A program made the position numbers and the translations under genes. DNA of 64,000 nt from Candidatus Acidiferrales bacterium. Lineage in GTDB: Bacteria > Acidobacteriota > Terriglobia > Acidiferrales > UBA7541. Under the pieces are notes generated by a model. It saw only the letters and a list, made by a program, of their open reading frames with translations, searched no databases and was not told the origin of the DNA. The stretch spans positions 97,047-161,046 of the forward strand of contig CAVPXU010000013.1 of assembly GCA_963709705.1 (NCBI GenBank). The letters are read 5' to 3'. This document shows, piece by piece, positions 1-64,000 of this stretch (within the stretch, counting starts at the first letter, position 1; every line of letters starts with the position of its first letter).

Positions 1-2
1 AC

Positions 3-1103
3 GCGCAAGTGGACTGTCACATCACCGCCGTTGCCCCGCAAGTTCCCGGCTATGTCGTACAGCTTTTTATCAACGACAACACTCCCGTCAAGGAAGGCGA
101 CGTCCTCCTGCAGATTGATCCCCGGCCGTATCAAGCCGAAGTGGAGCAAGCCAAGGCCACTCTTGACGTGGCCGAAGCGCAGGCCAATTCCGCCAAACTC
201 CAGATCGGCCTGACTCGAGAAACCACCACAAACGGAACCAGCGGCGCTTCTGCCCAAAAAGACTCCGATGCCGCCGATTACGCAAGTTCCCAGGCGCAGC
301 TGGAGCAATCCGCCACTGCGAACCTGCAACTTGCGCAAGCCAACGTTGCCGCCAAGTTGGCCACCAACGAACGCGCGCAGAGTGACCTCGCTCGCTACAC
401 TCCGCTGCTGTCCACCGGCGACGTTTCCAAATTTCAATACGACGCCGTCGATGCCGAAGCGCGCGTGGCGAAAAGTGAACTCGATGCCGCGCAGCAGCAA
501 CTGGCCGCCGCCCAGCAAGCCGTGCAAATTGCGCGCGCAAACGCGCAGTCAGCACAGGCGCGGCTCTCGCGTTCGCAATCGCAATTCCTGGAAACGAAAG
601 CCCGCGAACGCCAGGTCCCCATCACCGAAGCCGTATATAAATCCGCGCTTGCTTCCGTGGAACGCGCCAAAGCCGCGCTCCAACAGGCGCTACTCAATCT
701 TGGCTACACACGCATCACCGCGCCGATCACCGGGCAGGTCACGCAGCGCTCCGTGGATTTGGGGCAATACGTTTCGCCGGGCCAGCTCTTATTCACCATC
801 GTTCCGCTCACGCAGGTGTACGTCACAGCAAATTTCAAGGAAACCCAAATGGACAGTGTCGCTCCCGGCCAGAAAGTGCGCATTCGCGTGGATACGTACA
901 GTCAGGAGTTCGAGGGCGTTGTCGATTCCATCGCCGGCGCTACCGGCTCGCGGCAGGCTTTGCTTCCGCCACAAAACGCCACGGGGAATTTCATCAAAGT
1001 GGTCCAACGCATTCCGGTGAAGATCCTCGTCAAGCCATCCGGTAATCCTCAGCTTGTGCTGCGGCCCGGCATGAACGTGGAAGCTACGATTTATCTTCGG
1101 TGA
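3..1103 (+). CDS. HlyD/EmrA-family membrane fusion protein (5' end outside window)
   Basis: Frame is open from base 3 (AQVDCHITAVAP, the EmrA 'DAQVDGHI' position). Biotinyl-like DNTPVKEGDVLLQID, coiled coil, LLPPQNATGNFIKVVQRIPVKI and RPGMNVEA motifs. Confidence 0.93.
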   Translation, partial: AQVDCHITAVAPQVPGYVVQLFINDNTPVKEGDVLLQIDPRPYQAEVEQAKATLDVAEAQANSAKLQIGLTRETTTNGTSGASAQKDSDAADYASSQAQLEQSATANLQLAQANVAAKLATNERAQSDLARYTPLLSTGDVSKFQYDAVDAEARVAKSELDAAQQQLAAAQQAVQIARANAQSAQARLSRSQSQFLETKARERQVPITEAVYKSALASVERAKAALQQALLNLGYTRITAPITGQVTQRSVDLGQYVSPGQLLFTIVPLTQVYVTANFKETQMDSVAPGQKVRIRVDTYSQEFEGVVDSIAGATGSRQALLPPQNATGNFIKVVQRIPVKILVKPSGNPQLVLRPGMNVEATIYLR

Positions 1104-1118
1104 TCGGATAGGAAGGCT

Positions 1119-2774
1119 ATGAGCTATCTCAGCGGCGCGTCGCCCGGAACCATGGAACAATGGGAGCTGGTCGAAGGGCGCTACATTGATGCGGAACTAT
1201 CGGGGCTCTCCCATCGTCGCAGGATGGCTATCCTCCTAAGCGTCGGTCTCGTTACCGCCATCGAAATTTCCAACCGGCTCTCCGTAAATGTTCTGCTCCC
1301 GGATATGCAGGGCAACGTCGCCGCCAGCTCCGACACAATCAGCTGGGTTGTAGTTCTCTATAATCTCGGCTTTCTCGTTTCCCTGGCCCTGGCAGGGTGG
1401 ATGACTCGCGTCTTTGGCGCAAGGCGCCACCTTTTGTACAGCATCGGGTTGTATTCCGTGGGCGCGTTCGGCTGCTTCTTGAGCGCTCACAGCTTGGGCC
1501 TTCTTCTGATGTCTCGCCTCATTCAGGGCTTTGGTGGTGGTTCTTTCCTCGTTCGCGCCGTCATCCTCGCCAACTTGATGTTTCCCGGCAAGTTGCGCAT
1601 CCATGCCGTCACCTGGCTGTACGCCGTCCTCTCTTTTTTTGAGATCACCTATCCCATTGCTATGGGATGGATCACCGATACGATTCACTGGAACTATGCA
1701 TTCCTGATTGATTTTCCATTTCTGATTCTTGGCGCGTTCCTGATTCTTAAATTTGTTCCCAGCGGCTACCTGTTCCGGCGAAGGAAAGAAGCTCACGTCG
1801 ATATTCGCGGCGCCCTTTTTCTGATAGCTTCTCTCGCTTGCCTGCAGGTTGCGGTCAGCCGTGGAGAACGCGACCTCTGGTTCGAAGCGTTCTGGATTCC
1901 ACCCACCTTGCTGGTGTCCTTGGTTTGTTTCATTGCGTTCATCTGGCGGGACAGCCGCCCGCAGAATGCAGATCCAGTATTTCACTTGCGCGTGATCTGG
2001 CGTCAGGCCGCGGTTCGCACTTCGCTCACGGTCGTATTGATCGTTGGAGCCATCCTCGGTGCGGGCCTGTACGTTGTGCCGCAATATCTTCGCTATGTGC
2101 AGGATTACAGCGCCACGCAAACCGGCGGGTTCATCTCCATGTACACAACCGGTCTCGGCATCGGACTCGTATTTTCTTTGCGAGTTCTGCTGCCTCGCTA
2201 TGGCGGTCCGGCAACCCTTGGATTGGGCCTATGCCTGTTGACCGTGACCTGCGGCTCGATCATCTATATTTGGACGCCCACCACGCCGACAATAGTCCTG
2301 GCTCCCGCAATATTGCTGCAAGGTTTCTCTCTCGCTCCCGCTCTCCTTGGTGCGTCAAATGTCGCCACAGCCAACGTCCCGCTTCCCGACTTGAATGATG
2401 TCTCGACAATATATTTTTTCAATCGGCAGTTGGGAAACACCTTCGGAATCACTGCGGTAACGGTCCTCTTCGATCACCGCATGACGTTTCACTCTTCGCG
2501 CATCCTCGACGTATCCAACCGATTGGACCCGACGCTGCGCTCAACCTTGTCGCAATATGCGTCGCTGATCCATCGCAATGGAGGTGGCGGTAGCAATCCC
2601 GCGTTAGGAGCCTTGCAGCTTTTCCAGGCCGAGGTCATCACGCAGAGCCGCCTGCTCTCTTATATCGACGTTTACTTCGGCTTGGCAGCCATTGCCGCAG
2701 TGGGATTATTTCTGCTCGCCATCACACGGGTAGAAACCAAGCACAGCGAGCATCACCACTTTCATACGTGGTAG
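1119..2774 (+). CDS. DHA2/EmrB-like 14-TM MFS transporter, divergent
   Basis: Multiple TM segments, RLIQGFGGG motif, SRQLG-like 'FNRQLGNTFG' motif, large periplasmic loop before the last TM. Directly follows the EmrA-like gene. Confidence 0.88.
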   Translation: MSYLSGASPGTMEQWELVEGRYIDAELSGLSHRRRMAILLSVGLVTAIEISNRLSVNVLLPDMQGNVAASSDTISWVVVLYNLGFLVSLALAGWMTRVFGARRHLLYSIGLYSVGAFGCFLSAHSLGLLLMSRLIQGFGGGSFLVRAVILANLMFPGKLRIHAVTWLYAVLSFFEITYPIAMGWITDTIHWNYAFLIDFPFLILGAFLILKFVPSGYLFRRRKEAHVDIRGALFLIASLACLQVAVSRGERDLWFEAFWIPPTLLVSLVCFIAFIWRDSRPQNADPVFHLRVIWRQAAVRTSLTVVLIVGAILGAGLYVVPQYLRYVQDYSATQTGGFISMYTTGLGIGLVFSLRVLLPRYGGPATLGLGLCLLTVTCGSIIYIWTPTTPTIVLAPAILLQGFSLAPALLGASNVATANVPLPDLNDVSTIYFFNRQLGNTFGITAVTVLFDHRMTFHSSRILDVSNRLDPTLRSTLSQYASLIHRNGGGGSNPALGALQLFQAEVITQSRLLSYIDVYFGLAAIAAVGLFLLAITRVETKHSEHHHFHTW

Positions 2775-2851
2775 ACGCAACCGCTCACTCGCACTCTGAT
2801 TTTCTCTTTGGTGTTTTCTCGCCCAAGGGCCTGCAACCGAATTCCGCTTCT

Positions 2852-3817
2852 TTATTGCACCAGCGTCCATGTATCATCCGGATCAAACGCCTTTATTGCT
2901 TTCGCCGCCTCCACGGTGTTTGGTCCTAAATCTTTCTGATACACCCGCCCGTCCTGCTCGATCATAAACGTCATCACCCCGCTCCGGCGATAATCCGCGG
3001 GATACGCCAGGAAGGCAAAGCCGCGCGTCATGTTGCCGTTCACGATGTAACTCTTGGCCCCTCCATCGGCATGCGGTCCCTGCTCCTTCAATATCCGGTA
3101 AAAATATCCGTGAAACGGCTGCGGAGATTCTTTCGTCCCTGGTTGGTAACCTTCCGCGCTCGCCCGCGCCGCCATTGGCCCCAAAGGGCTCTCCGGCTCT
3201 CCCTCCGCCACTTTCCAATACAAGCCGTTGTGCTTGCCGTCGTTGCTGGTGAACCTCTGCGCATACTGCTTCACTTTGCTGTCATCATGCGTGGTCCTGA
3301 AGTATTCCGTCTGCGCGTCGGCCATTTCGTTCAGCACATCGATCACGGTCAGTTCGTTGTCGCCGATCTCCCGCGCCACCATTTCTTTCTTGCCGCGTTC
3401 CGCGTCGAACACCCATTCGCCATCGGCATTTTTCACCAGCGGAAACGGAAATGGATAATTCTCCGCCCCCACGTTTAGCACAACCTCGCCGCCTTCCGCG
3501 CTGGACCATCGATGCATCGTCTCGTAGTCGGAAGCAAACTGTTCCAGCGCGTTTTTATCCTGCGTAGGGTCTTCCGTCAGCAAATATTCCTTGCCTTCGG
3601 GTCCAAAAATGGCCAGCACCGCATTCGTGTCTTCCGCCTTCGCCGCGTTATAAACTGCTTGCCCCGCCGACTCAGGCGAAACAAACTTCGTCGGGCCCAT
3701 CGCTTCCTTTTGTTGCTGTTTTGCCCGCTGGCATCCGCACGCGAGCGCGAGCACTGCGGCCAGTGCAGCAACTGCCCCGCGCCAACGGAATTCTCTCGGT
3801 AGTCCCGCTTTCCTCAT
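2852..3817 (-). CDS. DUF2950 family protein (probable lipoprotein)
   Basis: ATG at 3817 with GGAG RBS, lipobox-like LACGC, NYPFPFPLVK, GLYW, PFHGYFYRIL, AYPADYRRSGVMTF motifs typical of DUF2950. Confidence 0.85.
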   Translation of the reverse strand: MRKAGLPREFRWRGAVAALAAVLALACGCQRAKQQQKEAMGPTKFVSPESAGQAVYNAAKAEDTNAVLAIFGPEGKEYLLTEDPTQDKNALEQFASDYETMHRWSSAEGGEVVLNVGAENYPFPFPLVKNADGEWVFDAERGKKEMVAREIGDNELTVIDVLNEMADAQTEYFRTTHDDSKVKQYAQRFTSNDGKHNGLYWKVAEGEPESPLGPMAARASAEGYQPGTKESPQPFHGYFYRILKEQGPHADGGAKSYIVNGNMTRGFAFLAYPADYRRSGVMTFMIEQDGRVYQKDLGPNTVEAAKAIKAFDPDDTWTLVQ

Positions 3818-3877
3818 CTCCACTCCTTCGTTCAGGGCCGGTCGCGCTCGCCGGCCCATGCCGCTTTCCTTCTTCTG

Positions 3878-5263
3878 CTAGCGCTTTTTGTTTCCGCCCG
3901 GCCCATTGCCTGAAGCACTCGGCGCCCTGGCCGGCGCGCTTTGTTGCGTCTTGGGTGGCGGACTTAAACTGCGATTTCCGCGCGCACTCTCCGGCCTTCC
4001 CCCCGCCGATCCCGAAAACGCATTCGGCTTCGGAGCAGGTTTCGCGCCTTGCGCCGGCGGATACCCACGCAGGTCCCGCGTCGTCGGCTGCGTGCTCGGA
4101 CGGGCCGGCCCACTGGGACGCGTCGTCGGTTTCGGTTGCACCGGTTGGATCGTTGGACCGCCCGGTTTTACAGGCTGAACGCTCGGTCTGCCCGGCGTCG
4201 GCACCGGTTGAGTGCTCGGCCTTCCCAGGTTCGGTACCGGTTGAATGCTTGGCCTTCCTGGGGTTGGTGCCGGAGATGGCAATGGCGTCGGCTTCACAGT
4301 TCCTGGCGGTCTGCCACCAGTTGGCGGTCTACCTCCTCCCGGCGGACGATACGGTGGCCGCGTTCCCGGCGGCGGTGGACGCCAACCCGCCGGTGGTGGC
4401 CGCGGAGGCCGTGGTGGCGGGTAATATGGTGGTCGATAGCCTGGCCGAAAGCCCGGATAGTAGCCGCCCCACCAGTAAGGATTACCGTAATACGGCGAGC
4501 CGCCGCAATAAACCATTTGCCCGGCCCAATTCATGCGCCAGCCGTAATAACCCCATCCGCAACTCGAGCTGCTGATCATCGCGCCTACCGCGATGCCCAC
4601 GCCAAACGAAATCACCGCCGTCGTTGCCACCGTGCTTGCGCTATATCCCGGCGTCACAACTGGCGACCCGTAAATCACCGTCGGGTTATATGCCGGTACG
4701 TACACCACCTGCGGATTCGCCGGCTGAATCACGATAATGTCCGGGCTCTCTTTTACTACCTTGATCTGCTGGCCCGATTTCAGATTTCCGGCGTCATATG
4801 CTTTCGCGCGCATCCGCTGGATCGCGGCCATCACGTCCGCTTGCTGATTCGCGGAAACATCGCCCAGCGCGGAAGTCCATCCCAGGTTTTGCGCCAGCTT
4901 TTCTAGCACGCTGGGAAACTGCAGCAGCGCCATCACTGAGGGATCCCATTCCTCATCCTGCGCCGCTTGCTGCAGCGGGTCGCCGGTCAGGTTCGGGTTG
5001 GCTTTAACGAAAGCGTCGGCCGCTTCCACCTGGTCCGGATACGTGGAAGCTCCCAGAATTTGCGCCACCAGTGCGTCCGGATACAACGCAATCGGAGCCA
5101 CCAGCGCGTCCATATCGTTGGGCGGCACCGGCGCGTACACTTCCTGCCGCGCGTGCGGTGACGCCGTCTCCAGCCAAACTCCTGCATCCGCGCCGGGCGG
5201 CATCATCGCCCAGATCAGCAAAACGCTCAGACAAATAGCTAACGATTGTTTCATGGAGTTCAT
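3878..5263 (-). CDS. DUF3300 domain protein with Pro/Arg/Gly-rich tail
   Basis: Signal peptide. LVAPIALYPDALVAQILGASTYP, WDPSVMALLQFP and VVYVPAYNPTVIYG motifs. Start placed at ATG 5263. Paired with DUF2950. Confidence 0.88.
   Translation of the reverse strand: MNSMKQSLAICLSVLLIWAMMPPGADAGVWLETASPHARQEVYAPVPPNDMDALVAPIALYPDALVAQILGASTYPDQVEAADAFVKANPNLTGDPLQQAAQDEEWDPSVMALLQFPSVLEKLAQNLGWTSALGDVSANQQADVMAAIQRMRAKAYDAGNLKSGQQIKVVKESPDIIVIQPANPQVVYVPAYNPTVIYGSPVVTPGYSASTVATTAVISFGVGIAVGAMISSSSCGWGYYGWRMNWAGQMVYCGGSPYYGNPYWWGGYYPGFRPGYRPPYYPPPRPPRPPPAGWRPPPPGTRPPYRPPGGGRPPTGGRPPGTVKPTPLPSPAPTPGRPSIQPVPNLGRPSTQPVPTPGRPSVQPVKPGGPTIQPVQPKPTTRPSGPARPSTQPTTRDLRGYPPAQGAKPAPKPNAFSGSAGGRPESARGNRSLSPPPKTQQSAPARAPSASGNGPGGNKKR
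4171..4269 (-). repeat. Three imperfect 33-nt coding tandem repeats (PTPGRPSxQPV)
   Basis: Units start at 4171, 4204 and 4237 on the + strand and encode 11-aa PGRPS(I/T/V)QPV repeats in the DUF3300 tail. Confidence 0.75.
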
Positions 5264-5412
5264 GGTCTTCTGCGCTCGGTAGAGCAGATTGGCAAAATTT
5301 CCCTGACCGGGGCGGGTGCAGGCCAAACAATACCATCACAAAATAAAAAGTAAAGTGCAGTTTCGATCAGGCAGGCGTTTCGGCGCTGGTGCGCGCTGGA
5401 CTCAGTTTCTGC

Positions 5413-6819
5413 TTACTGTGCTTTCAGGTGTACGCGTCCGCCAATCCACAGGTTCGGCACCACAAATTCCGTGAATCCGTCCACGTGCGAGGGCTTCAAT
5501 GTCTCGCAGCACCCTTGATCCGGCGATTCAAACTTGATGGATTCGAATGCTCCCTTCACTTGCACCTGCACCTGCGTCGGCTCTTCGTCGTAATTCACTA
5601 GCTCTACAATCGCCTCGTCCTTCTTCTCGCCGGGATATTCCACAACCAACGTTGTCAGCGAATTCCACAAGCTTACCGGCACGCTATCTTTCGCCATCAA
5701 CCGTCGCACGTCCTGCGCAAATGTTTCGGGATCGCTCACCGCCTCTCCCAGTTCGATTACTTTGCCTTTGCCCACGGTGTACGTGACGGATTTATCGCTT
5801 TTTTTCGGATCAGGCGATGAGTCCCACGGATACGCTCCCGGCAAATTCACCAGCACTGCCGTGCCGCCTTGCTCGGCGAATGCGCGCAGCGCTTCCGTCA
5901 ATTCTTTACCTGGCGCCGCAAATTCAATCACCACATCCAGCCCCGCCAAGTCCTGCGCTTTTACGTTCGTCGAATGCAGCACGCGAAACAGAATATTGTG
6001 CCGCGCCATCAGGTTTAGCGCTTCATAGGAGGAGTCGTAATCGTCTGTCAGCACACCCACGTCTGCCGCTTCTTTCTCTCCGTCTTTCTCTCGCTCGTAA
6101 AAAGCAATCGTGCGTTTCACCGGCTCCCAATCCTCCAGCGCCTCCTTATCCCCGCTCGCCAGTCCCTTTTGCTGCACTTCGTACAATTCCAGGACCAGGT
6201 CCGCATGAAACGCCCCAGCCTCCGCAACCGCCAGCGAATAATCCGCCGGCTTTGGCCCGTCCCGCTCCACCAGCGGATCGCTTTCATCCCACGTGAACGT
6301 ATAAAGGGGCGCTTGCCCGCCGTCAAACGCGCGCTCTTGCCTCACCGACGCCAGGTTCTGGTCCAGCCAGGGCTGCGCCGACGGGCTCGAAACTTGCAGC
6401 ATTCCGTTCTTGTTAAACACCAGCCATCCGCGCATTTCTGGCTGTTTTCCTGCGGCGCTCAGCGGCAAGATTTTCAGCTTCGGGTACTGCGCGCGTAATT
6501 TGCGGGTGCTTTCTTCCACCTGGCTTTGCTGTGTGGCTGTTCCTTGCAGCATGATTCCCGCCGATCCTGCCTTGGCGCCCGCTTCCGCTGCGGTTGCGGC
6601 CTGTTCCAGCGTCGCTTCCAGGTATACGTGATACCCCTGTTTTTTCGCGGCCTCCATCAGGCTCGTCGCGCCGTCGTTCCACGGAATCACCAGCTCGTTC
6701 ACGCCCAGAATTTTCGCCGGCGGCAACGCACTTTGCGTCCACCGCACATACACTTTGCCCGCCACCGTTGGCGCGAACGCCGCGCACATCAACAAAAGCA
6801 AACTTAGCCCTCGCCTCAT
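5413..6819 (-). CDS. Secreted hypothetical protein with C-terminal GATase-like/beta-galactosidase-trimerisation-like region
   Basis: Signal peptide MRRGLSLLLLMCAAFA. C-terminal pattern DVVIEF...LRAFAEQGGTAVLV...GKGKVIEL. Start overlaps the ApbE stop. Confidence 0.6.
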   Translation of the reverse strand: MRRGLSLLLLMCAAFAPTVAGKVYVRWTQSALPPAKILGVNELVIPWNDGATSLMEAAKKQGYHVYLEATLEQAATAAEAGAKAGSAGIMLQGTATQQSQVEESTRKLRAQYPKLKILPLSAAGKQPEMRGWLVFNKNGMLQVSSPSAQPWLDQNLASVRQERAFDGGQAPLYTFTWDESDPLVERDGPKPADYSLAVAEAGAFHADLVLELYEVQQKGLASGDKEALEDWEPVKRTIAFYEREKDGEKEAADVGVLTDDYDSSYEALNLMARHNILFRVLHSTNVKAQDLAGLDVVIEFAAPGKELTEALRAFAEQGGTAVLVNLPGAYPWDSSPDPKKSDKSVTYTVGKGKVIELGEAVSDPETFAQDVRRLMAKDSVPVSLWNSLTTLVVEYPGEKKDEAIVELVNYDEEPTQVQVQVKGAFESIKFESPDQGCCETLKPSHVDGFTEFVVPNLWIGGRVHLKAQ

Positions 6820-7874
6820 CGCTTTTCCCTTGGACTCTCTGACAACGATTTCGCCTGCGCGTTTTCCTGTTTCCCGGTTAAGCGAATCTGCGGACCGGTC
6901 GAAACTGTTTCCGCTTCGCCATCCGCCGAAACCCAGATCGCGGCTGCATCCGGGATCTGCCTCACGATGGCTTTCCCTTTTTCCGGGCCGAGCAACAGCA
7001 ACGCCGTCGACAGCGCATCCGACGCCGTTCCCGTTTTCACCACGATGCTCAGCGCGTATTTCGTCTCCAGCGGTTTCCCGTTGTCCGGATCGATAATGTG
7101 TCCCGCAGTCTCGTTTCCCAACAGGCTTGGCGGGGTCTGCTCCGAAGTGGACACGCTGTTCTCACTCAACATCACGGTGGGATCGACGTGATTCGAAGGA
7201 TCGCGCAGGTGCACTTCCCACGCGCTCTGTCCCGGTGGCGCGCCCATTCCACAAATACTGCTCTGGCCCGCGTCCACCAGTGCGTTTTTGATTCCATTCG
7301 CGCGCAGGATGTCCACTGCGCTATCCACGGCATAGCCTTTGCCAATCGAGCCTACGTCAATGCGCAGGCAAGGGGAATGAAACTCCACCATGTCCGGTGG
7401 AATCAATTCGATCTTTTCGTATCCTACGCACGCGCGCAGTTTTTCCTGCTCCGCTTGTGACACCACGCGGTCGCCCCGCAGCGCCGCTTTCCACATATCC
7501 ACCAGCGGCGCCACCGTGATGTCGTATTTCCCGCCGGACAGCTTCGAATACTTATCCGACTCTTCAATCACGCGGTACAAATCCGCCGGCACCTTCACCG
7601 CATGAAAATGTCCCTCGCGGTTCAAGCGGCTCAAATCGCTTTCCGGTTTGTAATTGCTCAGCATGCCGTCCAGCCGCGCGATTTCCGCAAACGCTTTGTC
7701 GATCGCCTGCGAAGCACGCTCCGGCGATTCGTCGTACGCGGCAATCTCATACACGGTTCCCATCGCATACTTTGTCTTGTGGACAGGCCGCTGCTTCTCT
7801 TCAAGTGGCCCCGCAAACAAAAGCGGAACGCAAGCCAACATTCCGGCCGCCGCCAGCGTTCTATTCCAGCGCAT
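6816..7874 (-). CDS. apbE: FAD:protein FMN transferase
   Basis: AMGT, GGKYDITVAPL, IDVGSIGKGYAVD, VSTS, HIIDP and SDALSTA motifs. Real start is likely ATG 7874, overlapping the upstream stop; the longer ORF-track N-terminus runs through the neighbouring gene. Confidence 0.92.
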   Translation of the reverse strand: MRWNRTLAAAGMLACVPLLFAGPLEEKQRPVHKTKYAMGTVYEIAAYDESPERASQAIDKAFAEIARLDGMLSNYKPESDLSRLNREGHFHAVKVPADLYRVIEESDKYSKLSGGKYDITVAPLVDMWKAALRGDRVVSQAEQEKLRACVGYEKIELIPPDMVEFHSPCLRIDVGSIGKGYAVDSAVDILRANGIKNALVDAGQSSICGMGAPPGQSAWEVHLRDPSNHVDPTVMLSENSVSTSEQTPPSLLGNETAGHIIDPDNGKPLETKYALSIVVKTGTASDALSTALLLLGPEKGKAIVRQIPDAAAIWVSADGEAETVSTGPQIRLTGKQENAQAKSLSESPREKR

Positions 7875-8928
7875 ACACTTCGCCGTCGAGGCTCGCCAGA
7901 TAAATGCTGCCTCCGGCAATGATCGGTGCATTCTGCACGCCCATGCCCAGCCCCGCGCGCCACACGGTTTTTCCTGTGTCCGCGGCGAGCGCCTGCAGCC
8001 CCCACGATTGCAAGTATATTGTGGAATTTCCAAACACGGCCGGACTGGTAATCGCCTCTCCGGCGCGTATTTTCCAACGTAATTTTCCAGTAGCCACTTC
8101 GAGCGTGTACAACTGCCCATCCTTGCTTCCAATCACCACCGCATCGCCGGACACTGCCGGAGCGGCTCCCACACCCAAGCCAGTTGCATATTTCCAGCGC
8201 ACTGCGCCACTGTTTGCGTCCAGCGCGTATACAAAAAAATCCTGCGAACCGATCAGGAGTGTGTCTCCCACAAGCGCTGGCGAGGAATCAATCCCGTCTC
8301 CCGTCGCCACTTTCCACAGAATCTTGCCCGTCGCCGGTTCAAGGCAGTACACAGTTCCATTCCCGGATCCTACATAAATCGCCTTCTCAGCCGCATACGC
8401 CGTTGAATGCACTCGGCCGCCGAGCGGCTCGGACTTCCAGCGCCGTTTCCCATTCTCCGCATCCAGCGCATATAAATGTCCGTCCCCGCTGCCAATGAAC
8501 ACCATTCCTTGCCGCACCACCGGCGACGCCCACACTTCTTCGTCGGTGGTCGCCTCCCACACCTTCGCTCCGTTGTCGCCGTTCACGGCGTACACTTTTC
8601 CGTTGTCGCAGCCAAACAACACGTTGCGTCCGCTCAGCGACGGGGTCGAATTAATCTTTCCGCCAGCTTCGAATTTCCACTCTTGCCGGCCGTCCTTGGT
8701 TTTAAGCGCATAGAGCTGGCCTCTCTGCGCGGTCACATACAGCGTCTCTCCGCGAAGCACCGGCGAACTGCGAACGGGACTGCCAAAACGCAACTGCCAG
8801 CGTGCCTTGGTGGGAGATGGCACCGTCGGCGCGCCGAATCCACCGGTCCTGCCGTTGTCCTTCAGCAGGGTGATCCAGTCGTCTTCGGCGCCTGCCGCAA
8901 CTTCTGTTATCGAGGTTTTTTCCGTCAT
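7861..8928 (-). CDS. PQQ-like/BamB-like beta-propeller repeat protein
   Basis: About eight repeats of the type SSPxxxxxxxxxGSxDGxLYALDAxxGxxxW. No obvious signal peptide. Confidence 0.88.
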   Translation of the reverse strand: MTEKTSITEVAAGAEDDWITLLKDNGRTGGFGAPTVPSPTKARWQLRFGSPVRSSPVLRGETLYVTAQRGQLYALKTKDGRQEWKFEAGGKINSTPSLSGRNVLFGCDNGKVYAVNGDNGAKVWEATTDEEVWASPVVRQGMVFIGSGDGHLYALDAENGKRRWKSEPLGGRVHSTAYAAEKAIYVGSGNGTVYCLEPATGKILWKVATGDGIDSSPALVGDTLLIGSQDFFVYALDANSGAVRWKYATGLGVGAAPAVSGDAVVIGSKDGQLYTLEVATGKLRWKIRAGEAITSPAVFGNSTIYLQSWGLQALAADTGKTVWRAGLGMGVQNAPIIAGGSIYLASLDGEVYALE

Positions 8929-8933
8929 TACCG

Positions 8934-10103
8934 TTAGCTGGCCTGAAGCTTTCTGTGGTCGATCTGTTTCAAATCAAAAACGCCGAGTCCCAGTTTTCCG
9001 GCGGCCGCAATGTGGCCGGGTTGCCGGTAAAACAGGTTCTTGCTCGCATCGGTATAAAATTCGTGGCTGTCCGCCGTGATGGATTTCGGATTGTGTTCCC
9101 AGACGGACGGTGCGCCTTCCTCCCGGCGTTTTTTCTCGATCGCTTCCAGTTCAATCGTGTCCATCGCCACCGGGTCTGTGCTCATCATCAACAAGCCTGT
9201 TTGCGCAATGAAATCCTGATTCTGTGTCAGCGGACCGCCGTGCCACACCATGCGCATCCCATCCATTATGTTCAGCACCACTTTCGATCGTAGCGGCTCT
9301 ACCGTACACATCACGCCGATCAGCGGATTCGTGAACGAGTACGGCTCCTTGTGCGACCGCGCGACATTGTTGAATGTCCCGTAAGCCACATTTTTCAGAC
9401 ACCCGGTCACTCCCGAAGCGGAATGATCCTTCAACGTCGGCACATTGATAATTTTGTCCAGCCGCGTCGCCACAATGCTCGCCATATATGAACGCGTCTC
9501 CCACTCTCCAAAAAAATTCATGTCGCAATATACGTTCGCGTCGTACCCCGAAGCGTCCAGCAAGCCATCCTGCACTCCGAAAATTTCAATTCCCGGAGGC
9601 ATCAGCGTCTGATAACTTCCCAGATCGATTTCGTAGCCGAAGCGGTCGTAAACCACGATGTTCCGCAGCGGCACTCCGGCCGACCGCACGCCTTCGATGA
9701 TTTCCCGCACCAGTTCCGGTGAAGAACAACAAGCCGGCGCGCCCGATGGATTGATCTTGATTCCCACCACGTCCTTTGGTTCGACGAATTTCGCGAACGC
9801 CGCCGTAGTGGAATTCTCGCCGGTCAGTTCCTTTAACCCGCGTTCCAGCATCTCGTGCACCACCGGCTGAGAGACGCGGTTTCCCGCAATCGCGTGCGCG
9901 TCGGCCACTTCCACCACTCGCCCCGGGTACAATCCCGGCATTCCCAACGCCGATTTTTTCGCCAAAGGCGCTTCGTGCACATCGATCGGCGGCGCTTGCG
10001 GCATTACAACCTGTTCCGTCCCCAGCACCGGCACTCCCGCCAGCATCAGTCCCGCGCTTCCTGCACAAGTTCTCTTTACGAAGGTCCTTCGATCCATTCC
10101 CAT
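8934..10103 (-). CDS. DUF362 domain protein with Tat signal
   Basis: MDRRTFVK twin-arginine motif, VVGIKINP, IINVPTLKDHSASGVTGCLKN and DPVAMD motifs. Confidence 0.85.
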   Translation of the reverse strand: MGMDRRTFVKRTCAGSAGLMLAGVPVLGTEQVVMPQAPPIDVHEAPLAKKSALGMPGLYPGRVVEVADAHAIAGNRVSQPVVHEMLERGLKELTGENSTTAAFAKFVEPKDVVGIKINPSGAPACCSSPELVREIIEGVRSAGVPLRNIVVYDRFGYEIDLGSYQTLMPPGIEIFGVQDGLLDASGYDANVYCDMNFFGEWETRSYMASIVATRLDKIINVPTLKDHSASGVTGCLKNVAYGTFNNVARSHKEPYSFTNPLIGVMCTVEPLRSKVVLNIMDGMRMVWHGGPLTQNQDFIAQTGLLMMSTDPVAMDTIELEAIEKKRREEGAPSVWEHNPKSITADSHEFYTDASKNLFYRQPGHIAAAGKLGLGVFDLKQIDHRKLQAS

Positions 10104-10386
10104 GTCGGCCCGAACCTCTTTCCCTCGCAAAAACAAATTCACCGCGCAATTTGAAGTTCCAGCTTACTCTTATTTCCCTTTTACTACGAGAGGATGACAA
10201 TCTCTCCCGGACTGAGTAGACTCTCATTGATTCGTTTCAATAGGGGAATATTCGCGCATGCCATTTTCCTCCACTCGACGGCTTGCCGTTCGATCGCGCG
10301 ATTTTTCATTTTCTATTTTTCCGCTTTCTAATACTTCCCTCTCTTCGAAACGAACGAAGTTCTGCTTCTGATAGAAAGGATCCCGA

Positions 10387-11739
10387 ATGAACCGTTTTGC
10401 CAAAACAATTCTTCTCCTTAGCCCCATCATGGTTCTCCTCTTCGTTCCGGCCGGTCATGCCCAATCGCCTCGCTACGACCTTCTTCTCAAGGGCGGCCAC
10501 GTCATCGATCCCGCAAATAACATTGATACTGTGATGGACGTTGCCGTATCCGGCGGAAAAATCGCTGCCGTCGCAAAAGATATTCCCGCCTCCGAAGCTG
10601 GAAAAGTTGTCGACGTCTCCGGCCTGTACGTCACTCCCGGGCTCATCGACATTCACGTGCATATCACCTATGGCGGCGCGCCTCTCAATTGGTTTGATCC
10701 CGAATCGCGCTCCCACACGGAGCCCTACGCAATTCCCGCCGATCTCGTCCTTACTTCCGGAGTCACCACCATCGTCGACGCAGGCACTGCGGGCGCCGAA
10801 TCTTTCCTTCAGGAAAAAGAAAGCGTGATGGACCACGCAAGAGTCCGCGTCCTCGCCTTTCTCAACATCGTTGCCAATGGTATGAGCGGTGGGCTCGAAC
10901 AAACCGTGGACGAGATGGACGTCAATCGCTGCGCGGAAACCATCAAGAAGTACCCCGACCTCATCGTCGGCGTGAAGACCGCTCACTACTGGCCGGACAG
11001 GCCCTGGGATGGCGAGCACACTCCTTGGGCCGCCGTCGACCGCGCCATCGCCTGCGGTGAAGCCACAAATCGTCCGGTCATGTTCGATTTCTGGCCGCGT
11101 CCGGATCGCACCTACGCCGATCTCATTCTTCAAAAAGCGCGTCCCGGCGATATCCATACGCACGTGTTCGCCCAGCAATTTCCTATTATCCTTCCCGACG
11201 GTAAGCTCAACCCCATACTGCTGGAAGCGCGCAAGCGTGGCGTGATTTTCGACGTCGGCCACGGCGCCGGCAGTTTCTGGTTCCGCAACGCAGTTCCCGC
11301 CGTCAAACAGGGATTCCTTCCCGATTCCATTTCCACCGATTTGCACATCGAAAATTTCACGATTCTCAGTTATGACAACGTTCTCTCCAAATTTGCCTCG
11401 ATGGGCGTGCCCCTGAATGAACTCATCAAGCGCGCCACCGTGAATCCCGCCAACGAAATTCACCACCCCGAACTCGGCACTCTTTCCGTCGGCAAGGATG
11501 CCGATATCGCTGTTCTCCAGGAACTCCACGGCAAATTTGGCTTCATCGATTGTGGCTGGGCTCGCATGGATGGAGACACCACCATCACCGCGCGCATGAC
11601 CGTCCGCGCCGGGCGCATCGTCTACGATCCTTCCGGCCTCAGCATGGTCGAATGGGAAAAAGCACGCCAACAATATTTCACGTCGCCCGTTCTAGGCTCC
11701 GATAAGCCCTCAATGGCCGACGATTTTCCGCGCCACTGA
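10387..11739 (+). CDS. Amidohydrolase/deacetylase-family metallohydrolase (dihydroorotase-like, EF_0837 type) with signal peptide
   Basis: LLLKGGHVIDP, PGLIDIHVH, TTIVDAGTAG, VGVK, IHTH, FDVGHG, ISTDLH and LGTLSVGKDADI motifs. Confidence 0.88.
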   Translation: MNRFAKTILLLSPIMVLLFVPAGHAQSPRYDLLLKGGHVIDPANNIDTVMDVAVSGGKIAAVAKDIPASEAGKVVDVSGLYVTPGLIDIHVHITYGGAPLNWFDPESRSHTEPYAIPADLVLTSGVTTIVDAGTAGAESFLQEKESVMDHARVRVLAFLNIVANGMSGGLEQTVDEMDVNRCAETIKKYPDLIVGVKTAHYWPDRPWDGEHTPWAAVDRAIACGEATNRPVMFDFWPRPDRTYADLILQKARPGDIHTHVFAQQFPIILPDGKLNPILLEARKRGVIFDVGHGAGSFWFRNAVPAVKQGFLPDSISTDLHIENFTILSYDNVLSKFASMGVPLNELIKRATVNPANEIHHPELGTLSVGKDADIAVLQELHGKFGFIDCGWARMDGDTTITARMTVRAGRIVYDPSGLSMVEWEKARQQYFTSPVLGSDKPSMADDFPRH

Positions 11740-11812
11740 AGGCTCGATATCTATGTCGCGGGCCGTTCGCACGACCCGAATTTCGAAACGTTCGCATCAC
11801 CAGGAGGCTCGC

Positions 11813-13087
11813 ATGTCCGAAAAACTAACTCGTCGCAAAATGCTGAGCAAAAGCACCCAAGCCGCCATCGCCGCCTCCGTAGGCGCGTGCGTCGGCCCCG
11901 CTCTCCGCGCCGCCGAAGCTTCGCCAATACACGCTTCCGCCAAAGGTGTCGACTATTACGAAAAACTCGGCGTCTCTACCTTCATCAACGCCGCCGGCAC
12001 ATACACCGTCTTCACTGCCTCCACCATGCCCGATGAAGTCCAGGCCGCCATCGCGATAGCTTCAAAACGCCCGGTCCATCTTCTCGAGCTCCAGGATGCC
12101 GCCGGCGACTACCTAGCCAAACGCCTCAAATGCGGCGGCGCGTTAGTCACCTCCGGTGCCGCCGGAGCGCTCACGCTCGGAACCGCTGCGTGCATCACTC
12201 TCGGCAATAAACCCGCCATCGAAAGCATTCCGACGGACATGGCAGGCCTTAAAAACGAAGTGATCGTGCAGAAGGCGCATCGTTACGATTACGATCACGC
12301 CCTCCGCAACTGCGGAATCCGCTATGTCGAAGTCGAAACCATGGACGGCTACGAAAAGGCGTTCACCGATAAAACGGTCATGACCCATTTCTTCAACGCT
12401 GCCGAAGGCGGGAAAATTTCTCGTGAAGACTGGATCCGCGTCGCCCACAAACACGGCGTCCCGTGCTTTAACGACGCCGCCGCCGACGTCCCGCCCACTT
12501 CCAATCTCTGGAATTACACGCAAATGGGTTTCGACCTCGTCACCTTTTCTGGCGGCAAAGGCCTGCGCGGCCCGCAATGTACTGGCCTGCTCCTCGGTCG
12601 CAAGGATCTGATCGATGCGGCGAAGCAGAACAACTCTCCGTACTCCAACACCGTCGGCCGCGGCATGAAAGTCGCCAAGGAAGAAATCGTCGGCCTGGTC
12701 GCTGCTGTCGACTGGTTCCTCAGCCAGGATGACGCCAAGCTCGAAGCCGAATTCCAAAAACGCGCCGACCTTATCGCCGCAAAAGTGAAAACGCTTCCCA
12801 CCGTCAAGGCGCAAACCTTTATTCCCGAAATCGCCAATCACGTCCCGCATCTCCTGATCACCTACGATCAGAACCGCATCAAAATTTCCGCCACCGAAGT
12901 TCTGCAGAAAATGCGCTCGGGAAATCCTCGCATCGAACTCAATCCAGGCACCGGGGGCGCCCCCGCCAGCGCTGGGCTTCCCGGGGGCCCCAACACCATA
13001 ATCGTCGGCGTCTGGATGCTCCAACCCGGTGAAGACGCCATCGTAGCCGACCGCCTCCACGAGGTCCTCAAAGCGGCCCTCACCTAA
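11813..13087 (+). CDS. SelA-like/DgaE-family PLP-dependent enzyme with Tat-like signal
   Basis: CAGGAGG RBS before ATG 11813, TRRKML N-terminus, INAAGTYT, DAAA, FSGGKGLRGPQ (PLP lysine) and GRGMKVAKEEIVG motifs. Confidence 0.85.
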   Translation: MSEKLTRRKMLSKSTQAAIAASVGACVGPALRAAEASPIHASAKGVDYYEKLGVSTFINAAGTYTVFTASTMPDEVQAAIAIASKRPVHLLELQDAAGDYLAKRLKCGGALVTSGAAGALTLGTAACITLGNKPAIESIPTDMAGLKNEVIVQKAHRYDYDHALRNCGIRYVEVETMDGYEKAFTDKTVMTHFFNAAEGGKISREDWIRVAHKHGVPCFNDAAADVPPTSNLWNYTQMGFDLVTFSGGKGLRGPQCTGLLLGRKDLIDAAKQNNSPYSNTVGRGMKVAKEEIVGLVAAVDWFLSQDDAKLEAEFQKRADLIAAKVKTLPTVKAQTFIPEIANHVPHLLITYDQNRIKISATEVLQKMRSGNPRIELNPGTGGAPASAGLPGGPNTIIVGVWMLQPGEDAIVADRLHEVLKAALT

Positions 13088-13094
13088 TCTCTTC

Positions 13095-13120
13095 GTGGGG
13101 GTCCAGCACGGCTGGACCCT
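13095..13120 (+). repeat. REP-like element or terminator hairpin
   Basis: GTGG followed by a perfect 9-bp stem GGGTCCAGC-ACG-GCTGGACCC (13099-13119), just after the SelA-like stop. Confidence 0.5.
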
Positions 13121-13233
13121 AAGTCCGCAGGATCCCCAAATCCAAAATTCCCACGGCCCTAAACAATTCCTCCGATAGAACCGCTAGCCTCCCCTGTCAT
13201 ATCCTGTAAATGAAAACATTCAGGAGCACCACC

Positions 13234-13682
13234 ATGGACAATCTCCTCCACCAAAATCCTTCTTCAAGAATCCCTACATCTATTCCGCGCTAATCCTTCT
13301 CGGCGTCGCCGCCTACGTCGGCTTTATCCTCATCTCGCGTCACGAATCAAATCGCGCCTACGAACGCCGCAAAGCCGAGCAAGCCGCGGAGCAGCGCCGT
13401 GAAGAAGATCGCGCCGTCATCGAACAACTCGGCGGTTCCGATCTCGCCATTCGCGCGCTGTACGTTTCTCCTGCTGTGATCCATCGCGGTGAATTCGCGC
13501 AGATTTGCTACGACGTCGCCAACGCGAAAACCGTCACCCTTGATCCTCCGGTCGGCGAAGTTTGGCCCTCGCATAATCGCTGTCTCGACATTTCCCCCCA
13601 AAAGACAACCACGTACACGCTCACAATCGCCGACGCCGCGGGAAAATCCGCTTCCCAAAGCGTCGAACTCGCCGTCCGCTAG
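13234..13682 (+). pseudogene. Membrane-anchored protein with C-terminal Ig/PKD-like beta domain, frameshifted near the start (or sequencing error)
   Basis: CAGGAG RBS and ATG 13234 run into TAA at 13291. The adjacent frame encodes PPPKSFFKNPYIYSALILLGVAAYVGFILI (TM helix), a coiled stretch and ...TTTYTLTIADAAGKSASQSVELAVR, ending at TAG 13682. Confidence 0.65.
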
Positions 13683-13839
13683 CAATTAACGTACTGAAAA
13701 CACAGGCCTTATCAAATTCTTTGCGCCTTCCAATGCCTCCCTCTTGTCCGTCCATTTCTCTCCACCTTATAATGGTGGCCTGGCGGAGTTCGGCGTGGCC
13801 GAACTCCGCATCATTTTTCTCCGAACACGTGGCGAACGA

Positions 13840-14319
13840 ATGACTGACCCTCTTGCAAAAATCAAGCATAAGCTCCAACAGGAAATCGATTCTCTCGAGC
13901 ATGAGCTCAATGTCGAGCTTCCCAAGGAAATCGCCGTCGCTCGCGCGCACGGTGACCTCTCCGAAAACGCGGAGTACAAATACGCTAAAGAACGCCAGGG
14001 CTACGTGAACGCCAAAATCGGCAATCTCAAGAAGCGCATGGGCGATCTTGGCATGCTCAATCTCAGTAACATTCCGAAAGACCGTTCCGGCTACGGCTCC
14101 CGCATACTTGTACTTGACCTGCAGCGCAACATTGAGGTCGAATACAAGCTCGTCAGCAGCGAAGAAGCCGACGTCGAAAAGGGTCTTATCTCCACCACTT
14201 CTCCCATCGGTCGCGCGCTTCTGAATCGTCAGGTTGGCGATGAAGTGCAAGTTGCCACCCCCGCTGGCAAGAAAGAATTCGAAGTCGTTCGCCTCGTCAC
14301 CATTCACGACGAAGCTTGA
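13840..14319 (+). CDS. greA: Transcription elongation factor GreA
   Basis: EIAVARAHGDLSENAEYKYAKERQ and GLISTTSPIGRALL motifs. Start at ATG 13840. Confidence 0.93.
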   Translation: MTDPLAKIKHKLQQEIDSLEHELNVELPKEIAVARAHGDLSENAEYKYAKERQGYVNAKIGNLKKRMGDLGMLNLSNIPKDRSGYGSRILVLDLQRNIEVEYKLVSSEEADVEKGLISTTSPIGRALLNRQVGDEVQVATPAGKKEFEVVRLVTIHDEA

Positions 14320-14348
14320 CGCCTTCCGCCCAGCCGCGGTGAGGTCTT

Positions 14349-14672
14349 ATGTTTTATTGGGGTTCCGGTTCTGCTCTCGGTGTTCTTACTTGTCTCGGCT
14401 ATGCCATTTTTGTAATTGGCGCTTCCACGTTGTGGCGTCATCGCGCAGAGTTCACCTTCTGGGTCGATGACGAGATCACCACGCTGCGCCGCAATTTCTC
14501 GCGCTACATTCCAGCCGGTCCGTTTTACGAACGCCGCGGCGAGTCGCGTCTCCGTGTCATTCCCGCCGGCTTCGTCCATTCCGTATCCCAACTCCCCCGC
14601 CGTCGCTTTTCCTGGGGCGCGTTCCTCCTGTTCTTCGGCCTCTTCCTCTTCGTCCTCGACTTCTTCGTCTAA
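14349..14672 (+). CDS. Small two-TM hypothetical membrane protein
   Basis: 107-aa ORF with N- and C-terminal hydrophobic helices and GAGG before the ATG. Fills the gap between greA and the asparaginase gene. Confidence 0.6.
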   Translation: MFYWGSGSALGVLTCLGYAIFVIGASTLWRHRAEFTFWVDDEITTLRRNFSRYIPAGPFYERRGESRLRVIPAGFVHSVSQLPRRRFSWGAFLLFFGLFLFVLDFFV

Positions 14673-14693
14673 CCCACTATGAATAAGTAGAGT

Positions 14694-14735
14694 CCGTCAT
14701 TCTGAACGGAGTCCGCGGAGTGAGGATTCCCTCTT
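14694..14735 (+). repeat. REP-like intergenic element (GTCATTCTGA...GGATTCCC type)
   Basis: CCGTCATTCTGAACGGAGTCCGCGGAGTGAGGATTCCCTCTT resembles, from recall, a widespread GTCATyCTGAGCG...GAATC short intergenic repeat family. A partial similar end (AGGGATTCTTCG) lies at 22321-22332. Confidence 0.35.
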
Positions 14736-14798
14736 CGATCGCGGCCCTACCTCCGACCCTCTCTCGTCTCAATTTCAAATTCTGCTATCCTCCTAAAA

Positions 14799-15695
14799 AT
14801 GCGACCTTCTCTCATCGTCCACGGCGGTGCCTGGGACATCCCCGACGACCTCATCGAAGCCTGCAATGCCGGCTGCCTTCGCGCGCTTCACGCCGGCTAC
14901 GCCATACTCACCAATGGCGGCCACGCTCTCGACGCCATCGAAGCCGCCATCACTGTGCTCGAAGACGACCCGGTTTTCGACGCTGGCTATGGCTCGCATC
15001 TCAATCTCGATGGCTACGTCGAATGCGACGCCATCGTCATGAACGCCTCCACACTGCGCGCCGGTTCCGTCGCCGGTCTTCGTCGCATCAAGAATCCCAT
15101 TCAGGCCGCGCGCGCCGTCCTCGAAAAATGTCCGCACATGATGCTCATCTCCCAGGGCGCGGAACAGTTTGCTTTCGATCAAGGCATTCGTCTCTGCGAT
15201 CCCGAAGAACTCATTTCCCCTGCCGAACGCGAAGCCTGGGCTCGCTGCCGCAAGAATTCCCACGCCGCCGATAATCATCGTGGCCACGAACAGGGAACCG
15301 TGGGCGCTGTCGCGCTCGACGACCATGGCCGGCTGTTCGCCGCCACTTCCACCGGCGGCACCTGCTGCAAACTTCCCGGCCGCGTCGGTGATTCACCGCT
15401 CATCGGCTGCGGCTGCTACGCCGATTCCGAAACCGGCGCCGTTTCCTCTACTGGTTATGGCGAAGCCATCATGAAAGTGGTTCTCGCCAAAACTGCCTGT
15501 GATTTTCTGCGCCCTGCCGGCTCCAATCCCACGCGCGCCGCGCAAGCTGCTGTCCAGCTCCTCGCCCGTCGCGGCAACGGCACCGGCGGACTCATCCTCC
15601 TCGATAAAGACGGCAACCCCGGCTATGCTTTCAACACTCCGCGCATGGCCTATGGCTTAGCCAACCCAGAAGCCGGCTTCATCACCGCCGTCTAA
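14799..15695 (+). CDS. iaaA: Isoaspartyl peptidase/L-asparaginase (Ntn-hydrolase)
   Basis: IVHGGAW, LEDDPVFDAGYG, catalytic GTVGAVA, AATSTGG, GRVGDSPLIGCG and STGYGE motifs. Confidence 0.92.
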   Translation: MRPSLIVHGGAWDIPDDLIEACNAGCLRALHAGYAILTNGGHALDAIEAAITVLEDDPVFDAGYGSHLNLDGYVECDAIVMNASTLRAGSVAGLRRIKNPIQAARAVLEKCPHMMLISQGAEQFAFDQGIRLCDPEELISPAEREAWARCRKNSHAADNHRGHEQGTVGAVALDDHGRLFAATSTGGTCCKLPGRVGDSPLIGCGCYADSETGAVSSTGYGEAIMKVVLAKTACDFLRPAGSNPTRAAQAAVQLLARRGNGTGGLILLDKDGNPGYAFNTPRMAYGLANPEAGFITAV

Positions 15696-15701
15696 TTTCC
15701 T

Positions 15702-16463
15702 TTACACGCGAGTGAGGATCGGCGGAAGATCCGGCAAATATTCCAGCACCGTTCGCCCAGGTACACCCGCCGTCAGCTTGCGCAGACAAAAATGAAATGG
15801 ACGCGGCGCTTCGCCTTTCGAGCAGGATTCCAACCGGTAGTAAATTCCTTGGTAGCGCAACACTCGCGGCGGATTCCAATCCTCTCTCGGACGGCAGGAC
15901 CGAATCTCCATCAATTCCTCCGGTCCATCCATGGATACGCAAATTTCATCCGCCACAACAGGAGTCCGCGTCAAAATCAGTTTGTCGCGGAGAGCATCCA
16001 CAAAAGACGCGGTATTGCTTCCAATTGCCCCCACGTCCCCGCGTCGGCGGAAAAGCAGAACGAGGCGGTCCAGCGCCCAAAGTGCGGAACACCCATTGAC
16101 GTTTCCCGCAAACGCAGCACCCAGGGTTCTGACAATCCCTTCCACACCGAACCAGGCGATAACCCACGTCAACGGATGCATCGCCATCAGAGTCAACGCG
16201 GCAAATCCCACTGTGTCTTCGCGAATAGCCGCTTCGGGATGCGCTTTAATCGTTGAATAAATGGCCTGCTGCGCCCAGCCTCCCACCGAATAGGAATACC
16301 AATAAATCAGCGCGATCAGTGCCAGGAGGGCTTCTATGGTTCCGCTGAGAATAGTCGCCGGAATCCACGCCACGTGCTGTTGACCAGGGTCGATAGCTTC
16401 GCGCCACCGCCGTGGCAACAAAGCCAGAGCGGGCCCCAAAACGTAAGTCCATACCTCAAACAT
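15702..16463 (-). CDS. Hypothetical membrane protein
   Basis: 253-aa ORF with two or three N-terminal hydrophobic segments and a soluble C-terminal domain. No family recognised. Confidence 0.65.
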   Translation of the reverse strand: MFEVWTYVLGPALALLPRRWREAIDPGQQHVAWIPATILSGTIEALLALIALIYWYSYSVGGWAQQAIYSTIKAHPEAAIREDTVGFAALTLMAMHPLTWVIAWFGVEGIVRTLGAAFAGNVNGCSALWALDRLVLLFRRRGDVGAIGSNTASFVDALRDKLILTRTPVVADEICVSMDGPEELMEIRSCRPREDWNPPRVLRYQGIYYRLESCSKGEAPRPFHFCLRKLTAGVPGRTVLEYLPDLPPILTRV

Positions 16464-16746
16464 ATTTGCGGCTTCCCGCCCAGATTCTACTGCGAAACAC
16501 TCGCTGCACCACCGGTTCTACACCGTTCAAAAGCCTCGGCTGGAACGGTGGGCAGGCTGCCTACATTGTGCCCCATGAGTAACCCCTGCACTGTTTAAGC
16601 ATACCGTGACAAGAATTTGTCACGAAAAAACTGGCGCAAGCACGTGTGTTTCTGGGACTCTATATCCACTATTTATATTTCTTAACGTGACCTATCCGGA
16701 TCGTTTTCCTGGGGCGGTAACAATCCTATGTACGACCGAGCGCATC

Positions 16747-17079
16747 TTGAAACACCAGGTTCTTCATTCCAGAAGGCATCACGAGCGAGTCGAAACGCCT
16801 CAGGGCGTGTCGGTTTTCTGGCGGTGCGGCCGCATGGAAGACACATCGCGGGTTAAGGATGTGAGTGTGGGCGGCCTTTTTATCGAAACGCTGAAGGTTT
16901 GCCCGGTCGACGCCACGATCAAACTTCATTTTCTTGTCGAGGACGGAGAAATTACAGCCGATGCCACCGTCCGGTACGTTAAGGCCGGCAGCGGATTAGG
17001 TCTGAAATTCAAGACTGTTCGCACCGAAGATCAAACACGTTTCGCAGCCATGATCAAAAGGCTGATCAAGCTGGCCTAA
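16747..17079 (+). CDS. PilZ domain protein
   Basis: RHHER (RxxxR) and DVSVGG (DxSxxG) c-di-GMP-binding motifs. Start uncertain (TTG 16747 preferred over the track's GTG 16606). Confidence 0.85.
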   Translation: MKHQVLHSRRHHERVETPQGVSVFWRCGRMEDTSRVKDVSVGGLFIETLKVCPVDATIKLHFLVEDGEITADATVRYVKAGSGLGLKFKTVRTEDQTRFAAMIKRLIKLA

Positions 17080-17107
17080 GCGCGCCTTCCGTCATAGCCA
17101 CAAGAGT

Positions 17108-18082
17108 TCATCGGCTGAAAGTAGGAAGGTGCACGATGTCGTTCGGCGGTACGGTTTCTACCGGATTGCCGGCTTTGCGCCATGCTGCCAGGCCGCCGAC
17201 AATCACAAACGCGTTAAATCCCCGTTCCCGCAGCAGGTGCGCCACACGGGCGCTGGTCGCTTCGCGCGGTCAAGTGCAGTACAGATAGATGTCTTTGTCT
17301 CTGGGAAGTATTTTGATTTCCTGCGACAGGTTATTCGGCTCCAGCCGAATCGATCCTCGAATGCGGGCGGCGCCAGGGTCGTAGTAACCGTGACTGCGCA
17401 CATCGGCCAGCAGAACCTTTTCCGCATATTCACTCTGCAGTTTCGCCGCCAGCTCCGTCACTTGTATCCGCGGCACGATGCGGTAAACGCGATGCTTCCA
17501 GTACAGCGTGACGCGATAAGCCATAAACGCGATCACGGCGAGGATCACGACGAACTCCACCGCGTGTCCCGCCGCTTGAAACCCCCGCGCGATCGTCGCG
17601 AAAAAATCGCGGAAGATAAATCCGGCAGCGCCATACGCAAACGCATACGCATTCGCGCCAAGAAAATCCAGCGCCAGAAACTCCGCGAAGGGCATTTTCA
17701 TGCTGCCCGCCAGCGGCGGCGCCATCGAATTAATTCCAGGAATAAATTTGGCCACCACCAACGTGATCCGGCCGCGTTTATAGAAAGATTCCGCCGATCG
17801 CAGAATGCATGTTTCTGGATCGACCGCGATCCGGCACAGAAAACCCAGCAGCCGCCATCCCATATGTTTTCCAAGGATGTACAGCAAGCAATCGCCCAGC
17901 AGCATTGCCGTCACGGCGACCAGCACCGCCGCCGGACCGTGCAGCGCGCCCGATGCCACCGCGGCTCCGCCCGCAACTAATGCCAGCGCCGCGGGCACGG
18001 GAAATCCCAGCGCTTCCGCCAAAACAATCAGAAAAATGACGGCGTATCCGTGGTGTACGATCAGCGCAAGCAGGTCATTCAT
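17108..18082 (-). CDS. DedA/VTT-rhodanese fusion, probable selenoprotein (Sec at TGA 17272-17270; 324 aa)
   Basis: DedA region (IVLAEALGFPVP...VVAKFIPGINSMAPPLAG) followed by a rhodanese domain. After YCT-TGA the frame continues PREATSARVAHLLRERGFNAFVIVGGLAAWRKAGNPVETVPPNDIVHLPTFSR to TGA 17110-17108, completing the fold. Confidence 0.8.
17228..17269 (-). promoter_or_regulatory. Candidate bacterial SECIS element
   Basis: Immediately 3' of the UGA: upper stem GCGCC/GGCGC, 5-nt loop CGUGU starting 22 nt after the UGA with G as second loop base, lower pairings AGC/GCU and CCGC/GCGG. Confidence 0.6.
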
Positions 18083-18160
18083 GGGGTCGCATCGCTAGGT
18101 GACAAGCCTAGCACGCAACCCGCCCGCGGCACGATGCACGCCTGGTTATTGCTGCGATCC

Positions 18161-18757
18161 TCACGAATCGCAGCCAGGTCCACCCGGCGACCCGCACTCT
18201 TTCCACAACTTTTCCCAATTCCACATGCCGGCCCGCACTTGAACAGGCAACGGAAATCCCAGCTGGTGCGCCAGCATGCACACCTGCCCACGATGGTGCG
18301 CTTCGTGAGAAATCATGTAGCACAGCATCTCCGGCCCAACCGGCCACGGCTTGCCCCAGCCATCTCTGCGGAATTTTTCCACGCGGCCGCCACCGTCGCC
18401 GAGCGCTTCCGCAAGCATTTCCTCGCAACGGGCGGCGCTTTCCGCCAATCCCGCGCGGGCCCGCTGCGGCGTGCAGCTTGCGCGCTCCAGTTGATGTGGA
18501 ACCTTCAGGTGCGGCGCCGTTAGCCTGATCCACTTCGTGCGCGCATTGTGCATATGCGTGAAGATCGCCGCAATCGTGCGCGTTTTGCCCGGCGGCTTCG
18601 CTCTCCACGCGGCTGGATCAAGTTGTTCGATCAGCATCTGGTTGATGCGCTCGTTGGCCGCAAAGATCTTCATCGCGGCCCGGCCCAGTGTTGCGGGCTG
18701 GCCCGGCTGAGCGGGAACCTTCTTTTGACGCTTGCTCACGGCTCGCTGCTCCGTCAC
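18161..18757 (-). CDS. DinB family protein
   Basis: IAAIFTHMHNAR and MISHEAHHRGQ His-triad pattern. Confidence 0.85.
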   Translation of the reverse strand: MTEQRAVSKRQKKVPAQPGQPATLGRAAMKIFAANERINQMLIEQLDPAAWRAKPPGKTRTIAAIFTHMHNARTKWIRLTAPHLKVPHQLERASCTPQRARAGLAESAARCEEMLAEALGDGGGRVEKFRRDGWGKPWPVGPEMLCYMISHEAHHRGQVCMLAHQLGFPLPVQVRAGMWNWEKLWKECGSPGGPGCDS

Positions 18758-18783
18758 CTATCATACTTCCGAATTTCACTCAC

Positions 18784-18813
18784 TTTGGAGTGCGGAGGCG
18801 TGCCGACGCTTTT
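18784..18813 (+). repeat. Degenerate REP-like element (TTGGAGTGCGG...CGCTTTT)
   Basis: Imperfect hairpin GCGGAGGC-GT-GCCGACGC flanked by GGAGT and TTTT. Family resemblance is from recall only. Confidence 0.3.
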
Positions 18814-18979
18814 ACGGTCAAAAACGCAATCACCCACACCAAAAACCGTACTAAGGTAATCGCAAAAATACCTACAGGGAAATCCCAGTAGCGGCGGGGC
18901 CAGACCCTTAGGTACCGTAACTTACGGCGCGCGCGGGCTCTTCCGGCGGAGGCGGGCTCGTCCGGGGGAGGTCCCTCTC

Positions 18980-19357
18980 ATGCGTGTCCTCATTGCCGAC
19001 GACCAGGATTTTATTCGCCGCGGCGTGCGCGCGGCGCTTTCCGAAGAGCAAGACATTGAAGTCTGCGCCGAAGCCATTGACGGCGGCGACGCCTTGGCCA
19101 AATCCCTGCAGTTCCGGCCCGACGTCATCATCATGGATATCGTCATGCCCCGCATGGATGGCATCGACGCCATCCGGTTGCTCCGCAAAGCGTTGCCGGA
19201 AGCAAAAATCCTGACCCTGAGCCAGTACGACGTTCCCGAAATGGTGAAGGAAGCCGAGAAAGCCGGCGCCTCCGCCTACCTCTCCAAGCTCCTCATCTGG
19301 GATAAATTGATCCCCTACCTCCGCAGGGTCCAGCACAGCGAAACCTTCTTTTCCTAA
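18980..19357 (+). CDS. Stand-alone response-regulator receiver (NarL-type REC)
   Basis: VLIADD, PDVIIMDIVMPRMDG (phospho-Asp), ILTLS and YLSK motifs. No output domain. Confidence 0.9.
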   Translation: MRVLIADDQDFIRRGVRAALSEEQDIEVCAEAIDGGDALAKSLQFRPDVIIMDIVMPRMDGIDAIRLLRKALPEAKILTLSQYDVPEMVKEAEKAGASAYLSKLLIWDKLIPYLRRVQHSETFFS

Positions 19358-19453
19358 GTCCGAACGCGAATTTGGGCGCCCGATTCTGAGCCGTTTTTGC
19401 GAAGGATGGGTCTTTGAGTTTTCTATTTAGTCTGCGAACGTCGGCGCGCCGAT

Positions 19454-19481
19454 TAAACTTATAACAGTACTTATGTTACTG
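19454..19481 (+). other. dif-like XerC/XerD recombination site
   Basis: TAAACTTATAA-CAGTAC-TTATGTTACTG: 11-6-11 layout with ATAA-N6-TTATGTTA, matching the core of the E. coli dif (GGTGCGCATAA-TGTATA-TTATGTTAAAT). Intergenic, AT-rich, at the G/C skew switch. Confidence 0.55.
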
Positions 19482-19740
19482 GTTGGGTAACCATAATGGC
19501 CCCCGATGGAATGCGCGATGGGATTAGAGGTCATTTGTGAGAGATTGGCCGTGGAGCAGTTGGGCGAACTATTCAGAGAGCAGCGAAGTGTTGCTTGCGA
19601 TTGACACGAGATAGGGAGATAAGAGTACCCGAAGACCCACGCTCCAACACCCGAGAGTGGAGCACCGGGCAGTAGAAGCGGCTGCTGGGCCGCCGCACTC
19701 TAAAGTTGACCCTGGTTGGTTCTGCCTCTACCATCTGTTT

Positions 19741-20559
19741 ATGTCCCTGGCTTACCGAAAGCTTGTACTTTTTGTTGCCTTGGTCTTGGCGGCTGTGCCG
19801 GTCTCGGCGCAATCGGTTGACGAGATCATCACCAATTACATTAATGCGCGCGGCGGGTTGGATAAGATCAAGGCCGTGAAGACGGAGCGCATCACCGGCA
19901 CCATTTCGTTTGGACCAGACGCGGAAGGCCCTTTTTCCGTGGAGCGCAAGCGGCCGTTGCGGCTGCACATGGAAATCACGCTGAACGGGCAAACGCTGAT
20001 TCGCGTTTTCGACGGCAAGGCCGCCGGGTGGATCTACAATCCGTTCCAGCCCAACGCCTCCGTACAGCCGATGAGCGATTACGACCTGAGCAACATATTC
20101 GATGAAGCTGATTTCGATGGCCCGTTTGTGGATTACAGGGACAAGGGCAACAAGATCGAGTACGTGGAAAAAGTGGAAGTGCTCGGCAAGCCCGCGTACA
20201 AATTGAAGCTCACCAGCAAGAAGGGCGATGTCAGCTACTTTTTCTTCGATGCTTCCAGCGCGCTGCTGCTGAAGTGGGAAGGCAACCGCAAGGTGAATGA
20301 GAAAGATGTGCCGTGGGAATCCTTCTTCCATGATTTTCGAGAGGTGAACGGCTTGAAATATCCGTTCCTGGTGGAATCTGACGCGCCGGGAACGGATCAG
20401 ACGCAACGCATCACGGCGGAAAAGATCGAAGTGAACCTGCCGATTGAAGATTCGCAGTTTGAAAAGCCGAATGTGCCTGCCACCGCGGCTTCTCCCGCTG
20501 CGCCTCCCGCCGCGTCGCCGCCCACACCGCCGGCAGCCGGTGCGCCGAAACCGAATTAG
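19741..20559 (+). CDS. LolA-like outer-membrane lipoprotein-sorting-family secreted protein
   Basis: Signal peptide from ATG 19741, ARGGLDKIKAVK, FDGKAAGW, DFREVNGLKYPF motifs, Pro/Ala-rich tail. Confidence 0.75.
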   Translation: MSLAYRKLVLFVALVLAAVPVSAQSVDEIITNYINARGGLDKIKAVKTERITGTISFGPDAEGPFSVERKRPLRLHMEITLNGQTLIRVFDGKAAGWIYNPFQPNASVQPMSDYDLSNIFDEADFDGPFVDYRDKGNKIEYVEKVEVLGKPAYKLKLTSKKGDVSYFFFDASSALLLKWEGNRKVNEKDVPWESFFHDFREVNGLKYPFLVESDAPGTDQTQRITAEKIEVNLPIEDSQFEKPNVPATAASPAAPPAASPPTPPAAGAPKPN

Positions 20560-20580
20560 CACGTTGCATTAGCCGCACCG

Positions 20581-20778
20581 ATGACCGGAAATTCTAAATC
20601 GGAAAATCTGTCCGCCGCGGTTGGTCTTTGCGCCGATTGCCTGCACGCGCGCCCGATTTCTTCTTCTCGCGGGTCGCAATTCCTGCTCTGCCAGCTTTCG
20701 CAATCGGATCCGCGATTCCCCAAATATCCGCGCCTTCCGGTTTTAAGCTGCCCGGGCTACAAGCCGAAACTGCACTGA
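20581..20778 (+). CDS. Small Cys-rich conserved hypothetical protein
   Basis: GLCADCLHA...FLLCQLS..DPRFPKYPRLPVLSCPGY, with four Cys. Confidence 0.7.
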   Translation: MTGNSKSENLSAAVGLCADCLHARPISSSRGSQFLLCQLSQSDPRFPKYPRLPVLSCPGYKPKLH

Positions 20779-20850
20779 TCCAGAGCTCCCCAAATAGTTA
20801 CTATCATTTGTTATTATTTATAAGTATACTGTCGCGCTTGGGAGGCTCTC

Positions 20851-22254
20851 ATGCGTTTTTCCTCTCCGCATCGCTGTCGCCTCGTTCGTTCCGCGTGGTT
20901 AGTCCTTGGTGTAGTTTCTCTCAGCCTCCCAAACCTTTCTGCCGCGCAAGAGCTGAAGATCACCAGCAATCCGCCCGGCGCAACCGTGGAGCTGGATGGA
21001 GTTCCCGCGGGCACAACGCCGTTGGAGAAGAACTTTCCCGGCGGTTATTTCCACCGCACGAAGACCGCGGTCGGCCAGCGGCTGGAACATCCCATGATCG
21101 CGCGCGTTACGCTGCCAGGATTTGTGGTGCACGAGATCGCGCTCACGGAAGGTCCGATGGATTGGATCGATCTTCACGGGCGGCATCACGGGCAATATTG
21201 GCTATTCAAGTCCGACCATTTCGAGGTGAACCTGGAAACCATCGCGGGGACATTCACGGGAGCTGTTTCCGCGGCGAGTGCGGTTCAACCTGCGGCGCTG
21301 CGGCCGTAACTTTCCCTGGAGGCATTGGTTGAGCGCACCAAACCCGCTGTTGTGTGCCTGAAGGCGCTGAACGGTTTTGGTTCGGGCTTCTTCATCACGG
21401 AGACTGGGATTATCGCTACAAATGCGCATGTGGCGCGCGGCGATTCGAGCTTACTTGCGCTACTGCCCAACGGCATGCAACTGCAGGCCAACGTTGTGTA
21501 CATCGATTCCGAGCTCGACCTTGCGCTGGTGAAAGCGGTTGCACCTTCGCCGGATTTTGTGTTTCCGTACCTTTCGCTGGTGGATGCTTCGATGGTGCAT
21601 CAAGGCGAATCCGTGCTGGTGATCGGCAATCCCGGCGATGCGATGCTGTTCAGCGTGACGAAGGGAATCGTAAGCGCTGTCGGCACTTTTCCCGCTGCTG
21701 GTCCGGGAACCTGGATTCAGACGGATGCGCAGATCAATCCGGGAAATTCCGGCGGCCCGCTGGTGAACACGCGAGGCGAAGTGATTGGGTTGAATACGCT
21801 GAAGGTGATCCGCAAGAACGTCACCGGAATTGGCTTCGCGCTCAGCTCCGGCGATCTGCTGACACTTTTGCGGCGGTTTTATCCGGCGATTGCGGCGCCA
21901 CAACAGGCGCAACTGAAAACCGCGTCTCATCTCGCGCAGACATCGGCTGACTCTGAGGAGCTTGCTGCGCCGGCTGCGGCCGAAACTTCCAGCTCCGTTA
22001 CTTCCCCGGCTTCCGCTGGTCCAGTTTCAGAAGGATTTGGCTATCTGACGATTACTTCCGATATGGATTCGGCGGAGATCTTTGTTGACGGGAAATTCCA
22101 CGGCAACGCGCCCGCGAGCCTGAAACTCGCGGCGGGGTCGCATGTTGTGTTGCTGAAATCCGCAGGCTTTCCGGATTACACGCGCACGATCGAGATTCCT
22201 AAAACTAGTAAGCTGACGTTGAAGGCGCTGTTTCTACCGACAGGTTCGCCTTAA
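20851..22254 (+). pseudogene. PEGA - trypsin-like (S1C) serine protease - PEGA protein interrupted by in-frame TAA at 21307-21309
   Basis: ORFs 20851-21309 and 21325-22254 share a frame and are separated only by TAA plus LSLEA. Signal peptide and PEGA (ITSNPPGATVELDG), then GSGFFI, ATNAHV, ELDLALV, INPGNSGGPL, then a C-terminal PEGA. Confidence 0.75.
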
Positions 22255-22403
22255 GGCTCCGGCGTCATTGCCGCGACCATTGCTGTGTGCTAGCATCGGC
22301 CACGTTAAGAAGAGCGGACCAGGGATTCTTCGATTCTCCTTCGCCCCGCTTCACGGGACCCAGGGTAGGGCCGCGCTCTCCTTCAAAAAATCTGCAATTT
22401 CGC

Positions 22404-22428
22404 CAGGCGCGGGCCCGCGCCTGATTTT
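22404..22428 (+). terminator. Perfect 20-bp GC palindrome followed by ATTTT (terminator- or attenuator-like)
   Basis: CAGGCGCGGGCCCGCGCCTG at 22404-22423, between the protease stop and the EF-G2 start. Confidence 0.45.
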
Positions 22429-22484
22429 CGTCGGCGGACCATCGCCCGGTGACTTTGTCAGCCACCCCGATGCGGAGGTCTGTC

Positions 22485-24614
22485 ATGAAGATTTATCCCA
22501 CCAAGGACATAAGAAACGTAGGCATTGTAGGTCACGGCGGCACCGGAAAGACGCAACTGGTGTCGTCGTTATTGTTCACCGCCGGAGCGACCCAGCGCTT
22601 TGGCAAAGTTGCGGAAGGAAGCACCACGACGGATTGGGACGAAGAGGAAATCGCGCGAAAAATATCGATTCAAACAGGTCTGGCCAATGCCGAGTGGCCT
22701 TGCACGCTTTGTTCGGGCAACACCGTCAAGATTAATTTCATCGATCTGCCGGGCTATTCCACTTTCATTACGGAAACGAAGGCTGCGTTGGTGGCCGCGG
22801 ACGCCGCGCTGATCACGGTTGACGCGCACGTTGGCGCTCAGGTGACGACGGAAAAGGTTTGGGATTATTGCGCGGAATACGATATTCCGCGGGCGTTTGT
22901 GTTGACCTGGATGGATCGCGAACTTTCCAGCTTTGAGCGCTCGATGGAATCGCTGACAGAACTTTTTGGGCGCTCGGTGGTTGCGCTGCAGATGCCCATC
23001 GGAAGCGAGAAAGGATTTCGCGGCGTGGTCGATCTTGTTTCCATGAAGGCGCATATGTATACGCCCGATGGGGACGGCAAGGCGACGATTGAAAATATTC
23101 CGGACGCGTTGAAGGACGATGCGGAAGAGGCGCACGAAAAGCTTGTGGAAATGATTGCCGAAGGCGACGACGAAATGATGGAGGAGTTTTTCCGCGAAGG
23201 CACGATTCCGGTACATGATTTGATTCCCGCGGTGCGGAAAGCGATTGTTACGGAAAAGATCGTGCCCGTGCTGATGATCTCGTCTACGCGCAATGTTGGC
23301 AGCGCTAGCTTGCTGACGTTTCTCGCTGATGTTTTCCCGCATCCCGACGAGCACGCGCAGGTCGGCTACACGGAACCCGCAGGGAAGGGCCAGCGCATCG
23401 ATCGCAAGTATGATGATTCGCAGCCGTTGTCGCTGTTTGTCTTTAAGACGCTGGCGGACGCTTTCTCCGGACGCATTAATTATTTCAAGGTGAAGAGCGG
23501 CGTACTGAAGAATGATGCGACGATTCAGAATTTCAACCGCAATGTTCCGGAGCGTTTTCAGCACACAATGATGGTGCAGGGTAAACAGCTGACGGAAATT
23601 CAGGAGCTGCACGCCGGCGATATCGGCGCCATTGCGAAGTTGAAGGAGACCATCACAGGGGACACGTTGGGCGACAAGAATTTACCTATTTTCTACGCGC
23701 CCGCGAATTTGCCAGAGCCTTCGATCACGTTCGCGGTGGAGCCGAAGACACGCGCCGATGAAGACAAAATCGGCGTGGCCATTCATAAAATCATGGAAGA
23801 AGATCCGGCGCTGCGTTTCTCTCGCGATCCACAAACCAAGGAATTTCTGCTGGCGGGCAACGGCCAGCAGCACGTGGAAGTGGTTGTGGCGAAGCTGCAG
23901 AAACGCTACAACGTCAACCTGACCCTGAAGCCGCCCAAGGTTCCTTATCGCGAAACCATCCGCGGCAAGGCCGACGCCGAGGGCAAACACAAAAAACAAT
24001 CCGGCGGGCACGGACAGTTTGGCGTTTGCCGGGTAAAATTCGAGCCGACAGAACGCAACAAGGGGATCGAATTTGTGGACGACGTTTTTGGCGGGGCCAT
24101 TCCCAAAAACTGGATACCCTCCGTCGAGCGTGGCATTCGTGAGGCAGCCGCACGCGGTTATCTGGCCGGTTTTCCGGTGACCGATTTCCGCGCCATCCTG
24201 TATGACGGCAAGTACCACGACGTCGATTCGTCCGATATGGCGTTCAAGATTGCCGGATCGCTTGCGTTCAAGGAAGCCATGAAACAGGCGCGACCGTCGT
24301 TACTCGAGCCTGTCATGCACGTGGAAGTGTATGCCCCCGATCAGTATTCGGGAGACTTGATGGGCGACCTCAGTTCTCGCCGGGGCCGCATCGCGGGCAG
24401 CGAATCGCGCGGCCACAATGTGATCGTGAAGGCGCAGGTGCCGCTTGCGGAAATGCTTTCTTACGCGACGGACCTGACTTCCATGACGCAAGGGCGCGCC
24501 AGTTACTCGATGGAGTTTTCGCACTACGACTACGTGCCCGCGGAGCTGGCCGAAAAGGTGATCGCCACGCACAAAGCTACGCACGGAGAAGCGCTGGTCG
24601 AAGAAGAAGCTTAA
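22485..24614 (+). CDS. fusA: Elongation factor G paralog (EF-G2 type)
   Basis: GHGGTGKT, RKISI, DLPG, EEDP, GQQHVEVV, KVPYRETI, HKKQSGGHGQFG, YHDVDSS and TQGRA motifs. Divergent GTPase motifs point to EF-G2 rather than canonical EF-G1. Confidence 0.9.
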   Translation: MKIYPTKDIRNVGIVGHGGTGKTQLVSSLLFTAGATQRFGKVAEGSTTTDWDEEEIARKISIQTGLANAEWPCTLCSGNTVKINFIDLPGYSTFITETKAALVAADAALITVDAHVGAQVTTEKVWDYCAEYDIPRAFVLTWMDRELSSFERSMESLTELFGRSVVALQMPIGSEKGFRGVVDLVSMKAHMYTPDGDGKATIENIPDALKDDAEEAHEKLVEMIAEGDDEMMEEFFREGTIPVHDLIPAVRKAIVTEKIVPVLMISSTRNVGSASLLTFLADVFPHPDEHAQVGYTEPAGKGQRIDRKYDDSQPLSLFVFKTLADAFSGRINYFKVKSGVLKNDATIQNFNRNVPERFQHTMMVQGKQLTEIQELHAGDIGAIAKLKETITGDTLGDKNLPIFYAPANLPEPSITFAVEPKTRADEDKIGVAIHKIMEEDPALRFSRDPQTKEFLLAGNGQQHVEVVVAKLQKRYNVNLTLKPPKVPYRETIRGKADAEGKHKKQSGGHGQFGVCRVKFEPTERNKGIEFVDDVFGGAIPKNWIPSVERGIREAAARGYLAGFPVTDFRAILYDGKYHDVDSSDMAFKIAGSLAFKEAMKQARPSLLEPVMHVEVYAPDQYSGDLMGDLSSRRGRIAGSESRGHNVIVKAQVPLAEMLSYATDLTSMTQGRASYSMEFSHYDYVPAELAEKVIATHKATHGEALVEEEA

Positions 24615-24628
24615 TTTGCAAGTTGGTT

Positions 24629-24678
24629 CAGGGGGCCCCGCACGCACGGTGATACTGTGTGCGGGGCCCCTGGGTTTT
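24629..24678 (+). terminator. Intrinsic terminator after EF-G2
   Basis: Long imperfect hairpin CAGGGGGCCCCGCACGCACGGT-GAT-ACTGTGTGCGGGGCCCCTG followed by GGTTTT. Confidence 0.7.
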
Positions 24679-24784
24679 CGGAAGACGGGAGTATCTGTTG
24701 AGATCACTCTGCTATCCTCATCGGATAGCATCAGAATGGCAGTCCGGTGGTGGGTTTCGCTTTAGAAAAGGAGCATCCATCCGT

Positions 24785-26065
24785 ATGACACGCAGGCTGA
24801 GTGTGGCGATGTTGGTGTGCTTTGTGGTTCATGTTGCCGCTGCGGCGGCGCAGGATTTTCCGACGGCAAAACCAGAATCCGTGGGGATGTCCGGCGAACG
24901 GCTGGAGCGCATTGGCAAGACTGTTCAGAAAGAGATCGACGACAAGCACATCGCCGGGGTTGTGACACTGGTGATGCGGCACGGCCAGGTGGTGTGGTCC
25001 AAGGCGCAGGGGATGCAAGACCTCGAGGCTGGGAAACGTATGCGCCCCGACGCGATTTTTCGCATCTGCTCAATGTCCAAGCCTATTACGAGCGCCGCGG
25101 TGATGATGCTTTATGAAGAGGGCAATTTCCTGCTGGAAGATCCGGTTTCCAAATATCTGCCGGAATTCAAGAATCCCAAAGTGCTTGTGAAGCCGGCGAA
25201 TGGCGGCCAGGCTTACACGATTCCAGCTACGCGGGAAATCACGATCCGCGATCTGTTGAGACACACTTCGGGTATCACCTACCAGTGGAACGCCGATCTT
25301 GGTCCGCTATACAAGGAAGCGAATGTTGCGAGCGGATTGCTGCCTTATGACGGCACGATCGCGGACAGCGTGGAGCGCCTTTCCAAGCAGCCTTTGTTGT
25401 TTAATCCGGGCGAACGCTGGGAATATGGCCTCAGCGTGGACGTTCTCGGGCGCCTTGTGGAAGTTATTTCCGGGAAACCTTTGGACGAATTTCTGCGCAC
25501 GCGCATTTTCGAGCCGCTGGGTATGAAGGATACTTACTTTTTTCCGCCCGACAACAAACTGGATCGCCTTGCGACAGCGTATACGTATTATGACGGCAAG
25601 GGTTTGAATCGCTTTCCCGACGCGCCGATCGTCGACGGCGCCTTCCTTTACACGGCCGATTATCCTTACCGTGGACCCAAGAAACTTTTTTCGGGCGGCG
25701 CGGGATTGAATTCCACAGCGGGGGATTACGCGCGTTTCTGCGAAATGATGCTGGAAGGCGGCAAGCTCGGCAAGGTGCGCATCCTGAGCCGCAAATCAGT
25801 GGAGCTGATGACGCACGATCAACTGGGGAAAATCGCGCCGGACGAGGGATTTGGTCTCGGATTCGGGATTGATGGCGTGAAAGCGCCGCTGGCGGAACTG
25901 GGCACACCGGGCGAGTACAACTGGGGCGGATTTTTCTATACGGGATTCTCGATCGATCCTAAGGAAGAACTGATCGTGATCTTCATGGCACAACTGCATC
26001 CAACAGGCGATTTGGATCTGGATCGCGAAGTTCACGCGCTTGCTTATCAGGCGATTGATGATTGA
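24785..26065 (+). CDS. Serine hydrolase, beta-lactamase class C-like family
   Basis: Signal peptide from ATG 24785, FRICSMSK (SxxK), DLLRHTSG, PGERWEYG and WGG motifs. Confidence 0.92.
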   Translation: MTRRLSVAMLVCFVVHVAAAAAQDFPTAKPESVGMSGERLERIGKTVQKEIDDKHIAGVVTLVMRHGQVVWSKAQGMQDLEAGKRMRPDAIFRICSMSKPITSAAVMMLYEEGNFLLEDPVSKYLPEFKNPKVLVKPANGGQAYTIPATREITIRDLLRHTSGITYQWNADLGPLYKEANVASGLLPYDGTIADSVERLSKQPLLFNPGERWEYGLSVDVLGRLVEVISGKPLDEFLRTRIFEPLGMKDTYFFPPDNKLDRLATAYTYYDGKGLNRFPDAPIVDGAFLYTADYPYRGPKKLFSGGAGLNSTAGDYARFCEMMLEGGKLGKVRILSRKSVELMTHDQLGKIAPDEGFGLGFGIDGVKAPLAELGTPGEYNWGGFFYTGFSIDPKEELIVIFMAQLHPTGDLDLDREVHALAYQAIDD

Positions 26066-26151
26066 GGCAAGGTTCGATCTTGACGTGTTGAGGTTTGCAA
26101 AGTGTTTTACTAACTTCTGGGTGAGTGTGAGAATGGAGCGCTACGAAGCGA

Positions 26152-26748
26152 CTATCGTTCCCGGCCCTCGCCGAAGGTATAGATCAGGCTTACGCTTGGC
26201 TTAAGATTGGACTGGCCTGCCAGTTCGATGCTCGAGTTGAAGAAGGTTGTATGCAGGTAATCAGCTCCTATGCGCACGGAGAATGACCGCGACATGCGAT
26301 ACTGCACGCCCGCTCCGGCGTCCCATGCGAAGCGATTCACGAATCCCGTCACAATCTGGCCATTGGGCTCGAAATTCACGCCCGTCTCTCTCGCCCCACC
26401 GAGCAGAACGTGGGTGTAAACGGTGAAGTTCCGCTTCCGAAGAGGATAGAAAACAGGGCCGGCCATGTACGTCAGCAGATCCGCCGTGCGACCCGAGTTG
26501 AAGGCGTCAAAATTCCGGGCATAGCCCAAATCCAAATGAATTCCGAAGCGGCGATTGAAATCCGCCGTGCCCAAGAGGTCTACTCCGTTCATGGCCAGTT
26601 TGGTCTGTGAAGGCACGCTGGCATCGACGTAGGAATAGCCAATTCCCGCTTCATAGGCGGGAGCAATTCCAGCAAATACCGGCCCTTGCGCGAACGCGAC
26701 GGGCGCGGACAGGAGTACCAGAAGTAATAGCTTAATCGACGTTCTCAT
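26152..26748 (-). CDS. Outer-membrane beta-barrel protein (OmpA/PagP-like 8-strand type)
   Basis: Signal peptide, alternating beta-strand pattern, YMAGP, GAGVQY and terminal SLIYTFG. Confidence 0.8.
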   Translation of the reverse strand: MRTSIKLLLLVLLSAPVAFAQGPVFAGIAPAYEAGIGYSYVDASVPSQTKLAMNGVDLLGTADFNRRFGIHLDLGYARNFDAFNSGRTADLLTYMAGPVFYPLRKRNFTVYTHVLLGGARETGVNFEPNGQIVTGFVNRFAWDAGAGVQYRMSRSFSVRIGADYLHTTFFNSSIELAGQSNLKPSVSLIYTFGEGRER

Positions 26749-26992
26749 GGATTCCTCAGGGAAGTCTCGCTTCCGCGCGCGTTCCCGACGCCTGCCCCCT
26801 TGGCTTGCATCGATTAGATTCGCACCAGGCCTATTTTGCTTCTGAGGGATGGGAATTTAATTATAGGGTGCGAGAAGGTGGTGGTTCAACGCGATTAAAG
26901 TACAGGTCCAATTTATAAATGGTGTATTTTCAATCTCTTAGAATACCTGTACATCCTGACCTTTGGGCTGAGTTTAAGGACGGGCCAAAATT

Positions 26993-27586
26993 CTACGTCA
27001 ATTTGGGTAGAAACATTCCGGTGTGTTTGGAATGCTCGTCGAAGCCCGGACCAAATTCCTCGCGAAGGAAGCGTTCCTCGCGGCGCGCCTTGAAATAGAA
27101 GCCGGCCAGCATGATCGCTACGCCGATCCAGCCTCGCAGATGGCCACGGATCACGGCGGACCCTACCATTCCCAAAAGAATGCCAGTGTAGATCGGGTGG
27201 CGGATCCAGCGATACAGGCCATTGCGAATGAGGACGTGGTCTTGCTTCAGGGTGACCATGCCGCTCCAGTTCGAGCCCAAACTCAGGCGCGCCCAGATAC
27301 TGATGCCGACTCCGATGGCGGTTAGAAGGAGTCCGGAAGCCCAAAACGACGGAGTGTTTGGCACCAGGCGGTAATTGAGCCAACCCCAATTCATGCTTCC
27401 GGCGCCAAATAGCAGCCAAAACCCCAAAGCCACCATGAGGCCGTGCTGCGCGCGCCCGGCCCATCCTTCGCGCTTCTTGGCCTTTTTCATGCCGAGCCAC
27501 ATGACCACCCAGACGATCAACAGGAGTTGCCACAATCGGCCCGCCCAGTCCGAAGCAGTGTCGGCGGTTAGCCAGTCCCAGTGCAT
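26993..27586 (-). CDS. Isoprenylcysteine carboxylmethyltransferase family protein
   Basis: TM helices, LGSNWS, HVLIRNGLYRWIRHPIYTG and EERFL..EFG motifs. Confidence 0.9.
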   Translation of the reverse strand: MHWDWLTADTASDWAGRLWQLLLIVWVVMWLGMKKAKKREGWAGRAQHGLMVALGFWLLFGAGSMNWGWLNYRLVPNTPSFWASGLLLTAIGVGISIWARLSLGSNWSGMVTLKQDHVLIRNGLYRWIRHPIYTGILLGMVGSAVIRGHLRGWIGVAIMLAGFYFKARREERFLREEFGPGFDEHSKHTGMFLPKLT

Positions 27587-27744
27587 GGTTGTCGATTCCT
27601 TTACGTCAATTCAGCGGCTTGATGGCCTGGATTTTATACGATTTTCCGTCCTAAAAAATTACAGTGCCGCACACGCTGGCAGAGCTTGTCTCGGCTCCAA
27701 TTTGGCGGTTGTCGCTTCCTCGAGGCCAGCCAATAATCGTTGTT

Positions 27745-28929
27745 ATGAAAAAGACCGCCCATTCTACATTGCGTCCCCAAACACGCGCCATTCATGCCGG
27801 TGAACCGCCGCGCCACGGCGTGGGCGCGCCGGTAACGTCAGCCATCGTGCGTTCTTCGACGTTTACGCTTGCTTCCAGCGAAGAATTGAAGCTGTGGGCC
27901 GAAGGCAAGAGCGATGCTTTCATGTACTCGCGCGACGGAAATCCGACGCTGGCGATGGCGGAGAAGAAAATCGCGGCGCTGGAGGGAGCCGATGGCGCGG
28001 TGGTCACCGCTTCAGGAATGGCAGCGATTTCCAGTACGCTGCTGACGTTTCTTGGGAATGGCGATGAGTTGATCTCGACGGCGCAGGTTTATGGCGGAGC
28101 TTACCGGCTGATGCGCGATATTTTCCCGCGCTTCGGAATCACGGTGCGAAACGTCGAATCCTCGCTGGAGGGCTTGGAAGCGCTGCTTACGCCGAAAACG
28201 AAATGCCTATATGTGGAAACGCCGACAAATCCTACGCTGTATCTGGTGGATTTGCGGAAGGCCGCGGTGTTTGCGCGCAAGCATCACCTGATCAGCATCG
28301 TGGACAATACGTTTGCCACGCCCATGCTGCAAAATCCGATCGAGTATGGATTCGACCTAGTGGTGCACAGCGTGACGAAAGGGCTTTCAGGGCATTCGGA
28401 CTTGCTGGGAGGAGTTGTGGCCGGCAAAGCGGACTATGTTGCCAGAGTGCGGCACATGGTTTCATGTTTCGGCGGGTGCATGGATCCTGACGTTGCGTTT
28501 TTGCTGATGAGAGGAATGAAGACGCTTGGCGTCCGGTTGGCGCGGCAGTGCGAAACAGCGTTGCGTGTGGCGAAATTTCTGGAGAAGCATCCGAAGGTTG
28601 CGCGCGTTCACTACCCGGGGCTAAGGTCGCATCCGGACCATGAGCTTGCGAAAAAGCAGATGTGCGGGTTCGGATCGATGCTGGCATTTGACATGAAAGG
28701 CGGGTTGCCGGCGGCGAGGAAATTCTGTGATCGCGCTAAACTCTTCTTGCTGGCGGCGAGCTTAGGAGGAGTGGAATCGCTGATTATTCTTCCGATTTAT
28801 GGCTCGCACTTCCGCATGAACAAAGACGAACTGCGACGCGCGGGGGTTGAGCCAGGGACGGTGCGAGTGTCCATCGGGCTGGAAGACGCGCAGGATCTGA
28901 TCGAGGATCTGGAGCAGGCGATTCGCTAG
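27745..28929 (+). CDS. Cys/Met metabolism PLP-dependent enzyme (cystathionine gamma-synthase/methionine gamma-lyase family)
   Basis: YSRDGNPT, SGMAAI, ETPTNP, VDNTF, HSVTKGLSGHSD, SLGGVESL and RVSIGLED motifs. Confidence 0.92.
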   Translation: MKKTAHSTLRPQTRAIHAGEPPRHGVGAPVTSAIVRSSTFTLASSEELKLWAEGKSDAFMYSRDGNPTLAMAEKKIAALEGADGAVVTASGMAAISSTLLTFLGNGDELISTAQVYGGAYRLMRDIFPRFGITVRNVESSLEGLEALLTPKTKCLYVETPTNPTLYLVDLRKAAVFARKHHLISIVDNTFATPMLQNPIEYGFDLVVHSVTKGLSGHSDLLGGVVAGKADYVARVRHMVSCFGGCMDPDVAFLLMRGMKTLGVRLARQCETALRVAKFLEKHPKVARVHYPGLRSHPDHELAKKQMCGFGSMLAFDMKGGLPAARKFCDRAKLFLLAASLGGVESLIILPIYGSHFRMNKDELRRAGVEPGTVRVSIGLEDAQDLIEDLEQAIR

Positions 28930-28951
28930 GTTGTTTGCAAGCATTTCATTT

Positions 28952-29710
28952 TCACCTTGCCGGAACTTCGACGGCAACGCCCCAGGATTCCTTCTCTGGA
29001 AGCATGGATTTCACGCGGTCTTCCAGTTCATGAGAACTTTTCACGTGTTCGGGATAGTTGTGCGCGGATAGATCGAAAGTGGAACCGAAGCGCGCGCGCA
29101 GCAGTTGCAGATCTTCCTGAAGACGAAAGGCAACGCGTTTCGCGGTCAGCGTGTCCGTTTCCGGCAGAATGATGCCGAAAAGGTCGTCGGATAAATGGTA
29201 GATGGAATCCATGGGCCGAAGCTTTTTCGAGAGCACTTTGGCGGCGTCGCTTAATGCCGATTGGCGATCGTTTGGCGATGCGCCAGCACCGGGCTTCGCC
29301 TTGACCAAGACCAGCGACATTGTCTTTTCCATGGTCAGCGCACGGCGGAATTCCATGGTCAGGCGATCCCAAAAATATTTTTGGTCGGGCATGGATTTCA
29401 GGATATCTGCGCTGGCCTGAAGCTGCAGCGCGACGTTTCGTTCGAGTTCCGCCAACAATTGATCTTTGAGCTTGTTGAAAGTGCGCTGGCGGTCGAAGAG
29501 ATAGGAGATGAAAAGAATCGTGAGGGCGCAAAACCCGAAAAAGGCCACGCGCAACGTCCACTTGTTTCCTTCGGGATGAACGAACACGAGAGGATACATG
29601 AAGATGGCCAGGCCGGTTGCGAGAACGAACACGAAGACGGCCGAAAAAATGGTCAACTGGAGGCCGCGTCGCTCCAAGCGGTCGAGTTCCCGACGATCGA
29701 TCGTAGCCAT
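28952..29710 (-). CDS. Two-TM protein with degenerate GGDEF-like domain
   Basis: Two N-terminal TM helices and a coiled linker, then LRPMDSIYHLSDDLFGIILPETD at the RxGGDEF position. Confidence 0.7.
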   Translation of the reverse strand: MATIDRRELDRLERRGLQLTIFSAVFVFVLATGLAIFMYPLVFVHPEGNKWTLRVAFFGFCALTILFISYLFDRQRTFNKLKDQLLAELERNVALQLQASADILKSMPDQKYFWDRLTMEFRRALTMEKTMSLVLVKAKPGAGASPNDRQSALSDAAKVLSKKLRPMDSIYHLSDDLFGIILPETDTLTAKRVAFRLQEDLQLLRARFGSTFDLSAHNYPEHVKSSHELEDRVKSMLPEKESWGVAVEVPAR

Positions 29711-29885
29711 GAGCATTCTCCGTGTTCGCCGGCGCGTCGCCGCGAAATACCGGCACACCTCCAGAGTCCGGGTTGCCATGGTCCGGGGCAATAGGCCGAG
29801 GGTACTTTGTGATGAAAGAGATATGCAGGCTAAAAGGCTGAAATGATTGAGCTTGTGGTATTGAATGGCTAAGCGAACGAGGTAA

Positions 29886-30920
29886 TCAAGGATTCGCGCC
29901 TTCGGTGGAGTATTGCGTTTGGTCGACGAACTGAGCTGCCGCGCCCTTTGGCCCGACGGCCCAGCCTTTGCCGCTGATGAAGGTGACGGCGTTCAGCCTG
30001 GGGGAATCGATGTGCGACCAGTGGATACCGTTGCGACTGGTTTCCGCACCGTTGAGGCCGACGGCTACAAAACCGGCATCGAAGGTGTCGACGCAGGAGA
30101 GATATCCTGACGGGAGCTCCTCGGCCAAGTGCCAGGTCCTGCCTTCGTCGGAGGAATAGGCGGCGGTATTTTCGGGGGCATTTGGTTTGTCGTAATCTCC
30201 GCCAACTATGACCACGGTATCTCCCGCGCGGACAATCGAGAAAATTCCCTGGGAGGGTTTTCCGCTGATGACCGGCGTTTCGGTAACGGTCCAGGTGCGT
30301 CCGAGATCGGCGGAGTGAAACACGCGGGCGCGCGAGCCGCCCGTTGCAAAATAAAGCTCGGTTTTTCCGTAGAGCAAGAGGCTGGAGTTGCTGGCGGCGA
30401 AGGCACCTTCTTGCGGCAGCGCGGCAGGCATTTGCTCTCGGGGCAATTCGTTCCAGCGCAGGCCGTCGGTGGTTTCAAGCAAGAGGAATTTGCCGTCGAC
30501 TGGATCGCTGAGGGCGAAGCAGTGTTTTATGTCCGAGCACGCCAAGGCATCAAGGAAAAATCCTTTTCGATTGTCGCGGTACTGCAGCGCCCAGGTGGCT
30601 CCGCCGTCAGCGGATTTATAAATTCGGGAGGCTTGTCCTTCGCCGCTGGACATGACGTAAACGGATTTGCCGTCGAAAGTTTGCACGCCGCGAAAATCCA
30701 GATTTTCCGCTCCGGAAATATGTGCGGGCGCCCAGGTTTGTCCGGCGTCTTCGGAATGCACGATGGTTCCTTTGGAACCGGTGGCCCAGATAAGGGTGCT
30801 GCCGCGGTGGACAACGACCGCGACGCCGCGGAGGTTGGCATCCACACCGGTGGGTTGAACCGACCACCACGAATCGGGCGCTGCCAACATCAACAGCAAG
30901 CTGCATAGTATAAAACGCAT
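29886..30920 (-). CDS. YCF48/BNR-repeat beta-propeller protein (secreted)
   Basis: Repeated SxDxGxTW motifs, NLDFRGV, EGAFAASNS and IVGGDY. Confidence 0.85.
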   Translation of the reverse strand: MRFILCSLLLMLAAPDSWWSVQPTGVDANLRGVAVVVHRGSTLIWATGSKGTIVHSEDAGQTWAPAHISGAENLDFRGVQTFDGKSVYVMSSGEGQASRIYKSADGGATWALQYRDNRKGFFLDALACSDIKHCFALSDPVDGKFLLLETTDGLRWNELPREQMPAALPQEGAFAASNSSLLLYGKTELYFATGGSRARVFHSADLGRTWTVTETPVISGKPSQGIFSIVRAGDTVVIVGGDYDKPNAPENTAAYSSDEGRTWHLAEELPSGYLSCVDTFDAGFVAVGLNGAETSRNGIHWSHIDSPRLNAVTFISGKGWAVGPKGAAAQFVDQTQYSTEGANP

Positions 30921-30952
30921 GGGAACGCTACTTTATCAGGAATTGAGAGGAC

Positions 30953-31360
30953 TTACTTCTTTACGGTTGGGGCGTTGGTGGAGATTACAGTGCGGGCTTC
31001 GGGGTGTTTTGGGCTCCAGTCTTCGGGAGGAAACGCCACACGCCAGAAGGTTGGACAAGCAACGGAGAACTCCAGACCGATTTCCGCTTTACCGGAACGG
31101 ACAGGGCCGAGAAAGACTACGTGGCATTCCTGCTCTTCCTGCGTGTGCTTGTGCTGAAGGAGAACTTTGCTGCCGCTGGTAAGGCGAGCTTGCAACTGAA
31201 CAAGCGCCCCATGCGCATTGATCGCCAGTGTAGCGGCTTCTTCTTCAAAGCTCTGACCTTGTGCGTCGCTTCCGCGTACTCTAATCGCCACCTGCATCAA
31301 TACCCGCTGGCTCCGTCGACGAGGGCTGGGGTGATTAGGAGGATTCGAAGTTGTGGCCAT
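30953..31360 (-). CDS. PilZ domain protein
   Basis: RRSQR (RxxxR) motif, second motif non-canonical (AINAHG), and GLEF...FWRVAFPPEDW tail. Confidence 0.75.
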   Translation of the reverse strand: MATTSNPPNHPSPRRRSQRVLMQVAIRVRGSDAQGQSFEEEAATLAINAHGALVQLQARLTSGSKVLLQHKHTQEEQECHVVFLGPVRSGKAEIGLEFSVACPTFWRVAFPPEDWSPKHPEARTVISTNAPTVKK

Positions 31361-31496
31361 AGGACCTCGTACATTCCAATATACCTTGGGAAAGGCGAAA
31401 GTCGAGGATGAAGGAAAGTCAGCGTATGCAAAAAGGATATGAGGGATAGGGAAACAGAAACATTACGGGAAGCTTATGAAGTGCAGCTTGCTGTCG

Positions 31497-32837
31497 CTAG
31501 GTGCGGTCGTCGATGGGAAGATATGAGCGCGTGTCGTGGCCAAGGTAGATTTGCCGCGGCCGCGCAATCTTTTGTTCCGGATCCAGGAGCATCTCTTCCC
31601 ATTGCGCCACCCAGCCGGACATGCGCGGAATAGCGAATAGCACGGGGAACATCGTCATGGGGAAGCCCATGGACTGGTAGATCAGGCCGGTATAGAAGTC
31701 CACGTTGGGATAGAGCTTGCGCTTGATGAAGTATTCGTCTTCCAAGGCGATGCGCTCGCATTCCAGAGCGATCTCCAAAAGCGGATTCTTGCCCATCAAT
31801 TCGAAGACTTCGTAGGCAATTTTCTTGATGATGCGCGCGCGGGGATCGTAATTCTTGTAAATCCTGTGGCCAAATCCCATCAGGCGAGTCTCTCCCGCCT
31901 TGACGCGCTTGATGAATTCCGGGACCTTGGCGATTGAGCCGATTTCCATCAACATGCGCAGGGCTTCTTCGTTGGCACCGCCGTGCAGCGGACCGTAAAG
32001 AGCAGCAGTGGCGGCGGCCGACGCGCAAAATGGATCGACGTGGCTGCTGCCGACTCCGCGAATGGTGTTGGCCGAGCAGTTCTGCTCGTGGTCGGCGTGA
32101 AGGATGAACAAAATGTCGAGGGCGCGCTCGAGAGTGGGATTGGGGCGGTAGCGCGTCTCGCTAGTGCGGAACAGCATGTTCAAGAAATTGCCGGTATAGC
32201 TCAAATCGTTGTCTGGATAAACGTAGGGCATGCCAAGCGTGTGACGATAGGCAAACGCCGCAAGCGTGGGCATTTTGCCAATGAGCCGGTAAGTTTGCTT
32301 CTTTCTGGCCGCGGCGTCGAAAATGTGCTTGGAATCCGGATAGAAGGTGCTCAAACCTGCGATGGTGGATATAAGCATGCCCATGGGATGAGCATCGTAG
32401 TGGAAGCCGTCGAGGAATTTCTTGATGCTTTCGTGGATGTAAGTGTGATGGGTAACGTGATACTGCCAATCTTTCAATTGGGACGAGTTCGGCAGTTCGC
32501 CGTTCAGCAGCAGGTAGGCCGTTTCGAGATAAGTGGATTTTTCCGCGAGTTCCTCGATTGGGTAACCACGGTAACGCAGAATTCCTTTGTCTCCGTCGAT
32601 ATAGGTGATGCGGCTGATGCAGGAAGCGGTGTTGTTGAACGCCGGATCGTAACTCATCATCCCGAATTCAGCTTCGTCTACCTTGATTTTGCGGAGATCA
32701 CTGGCGCGAATGGTTTCGTGAGTGATGGGGACTTCGTAACTTTGACCGGTGCGGTTATCCGTGATGGTGAGAGTTTCGCGGCGAGAGGAAGATGCCTCCG
32801 CGGTCTTCGTTTGCGTCGATGAAAGTGCAGAGTCCAT
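31497..32837 (-). CDS. gltA: Citrate synthase
   Basis: YIDGDKGILRYRGY, AHPMG, LHADHEQN, GPLHGGAN, MGFGHRIYK and YPNVDFY motifs. Confidence 0.97.
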   Translation of the reverse strand: MDSALSSTQTKTAEASSSRRETLTITDNRTGQSYEVPITHETIRASDLRKIKVDEAEFGMMSYDPAFNNTASCISRITYIDGDKGILRYRGYPIEELAEKSTYLETAYLLLNGELPNSSQLKDWQYHVTHHTYIHESIKKFLDGFHYDAHPMGMLISTIAGLSTFYPDSKHIFDAAARKKQTYRLIGKMPTLAAFAYRHTLGMPYVYPDNDLSYTGNFLNMLFRTSETRYRPNPTLERALDILFILHADHEQNCSANTIRGVGSSHVDPFCASAAATAALYGPLHGGANEEALRMLMEIGSIAKVPEFIKRVKAGETRLMGFGHRIYKNYDPRARIIKKIAYEVFELMGKNPLLEIALECERIALEDEYFIKRKLYPNVDFYTGLIYQSMGFPMTMFPVLFAIPRMSGWVAQWEEMLLDPEQKIARPRQIYLGHDTRSYLPIDDRT

Positions 32838-33158
32838 GCAAAATACCTCGATATGGCTGGCGCGGAGCGTAGCCTTGTACAAATACCACTTTACACCAAA
32901 GAAACGCGAGGAGGAAATGCGGAGAATGTGTGGTAGGTAAGACCAGGTACTGGCCGGAGCGGGTCCGGCAAGGAGACCGGTGACAAGCATCGGTCTCGCC
33001 GAAATTGTGAAAATGACAAATAAAACGGGTTATTTTGGCGCTGGTGATGGAATTCGCCTAACGGCAAGGACACATTGCGGAATGCTATCAGGCTTAAGAG
33101 GTACGCCGTGGTGGGGTAGACTGGCGTGCGTGCGAAATCGTGAACTCAAAACCAGTGA

Positions 33159-34463
33159 ATGCCCGTGATGAGGGCGAAAAGCTCTGAGGCAAACCTTGTG
33201 CCGCGCCGGCGTTGGGGTATTGCCTGTTTGCTGGGATTCGGTATTTTGGTGAATTACTTTGACCGGGTAAATCTTTCGGTCTCGCAAGATGCGCTTCACG
33301 CTGCGTTCGGCATCTCCACCGTCACGTTCGGCTATTTACTCAGCGCGTACAGTTGGTCTTATGCGGCGTTACAACTTCCTTCTGGCCTGATTCTGGATCG
33401 CTTCGGAGTGAAGCTGGTTGGCCGAATCAGCACTTTGTTGTGGAGTGTGGCTTCGTTCGGGGCGGCAATTTCCTCCGGACTGACGGGATTTCTGGGCGCG
33501 CGTCTTTTGCTGGGTGTTGGAGAGGCGCCGACATTTCCCGCGAACGCAAAGGCTGTGGGGTATTGGTTTCCGGCGGAGGAACGGAGCCTGGCGACAGCAG
33601 TTTTTGATTCGATGGCGAAGTTTTCGTCGGCGATTGGCGTGCCGGCGATCGGACTGGTGATGTTGCGGTTTGGATGGCGATGGAGTTTCGCGGCGACAGG
33701 AATCATCAGCTTTTTCTATTTCATACTTTTTTATGTGTTTTACCGGAATCCCAGCGAGGATGAGCATCTTTCTGAAACGGAGCGCGAGTTTATTCACGAT
33801 GGTGGGGCGCAACCTGAAGACCGCGAAAGGGCAGCCAAGGGGGCGCCACTTGGATATCTGTTGAGTCAGAAAAAAGTATGGGGGTTGGTGCTGGGATTTG
33901 CGGCGTATAACTACACTTTTTATCTGCTGCTGACCTGGCTGCCGTCGTATCTGTCCTCAGCGCATCACATCGATTTGTTTCACTCCGCGATGTACACGAG
34001 CGTGCCGTGGCTGTTCGCCACGTTCACGGACATCCTGATGGGCGGATGGCTTGTGGATAAGCTGATTCAGCGCGGCAACGATTCGTCGTTCGTGCGCCGG
34101 GCGATCCTGATTGGCGGCACGACGTTTGGGCTGGGAGTTTTCGGAGCGGCGTATGCGCAGACGACGGTGGGAGCGATTGTGTGGATCAGCGTGTCGATCG
34201 GAGGATTGTCCGCGGCTTCCCCGGTGGGTTGGTCTATTCCGTCTTTGATCGCGCCGCGAGAGAGCGTGGGAACGCTTAGTGGAATTCTGAATTTCGGGAA
34301 TCAGCTCTCGGCGATTGCCGCGCCGATTGTGACGGGATACGTGGCGCAGACGACGCATTCATTTTTCTGGGCGTTTGGAGTGGCGGCGATATTTTTAGTG
34401 GTGGGCATAGCAGGATATGTGTTTCTGCTGGGGCGCATCGAGCCGATCGCCGAACCGGCGTAA
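33159..34463 (+). CDS. MFS transporter, anion:cation symporter family (DgoT-like sugar-acid carrier)
   Basis: NYFDRVNLSV, LILDRFG, GVGEAPTFP, ERSLAT and WLPSYL motifs. Confidence 0.9.
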   Translation: MPVMRAKSSEANLVPRRRWGIACLLGFGILVNYFDRVNLSVSQDALHAAFGISTVTFGYLLSAYSWSYAALQLPSGLILDRFGVKLVGRISTLLWSVASFGAAISSGLTGFLGARLLLGVGEAPTFPANAKAVGYWFPAEERSLATAVFDSMAKFSSAIGVPAIGLVMLRFGWRWSFAATGIISFFYFILFYVFYRNPSEDEHLSETEREFIHDGGAQPEDRERAAKGAPLGYLLSQKKVWGLVLGFAAYNYTFYLLLTWLPSYLSSAHHIDLFHSAMYTSVPWLFATFTDILMGGWLVDKLIQRGNDSSFVRRAILIGGTTFGLGVFGAAYAQTTVGAIVWISVSIGGLSAASPVGWSIPSLIAPRESVGTLSGILNFGNQLSAIAAPIVTGYVAQTTHSFFWAFGVAAIFLVVGIAGYVFLLGRIEPIAEPA

Positions 34464-34505
34464 ATTCTTCATTGGAGAAATTTATTGGCGTTGATCCGCG
34501 ACCTG

Positions 34506-35681
34506 TCAGGTCAACCGACTAGCTCCATCGGCTGCAGAAGAGACGTAAATTTCCGGATCGCGGCCCGTTTCTCGCTTATATTCCTCGCGGACACTTTGTT
34601 TAAATTGTTCGACGTGATTCTCTTGAACCAGAGTGATGACGCAGCCTCCAAATCCACCGCCGGTCATGCGCGCGCCATACACACCTTCTTTGTGTTCCGC
34701 CAGTTGAACCATCAAGTCCAGTTCCTTGCAACTCACTTCAAAATCGTCGCGCAGGCTTGCATGCGAGCTGGCCATTAATCTGCCGAACAATTGCAGATTG
34801 TGGGCTTGCAAGGCTTCGGCGGCCTGAAGAACACGCACATTTTCGCTGAGGATATGGTGGCAACGCTTACGGATCAGCTCGGGCAGCTCACCGCCCCATT
34901 TTTCGTAGTCTTCCATGGTTACGTCGCGCAAAGTTCTTACGCCTGGCACGCGCTCCGCAAAAAAACGCGCGGCGGTTTCGCACTCGGCCCGGCGTTCGTT
35001 GTATTCACCGTCGGCATGATTGTGGCGGACCATGGTGTTGCAAATGACGAGCCGCGTGTCCGGCGGGATCGGAAGAAGGCGATATTCGAGAGTACGGCAA
35101 TCGAGCCTTAGCGCATGATCCTTCTTGCCGTTCACGGAAATGAACTGGTCCATGATTCCGCAGCGCGCGCCGATGAAGTCGTTTTCGGCTTGCTGGCAAA
35201 GTTGCGCGACGATCACAGGCTCCAGTTGCTCGCCAGAAGCTTCCAAAAAAGCTTTGCACACGGCCACTTCGAGGGAGGCGGAAGAACTGAGTCCCGCGCC
35301 TTGCGGAACATTGCCATTCAGAAGGAGATTCGCGCCCGGCACGCTGCCAATCCTGGTTTGCAGGAGCTGAACGACGCCAACAACGTAATCGCTCCAGTGA
35401 CCTCGAGGCGCCTTCGCCAGTTTGTCCAGATCATATTCGACGCGCTCGGCGTAATTTTCAGAAGTGACTACGAGGAAACGGTCCGGTCTCTTCGCGATCG
35501 CGATCCTGGTTTGAAAGCCGATTGCGACTGGAAAAACGAATCCTTCGTTGTAGTCGGTATGTTCTCCAATGAGATTCACGCGGCCCGGAGCCTGCACGAG
35601 CAGCGGCGTGCCCCCGTAGAGCCTGGTGAATCTTTCCGCCAGCCCGGCTGATTCGCGTTCGACGATGGCTTTGTCGTTCAT
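34506..35681 (-). CDS. galK: Galactokinase
   Basis: APGRVNLIGEHTDYN, GAGLSSSA, CGIMDQ, YNERR, SLRDDFEVS and GARMTGGGFGG motifs. Confidence 0.97.
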   Translation of the reverse strand: MNDKAIVERESAGLAERFTRLYGGTPLLVQAPGRVNLIGEHTDYNEGFVFPVAIGFQTRIAIAKRPDRFLVVTSENYAERVEYDLDKLAKAPRGHWSDYVVGVVQLLQTRIGSVPGANLLLNGNVPQGAGLSSSASLEVAVCKAFLEASGEQLEPVIVAQLCQQAENDFIGARCGIMDQFISVNGKKDHALRLDCRTLEYRLLPIPPDTRLVICNTMVRHNHADGEYNERRAECETAARFFAERVPGVRTLRDVTMEDYEKWGGELPELIRKRCHHILSENVRVLQAAEALQAHNLQLFGRLMASSHASLRDDFEVSCKELDLMVQLAEHKEGVYGARMTGGGFGGCVITLVQENHVEQFKQSVREEYKRETGRDPEIYVSSAADGASRLT

Positions 35682-35940
35682 TGGCCAGGATTACTTAGAC
35701 AACGTAAAGGCGCATTCAGGGTACATGGCATACGACCGTGCGTGACAGTCCCCTTAATAGCGGAAATTTTCCTCCGGGGCAAGTTGGCCTGTCCGCGGCC
35801 AGCTAAATATTTGAAATTGCTTGGCAATTGTTTTTCAGGATTCGTGAGCTTCCGGCCGGGCATTGACAGACCTGTTAGTCTTTTCGGAGTAGCTCTCGTT
35901 TCGTTGTGTGCGGCACTACTTCGGGTCGAGAAGGAGAATC

Positions 35941-38265
35941 ATGGACCGACGCGACTTCATAAAAACTACCGGAACAGTTCTCGCGGGAACGACTTTCGCT
36001 CATCGTGCCTTTGCTGAATCGTCACTGCAATCAGGGGCTTCTTCGTCGAGCGGGCGGATGATCCTGCCTATCAATCGAAACTGGCGATATAACTGGTCAT
36101 TTGTTGCAGGGGCGCACGACCTCCATTTTGACGACTCCTCCTTTGACCGAGTTGTGGTCCCACACACAAACGTGAAATTGCCGTGGCACAGCTTTGATGA
36201 GAAGAGCTATGAATTCGTTTCCATTTATCGCCGCAGCTTCAAGCTTCCTGCGGAGGCGAGTGGGCGGCGTGTGTTTGTCGATTTCGAAGGCGTGATGACG
36301 GCGTCTACCGTATGGATCAACGGCGTGCGGCTTGGCGAATATAAAGGCGGGTACACTCCTTTTTCGTTTGAATTGACGGAGCATGTTGATTTTGGAGGCG
36401 AGAACTTGCTGGCTGTCGACGTGGATTCCACCGAACGTCCGGACATTCCGCCTTTTGGGTATGAGATTGACTATTTGACCTTTGGCGGCATTTATCGCGA
36501 GGTTGCTCTCCGGATTGTTCCCGCTACGTTCATCGAAAATATTTTTGCCAAGCCCAAGGATGTGTTGAGCGCGAATCCCCGGGTGGAAGTGGACTGCTAC
36601 ATCCAGCAAATGGAGGACCGGCGCGAACCGGTGATGCTTGAAGTGGAATTGCGCGACGGGGAACGGGTGGTTGCCAAAAAGAGCGCACAGGTGCCTGCGT
36701 CGGCGGCAACCAAGGAAGCTCTGGCACATTCTTTGGTGCTGGAAAATCTGGGCCCGATCAAATTGTGGGAATTGGGCAGCCCCAGTCTTTATACCGTTCA
36801 CGTGCGGCTTTCGGGAGGTGCGGAAGTAATCGATCAGGACTCGCGAAGGATCGGTTTTCGCGAGGCGCAATTCACCGACCATGGGTTTGAGTTGAACGGT
36901 AAGGTAATCAAGCTGCGGGGCCTCGATCGTCACCAGACTTTCCCGTTTGTTGGGCAGGCGATGCCGCGGCGGGCTCAGCGGCGCGACGCGCAAATCCTGC
37001 GCCAGAAACTGAAATGCAATATCGTGCGCACGTCACACTACCCGCAGTCGCGGCACTTTCTGGATGCGTGCGACGAAATGGGCTTGCTGGTTCTGGAGGA
37101 AATTCCTGGATGGCAGCACATCGGGGATGAGGCCTGGAAATTAATTTCCATCGACAACGTGAGCCGAATGATCCGGCGCGACTGGAATCACCCGAGCATT
37201 ATTCTTTGGGGCGTGAGGATCAATGAATCCAAAGACGATCATGATTTTTACACGCGCACGAATGCTGTGGCCCACGAGCTCGATCCCACGCGCCAGACCG
37301 GGGGCATCCGCTATTTCCAGGAATCGGAATTCCTGGAAGACGTTTTTACAATGAACGATTTCGGCTGGCCGCTGAAGCCGCCTAACCATCCGCGGTACCT
37401 GAACACGGAGTTCGTGGGGCATACGTATCCGACAAAGACGATCGATGACAAAGAACGACTGGTAGAGCACACCATCCGGCACGCACGCGTGCACGATCAG
37501 CTTGCTTCCAACCCGCAATATGCCGGCGGGATTGGCTGGTGCGCGTTCGACTACAACACGCACGCCGATTTCGGTTCCGGCGATCGGATCTGCTATCACG
37601 GAGTCACGGACATATTCCGCGAGCCGAAGCCCGCGGCGGGATTCTATAAATCGCAGTGCGATCCCGCGGACGAGATTGTTCTGGAACCAGCGTTCCACTG
37701 GGCCCGGGGAGACGAGTCGATCGGATTCACGAAGGCTTTGGTTTGCTCTAATTGCGACCACTTGAAATTTTATCTCGGTGACAAGCTGGTGGCGGAGGCC
37801 GATCCGGACAAGGCGCAGTTTCCCCACCTGCGGTATGCGCCGTTCACCACCGATTTGGGGAAGGTGGTGCGTGGTTGGGGAGACTTGCGGATCGAGGGAT
37901 ACATTCAAGGCAAGCAGGTGATCGCCAAGACTCTATCTGGAAAAGGAATCGATCAGAAATTTGAATTGTTGCCGGATGACACGAATCTGGTGGCCGACGG
38001 AGCGGATACAACGCGGGTGGTGCTTCGTGTGACCGACGAATATGGCGCTATCCGGCCATTCGCGAATGACGCGATAAAGCTGGAACTCGATGGACCGGCG
38101 GAAATCATCGGGGACAATCCGTTTGCGCTGATTGGGGGCACCGGCGCTATTTGGGTGCGCGCGAAAGAGCAAGCGGGAACTGTGCGATTGACGGCGGTGC
38201 ATCCGGTGCTTGGGACTCAGCGCGTGCAGATTGAGCTGATGGCGGCTGCACCGGAAACGGTTTAA
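35941..38265 (+). CDS. Glycoside hydrolase family 2 (beta-galactosidase-like), Tat-exported
   Basis: AAGGAG RBS, MDRRDFIK, FEGVMT, GGYTPF, GGIYR, RTSHYP, WGVRINE (acid/base) and NTEF (nucleophile) motifs. Confidence 0.93.
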   Translation: MDRRDFIKTTGTVLAGTTFAHRAFAESSLQSGASSSSGRMILPINRNWRYNWSFVAGAHDLHFDDSSFDRVVVPHTNVKLPWHSFDEKSYEFVSIYRRSFKLPAEASGRRVFVDFEGVMTASTVWINGVRLGEYKGGYTPFSFELTEHVDFGGENLLAVDVDSTERPDIPPFGYEIDYLTFGGIYREVALRIVPATFIENIFAKPKDVLSANPRVEVDCYIQQMEDRREPVMLEVELRDGERVVAKKSAQVPASAATKEALAHSLVLENLGPIKLWELGSPSLYTVHVRLSGGAEVIDQDSRRIGFREAQFTDHGFELNGKVIKLRGLDRHQTFPFVGQAMPRRAQRRDAQILRQKLKCNIVRTSHYPQSRHFLDACDEMGLLVLEEIPGWQHIGDEAWKLISIDNVSRMIRRDWNHPSIILWGVRINESKDDHDFYTRTNAVAHELDPTRQTGGIRYFQESEFLEDVFTMNDFGWPLKPPNHPRYLNTEFVGHTYPTKTIDDKERLVEHTIRHARVHDQLASNPQYAGGIGWCAFDYNTHADFGSGDRICYHGVTDIFREPKPAAGFYKSQCDPADEIVLEPAFHWARGDESIGFTKALVCSNCDHLKFYLGDKLVAEADPDKAQFPHLRYAPFTTDLGKVVRGWGDLRIEGYIQGKQVIAKTLSGKGIDQKFELLPDDTNLVADGADTTRVVLRVTDEYGAIRPFANDAIKLELDGPAEIIGDNPFALIGGTGAIWVRAKEQAGTVRLTAVHPVLGTQRVQIELMAAAPETV

Positions 38266-38293
38266 GAGGAAAGCAAAAGTGAAAGGAGTTCCC

Positions 38294-40261
38294 GTGAACA
38301 AGTTGCTGCGGAAGTCCGCGTGGATGGCGATTTTCCTGTGTTTGCTGGCGACGGTTGCGAGCGCGCAAGCCAGTTATGACCTGCGTTCCCCCGACAAAAG
38401 AATTGAACTCCGAATCCGAACGGCGCAAGGTGTGCGCTATGACGTAGTGTTGAACGGAAGAGCGATCCTGCAGGACAGCGGACTTTCGCTGGATGTGGAC
38501 CATAAGATTCTTGGCCGCGAAGTGAAGGTTACGGACGCGAAGGAAACTCATCACGATCAGGTTGTGGAACCCGTGGTGCGGCAGAAATTCGCTAAGATTC
38601 GCGACAACTACAACGAACTGCGCCTTACGATGGACGGCAACTATGCTGTCGCTTTTCGCGCGTACAACGAGGGCGTTGCTTACCGATTCGAGACTTCGCT
38701 GCCCGACAGGCAGGTGAAAATTTACAGCGAGGAGGCGAATTTTCGTTTCCCTGCGAACTTCGTCGTATTTTATCCGCAGGAAGACAGCTTTTTTTCGCAC
38801 AACGAACGCAAATACCTGCCGCAGCATTTGCTGGCTATCAATCCGGCGTTTCTGGCCAGTTTGCCGGCAGTGGTGGATGTGGGAGAAGGAGCGAAAGTGG
38901 CCATTGCGGAATCGGATGTGGCGGAATACCCGGGACTCTGGTTGCGCGGCACCGGTGGAAATGGACTTGACGGAACGTTCCCGCCCTATCCGCTGAAAGA
39001 GAAGCTTGTACGCGATCGCGATTTCCAAGTTGTGGAAAGCGCCGATTACATCGCGGCGACGACGGGGAAGCGGACGTTTCCGTGGCGCGTGCTTGGCATT
39101 GTGGATCGGGACGCCGACCTGATTACAAATCCATTGGTGTACCTGCTGGAGAGTCCATCGAAAGTGCAGGACACCAGTTGGATCAAGCCTGGAAAAGTTT
39201 CCTGGGATTGGTGGAACGACAACAACGTTTACGGTGTCGATTTCAAGGCGGGCATCAACACGGAAACATACAAGTACTACATCGATTTCGCGGCGAAATA
39301 TGGCATCCCGTACATCATTCTGGACGAGGGCTGGTACAAACTCGGCAACGTGCTCGACGTAGTCCCGGAAATCAACATGGAGAAATTGACGGCGTACGCA
39401 AAAGAGAAAAACGTCGGCGTGATTTTGTGGGTAGTTTGGAAAACGTTGGACGACCAGCTGATACCGGCGTTGGATCAATACCAGAAGTGGGGCATCAAGG
39501 GAATCAAAGTGGACTTCATGCAGCGCAGCGACGAAATTCTGATCAACTACTACCACCGGGTCAGCAGCGAAACGGCGAAACGTCACATGCTGGTGGATTT
39601 TCATGGCGACCAAAAGCCAGCAACGATGACGCGCACCTGGCCGAACCTGATCAGCACGGAAGGCGTTCGCGGCCTGGAGTGGAGCAAGTGGAGTGCGGAA
39701 GCGGAGCCAGAGCACAACGTTACGCTACCGTTTACGCGGATGTTTCTCGGTCCGATGGACTACACGCCGGGCGCGATGCTGAATGCGACGAAGGCCAGCT
39801 TCGCGCCGATTATGCACCGCCCGATGGCGCTCGGCACGCGCTGCCATCAATTGGCGATGTACGTGGTGTACGAAAGCCCGCTGCAGATGCTTGCGGATAG
39901 CCCATCGAACTATTTGCGCGAACCGGAAGCGATGGAATTCCTTGCGGCGGTGCCGACGGAGTGGGACGAATCAAAGGCGCTGGATGGGAAGATCGCGGAA
40001 TATGTTGCAGTGGCGCGCAGAAATGGATCGGACTGGTATGTGGGAGCGATGAATAACTGGACAGCGCGCGAATTGGAGATTGACTTTTCGTTTTTGCCGG
40101 AAGGCCATTTTGAGATGAGCGCTTATCAAGATGGAGAGAACGCGGACCGGTTGGGAAGCGACTACAAATTGGTGAAGATGCCGGTAACGCGGATGACGAA
40201 GTTGAAAATCAAGTTAGCGCCTGGTGGCGGATGGGCGGCGCGCATTCAGCCGATGAAGTGA
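38294..40261 (+). CDS. Glycoside hydrolase family 97 (retaining-type motif)
   Basis: AAGGAG RBS before GTG 38294, SWIKPGK, YIDFAA, LDEGW, GIKVDFM, EGVRGLE, GPMDYTPG and HQLAMYVVYESPLQML motifs. Confidence 0.93.
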   Translation: MNKLLRKSAWMAIFLCLLATVASAQASYDLRSPDKRIELRIRTAQGVRYDVVLNGRAILQDSGLSLDVDHKILGREVKVTDAKETHHDQVVEPVVRQKFAKIRDNYNELRLTMDGNYAVAFRAYNEGVAYRFETSLPDRQVKIYSEEANFRFPANFVVFYPQEDSFFSHNERKYLPQHLLAINPAFLASLPAVVDVGEGAKVAIAESDVAEYPGLWLRGTGGNGLDGTFPPYPLKEKLVRDRDFQVVESADYIAATTGKRTFPWRVLGIVDRDADLITNPLVYLLESPSKVQDTSWIKPGKVSWDWWNDNNVYGVDFKAGINTETYKYYIDFAAKYGIPYIILDEGWYKLGNVLDVVPEINMEKLTAYAKEKNVGVILWVVWKTLDDQLIPALDQYQKWGIKGIKVDFMQRSDEILINYYHRVSSETAKRHMLVDFHGDQKPATMTRTWPNLISTEGVRGLEWSKWSAEAEPEHNVTLPFTRMFLGPMDYTPGAMLNATKASFAPIMHRPMALGTRCHQLAMYVVYESPLQMLADSPSNYLREPEAMEFLAAVPTEWDESKALDGKIAEYVAVARRNGSDWYVGAMNNWTARELEIDFSFLPEGHFEMSAYQDGENADRLGSDYKLVKMPVTRMTKLKIKLAPGGGWAARIQPMK

Positions 40262-40298
40262 GGATGGCTGGTGTAGAGCGTCAGTACGCGGGACGCGC

Positions 40299-42092
40299 CT
40301 ATTTCGATTGCGGTTTACTGGAAGCAACGATGCCGCTGCCTTCGCGTATGGTGAGTATCTGGTTGGCTTTGACTTGTGTGAATCGTTCCACTTTTTGAGT
40401 TGTGGGCCACTTCACTTCGATTGCGTCCACCACTTGCGCCTTGCCTAAACCGAAGTGCAGCCGCAGATCGGATTGTGACATCACGCTTGCGCCGCTGTGA
40501 ACTTCATCCATTTGGCTGTGAGTGCCGGTGATTACACGGACGCGCACGCCGATCGCCGTGCGGTTGCAGTGTGTTCCGATTAGTTTCAACTTGATCCAGT
40601 TTTGAGCGTTGCCACCGTCGTTGCGCAACAAGGAGGGGATGTCGTTCATGTTCAAGATGAGAACGTCGATGTCGCCGTCGTTGTCGTAATCGCCGAAAGC
40701 GGCACCGCGGCTGGAAAAACGTTCGCTGATGCCAGGTCCCAACTCGGCGGAAACATCCTTGAACCTGCCATCGCCGAGATTTTTATATACGAGACGAGGA
40801 TTCTTGAAGGTCTGGGCAAAGCTATGCTCCTCGATTTCCGGGTAGACATGCCCATTGACCTGCAGGATATCGGGCCAGCCATCATTGTCGTAATCGAGGA
40901 AGCCGCACCCCCAAGCGACATACTGGTTGTTGATGCCGACGCCGGATGAGAAGGCCTGGTCGGTGAAAGTACCGTCGCCGTTGTTGCGATAAAGATTGCA
41001 GGTGTCGTCGGAAAAGTTGGTTTTGAAAATATCGAACCAGCCGTCGCAATCATAATCACCGACAGCCACGCCCATGCCGGCTTGTTCATGACCGTTTTCG
41101 TTGAAGGCACAACCGGCGAGGACGGCCATATCCGTGAACGTGCCGTCGTGGTTGTTGTGAAACAGGATGCTCGGTTCGGAGTCGACAGCCACGTAAATGT
41201 CCGGCCAGCCATCGTTATCGAAATCATAAGAAACCGCAGTGATGGAATAGCGCGGGCCGGGCTTGAGGATGCCGGCTTTTTCGGTGACGTCCGTAAATGT
41301 TCCGTCGCCGTTATTGTGGAAGAGAAGATTCGTGTCGCCCGCGAGGCCGCGCGGGCCGCACATGACGGGGATTCCTTTCCATTGGCAGTAGGCGGCGTCT
41401 CCCGGATTGGCCGTGGTTGCAGGATCGAGCTTGATGTAATTGCAGACGAATAAATCCAGATGGCCGTCGCGATCGTAGTCGAGCCATGTGCAGCCGGAGC
41501 CCCAGCGAACCGCTTCGCCGAGAAGGCTTGCCTTCTGTGTCACATCCGTAAATGTCCCATCGCCATTGTTGTGGAACAGGATGTTGTGTCCCCAAAAGCA
41601 GCAAAAGAGATCGTCGTGGCCGTCGTTGTCATAATCGCCGACACAAACACCGGTCTGCCAACCGGTGCGGCCGAGTCCGGATTTTTCGGTCACGTCGGTG
41701 AACGTGCCGTCACGATTGTTTTTGTAGAGGTGTGAAGTTGGAGCGGCGCCAGTAGGCCACTTGGTGTTCAGCCGCGTTCCATTCGTCAGGTAGATATCCA
41801 GCCAACCGTCGCCGTCGTAATCGAAAAAGGCAAGGCCGCTGCCTTTTGCTTCAATGATGAGGCGCTTGTGGTCCAAGCCGCCCCAAACATTGGGGGCGGT
41901 GAGGCCGGCTTCGCGAGCTACATCCACGAAAGTGACCGGCGAAGTGGCGGCCGCGTGGGGAATTGTCTTGGCTTGAAGAATTGCGGCACGGTTCCATTTC
42001 CAGATGGGCGTGGTGAGGGCGTCAAGGAGAGTTGCGCCGAGTGCGACAGCAGAGGAACCAAGGAACCGCCGGCGGCCGGATCGCATTGTCAT
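40299..42092 (-). CDS. CRTAC1-family protein (FG-GAP/VCBS repeats + ASPIC/UnbV), Tat signal
   Basis: Start ATG 42092 overlaps the upstream stop (ATGA). GRRRFL motif, repeated DYDxDGxxD and LYxNNxDGTFTDVT, C-terminal SQSDLRLHFGLG...IEVKWP. Confidence 0.92.
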   Translation of the reverse strand: MTMRSGRRRFLGSSAVALGATLLDALTTPIWKWNRAAILQAKTIPHAAATSPVTFVDVAREAGLTAPNVWGGLDHKRLIIEAKGSGLAFFDYDGDGWLDIYLTNGTRLNTKWPTGAAPTSHLYKNNRDGTFTDVTEKSGLGRTGWQTGVCVGDYDNDGHDDLFCCFWGHNILFHNNGDGTFTDVTQKASLLGEAVRWGSGCTWLDYDRDGHLDLFVCNYIKLDPATTANPGDAAYCQWKGIPVMCGPRGLAGDTNLLFHNNGDGTFTDVTEKAGILKPGPRYSITAVSYDFDNDGWPDIYVAVDSEPSILFHNNHDGTFTDMAVLAGCAFNENGHEQAGMGVAVGDYDCDGWFDIFKTNFSDDTCNLYRNNGDGTFTDQAFSSGVGINNQYVAWGCGFLDYDNDGWPDILQVNGHVYPEIEEHSFAQTFKNPRLVYKNLGDGRFKDVSAELGPGISERFSSRGAAFGDYDNDGDIDVLILNMNDIPSLLRNDGGNAQNWIKLKLIGTHCNRTAIGVRVRVITGTHSQMDEVHSGASVMSQSDLRLHFGLGKAQVVDAIEVKWPTTQKVERFTQVKANQILTIREGSGIVASSKPQSK

Positions 42093-43855
42093 CGACTGGG
42101 CACCCTGGGGAAGTTCTTCGGCACAATTCCCGTGCTTTCCTTTACCGCGATGATTTTGTCCGCGGGCACGTTCGTCAGGCGATCCACTTGGCCGCTTGGC
42201 CACGTAATTTCCAGCGAGTCAATTTTGGTGCGCTTCCCGAGCCCAAAGTGAATTCGAGGATCGCTAGCGGACATATAACTCGTACCGCCTTTTGCTTGCT
42301 CGACTTCGACGAAGCCTTCGGCAGTTAACTTTAACGACGCGCCGATGCCGTCGCGATTGGAGCGCGTGCCGATCAGAAAAACTTCCAGCCAATGATTGGC
42401 GTTTCCGCCGTCATTGCGGAGGAGTTCAGGATAGTCCCCGCGAACGTTAACGGCGATGTCGAGGTCCCCGTCATTATCGAAGTCCGCCGTGGCGAGACCG
42501 CGTCCGGCAATAGGTTTCATGAAATCGGGGCCCAGCGCTTCGGAGACTTTCTCAAACTGGCCTTTGCCGACATTTCGAAACATCAACAACGGCTCTTTGT
42601 AAGTGACTTCGCTGTGATACAGCTGAACGTTGTCTACCATTGCGCCGTTTGCCTGCAAAATATCCGGCCAGCCATCGTTATCGTAATCCATGAACTTCAT
42701 GGCAACGCCGCTGAGCTGCATGACTTTGTTCCCGATGCCGGAGTCGTAGGTGACATCATTGAAGGTCCCATTGTGATTGTTGTGATAGAGGCGGTTCAGT
42801 TCGAAATCCAGATGCGTGATGTACACATCCTGCCAGCCGTCGCGATCCACGTCCGCCGCGTCGATGCCCATGCCCGCTTCGTACCGCCCATCTTCACTGG
42901 CGGCCAGGCCGGAAATGAGCGACACGTCTTCGAAGGTTCCGTCGTGCTTGTTTAGAAATAAAAAATTCGGCCACGTATCGTTGGCGATAGCGATGTCAGT
43001 CCAGCCGTCGTTGTTGAAGTCGGCCAACACCACGCCCATTCCTTTGGAGTCCGGTTTTCCGACACCGGAGGCGGCGCTCACATCGGTGAAGGTTCCGTCG
43101 TGATTGTTGTGAAACAGTTTCGTTTTTTGACCCTTGTAATTTCCGGGATGGCAATAGGCGCGATAACCGGGCCGATGATCGCCGCACCAGATATTGTTCT
43201 TTGGACTCCAGTCGATGTAGTTGGTGACGATCAGGTCCAGATAGCCATCCTTGTCGTAGTCAAACCATCCGGCGCTGGTGGACCAACCGCCCTGATCCGC
43301 GACGCCGGCCTTGCTGGTGACGTCGGTGAAGGTGCCGTCGCCGTTATTGTGATAAAGAATCGCGTTGCCGAATCCGGTCACATACAAATCGGGGTAGCCA
43401 TCGTTGTCGAAGTCGCCGACTGCCACGCCCTGACCGTAATGTCCTTCGCCAGCCAAGCCGGCCTTTTCGGTTACGTCGGTGAAGGTGCCGTCACCGTTGT
43501 TGTGATACAGCGCGCAACGCAAGGGGTGCGATGGTTTGTACGCATCAGTGGCAGCCGACTGCACGAAGAAAAGATCCATCAGGCCGTCCTGGTCGTAATC
43601 GAGCCAGGCGACGCCGGTACCCATGGTCTCCAGGTAGTACTTTTCTTCCGTCTGCGTGGAATCCTGCTGGAAGGTAATTCCGGAGGACTTGCGAATGTCC
43701 GTGAAGCGCACGGTGACCGGCGCATCGTTCTGCTTTTCAGGATGCTTTGCTTGCGTGTTGAGAAATATTGCGGCGCTGAGACCAATACTCAGAGGAAGAA
43801 ACGCAGAATATTTTTTTGAGGAGCTCAAGTGCCTGCCTGTCTTTTCTTCCTGCAT
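42089..43855 (-). CDS. CRTAC1-family protein (FG-GAP/VCBS repeats + ASPIC/UnbV)
   Basis: ETMGTGVAWLDYDQDG, repeated NNGDGTFTDVT, SSRG-like AGRGLATADFDNDG and SASDPRIHFGLG motifs. Confidence 0.92.
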   Translation of the reverse strand: MQEEKTGRHLSSSKKYSAFLPLSIGLSAAIFLNTQAKHPEKQNDAPVTVRFTDIRKSSGITFQQDSTQTEEKYYLETMGTGVAWLDYDQDGLMDLFFVQSAATDAYKPSHPLRCALYHNNGDGTFTDVTEKAGLAGEGHYGQGVAVGDFDNDGYPDLYVTGFGNAILYHNNGDGTFTDVTSKAGVADQGGWSTSAGWFDYDKDGYLDLIVTNYIDWSPKNNIWCGDHRPGYRAYCHPGNYKGQKTKLFHNNHDGTFTDVSAASGVGKPDSKGMGVVLADFNNDGWTDIAIANDTWPNFLFLNKHDGTFEDVSLISGLAASEDGRYEAGMGIDAADVDRDGWQDVYITHLDFELNRLYHNNHNGTFNDVTYDSGIGNKVMQLSGVAMKFMDYDNDGWPDILQANGAMVDNVQLYHSEVTYKEPLLMFRNVGKGQFEKVSEALGPDFMKPIAGRGLATADFDNDGDLDIAVNVRGDYPELLRNDGGNANHWLEVFLIGTRSNRDGIGASLKLTAEGFVEVEQAKGGTSYMSASDPRIHFGLGKRTKIDSLEITWPSGQVDRLTNVPADKIIAVKESTGIVPKNFPRVPSR

Positions 43856-43958
43856 TCCGTGCCGATTGAAAGAGCCTCACCCATCACGAAACAGGTTTTG
43901 ATTCTAGCGCCAGGCCGCAGCGGTCTCAACTCAGCGCCACTCTTCAGTCTTCAGCGCG

Positions 43959-46568
43959 TTACAACGTGCGATCGGCCATGGAAAGGGCGAATTGCAAAAG
44001 TTCTTGCCTGGAAGCAGCGGGCATAGGCTCATTTACCACGCGTGGCATAGGCGGGGCCTTTTCCAGTGCTTCCTGAATTTTGTCGACGTCGAGAACGCCG
44101 CCCGTGTTATTTCCTTTAAAGCGGTCCAGAACTTCCCTGGCTTTGTCGAGTTGTCCGGTCTGATAGTAAAAAACGCCCAACGTGGAATAGCTGCCCACCC
44201 ACTCCGGCAGCAGGTCCACCGCTTGTTCCAGGCGCTCCGCAGCCTGCGCCGTTTTGCCCTGCATCACCGCTACCAGGCCCTGGCCCCAGAGGAGCTTTCC
44301 CGAGCTGGGCATTCGCGCCAGACCTTCCTGCAAAGTTTTCTCAGCGCCGGTTACGTCGTTTTGCCGAAGCTGCAACAGCGTGACCGACAAATAATCCTGG
44401 TCGTTGTCCGGATTCCTGCGAATGGCGTTCCTAAAGATTTGTTCGGCTTCGGCGGTCTGGCCCAGATGCGCCTTGATGTCTCCGACCAGCGAGAGATACG
44501 CATTATCCTGCTGACCTTTGTCGGAGACCTGCTGAGCAATTTCGAGCGCCTGGGCGTACTGACGTTGTCGAAAATAGGCGTTGGCGAGATCGAACTTCAC
44601 GTCGTCGGAATCAGAATTTGCTTTCAGCGCGGCCTGAAAATGCTGGACGGCATCGTCGTACAAATGGTAGCGCGCGAGGAGAACGCCGACACCGGTCTCC
44701 GTGCGGAAATCTCCACCGCTCAACTGATCGATCTGGGCCACAGCTTTGCGAGCGTCGTCCAGTTTTCCCAGTTTCAGATAGCCTTCGGCGAGTAAATATA
44801 AATTTTCGGGCTGGTCGGGATTTTTCTGGATCTGGTTCGAGAGCTCCGTGAGATCGAGTTCCGCTTTCTGCTTTCCGGAAAGATTCGAGCGGTTGTCGAG
44901 ATAATCGAAGAGATGCTGGTAGGGATATGGTCCTGTCGAGGCGTTTTTGGATAGCGTTTGAAATACGTTCAAATCCCGCTGCGCTGCTTCGGACTGATGC
45001 AAACTGCGCTCGACCATCGCGAGTTTGTAGTAGCCCGGGGCCGGCGAACGGGCAACGCGGATAAACTTTCGGAGGAGTTCCTCAGCCTCTTCGAATTTCT
45101 TTTGCGTTATCCGCAGGTTTGCCAGTTCCAGCAATGCATCCGCCTGATCGGGGCTGGCTTGCAGCGCTTCCTGAAAGTAATGTTCTGCTGCGGCGTGGTT
45201 TCCCTGACGCTCCTCGATATAGCCCATATTGAACAGACATGCGCCGTTGCGGGGATCTTTCTTCAGTCCTTCTTCAAAGTATTTGCGCGCTTGGTCGAAA
45301 CGTCCGAGCTGGCGATAGCAGAGCCCCAGGAACGCATACGAGCGAGCGGAAGGGTCCAACTCGATCAAGTGCTTGAACTCTTCGATGGCTTTGTCTACTT
45401 TACCGGACATGAAATAGCTTTCGCCGAGCGCCGCATGGAGGTCTGTGCGCTCGGGAGCGAGTGTCAATCCGGATTCGAGCAGCGGGATAGAGTCTTCGTA
45501 ATAATTCTGAGACATGCTGACGCGTGCCAAGGAGTAGATGACGTCCGTATTTTCAGGCGCAAGCTTGTGGGCACGGACGAGTTGATCCAACGCGTCTACC
45601 GGTTTGGACTCCTGCGTGTAGACCTGCCCCAGGAGATACAGGGTTTCCGCTGAATCGGGCTTGAGCTTCAACGCGCGTTTCAACATCACTTCAGCTTTTG
45701 CAAGCTCGCCGTTTTGCAGATAAATTCCACCCAGGTTGTGCAGAATCTCGAACGCCTGCGGCTGCAACGCTTCGGCTTGTTCCAACTCGAATTGAGCTGC
45801 ATGGTTTTGCTTTTCGGTGGCGAGTAATACGCCCAGCGTGAAGTGCAGTTGGACATTTTCTTTGTTCTGAGCGGACAGCTCCTTGGCGGTCCGCAACCCG
45901 TCGGCGGTTTTTCCCGACTCCAGATAAGCTTTTGTGAGATTGAACCGCGAAGCGATAGTTGCCGGATGGACGCGCTGGAAGTAGAGAGCCGCATCGGCGG
46001 GATGTTTTTTCGCCAGAAGGACCAGACCGAGATTGTAGTTGCCGTCGGGATCCGCCGGGCTCAGGCGCAGGACTTCGCGAAATTCTTTCTCGGCTTGATC
46101 GAGATCTCCCTGGAGGACGTACAGGTTGCCCATGTCGTTGCGAATTCCTGTGGATTGTTGATTGAGTTTCAAGCCCTGTTGAAAGGCAGTGAGCGCGCCG
46201 GCGTAATTCTTTTCGGCGGTGTAGACAAGTCCAAGAAGGCCGTAGCCATCGGGTTTGGAGGGATTTTGTCGCAGCTCTTCCTGAAGCCGCTCCTTTGCCT
46301 CTTCCAATTTGCCTTGCTGAAAGAGTGCTTTAGCATCCGCGAAGGGAGAGGGAGTTTTGGAGGAAGGATGCGCGGGTGGTTTTGCCGGGGCCGGCTGTTG
46401 CGCTGCCGCTTCCCGAGTGAAGAAGGAAATCGCGACCAGAGCAATCGGGGTGATCAGCCGGCTCATGCCGCCTTTTCGTCCTCCTGGATGTGAAGCTGAT
46501 TTCCAAGCGAACATGAGCGCTGCTCCTCTGCGCGCGATTGCGATGAAATAGTGCCGGATGGAGCTCAA
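43959..46568 (-). CDS. Large tetratricopeptide-repeat protein (exported)
   Basis: About 20 TPR-like helical repeats. Signal-peptide-like segment from alternative ATG 46466. ATG 46568 overlaps the upstream stop. Confidence 0.88.
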   Translation of the reverse strand: MSSIRHYFIAIARRGAALMFAWKSASHPGGRKGGMSRLITPIALVAISFFTREAAAQQPAPAKPPAHPSSKTPSPFADAKALFQQGKLEEAKERLQEELRQNPSKPDGYGLLGLVYTAEKNYAGALTAFQQGLKLNQQSTGIRNDMGNLYVLQGDLDQAEKEFREVLRLSPADPDGNYNLGLVLLAKKHPADAALYFQRVHPATIASRFNLTKAYLESGKTADGLRTAKELSAQNKENVQLHFTLGVLLATEKQNHAAQFELEQAEALQPQAFEILHNLGGIYLQNGELAKAEVMLKRALKLKPDSAETLYLLGQVYTQESKPVDALDQLVRAHKLAPENTDVIYSLARVSMSQNYYEDSIPLLESGLTLAPERTDLHAALGESYFMSGKVDKAIEEFKHLIELDPSARSYAFLGLCYRQLGRFDQARKYFEEGLKKDPRNGACLFNMGYIEERQGNHAAAEHYFQEALQASPDQADALLELANLRITQKKFEEAEELLRKFIRVARSPAPGYYKLAMVERSLHQSEAAQRDLNVFQTLSKNASTGPYPYQHLFDYLDNRSNLSGKQKAELDLTELSNQIQKNPDQPENLYLLAEGYLKLGKLDDARKAVAQIDQLSGGDFRTETGVGVLLARYHLYDDAVQHFQAALKANSDSDDVKFDLANAYFRQRQYAQALEIAQQVSDKGQQDNAYLSLVGDIKAHLGQTAEAEQIFRNAIRRNPDNDQDYLSVTLLQLRQNDVTGAEKTLQEGLARMPSSGKLLWGQGLVAVMQGKTAQAAERLEQAVDLLPEWVGSYSTLGVFYYQTGQLDKAREVLDRFKGNNTGGVLDVDKIQEALEKAPPMPRVVNEPMPAASRQELLQFALSMADRTL

Positions 46569-49500
46569 TTTAGCATTTCCAATGTCTGCCGAGCTAATTT
46601 GTGCTCCGGCTGCTGGCGCAGTAAGGCCTGCAACACTTCTTTGGCTTTTTCCTTGTCGTTCAATACTACGTAGAGGCGGGCCAGATTCAGATAGGCCTGA
46701 TCAAATTGCGGAGCAACCTGGATGCAAGTTTCGAATTTGGCCTTGGCTTCGGGATACTGTCCCTGGCGAACTAGCAAAACGCCAAGATTATTCAGGGCAT
46801 CCCCGTAATCGGGGCGCAACGCTAGCGCTTTCTGAAGAAATTGCGCGGCTTCCGGAAGTTGGTTCTGCTGCGCGTAGAGCATCCCGACGCTGTAATTGAC
46901 GTCAGCGCTTTCCGGGCCAGCTTCGAGCGCGCGCAGGAGCATTTGTTTCGCCTCGTCGAAGTTTCCTTGTCTGCGCAGCAAATTTCCAAAGTTGAGGAGC
47001 GCGGTAACGTATGAGGGCCTGAGCTGGAGGGCTTTTTGAAAATCGCCGATAGCTTCTGCAGTCTGGCCTTGTTGCGCGGAGACCATCGCGAGGTTGTTCC
47101 AGGCTTCCGCATATCCCGGCCTTAGATGCAACGCTTGTTCAAGGTAAGTTCTCGCATCCGGGAGCACGTTTCTCATCAGATAGACGGTGCCGAGATTGTA
47201 GTAGGCCTCAGGATTATTCGGATGGTCTGCTATAACTTGCTTGAAAGCATCCGTGGCTGCTTGCAAATAACCGTGCTGGAACAATGCCACGGCGTATGTG
47301 AAATCATTTCGCTGAAATTCCTCGAGGAACAACTGCCCGGTCATGGGGAGAGCGTTGCGCTGAAAATCAGCGCCGGTCTCGGGCATTGAGCGGACATCGT
47401 TCAGCAAACCCGCGGGCTGCAGTGGCCCCTGATAGACCTTTACGATTGCGCCGTCGCGATTCAAAAGAAAAGAAGTTGGTAAGACGAGGTCTCTGCGACG
47501 ATCGAACATGTAGCGGAAAACGAGATTGTAAATGCCGGCTATTTCTTCCGTGGCTACGACCATTGGCAGCGACAATTGTTCACGGGTGATGAGTGCCCGG
47601 AGCGCCTCGGCGTTTTCTGGATTGTCTAAATTGACGCAGATGACATGAATATCCGCCGAAATCAGGTTTGCTTGTTCCTTCTGCAAGAGGCGCAACTGGT
47701 CAGCGCAAGAGGCTGCAGCGGTGCTCCAAAGATGAAGAAAAACAAACTGACCTCGGAGCGTGGAGAGTTGTTTTGTGTCTCCAGTTAAATCCGGCAGAGA
47801 AAAATCTGGTGCTTGCATGGGCTGAATGAGCCAAGTCTCCAGTGAAGAGGGCACGTGCTCCTGGGGTGTTGGCTCTTTCTGGCGTTCATATGCGGCGGAG
47901 GCACTGGCGAACGGTTCGGCGTGAAAGTCGGCTTGCCCTTCCTGGACTTCGATTCGATGGTTGGCGGGCAATTTCTCGAGGATTTGTGTCAGACCGCTCG
48001 GCCAGCGGATGGTGGCGCGAAAGGTGCCGTCCGCGCTGCCGAGGCCAAAGAAAATCTCTTTGCTGTGCTGGGACAAAAATCCAGAACCGGCCTGCAGCAG
48101 TTTTGTCTGCGGATGGCCAGCGGCATCAATCGTGACAGCAGCGCCGATCGCGTCACGGTTGCTCTTTTTTCCATGCAAGCGAAAGGCGACCGAATTGCCG
48201 AGATCCTTCATCGCGTTACGCAATACGCGGATCTGCGGGGCGGTGCGGTTTTTCAGGATGACTTCCAAGCGTCCGTCGTGATCGAGGTCCGCGAGCACGA
48301 ACGCGCGGCTGTCGTCAAGAAAATCAAGGCCGACGATGCCGGAGACATCGGACAACGTGCCGTCTTGATTGTTCAGATAACACACATTCCTTTCGAAACC
48401 GCTCCAGGTGGCGTCCGAGCGGATTAACTCGTTGATGGCATTCCACCCGCGCTCATAATTATCCGAAGGCGTCGCGTTCGATGGTGATTTGGCAACGACC
48501 TGGCGCCAGAAAAAACTGGACACGTCGCGATCGCCGAGGCCGGAGATGTAACCGTTGGCGATATAGAGGTCCTGAAAGCCATCATGGTCGAAGTCCCATG
48601 CGTCGGTGGACCATGCCCATCGGCCCATCTCGACTCCAGCAAGCGCAGCCACATTTTGAAAACGACCGTTGCCTTCATTGCGATACAACGAATTGCCAAC
48701 CATGTGCCGTTTGTACAGCGCGCGGATTTGTTGCGAGTCGTTTGCATGAAAGCTCGGCTGTCGAAAAACGCGCATCCCCGCCGCGACCCACATTCCCGCG
48801 GCGTAAATGTCCTGCTTGCCGTCGTTGTCGAAATCCACCCAGCAAGCGCTCATTCCGGCGCCGGGTTCGTTTGCTTGCGAGTCGTCAGAAACGGCGGCGA
48901 AGGTGCCGTCTCCCTTGTTGCGGTAAAGATTGTTGCGGCCAAAATCATTTACCACGTATAGATCTGGCCAGCCGTCAGAGTTGTAGTCGCCCCAAGTGCA
49001 CGCGAAGCTGTAGCGATTATTTTCGACACTCAGGCCTGCAGCCTCCGTGCGGTCTTGAAACATGCCGTTTCCTTCGTTGTGAAACAAAAAGTTTGGCGGT
49101 CCGTTGCGCGCGTCAAAATAAGGAACGGGATAGTGATACTGGTCGAGACCGCTGTAGTAATTGTAGAGGCAGAAATAAATATCCAGGCGGCCGTCGTGGT
49201 CGTAATCGGCGATAGCGGCATGGGTGAATGTTCCCGCGGGCGGATTCTGAAAACGAAATGCGTCGCGCTTTAGTGAAAATTTTCCGTTTCCCTGATTCCG
49301 AAAGAGCAAGGGGCCGGTGGCGCACACCACTAAAAGATCCTGAACGCCTTTGTTTTCGAAATCCGCAAATAGCGCGCAGGCCGTTCCATCGAGCACACCG
49401 ACACCGGCGGATTCGGTTACATCTTCGAATGTTCCGTCACCGCGATTGCGGTAGAGACGATTGGGAAGTCCCGGCGGTTGGCAAATATAGAGATCGTCAA

Positions 49501-50419
49501 ATCCGTCGTTGTCGAAATCGCCGATTGCGAGGCCGGTATTTCCGTATACATCGATGCCAGATGCGCCGTCGAGAAGTGTGCGCCAGTAGTCGACGCCGTG
49601 CGCGAGTTGGCGCTGATAAGAATCCAGGTGACCGAGAGCTTGCGACGTTACATCCAGGAATATGGGAAGGCGGGCGCGAGTGAGAGTTTCCTCGTTTGCT
49701 TTCCATTGGAGGGCGCGCCAGTTGTCCGAAGCGGTTCGCGACCATTCGGTCTGCCAATATCCGATGCGCCCTTCACGGGCATCGCTCCCGGTCATTCCGA
49801 CGAAGTCGTAACGAATGTCGACGGAAATCGTCAGTGGGGGACTCCCAGTTTCTTCGATATTCGTAATCTGGAATTCGGCGGTGTCAATTCGCGTGAAGGG
49901 CGCCAGGTAAGTTTGCATCTGCTTGAGAAAAGACTCGCGACCTTGCACTGGCGTACCATCAAATTTTCTTCGGATCACTTCAATGCCATACTCCGCGCGC
50001 AATTGTTTCTGTTCGGCGGGAATTAAAGGGGCAGCTTTGATCGAGGCGTCGAGAATTGTGCCGAACGAGTCCGGTGCGGGATGGCCGGATCGAATTTCTT
50101 TTGCCCAGCCAGCGAGCAACTGTGCGATTTCGCTGGCGTATTTTTCCGTGATGTACTCGTCCGTGCCTGGGACTACATAGTGCATCACATCATCGAGGGG
50201 AGATTTTTTCGGGTAGTGGGGTGTAAAGCGGGGTTCGGCGAATGGGAAGGCCGATTTTTTTTCACCGGGAGCGGGAGCTTCCGTCCATCGCAACATTGCG
50301 GACTGCAGAGGAGCCGGAAGAAACACCATGGGCACCCAGCGCATCCTGCCTAAGAAGGCTCGACGAGAGATGCTCTGAATTCCGTGCCGGCTACGCCGCA
50401 TCTTCGAATGTTCTCGCAC
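46565..50419 (-). CDS. Multidomain protein: Tat-like signal, FG-GAP/VCBS repeats, ASPIC/UnbV, redoxin-like domain, TPRs
   Basis: SRRAFLG, many DxDxDG loops, SQHSKEIFFGLG, APDFSLPDLTG...LHLWSTAAASC and seven or more C-terminal TPRs. Confidence 0.88.
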   Translation of the reverse strand: MREHSKMRRSRHGIQSISRRAFLGRMRWVPMVFLPAPLQSAMLRWTEAPAPGEKKSAFPFAEPRFTPHYPKKSPLDDVMHYVVPGTDEYITEKYASEIAQLLAGWAKEIRSGHPAPDSFGTILDASIKAAPLIPAEQKQLRAEYGIEVIRRKFDGTPVQGRESFLKQMQTYLAPFTRIDTAEFQITNIEETGSPPLTISVDIRYDFVGMTGSDAREGRIGYWQTEWSRTASDNWRALQWKANEETLTRARLPIFLDVTSQALGHLDSYQRQLAHGVDYWRTLLDGASGIDVYGNTGLAIGDFDNDGFDDLYICQPPGLPNRLYRNRGDGTFEDVTESAGVGVLDGTACALFADFENKGVQDLLVVCATGPLLFRNQGNGKFSLKRDAFRFQNPPAGTFTHAAIADYDHDGRLDIYFCLYNYYSGLDQYHYPVPYFDARNGPPNFLFHNEGNGMFQDRTEAAGLSVENNRYSFACTWGDYNSDGWPDLYVVNDFGRNNLYRNKGDGTFAAVSDDSQANEPGAGMSACWVDFDNDGKQDIYAAGMWVAAGMRVFRQPSFHANDSQQIRALYKRHMVGNSLYRNEGNGRFQNVAALAGVEMGRWAWSTDAWDFDHDGFQDLYIANGYISGLGDRDVSSFFWRQVVAKSPSNATPSDNYERGWNAINELIRSDATWSGFERNVCYLNNQDGTLSDVSGIVGLDFLDDSRAFVLADLDHDGRLEVILKNRTAPQIRVLRNAMKDLGNSVAFRLHGKKSNRDAIGAAVTIDAAGHPQTKLLQAGSGFLSQHSKEIFFGLGSADGTFRATIRWPSGLTQILEKLPANHRIEVQEGQADFHAEPFASASAAYERQKEPTPQEHVPSSLETWLIQPMQAPDFSLPDLTGDTKQLSTLRGQFVFLHLWSTAAASCADQLRLLQKEQANLISADIHVICVNLDNPENAEALRALITREQLSLPMVVATEEIAGIYNLVFRYMFDRRRDLVLPTSFLLNRDGAIVKVYQGPLQPAGLLNDVRSMPETGADFQRNALPMTGQLFLEEFQRNDFTYAVALFQHGYLQAATDAFKQVIADHPNNPEAYYNLGTVYLMRNVLPDARTYLEQALHLRPGYAEAWNNLAMVSAQQGQTAEAIGDFQKALQLRPSYVTALLNFGNLLRRQGNFDEAKQMLLRALEAGPESADVNYSVGMLYAQQNQLPEAAQFLQKALALRPDYGDALNNLGVLLVRQGQYPEAKAKFETCIQVAPQFDQAYLNLARLYVVLNDKEKAKEVLQALLRQQPEHKLARQTLEMLN

Positions 50420-50500
50420 TTTCTCGCGCAGAGGTCCGATGCTAACACTCGCAGGGGATTGCGTCTAACCAGGCTACTGCAGGATTGAGTTCCCGAGGAT

Positions 50501-51505
50501 TCACGACGAACGAGCCGGGCCGGAAGAACGCCCTATCACTAATTCCGCGGAGATTTCGTATTTCTTGCCGCGAGGATCGGTGGAACTACAAAGCTCGTGG
50601 AGAACATCGGCGGCCATGCGCCCAAGCAAATCACGATGGATATCAACGGTGGTGATAGAGGGATTGCTATATTCCGCGAGCCTGGTCCGATCGAATCCCG
50701 TTACGGAAATATCCTGAGGGATCTGGCAACCCATGGAGGTAAGGCCTTTCATCACGCCCACGGCCGTCAGATCATTGACGGACATCACCGCCGTAGGGCG
50801 CGGAGACATTTTTGCAATGGCCAAACCCGCCGCGAGTCCTCCTTCGAAGCGCAGGTCACCGTGCAAGACCGGCCCTGGCTCCAGGCCGAGGGCGGTCATG
50901 GCTTTCTCGTAGGCTTCCAAACGCGCGATGTTTGACTTGAGCTTGGGCCGACCCGCGACAAAAGCAATTTTCCGGTGCCCTTCTCCGTACAGGTATTTAA
51001 CAATTTGCTCGATGCCAGAAGCATAATTGATTCTTAAGGTACTGACGTATCCGCGTGCGGGCGCAAGATCCAGAAACGTCACGGCGATTTTTCTGCGTGC
51101 CAATTCGTTGATCAGTCGCCCGCTGATTTCGGAAGTCATGATCGCGACTCCGCTGACGTTGTGAGCCATCATGCGCGTGGCGGCTTCCTGGGTGCGTCGC
51201 GGGTCATAATTCGTGTCGCTCAAAATCGCTTCGTAGCCGAGCTGCCGCGTGCGAGACAGAAAGCTCTTGATTATTTCAGGGAAAAAAGGGTTTTCGATGT
51301 CCGATACGATGATTCCAAGAGTGCGCGTATCCCGCGAAGCCAGGCGCCGAGCGTGTATGTTGGGCAAATATCCGAGGCGTTTGACGGTGGAGAGAACGAG
51401 ATCTTTTGTTTTCCTTCCGACCTTCCCGGTCTTGTTCAAAACATTCGAGACGGTCGCAGTCGACACACCGGAAGCCTTGGCAACCTCTCGAATCGTCAAA
51501 CCCAT
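50501..51505 (-). CDS. LacI-family transcriptional regulator
   Basis: TIREVAKASGVSTATVSNVLN HTH, LGYLPNIHARRL hinge, NPFFPEI, PQDISVTGFD and PSITTV motifs. Confidence 0.95.
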   Translation of the reverse strand: MGLTIREVAKASGVSTATVSNVLNKTGKVGRKTKDLVLSTVKRLGYLPNIHARRLASRDTRTLGIIVSDIENPFFPEIIKSFLSRTRQLGYEAILSDTNYDPRRTQEAATRMMAHNVSGVAIMTSEISGRLINELARRKIAVTFLDLAPARGYVSTLRINYASGIEQIVKYLYGEGHRKIAFVAGRPKLKSNIARLEAYEKAMTALGLEPGPVLHGDLRFEGGLAAGLAIAKMSPRPTAVMSVNDLTAVGVMKGLTSMGCQIPQDISVTGFDRTRLAEYSNPSITTVDIHRDLLGRMAADVLHELCSSTDPRGKKYEISAELVIGRSSGPARSS

Positions 51506-51597
51506 AGTTGAGCCCTGTCCTCGACCAACCGATGCAAACAATCGCCACTGTAGTGATTCTATGGCGGGGGAAGCAAAGTATAAATGAAAAAAAATGC

Positions 51598-51626
51598 TTG
51601 ACACCATGCAAAAGTGTGTGTATTAG
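51598..51626 (+). promoter_or_regulatory. Sigma70-type promoter for the TonB-transporter operon
   Basis: TTGACA (51598-51603), 17-bp spacer, TATTAG (51621-51626). Confidence 0.65.
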
Positions 51627-51638
51627 TGCGGGACAAGG

Positions 51639-51650
51639 TTAAGCGGTTAA
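51639..51650. promoter_or_regulatory. Candidate LacI-type operator
   Basis: TTAAGCGGTTAA, a 10/12 palindrome around a central CG, just downstream of the -10 box. Confidence 0.55.
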
Positions 51651-51855
51651 GTTGTTTTGTTGGGGTGCCTGGTCTGGGGGTTGCGGAATCCCTCCGGGTA
51701 TTTTTTGTTTTTACGACGGGAACGTTGCCGTGAATCTTCGTGCGGCTGTTCCTGCGATTTCTATTGCTGGGTTGTTCGCGGGACGGTCCGCACTGGATTT
51801 CATTTTGTCGGGATATTGCGGCTTGCCGAAAAGAAGAACTTCTGGGGGGTTAGGC

Positions 51856-54800
51856 ATGAACGCTCGAGAAATCTCTATCCGGGCCCTGAGTTTATCACTG
51901 CTTTTTGCCGGGGCACTGTTATTGCTGGGCCCAAGACCCGCGCTCGCGCAGATGGACACCGGTTCCATCGTAGGCACGGTCACGGATCAGACGGGCGCGG
52001 TGATCAGCGGTGCGAAGGTGACGCTGACCAACGAAGGAACGGGGATTAGTCTCACCACGACTACGGGCTCCGACGGTGTGTTCAAGTTCTCACCCGTGAG
52101 GATTGGAAGCTACAAGCTGGAAGTTGGGTCGCAAGGGTTTCAGACGATGACGGCAAGCGGTGTCGTCGTCGACATCGGCGCCAGCGTTGTACAGAATTTC
52201 ACGATGCGGCCGGGCAGTGTCACGCAGTCGATCGAGGTCTCCGCTGCTCCGCCGCTTCTGGAGTCGCAGAACGCCGCGGTCGGCCAAGTGGTCGATTCGA
52301 AGAGCGTGAACGACCTTCCGCTGAACGGGCGGAATTTCACGTTTCTGGCGCAGCTCGCCGCCGGTGTGAATACTCCGCAGGCTGATACTCGTGGAAACGC
52401 CGGGTCTGGTGCATTTGCCGCCAACGGCCTGCGGCCGTCCCAGAATAACTACCTGTTGGATGGCATCGACAATAACTCCGACACCGTCGATTTCCTGAAC
52501 GGGACGAACTTCGTGGTGCTTCCTCCTGTCGACGCGATTCAGGAGTTCAAGGTGCAGACTTCGGATTTCAGCGCCGAGTTTGGCCGATCGGGCGCGGCGG
52601 TTCTGAATGCCACGATGAAGTCTGGCACGAATGATTTCCACGGTTCCGCGTGGGAATTTTTCCGCAACGACAAGCTGGACGCCGCGGACTTCTTTGAAAA
52701 TGCAGGTGATGTCCCGAAGGGTGAACTTCGCCAGAACCAGTTTGGCGTGACGGCCGGTGGTCCGGTGATAATTCCGCATATCATCAACGGTCGAAATAAA
52801 TTGTTCTTCTTTGCGGACTATGAGGGATTGCGGAGAATACAAGGGACGATTTTGACGGGCAGCGTCCCCACGACAGCCGAGCGGAACAGCGGCTATACAG
52901 ACTTTTCTGATTTGATCGCCGGTCAAAATGCTGCGGGCTGTCTTTCCGGGGCGCCAACCACCACGTGCAGTTCAGCAGTCACCGACGCTCTAGGCCGCAT
53001 CTTTCCGTTGGGTACTATTTTTGACCCAGCGACCACACGCGCAGTAACTGCCGGAGCGGTTGATCCAGTCACGGGACTGGTCGCGACGTCCACCGGGTAT
53101 GTTCGCAATCCGTTCGGAAGCGTCGGTACCGGGTCATGCGCGGCGAATACCGTAAACTTCACCGGAACCAACATCGCAGCTTGCCAATTGAACCAGTTAC
53201 CTGCGGGCAGATTGGATGCAAACGCCATCAAGCTTTTGAATCTTTATCCGAGTCCGACGAATGGGAATCTGTTCAGCAATTATGCGAATTCCCCGAAGCT
53301 CGACGAGCACCGCAACGGGTTCGACACGCGCATGGATGCAAACATCACTGAACACAATCAGCTCTTCTTCCGATTTGACTATGTAGACGATCCGCAATTT
53401 ATTCCTGGCATCTTCGGCGGCATTGCGGATGGCGGCGCGTTCCAGCAGGGTAATCAGACCGCATTAGCTCAAAACACGGCTCTTGGCTACACGCACACGT
53501 TTTCTCCCACACTGATCAATGAGGCGCGCATCGGCTTCAATTATTTGCACACTACGCGTTCTGGACCGGTGGCCAGCCAAGAAGGAATACCCGCAGAGTA
53601 CGGGATTCAGGACGTTCCGCAAGGGAATTTGAACGGCGGGCTTCCGGCGTTTGGAATTAATGGACTCGCTACCTTGGGAAGCAACTCGTTCTTGCCCTCG
53701 AATGAGACGAGCCAGACCTTGCAGCTGACGGATGACGTGACCAAGATTTACGGCAAGCACACATTCAAAATGGGATTTGAATGGCAACACGTGAAGTTTA
53801 CGACCCTGCAGCCACCGTGGTCTCACGGCGAGTACGATTACAACGGAGCTTTCACGGATGTCCCGGCCGGTACTTCCGGCAATACGGGCCGCGCGGACTT
53901 CCTATTAACTCCCACTCTTTCGGCATTACCCGGCGGCATAAACTACGTCGGCGGTTCGAGTAACGTCTACGTCTCCAACATATTTTTGACGGACGACGGC
54001 AAGAATTATTACGGCGGCTACGCCAACGACGACTGGAAGATCACTTCCAAACTGACTATCAACCTTGGACTGCGTTATGACTTCTTCGGTCTCGTCAAGG
54101 ACCTGCATGGGAACCAGGCAAACTTTGTTCCGAACGGGGCCCCTCTCGGTGGCCCGGCTTACTTGATTCCTAAAGGACCAAACGCGAATAACTTATCACC
54201 CAGTTTCCTGTCGCTGTTAACACAAGACGGGATCAATTTGGCCGTCACGAATGCTTACGGAGGCGGGCTTGGAAATTCGCAGAAGGCGAATTTCGCGCCG
54301 CGGCTCGGCTTCGCTTACCAGGTAACTCCGAAGTTGGTGGTTCGAGGAGGCTGGGGCATCTTCTACGACGGATTTGAGAACCGCGGATACTCGCCGAACC
54401 TGGGCGAGAGTTATCCGTTCCAATTCGATTTCAACTTCGTTCCGGCAAATACCGTGACGCCGATTACATTCCCGGGTTGCAGCACGGCTGGTCCCGGAAA
54501 TGTGGCCACGTTTGAAACCGGTTTTTCGTGCACGTCGCTGAACCCTCTCACCGTGAATGCGAGCGGACTGCAATTGCGCGGAATCCAGTTCAATTACCAG
54601 ACGCCCTACTCGATGGGTGGCAATTTGACGTTGCAATATCAACTGAGCCCGACCATCGCGGTGCAGGCGGCCTATGTTTCGTCTCAGGCACGTCATTTGG
54701 AGGTCTTCCCGAACAATAACTTACCCTCCGTTATCGCTCCCGTGAATACTGCTGAATCCAGCCTTGTGCCTTTCCCAGACTTTGGTTTTGGGGGGAGCTT

Positions 54801-55692
54801 GGCGCAGACGGAAGGAAACAGCGGCTACAATGGGCTGCAAATGCAGATCGAAAAACGGTTCGGTGGCGGACTGAACCTCCTGGCTAACTACACCTATTCC
54901 AAGACACTTACGGACGCCCACGACCTGCTGAACGACGGGAGCATCGGTAATTCCGGCGCAAACAACGTCAACGGTTATAGGGCCCCCTACGTTCCTGGTA
55001 TGGGAATCCAGGCCGATTATGGTTTGGCTCCCTTTGATATACGAAACGTTTTCCACTTCAGCGGTGGATACGAACTTCCCATTGGCAAGGGCAAGAAATT
55101 TGCATCCGACGCCTCAGGATGGAAAAACCAGGTGGTGGGCGGTTGGGCGATAAACTGGATCATGACATTGCAAGACGGACAACCCATCACACTATCTTGC
55201 CCGTCACCCACCGCTTCCGGAGTGGCTTGCGGCGACTTGCTAGTGCCCGGCCAATCGCTTGCGCTGGGGTTGCATACAGACTCAAATGGCTTGCTGAGCT
55301 GGTTCGGCAATCCGAAAGCGTTCACTCAGCCATGCGTGCTCGGCGCTGGAGGCGTTCCAACTCCCGGGACACCAGTGGGGTGCACGCCTTTGACGGGGAA
55401 TGCCGCTCTTGGAGGGCTGACGCAGCTGCCAGGCCCGGGATACCATCGGCTGGACTTCTCCATCTTTAAGAACTTCCCGATCACGGAAACCAGATATCTG
55501 CAATTCCGCACGGAGTTCTTTAACATTACCAACCATCCGAACTTTAACGCGCCGAATTTTGGCGGCAACGGCGTGGTGGCCATCCCGAATTCGGGCAATT
55601 ACAACAGTTCGACGTTTGGCGAAATCGGCTCGACTCGCGATGCGCCTTACGATCCGAGACAGATTCAATTTGCTTTGAAGTTTTACTGGTAG
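51856..55692 (+). CDS. TonB-dependent transporter with N-terminal carboxypeptidase-regulatory-like domain (Oar/OmpA type)
   Basis: GSIVGTVTDQTGAVISGAKVTL, LPLNGRNF, DAIQEFKVQTS, KSGTNDFHGS, NFAPRLGFAY and C-terminal RQIQFALKFYW. Confidence 0.95.
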   Translation: MNAREISIRALSLSLLFAGALLLLGPRPALAQMDTGSIVGTVTDQTGAVISGAKVTLTNEGTGISLTTTTGSDGVFKFSPVRIGSYKLEVGSQGFQTMTASGVVVDIGASVVQNFTMRPGSVTQSIEVSAAPPLLESQNAAVGQVVDSKSVNDLPLNGRNFTFLAQLAAGVNTPQADTRGNAGSGAFAANGLRPSQNNYLLDGIDNNSDTVDFLNGTNFVVLPPVDAIQEFKVQTSDFSAEFGRSGAAVLNATMKSGTNDFHGSAWEFFRNDKLDAADFFENAGDVPKGELRQNQFGVTAGGPVIIPHIINGRNKLFFFADYEGLRRIQGTILTGSVPTTAERNSGYTDFSDLIAGQNAAGCLSGAPTTTCSSAVTDALGRIFPLGTIFDPATTRAVTAGAVDPVTGLVATSTGYVRNPFGSVGTGSCAANTVNFTGTNIAACQLNQLPAGRLDANAIKLLNLYPSPTNGNLFSNYANSPKLDEHRNGFDTRMDANITEHNQLFFRFDYVDDPQFIPGIFGGIADGGAFQQGNQTALAQNTALGYTHTFSPTLINEARIGFNYLHTTRSGPVASQEGIPAEYGIQDVPQGNLNGGLPAFGINGLATLGSNSFLPSNETSQTLQLTDDVTKIYGKHTFKMGFEWQHVKFTTLQPPWSHGEYDYNGAFTDVPAGTSGNTGRADFLLTPTLSALPGGINYVGGSSNVYVSNIFLTDDGKNYYGGYANDDWKITSKLTINLGLRYDFFGLVKDLHGNQANFVPNGAPLGGPAYLIPKGPNANNLSPSFLSLLTQDGINLAVTNAYGGGLGNSQKANFAPRLGFAYQVTPKLVVRGGWGIFYDGFENRGYSPNLGESYPFQFDFNFVPANTVTPITFPGCSTAGPGNVATFETGFSCTSLNPLTVNASGLQLRGIQFNYQTPYSMGGNLTLQYQLSPTIAVQAAYVSSQARHLEVFPNNNLPSVIAPVNTAESSLVPFPDFGFGGSLAQTEGNSGYNGLQMQIEKRFGGGLNLLANYTYSKTLTDAHDLLNDGSIGNSGANNVNGYRAPYVPGMGIQADYGLAPFDIRNVFHFSGGYELPIGKGKKFASDASGWKNQVVGGWAINWIMTLQDGQPITLSCPSPTASGVACGDLLVPGQSLALGLHTDSNGLLSWFGNPKAFTQPCVLGAGGVPTPGTPVGCTPLTGNAALGGLTQLPGPGYHRLDFSIFKNFPITETRYLQFRTEFFNITNHPNFNAPNFGGNGVVAIPNSGNYNSSTFGEIGSTRDAPYDPRQIQFALKFYW

Positions 55693-55796
55693 CCGACCCT
55701 TACACCCCTCCGGCACGGGCGCTCTCTCCGGGCGCCCTTCGTCGGCCTCTGCGGGCCTGATTGTCTGTGGCGGAGCGGTGATACCATCCAAAGATT

Positions 55797-57212
55797 GTGA
55801 CTCTAAGGCAGTGGTTCATGGCGTGCGTGATGCTGACCCTCGCGACGTTTGTCATCGATGCTTCTCGAGCGGGGGCGCAGAAACCGGACCTGGACCGCGA
55901 ATTCAAGGACGCCGTGGCGAAATACGAGGCGGGAAAATATCCGGAAGCGGCTGCGCAGCTGGAAAAGATTCTGCGCGAGGTGCCAGATAGCTTCGAAGTG
56001 CAGGAGCTGCTGGGATTGGTTTATGCGGCGCAATCGCGAAACGACAAGGCAAACGACCACCTGGAAAAAGCCGTGCGTCTGAAGCCCGATTCCTCCTCCG
56101 CACGGACCAATTATGCGAACAATTTGCTGCGGCTCGGGAAGACGGAGCTGGCGGAACAGCAGTTCAAGAAAGCCGCCTCGCTCAGCCCTGGTGACTACGA
56201 TGCCAATCACAACCTTGGCGAGTTCTACGTGCGCTCTAATAAGGATGCAGAGGCCCTGCCATTTCTTGAACGGGCCCAGCAGATTGATCCCTCGTCTTAT
56301 GACAACGGCTACGACTTGTCTCTGGACTACCTGTTGACCGGGCGGACGACGGACGCGCGAAAGTTGATTCACGATCTGGAGGCTCGGAAGGACACGGCTG
56401 AATTGCACAATCTGCTGGCTGAGGTGGAGGAGAAGGACGGTAACTTCGTGGGCGCCGCCAACGAATTCCAGACTGCCGCGCACATGGAACCCAGCGAGAG
56501 CAATATTTTCGATTGGGGAAGCGAGTTGCTGATCCATCGGACGCTCGAGCCCGCTGTTGAAGTTTTCCGCGAAGGCACGAGCCGCTACCCGAATTCGCCG
56601 CGCTTGGCCATCGGATTGGGCATGGCTTTGTATTCCCTGGGCAAGTACGACGAGGCGGTGAAGTCTTTGGTGCGTGGGGCGGAACTGGACCCGAAGGACC
56701 CGCGTGCTTACGCGTTTCTGTCCCGGGCGTTTGACAGTTCACCAAGCCAGGCCGACGAGGTCATTGAGTGCTTTCGGAGGTTTTCGGAACTTCAGCCGCA
56801 GAGTGGGCAGGCCGTGTATTACTACGCGATGAGCATTTGGAAGGGCAAGAGGTCACAGGACCCGAATCTCGATCTGGGGCAAATCGAATCGCTGCTAAAA
56901 AAGGCGATTGCGCTTGAGCCGGGACTAGCGGAGGCTCATCTTCAATTGGGCAACCTTTATTCGGACCAGCGCAGGTATGCTGAGTCTATTCCGGAATATG
57001 TGCGAGCACGCGAACTCAATCCCGATCTGGCGGACGCGCATTACCGATTGGCACAAGCTTATGTTCACGTGGGGGAAAAGGACCGCGCGCAGGAAGAGCT
57101 CAAGGTTTACCAGCAGCTGAATGAGCAGCACCTGTCGGACCTCGATAAACAGCGGGCAGAAGTCCGGCAATTCGTTTACTCCGAGAAGCAGGACGCGCAA
57201 GCGAAGCCGTGA
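55797..57212 (+). CDS. Tetratricopeptide-repeat protein with signal peptide
   Basis: N-terminal hydrophobic signal and about ten TPR-like repeats. Confidence 0.88.
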   Translation: MTLRQWFMACVMLTLATFVIDASRAGAQKPDLDREFKDAVAKYEAGKYPEAAAQLEKILREVPDSFEVQELLGLVYAAQSRNDKANDHLEKAVRLKPDSSSARTNYANNLLRLGKTELAEQQFKKAASLSPGDYDANHNLGEFYVRSNKDAEALPFLERAQQIDPSSYDNGYDLSLDYLLTGRTTDARKLIHDLEARKDTAELHNLLAEVEEKDGNFVGAANEFQTAAHMEPSESNIFDWGSELLIHRTLEPAVEVFREGTSRYPNSPRLAIGLGMALYSLGKYDEAVKSLVRGAELDPKDPRAYAFLSRAFDSSPSQADEVIECFRRFSELQPQSGQAVYYYAMSIWKGKRSQDPNLDLGQIESLLKKAIALEPGLAEAHLQLGNLYSDQRRYAESIPEYVRARELNPDLADAHYRLAQAYVHVGEKDRAQEELKVYQQLNEQHLSDLDKQRAEVRQFVYSEKQDAQAKP

Positions 57213-57285
57213 ATTTTGTTTCGCTCGCGCTGCTTGACTTTGTTTTTACTGGAGCATAGCTTGGACGGAAATCGATGAGTTTGCC

Positions 57286-58491
57286 ATGAACTCGCGCTCG
57301 CCAGTTACCCATGTGAACGGTCTTGCCAGGCCGTTCCGTGCGACCTCAGCTACTTCTGGAGAGCTTTCCCAGCAACTTGCGTTCAGCCGCCGCGAATTTC
57401 TGCGCGCTTCCGCCGGGTTGGCTCTGGGAAGTACGCTGCTGCATGCCAGTCCGCTAGCCTATGCGGCAACTCCTCTATCGAAAAGGAAAGTTGTGGTGAT
57501 TACGTTTGGCGGCGGCGCGCGCGATCAGGAGACATTCGCTCCGGAAGGCCAGGAGAATATTCCTCACCTGGTGCGGGAGTTGATCCCGCAATCCACATTT
57601 TTTACGCAAATCGTCAATCGCGGAATTTTGGGCCATTATGTGGCGACCGCAAGCCTTGCGACTGGCGTCTACGAAACCATAAATAATTTTGCTTCGCTCC
57701 CTCCGGAATCGCCGACAGTTTTTGAGTATTTCCGTAAAGACTTGAAGAGACCCGCTTCGGATGCCTGGGTGGTCGCTCCAAGCAACGGTTTCAACCGGAT
57801 CGGCGAAAGTGACAATCGGTCGTTTGGGCCGGGATGGGGAGCCAGAGTCATTTTGCCGAAGTATCTTTTGTCGGCAGCTACAAATAGCAGTGCGGACTAC
57901 GGCCACCTGCTGCGCGACAGCTATGAGACTCCACTGTTCGCGCCGGAACTCAGTGGAAACACGTTTGAACTGGCGCAGATGGAAAACCTGCTGAAGATTT
58001 CCGTGGACGATTTCAAATCTCACGCGCGCACGTTGTCGAGCCCGGACGAACTTTCCATTTACCTTGTGCGTCAACTGATGAAGCAACTGGCGCCCAGCCT
58101 GCTGTGGGTGACCATGCACGACATCGATATTGCTCACGCGGGAGCTTATTCGCTGTACATCGAGGGTATACGGCGGACCGATCGCCTGTGCGCAGAACTT
58201 TGGAAGGCCATTGAATCCGACCCGGAATATGCCGGGAAGACCACGCTGTTTATCCTGCCGGACTTTGGCCGGGATGCGGACGAAGACGCGGGTGGCAACG
58301 GGTTTCAGCACCATCGCACCGGGGACGCGTTGTCGCGGACGACGTGGATGATGGCACTTGGTCCCGGTGTTCGCCAAGGCGTGGTGTTCGACCGGCGACT
58401 GGACAGCACCGACCTTGTGCCGACCATCGGCTCGATGATGGGATTTTCGCCCTCGCTTGCACACGGCAAACCAATTCCGGAGCTGCTGTAA
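57286..58491 (+). CDS. Tat-exported alkaline-phosphatase-superfamily/DUF1501-like protein
   Basis: FSRREFLR signal, VVVITFGGGARD, GHYVATASLATG, HDIDIAH and PDFGRD motifs. Confidence 0.65.
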   Translation: MNSRSPVTHVNGLARPFRATSATSGELSQQLAFSRREFLRASAGLALGSTLLHASPLAYAATPLSKRKVVVITFGGGARDQETFAPEGQENIPHLVRELIPQSTFFTQIVNRGILGHYVATASLATGVYETINNFASLPPESPTVFEYFRKDLKRPASDAWVVAPSNGFNRIGESDNRSFGPGWGARVILPKYLLSAATNSSADYGHLLRDSYETPLFAPELSGNTFELAQMENLLKISVDDFKSHARTLSSPDELSIYLVRQLMKQLAPSLLWVTMHDIDIAHAGAYSLYIEGIRRTDRLCAELWKAIESDPEYAGKTTLFILPDFGRDADEDAGGNGFQHHRTGDALSRTTWMMALGPGVRQGVVFDRRLDSTDLVPTIGSMMGFSPSLAHGKPIPELL

Positions 58492-58496
58492 TCGCC

Positions 58497-59702
58497 ATGC
58501 TCCCCGCGGATCTCAAACCCGAACAATTCGAGGCCTATCCTCCGGAGGCCCGGAACCTCGCTGTGGAGTATCTCGGCACTTTTCAGCGACTGCCACTGAG
58601 CTTTTTGCCGAATCTATTGCGGGAAGTGATTGAATACGATTTCAAGTTTCCCGCGGAACGCAAGACACTGGAGAAGGAACTCGCGAGTTTGCATTTCCTT
58701 TCCGCGGAGGAGACCAAGAGTTGGTTCAGCAGTTTCTCCGAAATTCAAGTTTCTTCGAAGCTTGAAGAAATGGATTGGGTGAATTCTCCCGCCCAGTTCG
58801 TGGAGCAACTCTCCGCTCACCTTTGGACCACGCACCAGATGGACGCTTTCCGCAACGCCGCACTCGCGTATGCAGAGCGCTTGCGCGTCGTGGTCCCACC
58901 TGAACCTCCGCCTGTGCCGCGGCTTGGCATCGCGATTATCGGGCAGGGAGTGGGTGTTTCCGAAGAACCGCTCTTTCGAAAACTGCGTCCTCATGGTGTG
59001 TATTTCAGTGAGGTTAATCCTGAAAATGGCGTTTCGGGTTTGCTGGAGGCGATAGCTTCTCGAAATAAAGCAAATCCAATTCCGTACGCACATTGGTACG
59101 TGGATGGGGGCCAAGAGATTCCTCATGATCCGGCGATTACCTGCGTCTCCTACGATGCGCTGGCTCCTGTGCGCGCTGAACTGCTGGCAAAAATGCAAGC
59201 GGAGACACAGAAAACAGGAATGGGGCCGGAGGCGTTGCGTACGGTCATGGCGCGAATGCGTCCCGAAGAACTGGGAATGAGCAAATCCGTTGATCCCGTG
59301 CTTGCGCGCTTTCAGGTGAAGCTGTTGACCGAGGGATCGGGCACTCAGATTTTCAGCACCAGTTTCGTGCAGTGGACTGCTCGTGAAGCGCTGCGCCGCG
59401 CTCAGCCACTTACTTTGTTGGTTCGCTTTGCGCCGCGACAACGCCAGAAGCCGATGAACCAACTTCTGTCGCCGAGCCAGGGACCCGTGGAAGTGGATCC
59501 AATGGGCTCCCTGCTAGATGCGGACATGGGCGCCTATTACAACTGGATCAACCAACAGCGCTTGGCGGGCTCGGAGACGTCTTTATTTTTGGTGTGGTTT
59601 GAAAATCATAAAGAGGCAGTAGCGGTTTCCCCGTCCGCTCCTCGTGGAACGGTGTCCACTTCGAGTGTTACGCTCCCGCAGATTATTTCCTGGATGGTTT
59701 AA
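58497..59702 (+). CDS. Conserved hypothetical protein
   Basis: ATG 58497 lies 5 nt after the upstream stop. 401-aa ORF with normal codon usage. No family recognised. Confidence 0.7.
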   Translation: MLPADLKPEQFEAYPPEARNLAVEYLGTFQRLPLSFLPNLLREVIEYDFKFPAERKTLEKELASLHFLSAEETKSWFSSFSEIQVSSKLEEMDWVNSPAQFVEQLSAHLWTTHQMDAFRNAALAYAERLRVVVPPEPPPVPRLGIAIIGQGVGVSEEPLFRKLRPHGVYFSEVNPENGVSGLLEAIASRNKANPIPYAHWYVDGGQEIPHDPAITCVSYDALAPVRAELLAKMQAETQKTGMGPEALRTVMARMRPEELGMSKSVDPVLARFQVKLLTEGSGTQIFSTSFVQWTAREALRRAQPLTLLVRFAPRQRQKPMNQLLSPSQGPVEVDPMGSLLDADMGAYYNWINQQRLAGSETSLFLVWFENHKEAVAVSPSAPRGTVSTSSVTLPQIISWMV

Positions 59703-59732
59703 GGCAACAGCACTGCCACGTTCCATTTCTGT

Positions 59733-60602
59733 TTAGACATCGCACAGATCTACCGCTTCGCGTAAGGAAGTAAGCGGATCGCGCGTTGGGATGAACTCGT
59801 GGGCCACGTATCCGGCAAAGTTCGTTGCGGCGATAGCTCGCATCACGCCATCCCACTGCACTTCCTGGGTATCGTCGAGTTCATGGCGTCCGGGCACTCC
59901 GCCGGTATGGAAATGGCCGATCCAGTTGATGTTCTGAGTGATGGTGCGAATCAGGTCGCCTTCCATAATCTGCATGTGATACACGTCATACAAAAGCTTT
60001 ACATGGGGTGAATTCACTTCTTGCATTACGCGCACACCCCACGCGGTGTGATCGCACATGTAATCCTTGTGATCTACTTTGCTGTTCAAAAGTTCCATGC
60101 AAATAGTGACACCATGATCTTCGGCGATTTTTTTGACGCGGTTCAGGCCCGTGATTGAGTTTTTGGCGCCTTCGTCGTTCGTCATGTCTGCCCGGTTTCC
60201 GGAGAAGGTAATGATGTTGGGCACACCAAGTTTCGCAGCCAGTGGAATGGATTTGCGGAAGGCTTCTTCGATTTTCGCGTGATTTTCGAGACGGTTCATG
60301 GCGCTGGGAATTTCTCCGCCGCCGCCGTAGCCCATGCTGCAAATCAATCCATAGCGGCGCGGTACTTCCCACTCGTCTTCATTGAGCAGATCGATGGCTT
60401 TCAGGCCCATCTGCGCGCCTTTTACGCACAATTCATCCAGGGGAATCTGCTGGTAGCACCAGCGGGAGGCGGACTGCCGGATGTGTCCTTTGCGTGGCAT
60501 AGGATGGTCTTCCTTTGCCGATGAAAGAGAGGAGGCTAAAGAAACCGCGGCCATTTCCGATGCGACCGCCTTGAGCATTACACGCCTGGAAATACCGCTC
60601 AT
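59733..60602 (-). CDS. Hydroxypyruvate-isomerase-like TIM-barrel protein with Tat signal
   Basis: ISRRVMLK signal, ICMELLNSKVDHKDY, LLYDVYHMQIMEGD, HFHTGGVPGRHE and VAHEF motifs. Confidence 0.88.
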   Translation of the reverse strand: MSGISRRVMLKAVASEMAAVSLASSLSSAKEDHPMPRKGHIRQSASRWCYQQIPLDELCVKGAQMGLKAIDLLNEDEWEVPRRYGLICSMGYGGGGEIPSAMNRLENHAKIEEAFRKSIPLAAKLGVPNIITFSGNRADMTNDEGAKNSITGLNRVKKIAEDHGVTICMELLNSKVDHKDYMCDHTAWGVRVMQEVNSPHVKLLYDVYHMQIMEGDLIRTITQNINWIGHFHTGGVPGRHELDDTQEVQWDGVMRAIAATNFAGYVAHEFIPTRDPLTSLREAVDLCDV

Positions 60603-60905
60603 GCTGAGAGCAAGTTTAGCCAAAAAGCGGGATTCCGGCGAGCAAAAGTGACCCAGCGCTTCTTGACCACGGAGTCCGGTGCGTTTTTTGTTGCGATTTA
60701 ATCTGGCGACTTGGGGCGCGTCGAGGGGGACATGGTCAGCGGTACATTCCACGATCGTCGGGAAACCGGAGAATGGCAGGCCATACGCGAGAGCGCAGCA
60801 GCGGGCACCCTGTGCAATGAAGGCCGGCAGAAGTGCTTGTCTACTCCGTGAAGAAAACGGAGACAGAGGGAATGCTGACGAGAATTTGGGACAACCGAAA
60901 TGTGC

Positions 60906-61529
60906 TCAGGTCTGGCCCCGTTTCTGAGCGCAGTAAACGAGCATTTCAGCAACATAAGAATCACCGATCTCTGTGTTAAACATTGCGTTGTAGAGGTGGC
61001 GCTCGGGCCACTCCAGCTTAAGGTATCTCTTCACAAACGCGGCGCGATCGCTGTCAATCGTGTCGACTTCCGTTATTGCCTTTTCTTGAGGCGTTCCCGC
61101 TGTGATCAGTCTGTGAATCTTAAACGTGCGGGAAGCATAGAGGAACGTTCGAAAGACATCCTTGCGATTGCGAAGAAAATATTGCGAACCCCGGCCAACG
61201 ATTACGCATGGGGCGCCAGAAAGCGCGTGATTGACCGCATGCTCGGAAACAGTGGCGATTCGGCGCGCATCCAGCAGTTCCAGCCGGTCGGTTGGCGGCA
61301 GGGCCCCCTCGAATGCTCCCCTGAGGAAAGATTTAAACACGCGATAAACCGCGGGATCATTCTTCCATTCTCGCTTCTCGACGGCTTGCGGTGTACTGCT
61401 GGTTAGCCGCGCGATTTCTTGAGTTAGTTCGTGGTCCCACAGCTTCCAACCCAGAAGTTCGGCCAGCTTTGCGGCAATCTCCGAACCGCCACAGCCGAAC
61501 TCACGTTCAATTGTAATCGCTTGGATCAT
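60906..61529 (-). CDS. Cytidylate-kinase-like family protein
   Basis: ITIEREFGCGGSEIA, CVIVGRGS, DSDRAAF and YNAMFNT motifs. Confidence 0.85.
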   Translation of the reverse strand: MIQAITIEREFGCGGSEIAAKLAELLGWKLWDHELTQEIARLTSSTPQAVEKREWKNDPAVYRVFKSFLRGAFEGALPPTDRLELLDARRIATVSEHAVNHALSGAPCVIVGRGSQYFLRNRKDVFRTFLYASRTFKIHRLITAGTPQEKAITEVDTIDSDRAAFVKRYLKLEWPERHLYNAMFNTEIGDSYVAEMLVYCAQKRGQT

Positions 61530-61541
61530 TGCCCGTATCCC

Positions 61542-63143
61542 TTACCCAGCCGCCACGGCTCCGCCGGCTCCTGGGTCATTCTTCTTCAAGAAAAATGCGA
61601 GAAAGAACATGATCGAGCAGAAGGCGCCCAGGATCCAAAAGGTGTCCATGTAAGACAGCACGTGAGCTTGTTGGTTCACTAATTCGTAGAACCTCGCAAT
61701 GGCCTGGTTATGGGCGTCTTTGGCCCGAAGCCCAGAATGTGCGATTTGTGAGCTCAGGGCATGCAACGAGGAACGAAACGCAGGAGTATCTGTAGTGACA
61801 TGGCCGACGAGAATTTGCTGGTGATACTGAGATCGCCGAACAATCAGAGTGGTCGCCAGTGAAGTTCCGATACTGCCGCCGATGTTGCGCATGAAGTTGA
61901 TCATTCCTGAGACGCTGTTGCCTTTCTCTGGAGGAACTCCAATGTAACCTGCGGCCGTAATTGGGACGAAAAGAAATCCGATTCCCACTACTTGCGTGAT
62001 GCGCAGCCACATTGCAAAACGGAAGCTAATAAATAAATCGAGCTGGTGAGCCGAGTAAAATAGTCCGACGGCGAGACACAGCCATCCTGCCGCAATCAAG
62101 TATCTGGCCTGAATCTTCGAAGTTAGGCGGCCAGTGACGGGCATCATTATTAACAAGACAAGTCCGCCTCCGGACAGAACAAGACCTGCGAGTCCGGCCG
62201 TGTAGCCGGTTAGCGTCTGCAGAAATTCGGGAATCAGAACCAAGGTGCTGAAAAGCAGGAAGCCCATCATGAACATCATCAGGTTGGCCGCGGCGAAGTT
62301 AAAGCTCTTGAACATACGGACGTCGATGATCGGATCCTTTCGGAACCATTCCCAGATAACCAGTGTGATTAGGCAAACCGCTGCGATTATCGCCAGGGTG
62401 GTTATGAAATGAGAGCCCAACCAATCCTCTTCCTGCCCCTTATCTAGAAGCACCTGCAGCGAACCAACTCCGAGCGCCAGCATGGATATTCCGATATAGT
62501 CCACCCGGATCCCTCCCCTTTTCAGCCGGAGGAGGAAGGGTGGATCTTCGACCAGTCTATAGGTCAAATAGAGAGCAAAAGAAACTACGGGCAAGGTCAT
62601 GAAAAAGATCCAGCGCCAGGAATAGCTGTCGATGATCCATCCTCCGAGCATCGGGCCCACCGTCGGGGCAAGAACCGCAGAAATGCCGTAGAGGGCAAAT
62701 GCGATGGCGCGCTTCTCGGGAGGAAAGGCATCGTTGAGAATCGCTTGCGCCATCGGTTGCAATCCACCTCCAGCGATGCCTTGCACACCTCGAAAGAAGA
62801 GCAATATAGGCAGACTCGGCGAAAGTCCACAAAGCAAAGAACTCAGCGTGAAAACAAAGAGAGAGAGCATGAAATACCGTTTGCGGCCGATTATTTCGGC
62901 AAGCCATCCGCTCATGGGCAGGATGATAGCGTTTGCTGCAAGATAGGATGTGAGTACCCATGTGCTGTCGTCGTAACTGGCTCCTAAACCTCCTGCGATG
63001 TATGGCAAGGCAACGTTGGCAACGGTGGTATCCAAAATTTCGATAAATGCCGCCATCGAAACAGTGGCGGCAATCGCCCAAGGACTTACCTTTGGACGCC
63101 AGACGACCTGCTCTAACGGTAAGGCCAGCGCGTCGGAACTCAT
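61542..63143 (-). CDS. DHA2/EmrB-family efflux MFS transporter
   Basis: FIEILDTTVANVALP, WVLTSYL, RGVQGIAGGGLQP, APTVGPMLGGWI, LDKGQEEDW and MRNIGGSIG motifs. Confidence 0.95.
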   Translation of the reverse strand: MSSDALALPLEQVVWRPKVSPWAIAATVSMAAFIEILDTTVANVALPYIAGGLGASYDDSTWVLTSYLAANAIILPMSGWLAEIIGRKRYFMLSLFVFTLSSLLCGLSPSLPILLFFRGVQGIAGGGLQPMAQAILNDAFPPEKRAIAFALYGISAVLAPTVGPMLGGWIIDSYSWRWIFFMTLPVVSFALYLTYRLVEDPPFLLRLKRGGIRVDYIGISMLALGVGSLQVLLDKGQEEDWLGSHFITTLAIIAAVCLITLVIWEWFRKDPIIDVRMFKSFNFAAANLMMFMMGFLLFSTLVLIPEFLQTLTGYTAGLAGLVLSGGGLVLLIMMPVTGRLTSKIQARYLIAAGWLCLAVGLFYSAHQLDLFISFRFAMWLRITQVVGIGFLFVPITAAGYIGVPPEKGNSVSGMINFMRNIGGSIGTSLATTLIVRRSQYHQQILVGHVTTDTPAFRSSLHALSSQIAHSGLRAKDAHNQAIARFYELVNQQAHVLSYMDTFWILGAFCSIMFFLAFFLKKNDPGAGGAVAAG

Positions 63144-64000
63144 CGTAAGTACACTTTCGCTTCGACGTTCATGCCGGGCCGAAGCTGATGGTCACGATTT
63201 TCCCCAGGTTCTAGAACAATCTTCACCGGCACCCGCTGAACGATTTTTACGTAGTTGCCCGTAGCATTTTCCGGAGGCAGCAAGCTAAAGAGGGGTCCTG
63301 TGGCGCCTGCGATGCTATCGACATGCCCCTTGTAGTCGCGGCCGTTCGAGTCAAGGTGAATCTCTACTTTCTGGCCCACGCGCATGTGTTTGAGCTGTGT
63401 TTCTTTAAAGTTCGCGGTGATCCAGACTTGATCCAACGGAACCACCGTGAGCATTTCCTCGCCGGGCTCGACATTTAAACCCACGACTACTTTCTTGGTC
63501 ACCTCACCGCTGACCGGCGCTAATACCCTGGTGTATCCAAGGTTGAGATCCGCCTGGTCGAGTTCGGCTTTCTTTTGCCGTTCGTCAGCAATGGCTGAGA
63601 GCGCTCGGGCCCGCGTGGACGCGACCCGTTGCGGTCCGGCCTGGGCGGATTCATCCCGCGCAATCGCTTCGCTGAGCCGGCTTCGCGCTTCGGCGACATT
63701 TTGTTCAGCAGTCGCCTCGTCCGCTTTGGCGGCTGCTACTGCGGCGGTATCGGTTTGTGCCGCGGCTACCGCGTGGTCGTAAATCTGCTTAGGTACTTCG
63801 TCCTTGATCAGCAGAAGGTGGTAACGCTGAACGTCGTCCTGAGCTTTTTTGTTTTCTGCTTCGGCTTCCAGGATGCGTGCCTGTGCCGCAGCAACTTGTT
63901 TTTCACTGGCAGCGATTGCGGCTTTGGCGTTTTCGATGTCCGAGGAAGTGAACTTCAGTTGGCTGATGGTGTCCACCGAGCTGATGGGCACATCAATGTT
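63140..64000 (-). CDS. HlyD/EmrA-family membrane fusion protein (5' end outside window)
   Basis: Frame is open to the window end. ANFKETQL, LLPPENATGNYVKIVQRVPVKI and RPGMNVEA motifs. Confidence 0.93.
   Translation of the reverse strand, partial: NIDVPISSVDTISQLKFTSSDIENAKAAIAASEKQVAAAQARILEAEAENKKAQDDVQRYHLLLIKDEVPKQIYDHAVAAAQTDTAAVAAAKADEATAEQNVAEARSRLSEAIARDESAQAGPQRVASTRARALSAIADERQKKAELDQADLNLGYTRVLAPVSGEVTKKVVVGLNVEPGEEMLTVVPLDQVWITANFKETQLKHMRVGQKVEIHLDSNGRDYKGHVDSIAGATGPLFSLLPPENATGNYVKIVQRVPVKIVLEPGENRDHQLRPGMNVEAKVYLR

What the first reader, a model, noticed from the sequence alone, without database searches (positions are those of the whole stretch)
17108..18082. Probable selenoprotein: DedA membrane domain fused to a rhodanese with a C-x-U active-site loop
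Seen: the ORF track stops at TGA 17272-17270 in the middle of the rhodanese domain (IYLYCT*). The same frame continues for 53 codons (PREATSARVAHLLRERGFNAFVIVGGLAAWRKAG...) and supplies the active-site helix and the terminal GGxxxW rhodanese signature, which a 270-aa product would lack. Established: DedA-rhodanese fusions typically read YCxCPNE(A/E)(S/T)SA, so the TGA sits at a Cys position, the hallmark of Sec recoding. Rhodanese-type selenoproteins are known, and a DedA protein has been linked to selenite handling in Cupriavidus (Ralstonia) metallidurans. Inference: a 324-aa membrane-anchored Sec enzyme (Sec271) coupling a DedA transporter/flippase domain to sulfur or selenium transfer. I do not know of this fusion having been characterised as a selenoprotein. 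Caveat: TGC-to-TGA is one substitution and two other lesions occur in this window.
Basis: partly seen in the sequence, partly recalled or inferred. Interest (0 to 1): 0.87.

Follow-up and report, generated by a model that had tools for sequence, protein, structure and literature searches.

The report
Selenocysteine DedA-rhodanese membrane protein gene
The "stop" codon inside this soil-bacterium gene is almost certainly read as selenocysteine at the catalytic site of a sulfur-transfer (rhodanese) domain fused to a DedA membrane protein. The family is widespread, public databases cut it short at that codon, and it extends a known selenoprotein type to a new architecture.

Summary
The minus-strand ORF 18082..17270 ends at TGA 17272-17270 (…IYLYCT*), and the same frame runs 53 more codons to TGA 17110-17108, giving a 324-aa DedA(VTT)+rhodanese protein.

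The Sec reading is strongly supported:
- The TGA aligns with the rhodanese catalytic Cys.
- Of 128 full-length homologues, 68 have TGA at that column and 60 have TGC/TGT.
- The codons after the TGA are under the same purifying selection as those before it (dN/dS 0.03-0.2 against 0.09-0.14).
- A hairpin (GCGCC-CGKGY-GGCGC, loop 22 nt after the UGA) is fully paired in 63 of 67 distinct Sec forms but in only 5 of 60 Cys forms. It shows compensatory changes and frozen four-fold sites.
- The genome holds selA, selB, selC and selD, plus a canonical Sec formate dehydrogenase.
- The identical gene, TGA included, occurs in 8 independent contigs.

The rhodanese module is the known "form 3" CxU selenoprotein type (NCBIfam NF041203). 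True members of that family share the same hairpin. They are small secreted proteins, and no member of the fusion family reaches that model's cut-off.

The biochemical function is inferred, not shown. Cys forms persist in genomes without selD, so the role is probably general sulfur or redox chemistry rather than selenium handling. Earlier notes in this scan had already reached the same reading in other genomes.

The parts
17108..18082 (-). Full read-through gene: 324 codons (Sec271) plus the terminal TGA stop at 17110-17108
   Evidence: Full-length Cys-type homologues of exactly 324 aa end at the same ...HLPTFSR*.
17621..17974 (-). DedA / VTT membrane domain core (residues 37-154; the whole membrane part is about residues 1-200)
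   Evidence: Pfam PF09335, 45.1 bits against cut-off 33.9. AF2 model with nine helices, H3-24 to H173-199. Invariant E23, D64, K112-F-x-P-G and P123-L-A-G.
17807..17836 (-). Invariant Cys pair C83-x8-C92 (LCRIAVDPETC) in the loop after TM2 of the DedA part
   Evidence: Invariant in alignment A2 across both clades. Absent from the genome's DedA-only paralogue. Placement on the cytoplasmic side is inferred from the positive-inside rule.
17174..17425 (-). Rhodanese domain (residues 220-303), spanning the TGA
   Evidence: Pfam PF00581, 36.2 bits against cut-off 22.2. Foldseek hits to single-domain rhodaneses 3nhv, 3ilm, 1gmx (GlpE) and 2mrm/5hbo (YgaP).
17276..17278 (-). Cys269 codon, the invariant Cys of the C-x-U motif
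   Evidence: Invariant column in A2.
17270..17272 (-). UGA read as selenocysteine (Sec271) at the rhodanese catalytic position
   Evidence: TGA in 68 and TGC/TGT in 60 of 128 homologues at this column. Aligns with the catalytic Cys of 6mxv.
17239..17253 (-). SECIS core hairpin: 5-bp stem GCGCC/GGCGC with 5-nt loop CGUGU (loop 17244-17248, nt 25-29 counted from the U of UGA)
   Evidence: 5 of 5 pairs formed in 63 of 67 distinct Sec forms against 5 of 60 Cys forms. Compensatory changes occur at three pairs. Four-fold sites in the stem are invariant in Sec forms only.
17228..17269 (-). Extended hairpin with lower helices predicted for this sequence only (not conserved across the family)
   Evidence: RNAfold MFE structure. 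The lower helices differ between clades.

Best explanation
The gene encodes a 324-residue inner-membrane selenoprotein. SHOWN by comparison: UGA 17272-17270 is decoded as selenocysteine by the SelA/SelB/SelC/SelD system. Decoding is directed by a SECIS hairpin inside the coding sequence (core 17239-17253). Sec271 occupies the catalytic-nucleophile position of a C-terminal rhodanese domain (loop U-P-R-E-A-T-S), two residues after an invariant Cys269 (the C-x-U motif). INFERRED: the N-terminal DedA/VTT domain anchors the rhodanese domain on the cytoplasmic face. The evidence for that side is the cluster of positive charges after the last TM helix and in the 71-113 loop. Sec271 accepts a sulfane sulfur (or another chalcogen or electrophile) as a Se-S adduct. 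Cys269, and possibly the family-specific invariant pair C83/C92 in a DedA loop, resolve or relay that adduct. The chemistry is coupled to whatever small anion or lipid-linked substrate the DedA domain moves. E. coli YgaP, a rhodanese with a membrane domain, is the analogy. Sec is a catalytic upgrade of a job that Cys versions do in organisms lacking selenium metabolism. My confidence that this is a genuine Sec codon is about 0.93. My confidence in the specific sulfur-transfer/relay mechanism is about 0.35.
For: Sec machinery in the genome: tRNA-Sec at C8:61272-61370, selB 365 bits, selA 554 bits, selD 341 bits, all above curated cut-offs. A canonical FdnG-type selenoprotein with TGA at ...ENQARV-U-HGPTV is also present. 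TGA ends 39% of long ORFs, so the codon is not reassigned genome-wide. Sec/Cys alternation: 26 TGA and 4 TGC in the first 30 loci. In a phylum-wide sample, 35 of the 52 other genomes that hold the family carry the TGA form. In all, 68 Sec and 60 Cys forms were found, including Sec forms labelled Rokubacteria, Planctomycetota, Myxococcota and Gammaproteobacteria. Translation past the UGA: every Sec orthologue keeps 53 codons ending ...HLPTFSR*, with dN/dS 0.03-0.2 downstream against 0.09-0.14 upstream. SECIS: the core stem is fully paired in 63 of 67 Sec forms against 5 of 60 Cys forms. Entropy at the four-fold sites 24/30/33 is 0/0/0.19 bits in Sec forms against 1.75/1.82/1.62 in Cys forms, while flanking third positions vary equally in both. 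Compensatory changes are GC->AU at 22-32, CG->UA at 21-33 and CG->GC at 18-36. Some Cys forms keep fossil hairpins. Not an assembly error: the identical 975-nt gene is found in 8 contigs from ENA, NCBI and five Logan run assemblies. Catalytic position: ungapped alignment to 6mxv YCGGGFRS and a rhodanese fold by Foldseek. Co-occurrence: 11 of 11 Sec-form genomes have selD.
Against: The hairpin in this single sequence folds no better than shuffled sequence (z 0.19-0.66), and no Rfam SECIS family matches, so the SECIS case rests on comparison alone. Four Sec forms have only 4 of 5 core pairs. For the mechanism, no gene neighbour is conserved across lineages and no substrate is known. The cytoplasmic orientation is inferred only from charge distribution, while the nearest stand-alone relatives carry signal peptides.
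Confidence: 0.9

Rival explanations
1. Pseudogene or sequencing/assembly error: a single TGC-to-TGA substitution truncates the protein to 270 aa, leaving a crippled half-rhodanese.
For: TGC->TGA is one substitution. Public annotation calls a 270-aa 'VTT domain-containing protein'.
Against: The identical sequence occurs in 8 independent contigs. TGA sits at the same column in 68 homologues across several phyla. The downstream 53 codons are intact with dN/dS about 0.1. The hairpin is conserved only where TGA is present.
Confidence: 0.01
2. The UGA is read through without selenocysteine (near-cognate Trp or Cys insertion), or it mostly terminates. The hairpin would then act as a generic read-through or pausing signal.
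For: No experimental Se data exist. One database entry translates the site as W, most likely a table-4 translation artefact.
Against: The position alternates only with Cys, the chemical analogue of Sec, and it is the catalytic nucleophile. The TGA form co-occurs with selD in 11 of 11 genomes tested, and Cys forms are what is found in selD-less genomes. The hairpin's distance from the UGA and its G-containing loop fit the bacterial SECIS model. The stand-alone relatives that NCBIfam NF041203 names '(seleno)protein' carry the same hairpin.
Confidence: 0.04
3. Selenium-specific device: the DedA domain imports selenite (as proposed for DedA of Ralstonia/Cupriavidus metallidurans). The CxU rhodanese traps selenium as a Se-Se/Se-S adduct and hands it to SelD for selenophosphate synthesis.
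For: A DedA-selenite uptake link is reported in the literature (cited in PMC11422209). From my own knowledge, unchecked here: rhodanese can carry selenium in vitro. Four invariant Cys/Sec residues would suit a chalcogen relay.
Against: 14 of 19 genomes with the Cys form lack selD altogether, so the protein is kept where no selenium is used. There is no genomic linkage to selD, selA or selB in this genome, where they lie on contigs C11, C6 and C3. No neighbour is conserved elsewhere either.
Confidence: 0.12
4. Redox or regulatory role: the C-x-U pair is a selenylsulfide redox switch or a reductase (rhodanese/Cdc25-fold arsenate or chromate-type reductases, ChrE-like). It would either detoxify an oxyanion or gate the DedA transporter according to redox state, rather than transfer sulfur.
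For: There are weak matches to the rhodanese chromate-resistance protein ChrE (31-35 bits, cut-off 120). A vicinal C-x-U motif is typical of redox selenoproteins (table in PMC13188914). Additional invariant cysteines C83/C92 are present.
Against: The active-site loop has the six-residue length of sulfurtransferases, not the seven-residue CX5R of phosphatase/arsenate-reductase types (reading of the alignment plus general knowledge). All matches to named reductase families are far below cut-off.
Confidence: 0.25

Closest known systems
Rhodanese-like selenoprotein 'form 3' (NCBIfam NF041203 rhodanese_LYCAU, 'rhodanese-related (seleno)protein'; CxU motif; listed in PMC13188914 with ref. Zhang & Gladyshev 2005)
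   Same: It has the same rhodanese module, the same C-x-U active-site motif followed by P-N/R-E-x-T-S-A-R-V-A, and the same SECIS core. True members L171 and L172 (118.5 and 116 bits) read FCT-U-PNEGTSARVAL and carry AGCGCCCGUGUGGCG. It is the best NCBIfam hit of the window protein (80.4 bits).
   Different: True members are stand-alone proteins of about 150 aa with N-terminal signal peptides, so they are exported. The window protein is fused behind a 200-aa DedA membrane domain, probably faces the cytoplasm, and has two extra invariant cysteines. It and all six other family members tested score 63-91 bits, below the 115-bit cut-off.
DedA / VTT-domain membrane proteins (PF09335; E. coli YqjA/YghB, undecaprenyl-phosphate transporter UptA, R. 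metallidurans DedA linked to selenite uptake)
   Same: The N-terminal 200 residues match PF09335 above its cut-off and keep the membrane-embedded acidic residues and the K/R-F-x-P-G ... P-L-A-G signature.
   Different: It is far below the cut-offs of every named DedA equivalog: UptA 45 against 300 and 35 against 250, PRK10847 42 against 236. It carries a C-x8-C loop that the genome's own DedA-only paralogue lacks. No DedA protein is listed among selenoproteins in the 2026 catalogue, and no paper in the searched library combines DedA, rhodanese and selenoprotein.
E. coli YgaP (membrane-anchored rhodanese; PDB 2mrm, 5hbo)
   Same: It is a cytoplasmic single-domain rhodanese tethered to the inner membrane by a transmembrane domain. 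Its rhodanese domain is a structural neighbour of the model.
   Different: YgaP has the rhodanese domain first and only two C-terminal TM helices. It uses Cys, and it has no DedA domain and no C-x-U motif (general knowledge, not tested here).
TsoB, rhodanese/DsbD fusion-like selenoprotein (NF045694; 'form 5' in PMC13188914)
   Same: It is another rhodanese selenoprotein joined to a membrane-protein module.
   Different: It has a different partner domain (DsbD-like), a UxxxxU motif with two Sec residues, and only a trace match (24.5 bits against 805).

Membership tests
Bacterial selenoprotein gene (SelB/SECIS-dependent UGA recoding) | In-frame UGA at a position occupied by Cys in homologues | tested here: met
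   68 TGA against 60 TGC/TGT at the same column in 128 homologues.
Bacterial selenoprotein gene (SelB/SECIS-dependent UGA recoding) | SECIS stem-loop shortly 3' of the UGA (apical loop about 16-37 nt downstream, with a G early in the loop) | tested here: met
   Loop CGUGU at nt 25-29 from the U of UGA. The stem is paired in 63 of 67 Sec forms against 5 of 60 Cys forms, and compensatory changes occur at 3 pairs. The single-sequence energy is not exceptional.
Bacterial selenoprotein gene (SelB/SECIS-dependent UGA recoding) | selA, selB, selC and selD present in the same genome | tested here: met
   all above curated cut-offs. A canonical Sec-FdnG is also present.
Bacterial selenoprotein gene (SelB/SECIS-dependent UGA recoding) | Coding sequence downstream of the UGA under purifying selection | tested here: met
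   dN/dS 0.03-0.2 downstream against 0.09-0.14 upstream. The stop position is conserved.
Bacterial selenoprotein gene (SelB/SECIS-dependent UGA recoding) | Selenium demonstrably incorporated (75Se labelling or MS) | not testable with these tools
   This needs an experiment.
Rhodanese domain (PF00581) | Domain match above the gathering score and a rhodanese fold | tested here: met
   36.2 bits against 22.2. Foldseek probability 1.0 to 3nhv, 3ilm and 1gmx.
Rhodanese domain (PF00581) | Nucleophile (Cys) at the first position of the six-residue active-site loop | tested here: met
   Sec271 aligns with the catalytic Cys of 6mxv (U-PREAT-S against C-GGGFR-S).
NF041203 rhodanese_LYCAU (selenoprotein form 3) | Whole-protein score at or above the curated cut-off of 115 bits | tested here: not met
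   80.4 bits for the window protein. 63-91 bits for six other family members.
NF041203 rhodanese_LYCAU (selenoprotein form 3) | C-x-U motif and shared SECIS | tested here: met
   LYCT-U here against FCT-U in L171 and L172. The hairpin core is identical.
NF041203 rhodanese_LYCAU (selenoprotein form 3) | Stand-alone architecture of about 126-150 aa | tested here: not met
   The window protein is a 324-aa fusion. True members have a signal peptide plus a rhodanese domain only.
DedA / VTT family (PF09335) | Domain match above the gathering score | tested here: met
   45.1 bits against 33.9.
Undecaprenyl-phosphate transporter UptA (NF052604/NF052605) | Score at or above the curated cut-off (250/300 bits) | tested here: not met
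   35.2 and 45.3 bits.

The most novel reading that the evidence does not exclude
The four invariant chalcogen residues (C83 and C92 in a DedA loop, C269 and U271 in the rhodanese loop) form a relay. The relay would couple DedA-mediated transport of a small sulfur or selenium species, or of a lipid-linked substrate, directly to covalent Se-S chemistry at the membrane. That would be the first biochemical handle on what a DedA domain moves. It would also be the first case of a transporter with a built-in selenoenzyme. The module appears in two architectures: fused to DedA (probably cytoplasmic) and stand-alone with a signal peptide.
Probability: 0.15. Interest if true: 0.8.

Novelty: new variant of a known kind. 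Interest (0 to 1): 0.5.

Why it matters
There are three practical points and one scientific one.

(1) Annotation. Sec forms of this gene are listed in public databases as 270-aa "VTT domain-containing proteins" (8 of the 120 best database hits). No NCBIfam model rescues them. The family is nevertheless common: 53 of 301 sampled genomes of the phylum hold it, 36 of those with TGA, and it also occurs in MAGs labelled as several other phyla.

(2) Selenoproteome size. The family adds a membrane protein to the selenoproteome of abundant soil Acidobacteriota. It is missing from the 2026 catalogue table.

(3) Natural experiment. Sec appears to be ancestral, and at least 6-8 Sec/Cys switches have occurred, some leaving fossil SECIS hairpins. 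This is useful material for studying Sec-to-Cys replacement.

Scientifically, DedA proteins are ubiquitous and poorly understood. A fusion to a catalytic domain with a selenium nucleophile hints at their substrates. This is an incremental extension of a known selenoprotein type, not a new principle.

Tried and rejected
- **Raw reads and transcripts:** I substituted independent assemblies.
- **Single-sequence folding of the hairpin:** it is no better than shuffles, so I rejected it as evidence on its own.
- **Rfam scan of the region:** no SECIS family matched, only a chance hit at E = 1.8.
- **Conserved gene neighbourhood:** all-against-all clustering of neighbouring ORFs in 128 loci found only lineage-restricted synteny. 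Examples are a nitroreductase-like gene 24 nt upstream in one genus-level clade, and DinB and PilZ genes next to the window gene. Nothing is shared across diverse lineages, so I drew no functional inference from context.
- **Foldseek for the DedA part:** only the rhodanese part found PDB neighbours.
- **Distances between C83/C92 and the active site in the AF2 model:** coordinates are not exposed.
- **Pseudogene, assembly error and global TGA reassignment:** considered and rejected.
- **Membership in NF041203, UptA, ChrE and TsoB:** considered and rejected on score cut-offs.
- **Other split frames in the window:** a mechanical scan showed no second case like this one.

Full report
**Observation**

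On the minus strand an ATG-started ORF runs from 18082 to a TGA at 17272-17270 (270 aa, ending ...LPRDKDIYLYCT). The same frame continues for 53 codons (PREATSARVAHLLRERGFNAFVIVGGLAAWRKAGNPVETVPPNDIVHLPTFSR) to a second TGA at 17110-17108. The 324-aa read-through product has a DedA/VTT domain (PF09335, residues 37-154) and a rhodanese domain (PF00581, residues 220-303). The rhodanese match spans the internal TGA.

**Position of the codon**

An ungapped phmmer alignment to the solved rhodanese 6mxv pairs U-P-R-E-A-T-S with C-G-G-G-F-R-S. Residue 271 is therefore the catalytic nucleophile at the head of the six-residue active-site loop, and Cys269 sits two residues upstream. An AlphaFold2 model (mean pLDDT 80.2) finds only single-domain rhodaneses as PDB neighbours. 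These include GlpE and the membrane-anchored YgaP.

**Sec machinery**

The 6.16-Mb assembly that holds the window has these components:
- tRNA-Sec at C8:61272-61370
- selB, 365 bits
- selA, 554 bits
- selD, 341 bits

It also has an FdnG-type formate dehydrogenase with an in-frame TGA at the classical ...ENQARV-U-HGPTV site. TGA terminates 39% of ORFs of at least 350 codons, so the codon is not reassigned genome-wide.

**Comparative evidence**

Searching 60 relatives gave full-length homologues in most of them. Of the first 30 loci, 26 have a single in-frame TGA at exactly this column and 4 have TGC. A sample of 301 genomes of the phylum found the family in 53 (the window's own genome and 52 others). 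Of those 52, 35 have TGA and 17 have Cys only. A scan of one genome per species found further members in MAGs labelled Rokubacteria, Planctomycetota, Myxococcota and Gammaproteobacteria (Sec forms). It also found members in MAGs labelled Nitrospiraceae and Verrucomicrobiota and in cultured Granulicella and Tunturiibacter (Cys forms). Altogether I extracted 128 full-length genes, 68 Sec and 60 Cys. Database names place the window's organism in Candidatus Acidiferrum/Acidiferrales, Acidobacteriota.

**Not an error, not decaying**

The exact 270-aa product and the identical 975-nt gene, TGA included, occur in 8 contigs from independent sources: two ENA assemblies, one NCBI assembly and five Logan assemblies of separate runs. 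Four more-diverged Sec orthologues (84-94% identical) keep all 53 downstream codons and the same stop. Pairwise dN/dS is 0.03-0.2 downstream of the UGA and 0.09-0.14 upstream. Downstream dS is lower, as expected if an RNA structure adds constraint.

**SECIS**

Counting from the U of UGA, nt 20-24 (GCGCC) pair with nt 30-34 (GGCGC) around the loop CGUGU. In clade B two more pairs (18-36 and 19-35) extend the stem.

| Measure | 67 distinct Sec forms | 60 Cys forms |
|---|---|---|
| Core stem 5 of 5 paired | 63 | 5 |
| Entropy at four-fold site 24 | 0 bits | 1.75 bits |
| Entropy at four-fold site 30 | 0 bits | 1.82 bits |
| Entropy at four-fold site 33 | 0.19 bits | 1.62 bits |

- Flanking third codon positions vary equally in both sets (1.5-1.9 bits).
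- Loops are CGUGU (44), CGGGU (15), CGUGC (5), CGGGC (2) and AGGUU (1).
- Compensatory changes occur at 22-32 (GC->AU), 21-33 (CG->UA, twice) and 18-36 (CG->GC, 13 sequences). Wobble changes occur at 20-34, 21-33 and 23-31.
- On its own, the window's hairpin folds no better than shuffled sequence, and Rfam has no matching family. The case is therefore comparative, but it is strong.

**Evolution**

A maximum-likelihood tree splits the family into clade A (window type, 38 rows) and clade B (90 rows). Sec forms with the same hairpin lie on deep branches of both clades, and Cys clades are nested within them. At least 6-8 Sec/Cys changes are needed. Several Cys forms keep a fossil hairpin: L165 (TGT, AGTGCCCGTGTGGCGC), L166 (loop G mutated), L145 and L100. 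The simplest reading is an ancestral Sec with repeated Sec-to-Cys losses. The window gene sits in a six-member Sec clade that is sister to a 13-member Cys clade.

**Relation to known families**

The best NCBIfam match is NF041203 rhodanese_LYCAU, 'rhodanese-related (seleno)protein'. The window protein scores 80.4 bits against a cut-off of 115, and six other family members score 63-91 bits. [quoted passage not shown] Neither that review nor the BSepDB and deep-Sep papers mention DedA or VTT. No paper in the searched library combines selenoprotein, rhodanese and DedA.

True NF041203 members in the phylum (L171 and L172, 118.5 and 116 bits) are proteins of about 150 aa with signal peptides. They carry the motif FCT-U-PNEGTSARVAL and the same hairpin core. 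The Sec-rhodanese module is therefore shared, SECIS included. The DedA fusion is a separate architecture that current models and gene callers miss. Databases list Sec forms as 270-aa 'VTT domain-containing protein' entries.

**Mechanism (inferred)**

- The DedA part keeps the family's membrane-embedded E23 and D64 and the K-F-x-P-G...P-L-A-G signature.
- Positive charge clusters after the last helix (KHRVYRIVPR) and in the 71-113 loop put both the rhodanese domain and an invariant C83-x8-C92 pair on the cytoplasmic side, by the positive-inside rule. The genome's DedA-only paralogue lacks that Cys pair.
- I propose a membrane-tethered sulfurtransferase or persulfide carrier in which Sec271 is the nucleophile. 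Cys269, and perhaps C83/C92, would resolve or relay the adduct. The chemistry would be coupled to DedA-mediated transport, by analogy with YgaP.
- A selenium-specific role (selenite import and delivery to SelD) is less likely. All 11 Sec-form genomes tested have selD, but 14 of 19 Cys-form genomes have none and still keep the protein.
- Gene context gives no help.

**Earlier notes of this scan**

After reaching the above, I found that 49 earlier findings in other genomes describe the same family with the same conclusion. They are not independent evidence. They do mean that this instance adds little beyond the points tested here: the shared SECIS with secreted form-3 proteins, the C83/C92 pair, the fossil hairpins and the selD co-occurrence test.

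**Verdict**

This is a genuine selenocysteine codon (about 0.93). It represents a new architectural variant of a known selenoprotein type, and its function remains open. Interest is moderate.

Noticed in passing
Genome contig C9:153608-156718 (outside the window; locus L176): An FdnG-type formate dehydrogenase alpha subunit (1351 bits) has one in-frame TGA at ...ENQARV-U-HGPTV, followed by a GGUCUC...GGGACC hairpin. It is a canonical selenoprotein and shows that Sec decoding is in use in this genome.
   Followed up: partly
Relatives' selD genes (table), e.g. G348:C75:15973-16899 and G033:C26:10516-11472: In 10 of the 16 genomes with selD, selD itself carries one in-frame TGA (a Sec-containing SelD). 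The window genome's own selD (C11:79051-80010) has none.
   Followed up: no
Loci L171, L172 and L174 (other Acidobacteriota genomes): Stand-alone CxU rhodanese selenoproteins (NF041203 type) have clear N-terminal signal peptides. The same Sec module and SECIS is therefore used both in an exported form and in a DedA fusion that probably faces the cytoplasm.
   Followed up: partly
Protein database hits (checked): One full-length database entry has W at the Sec position, presumably a TGA translated under table 4. Eight of the top 120 entries are 270-aa truncations.
   Followed up: no
L040 (G005:C29:219140-220084): This homologue shows two in-frame TGAs. The second lies near the C-terminus (...QSASG*DS) and is probably the true stop, overrun by the search alignment rather than a second Sec.
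   Followed up: no
window 18161-18757 (-) and 16606-17079 (+): The immediate neighbours are a DinB-family gene upstream on the same strand and a convergent PilZ-domain gene downstream. This arrangement is kept in close relatives but not across the family. One orthologue (L054) has a MOSC-domain gene upstream instead.
   Followed up: partly
Clade-B loci, e.g. L041 and L024 (same genus as the window genome): In 27 loci of one clade a nitroreductase-like gene ends about 24 nt upstream on the same strand, and a dCTP-deaminase-like gene lies downstream. This may be an operon in that lineage only. The window genome lacks this clade-B paralogue.
   Followed up: partly
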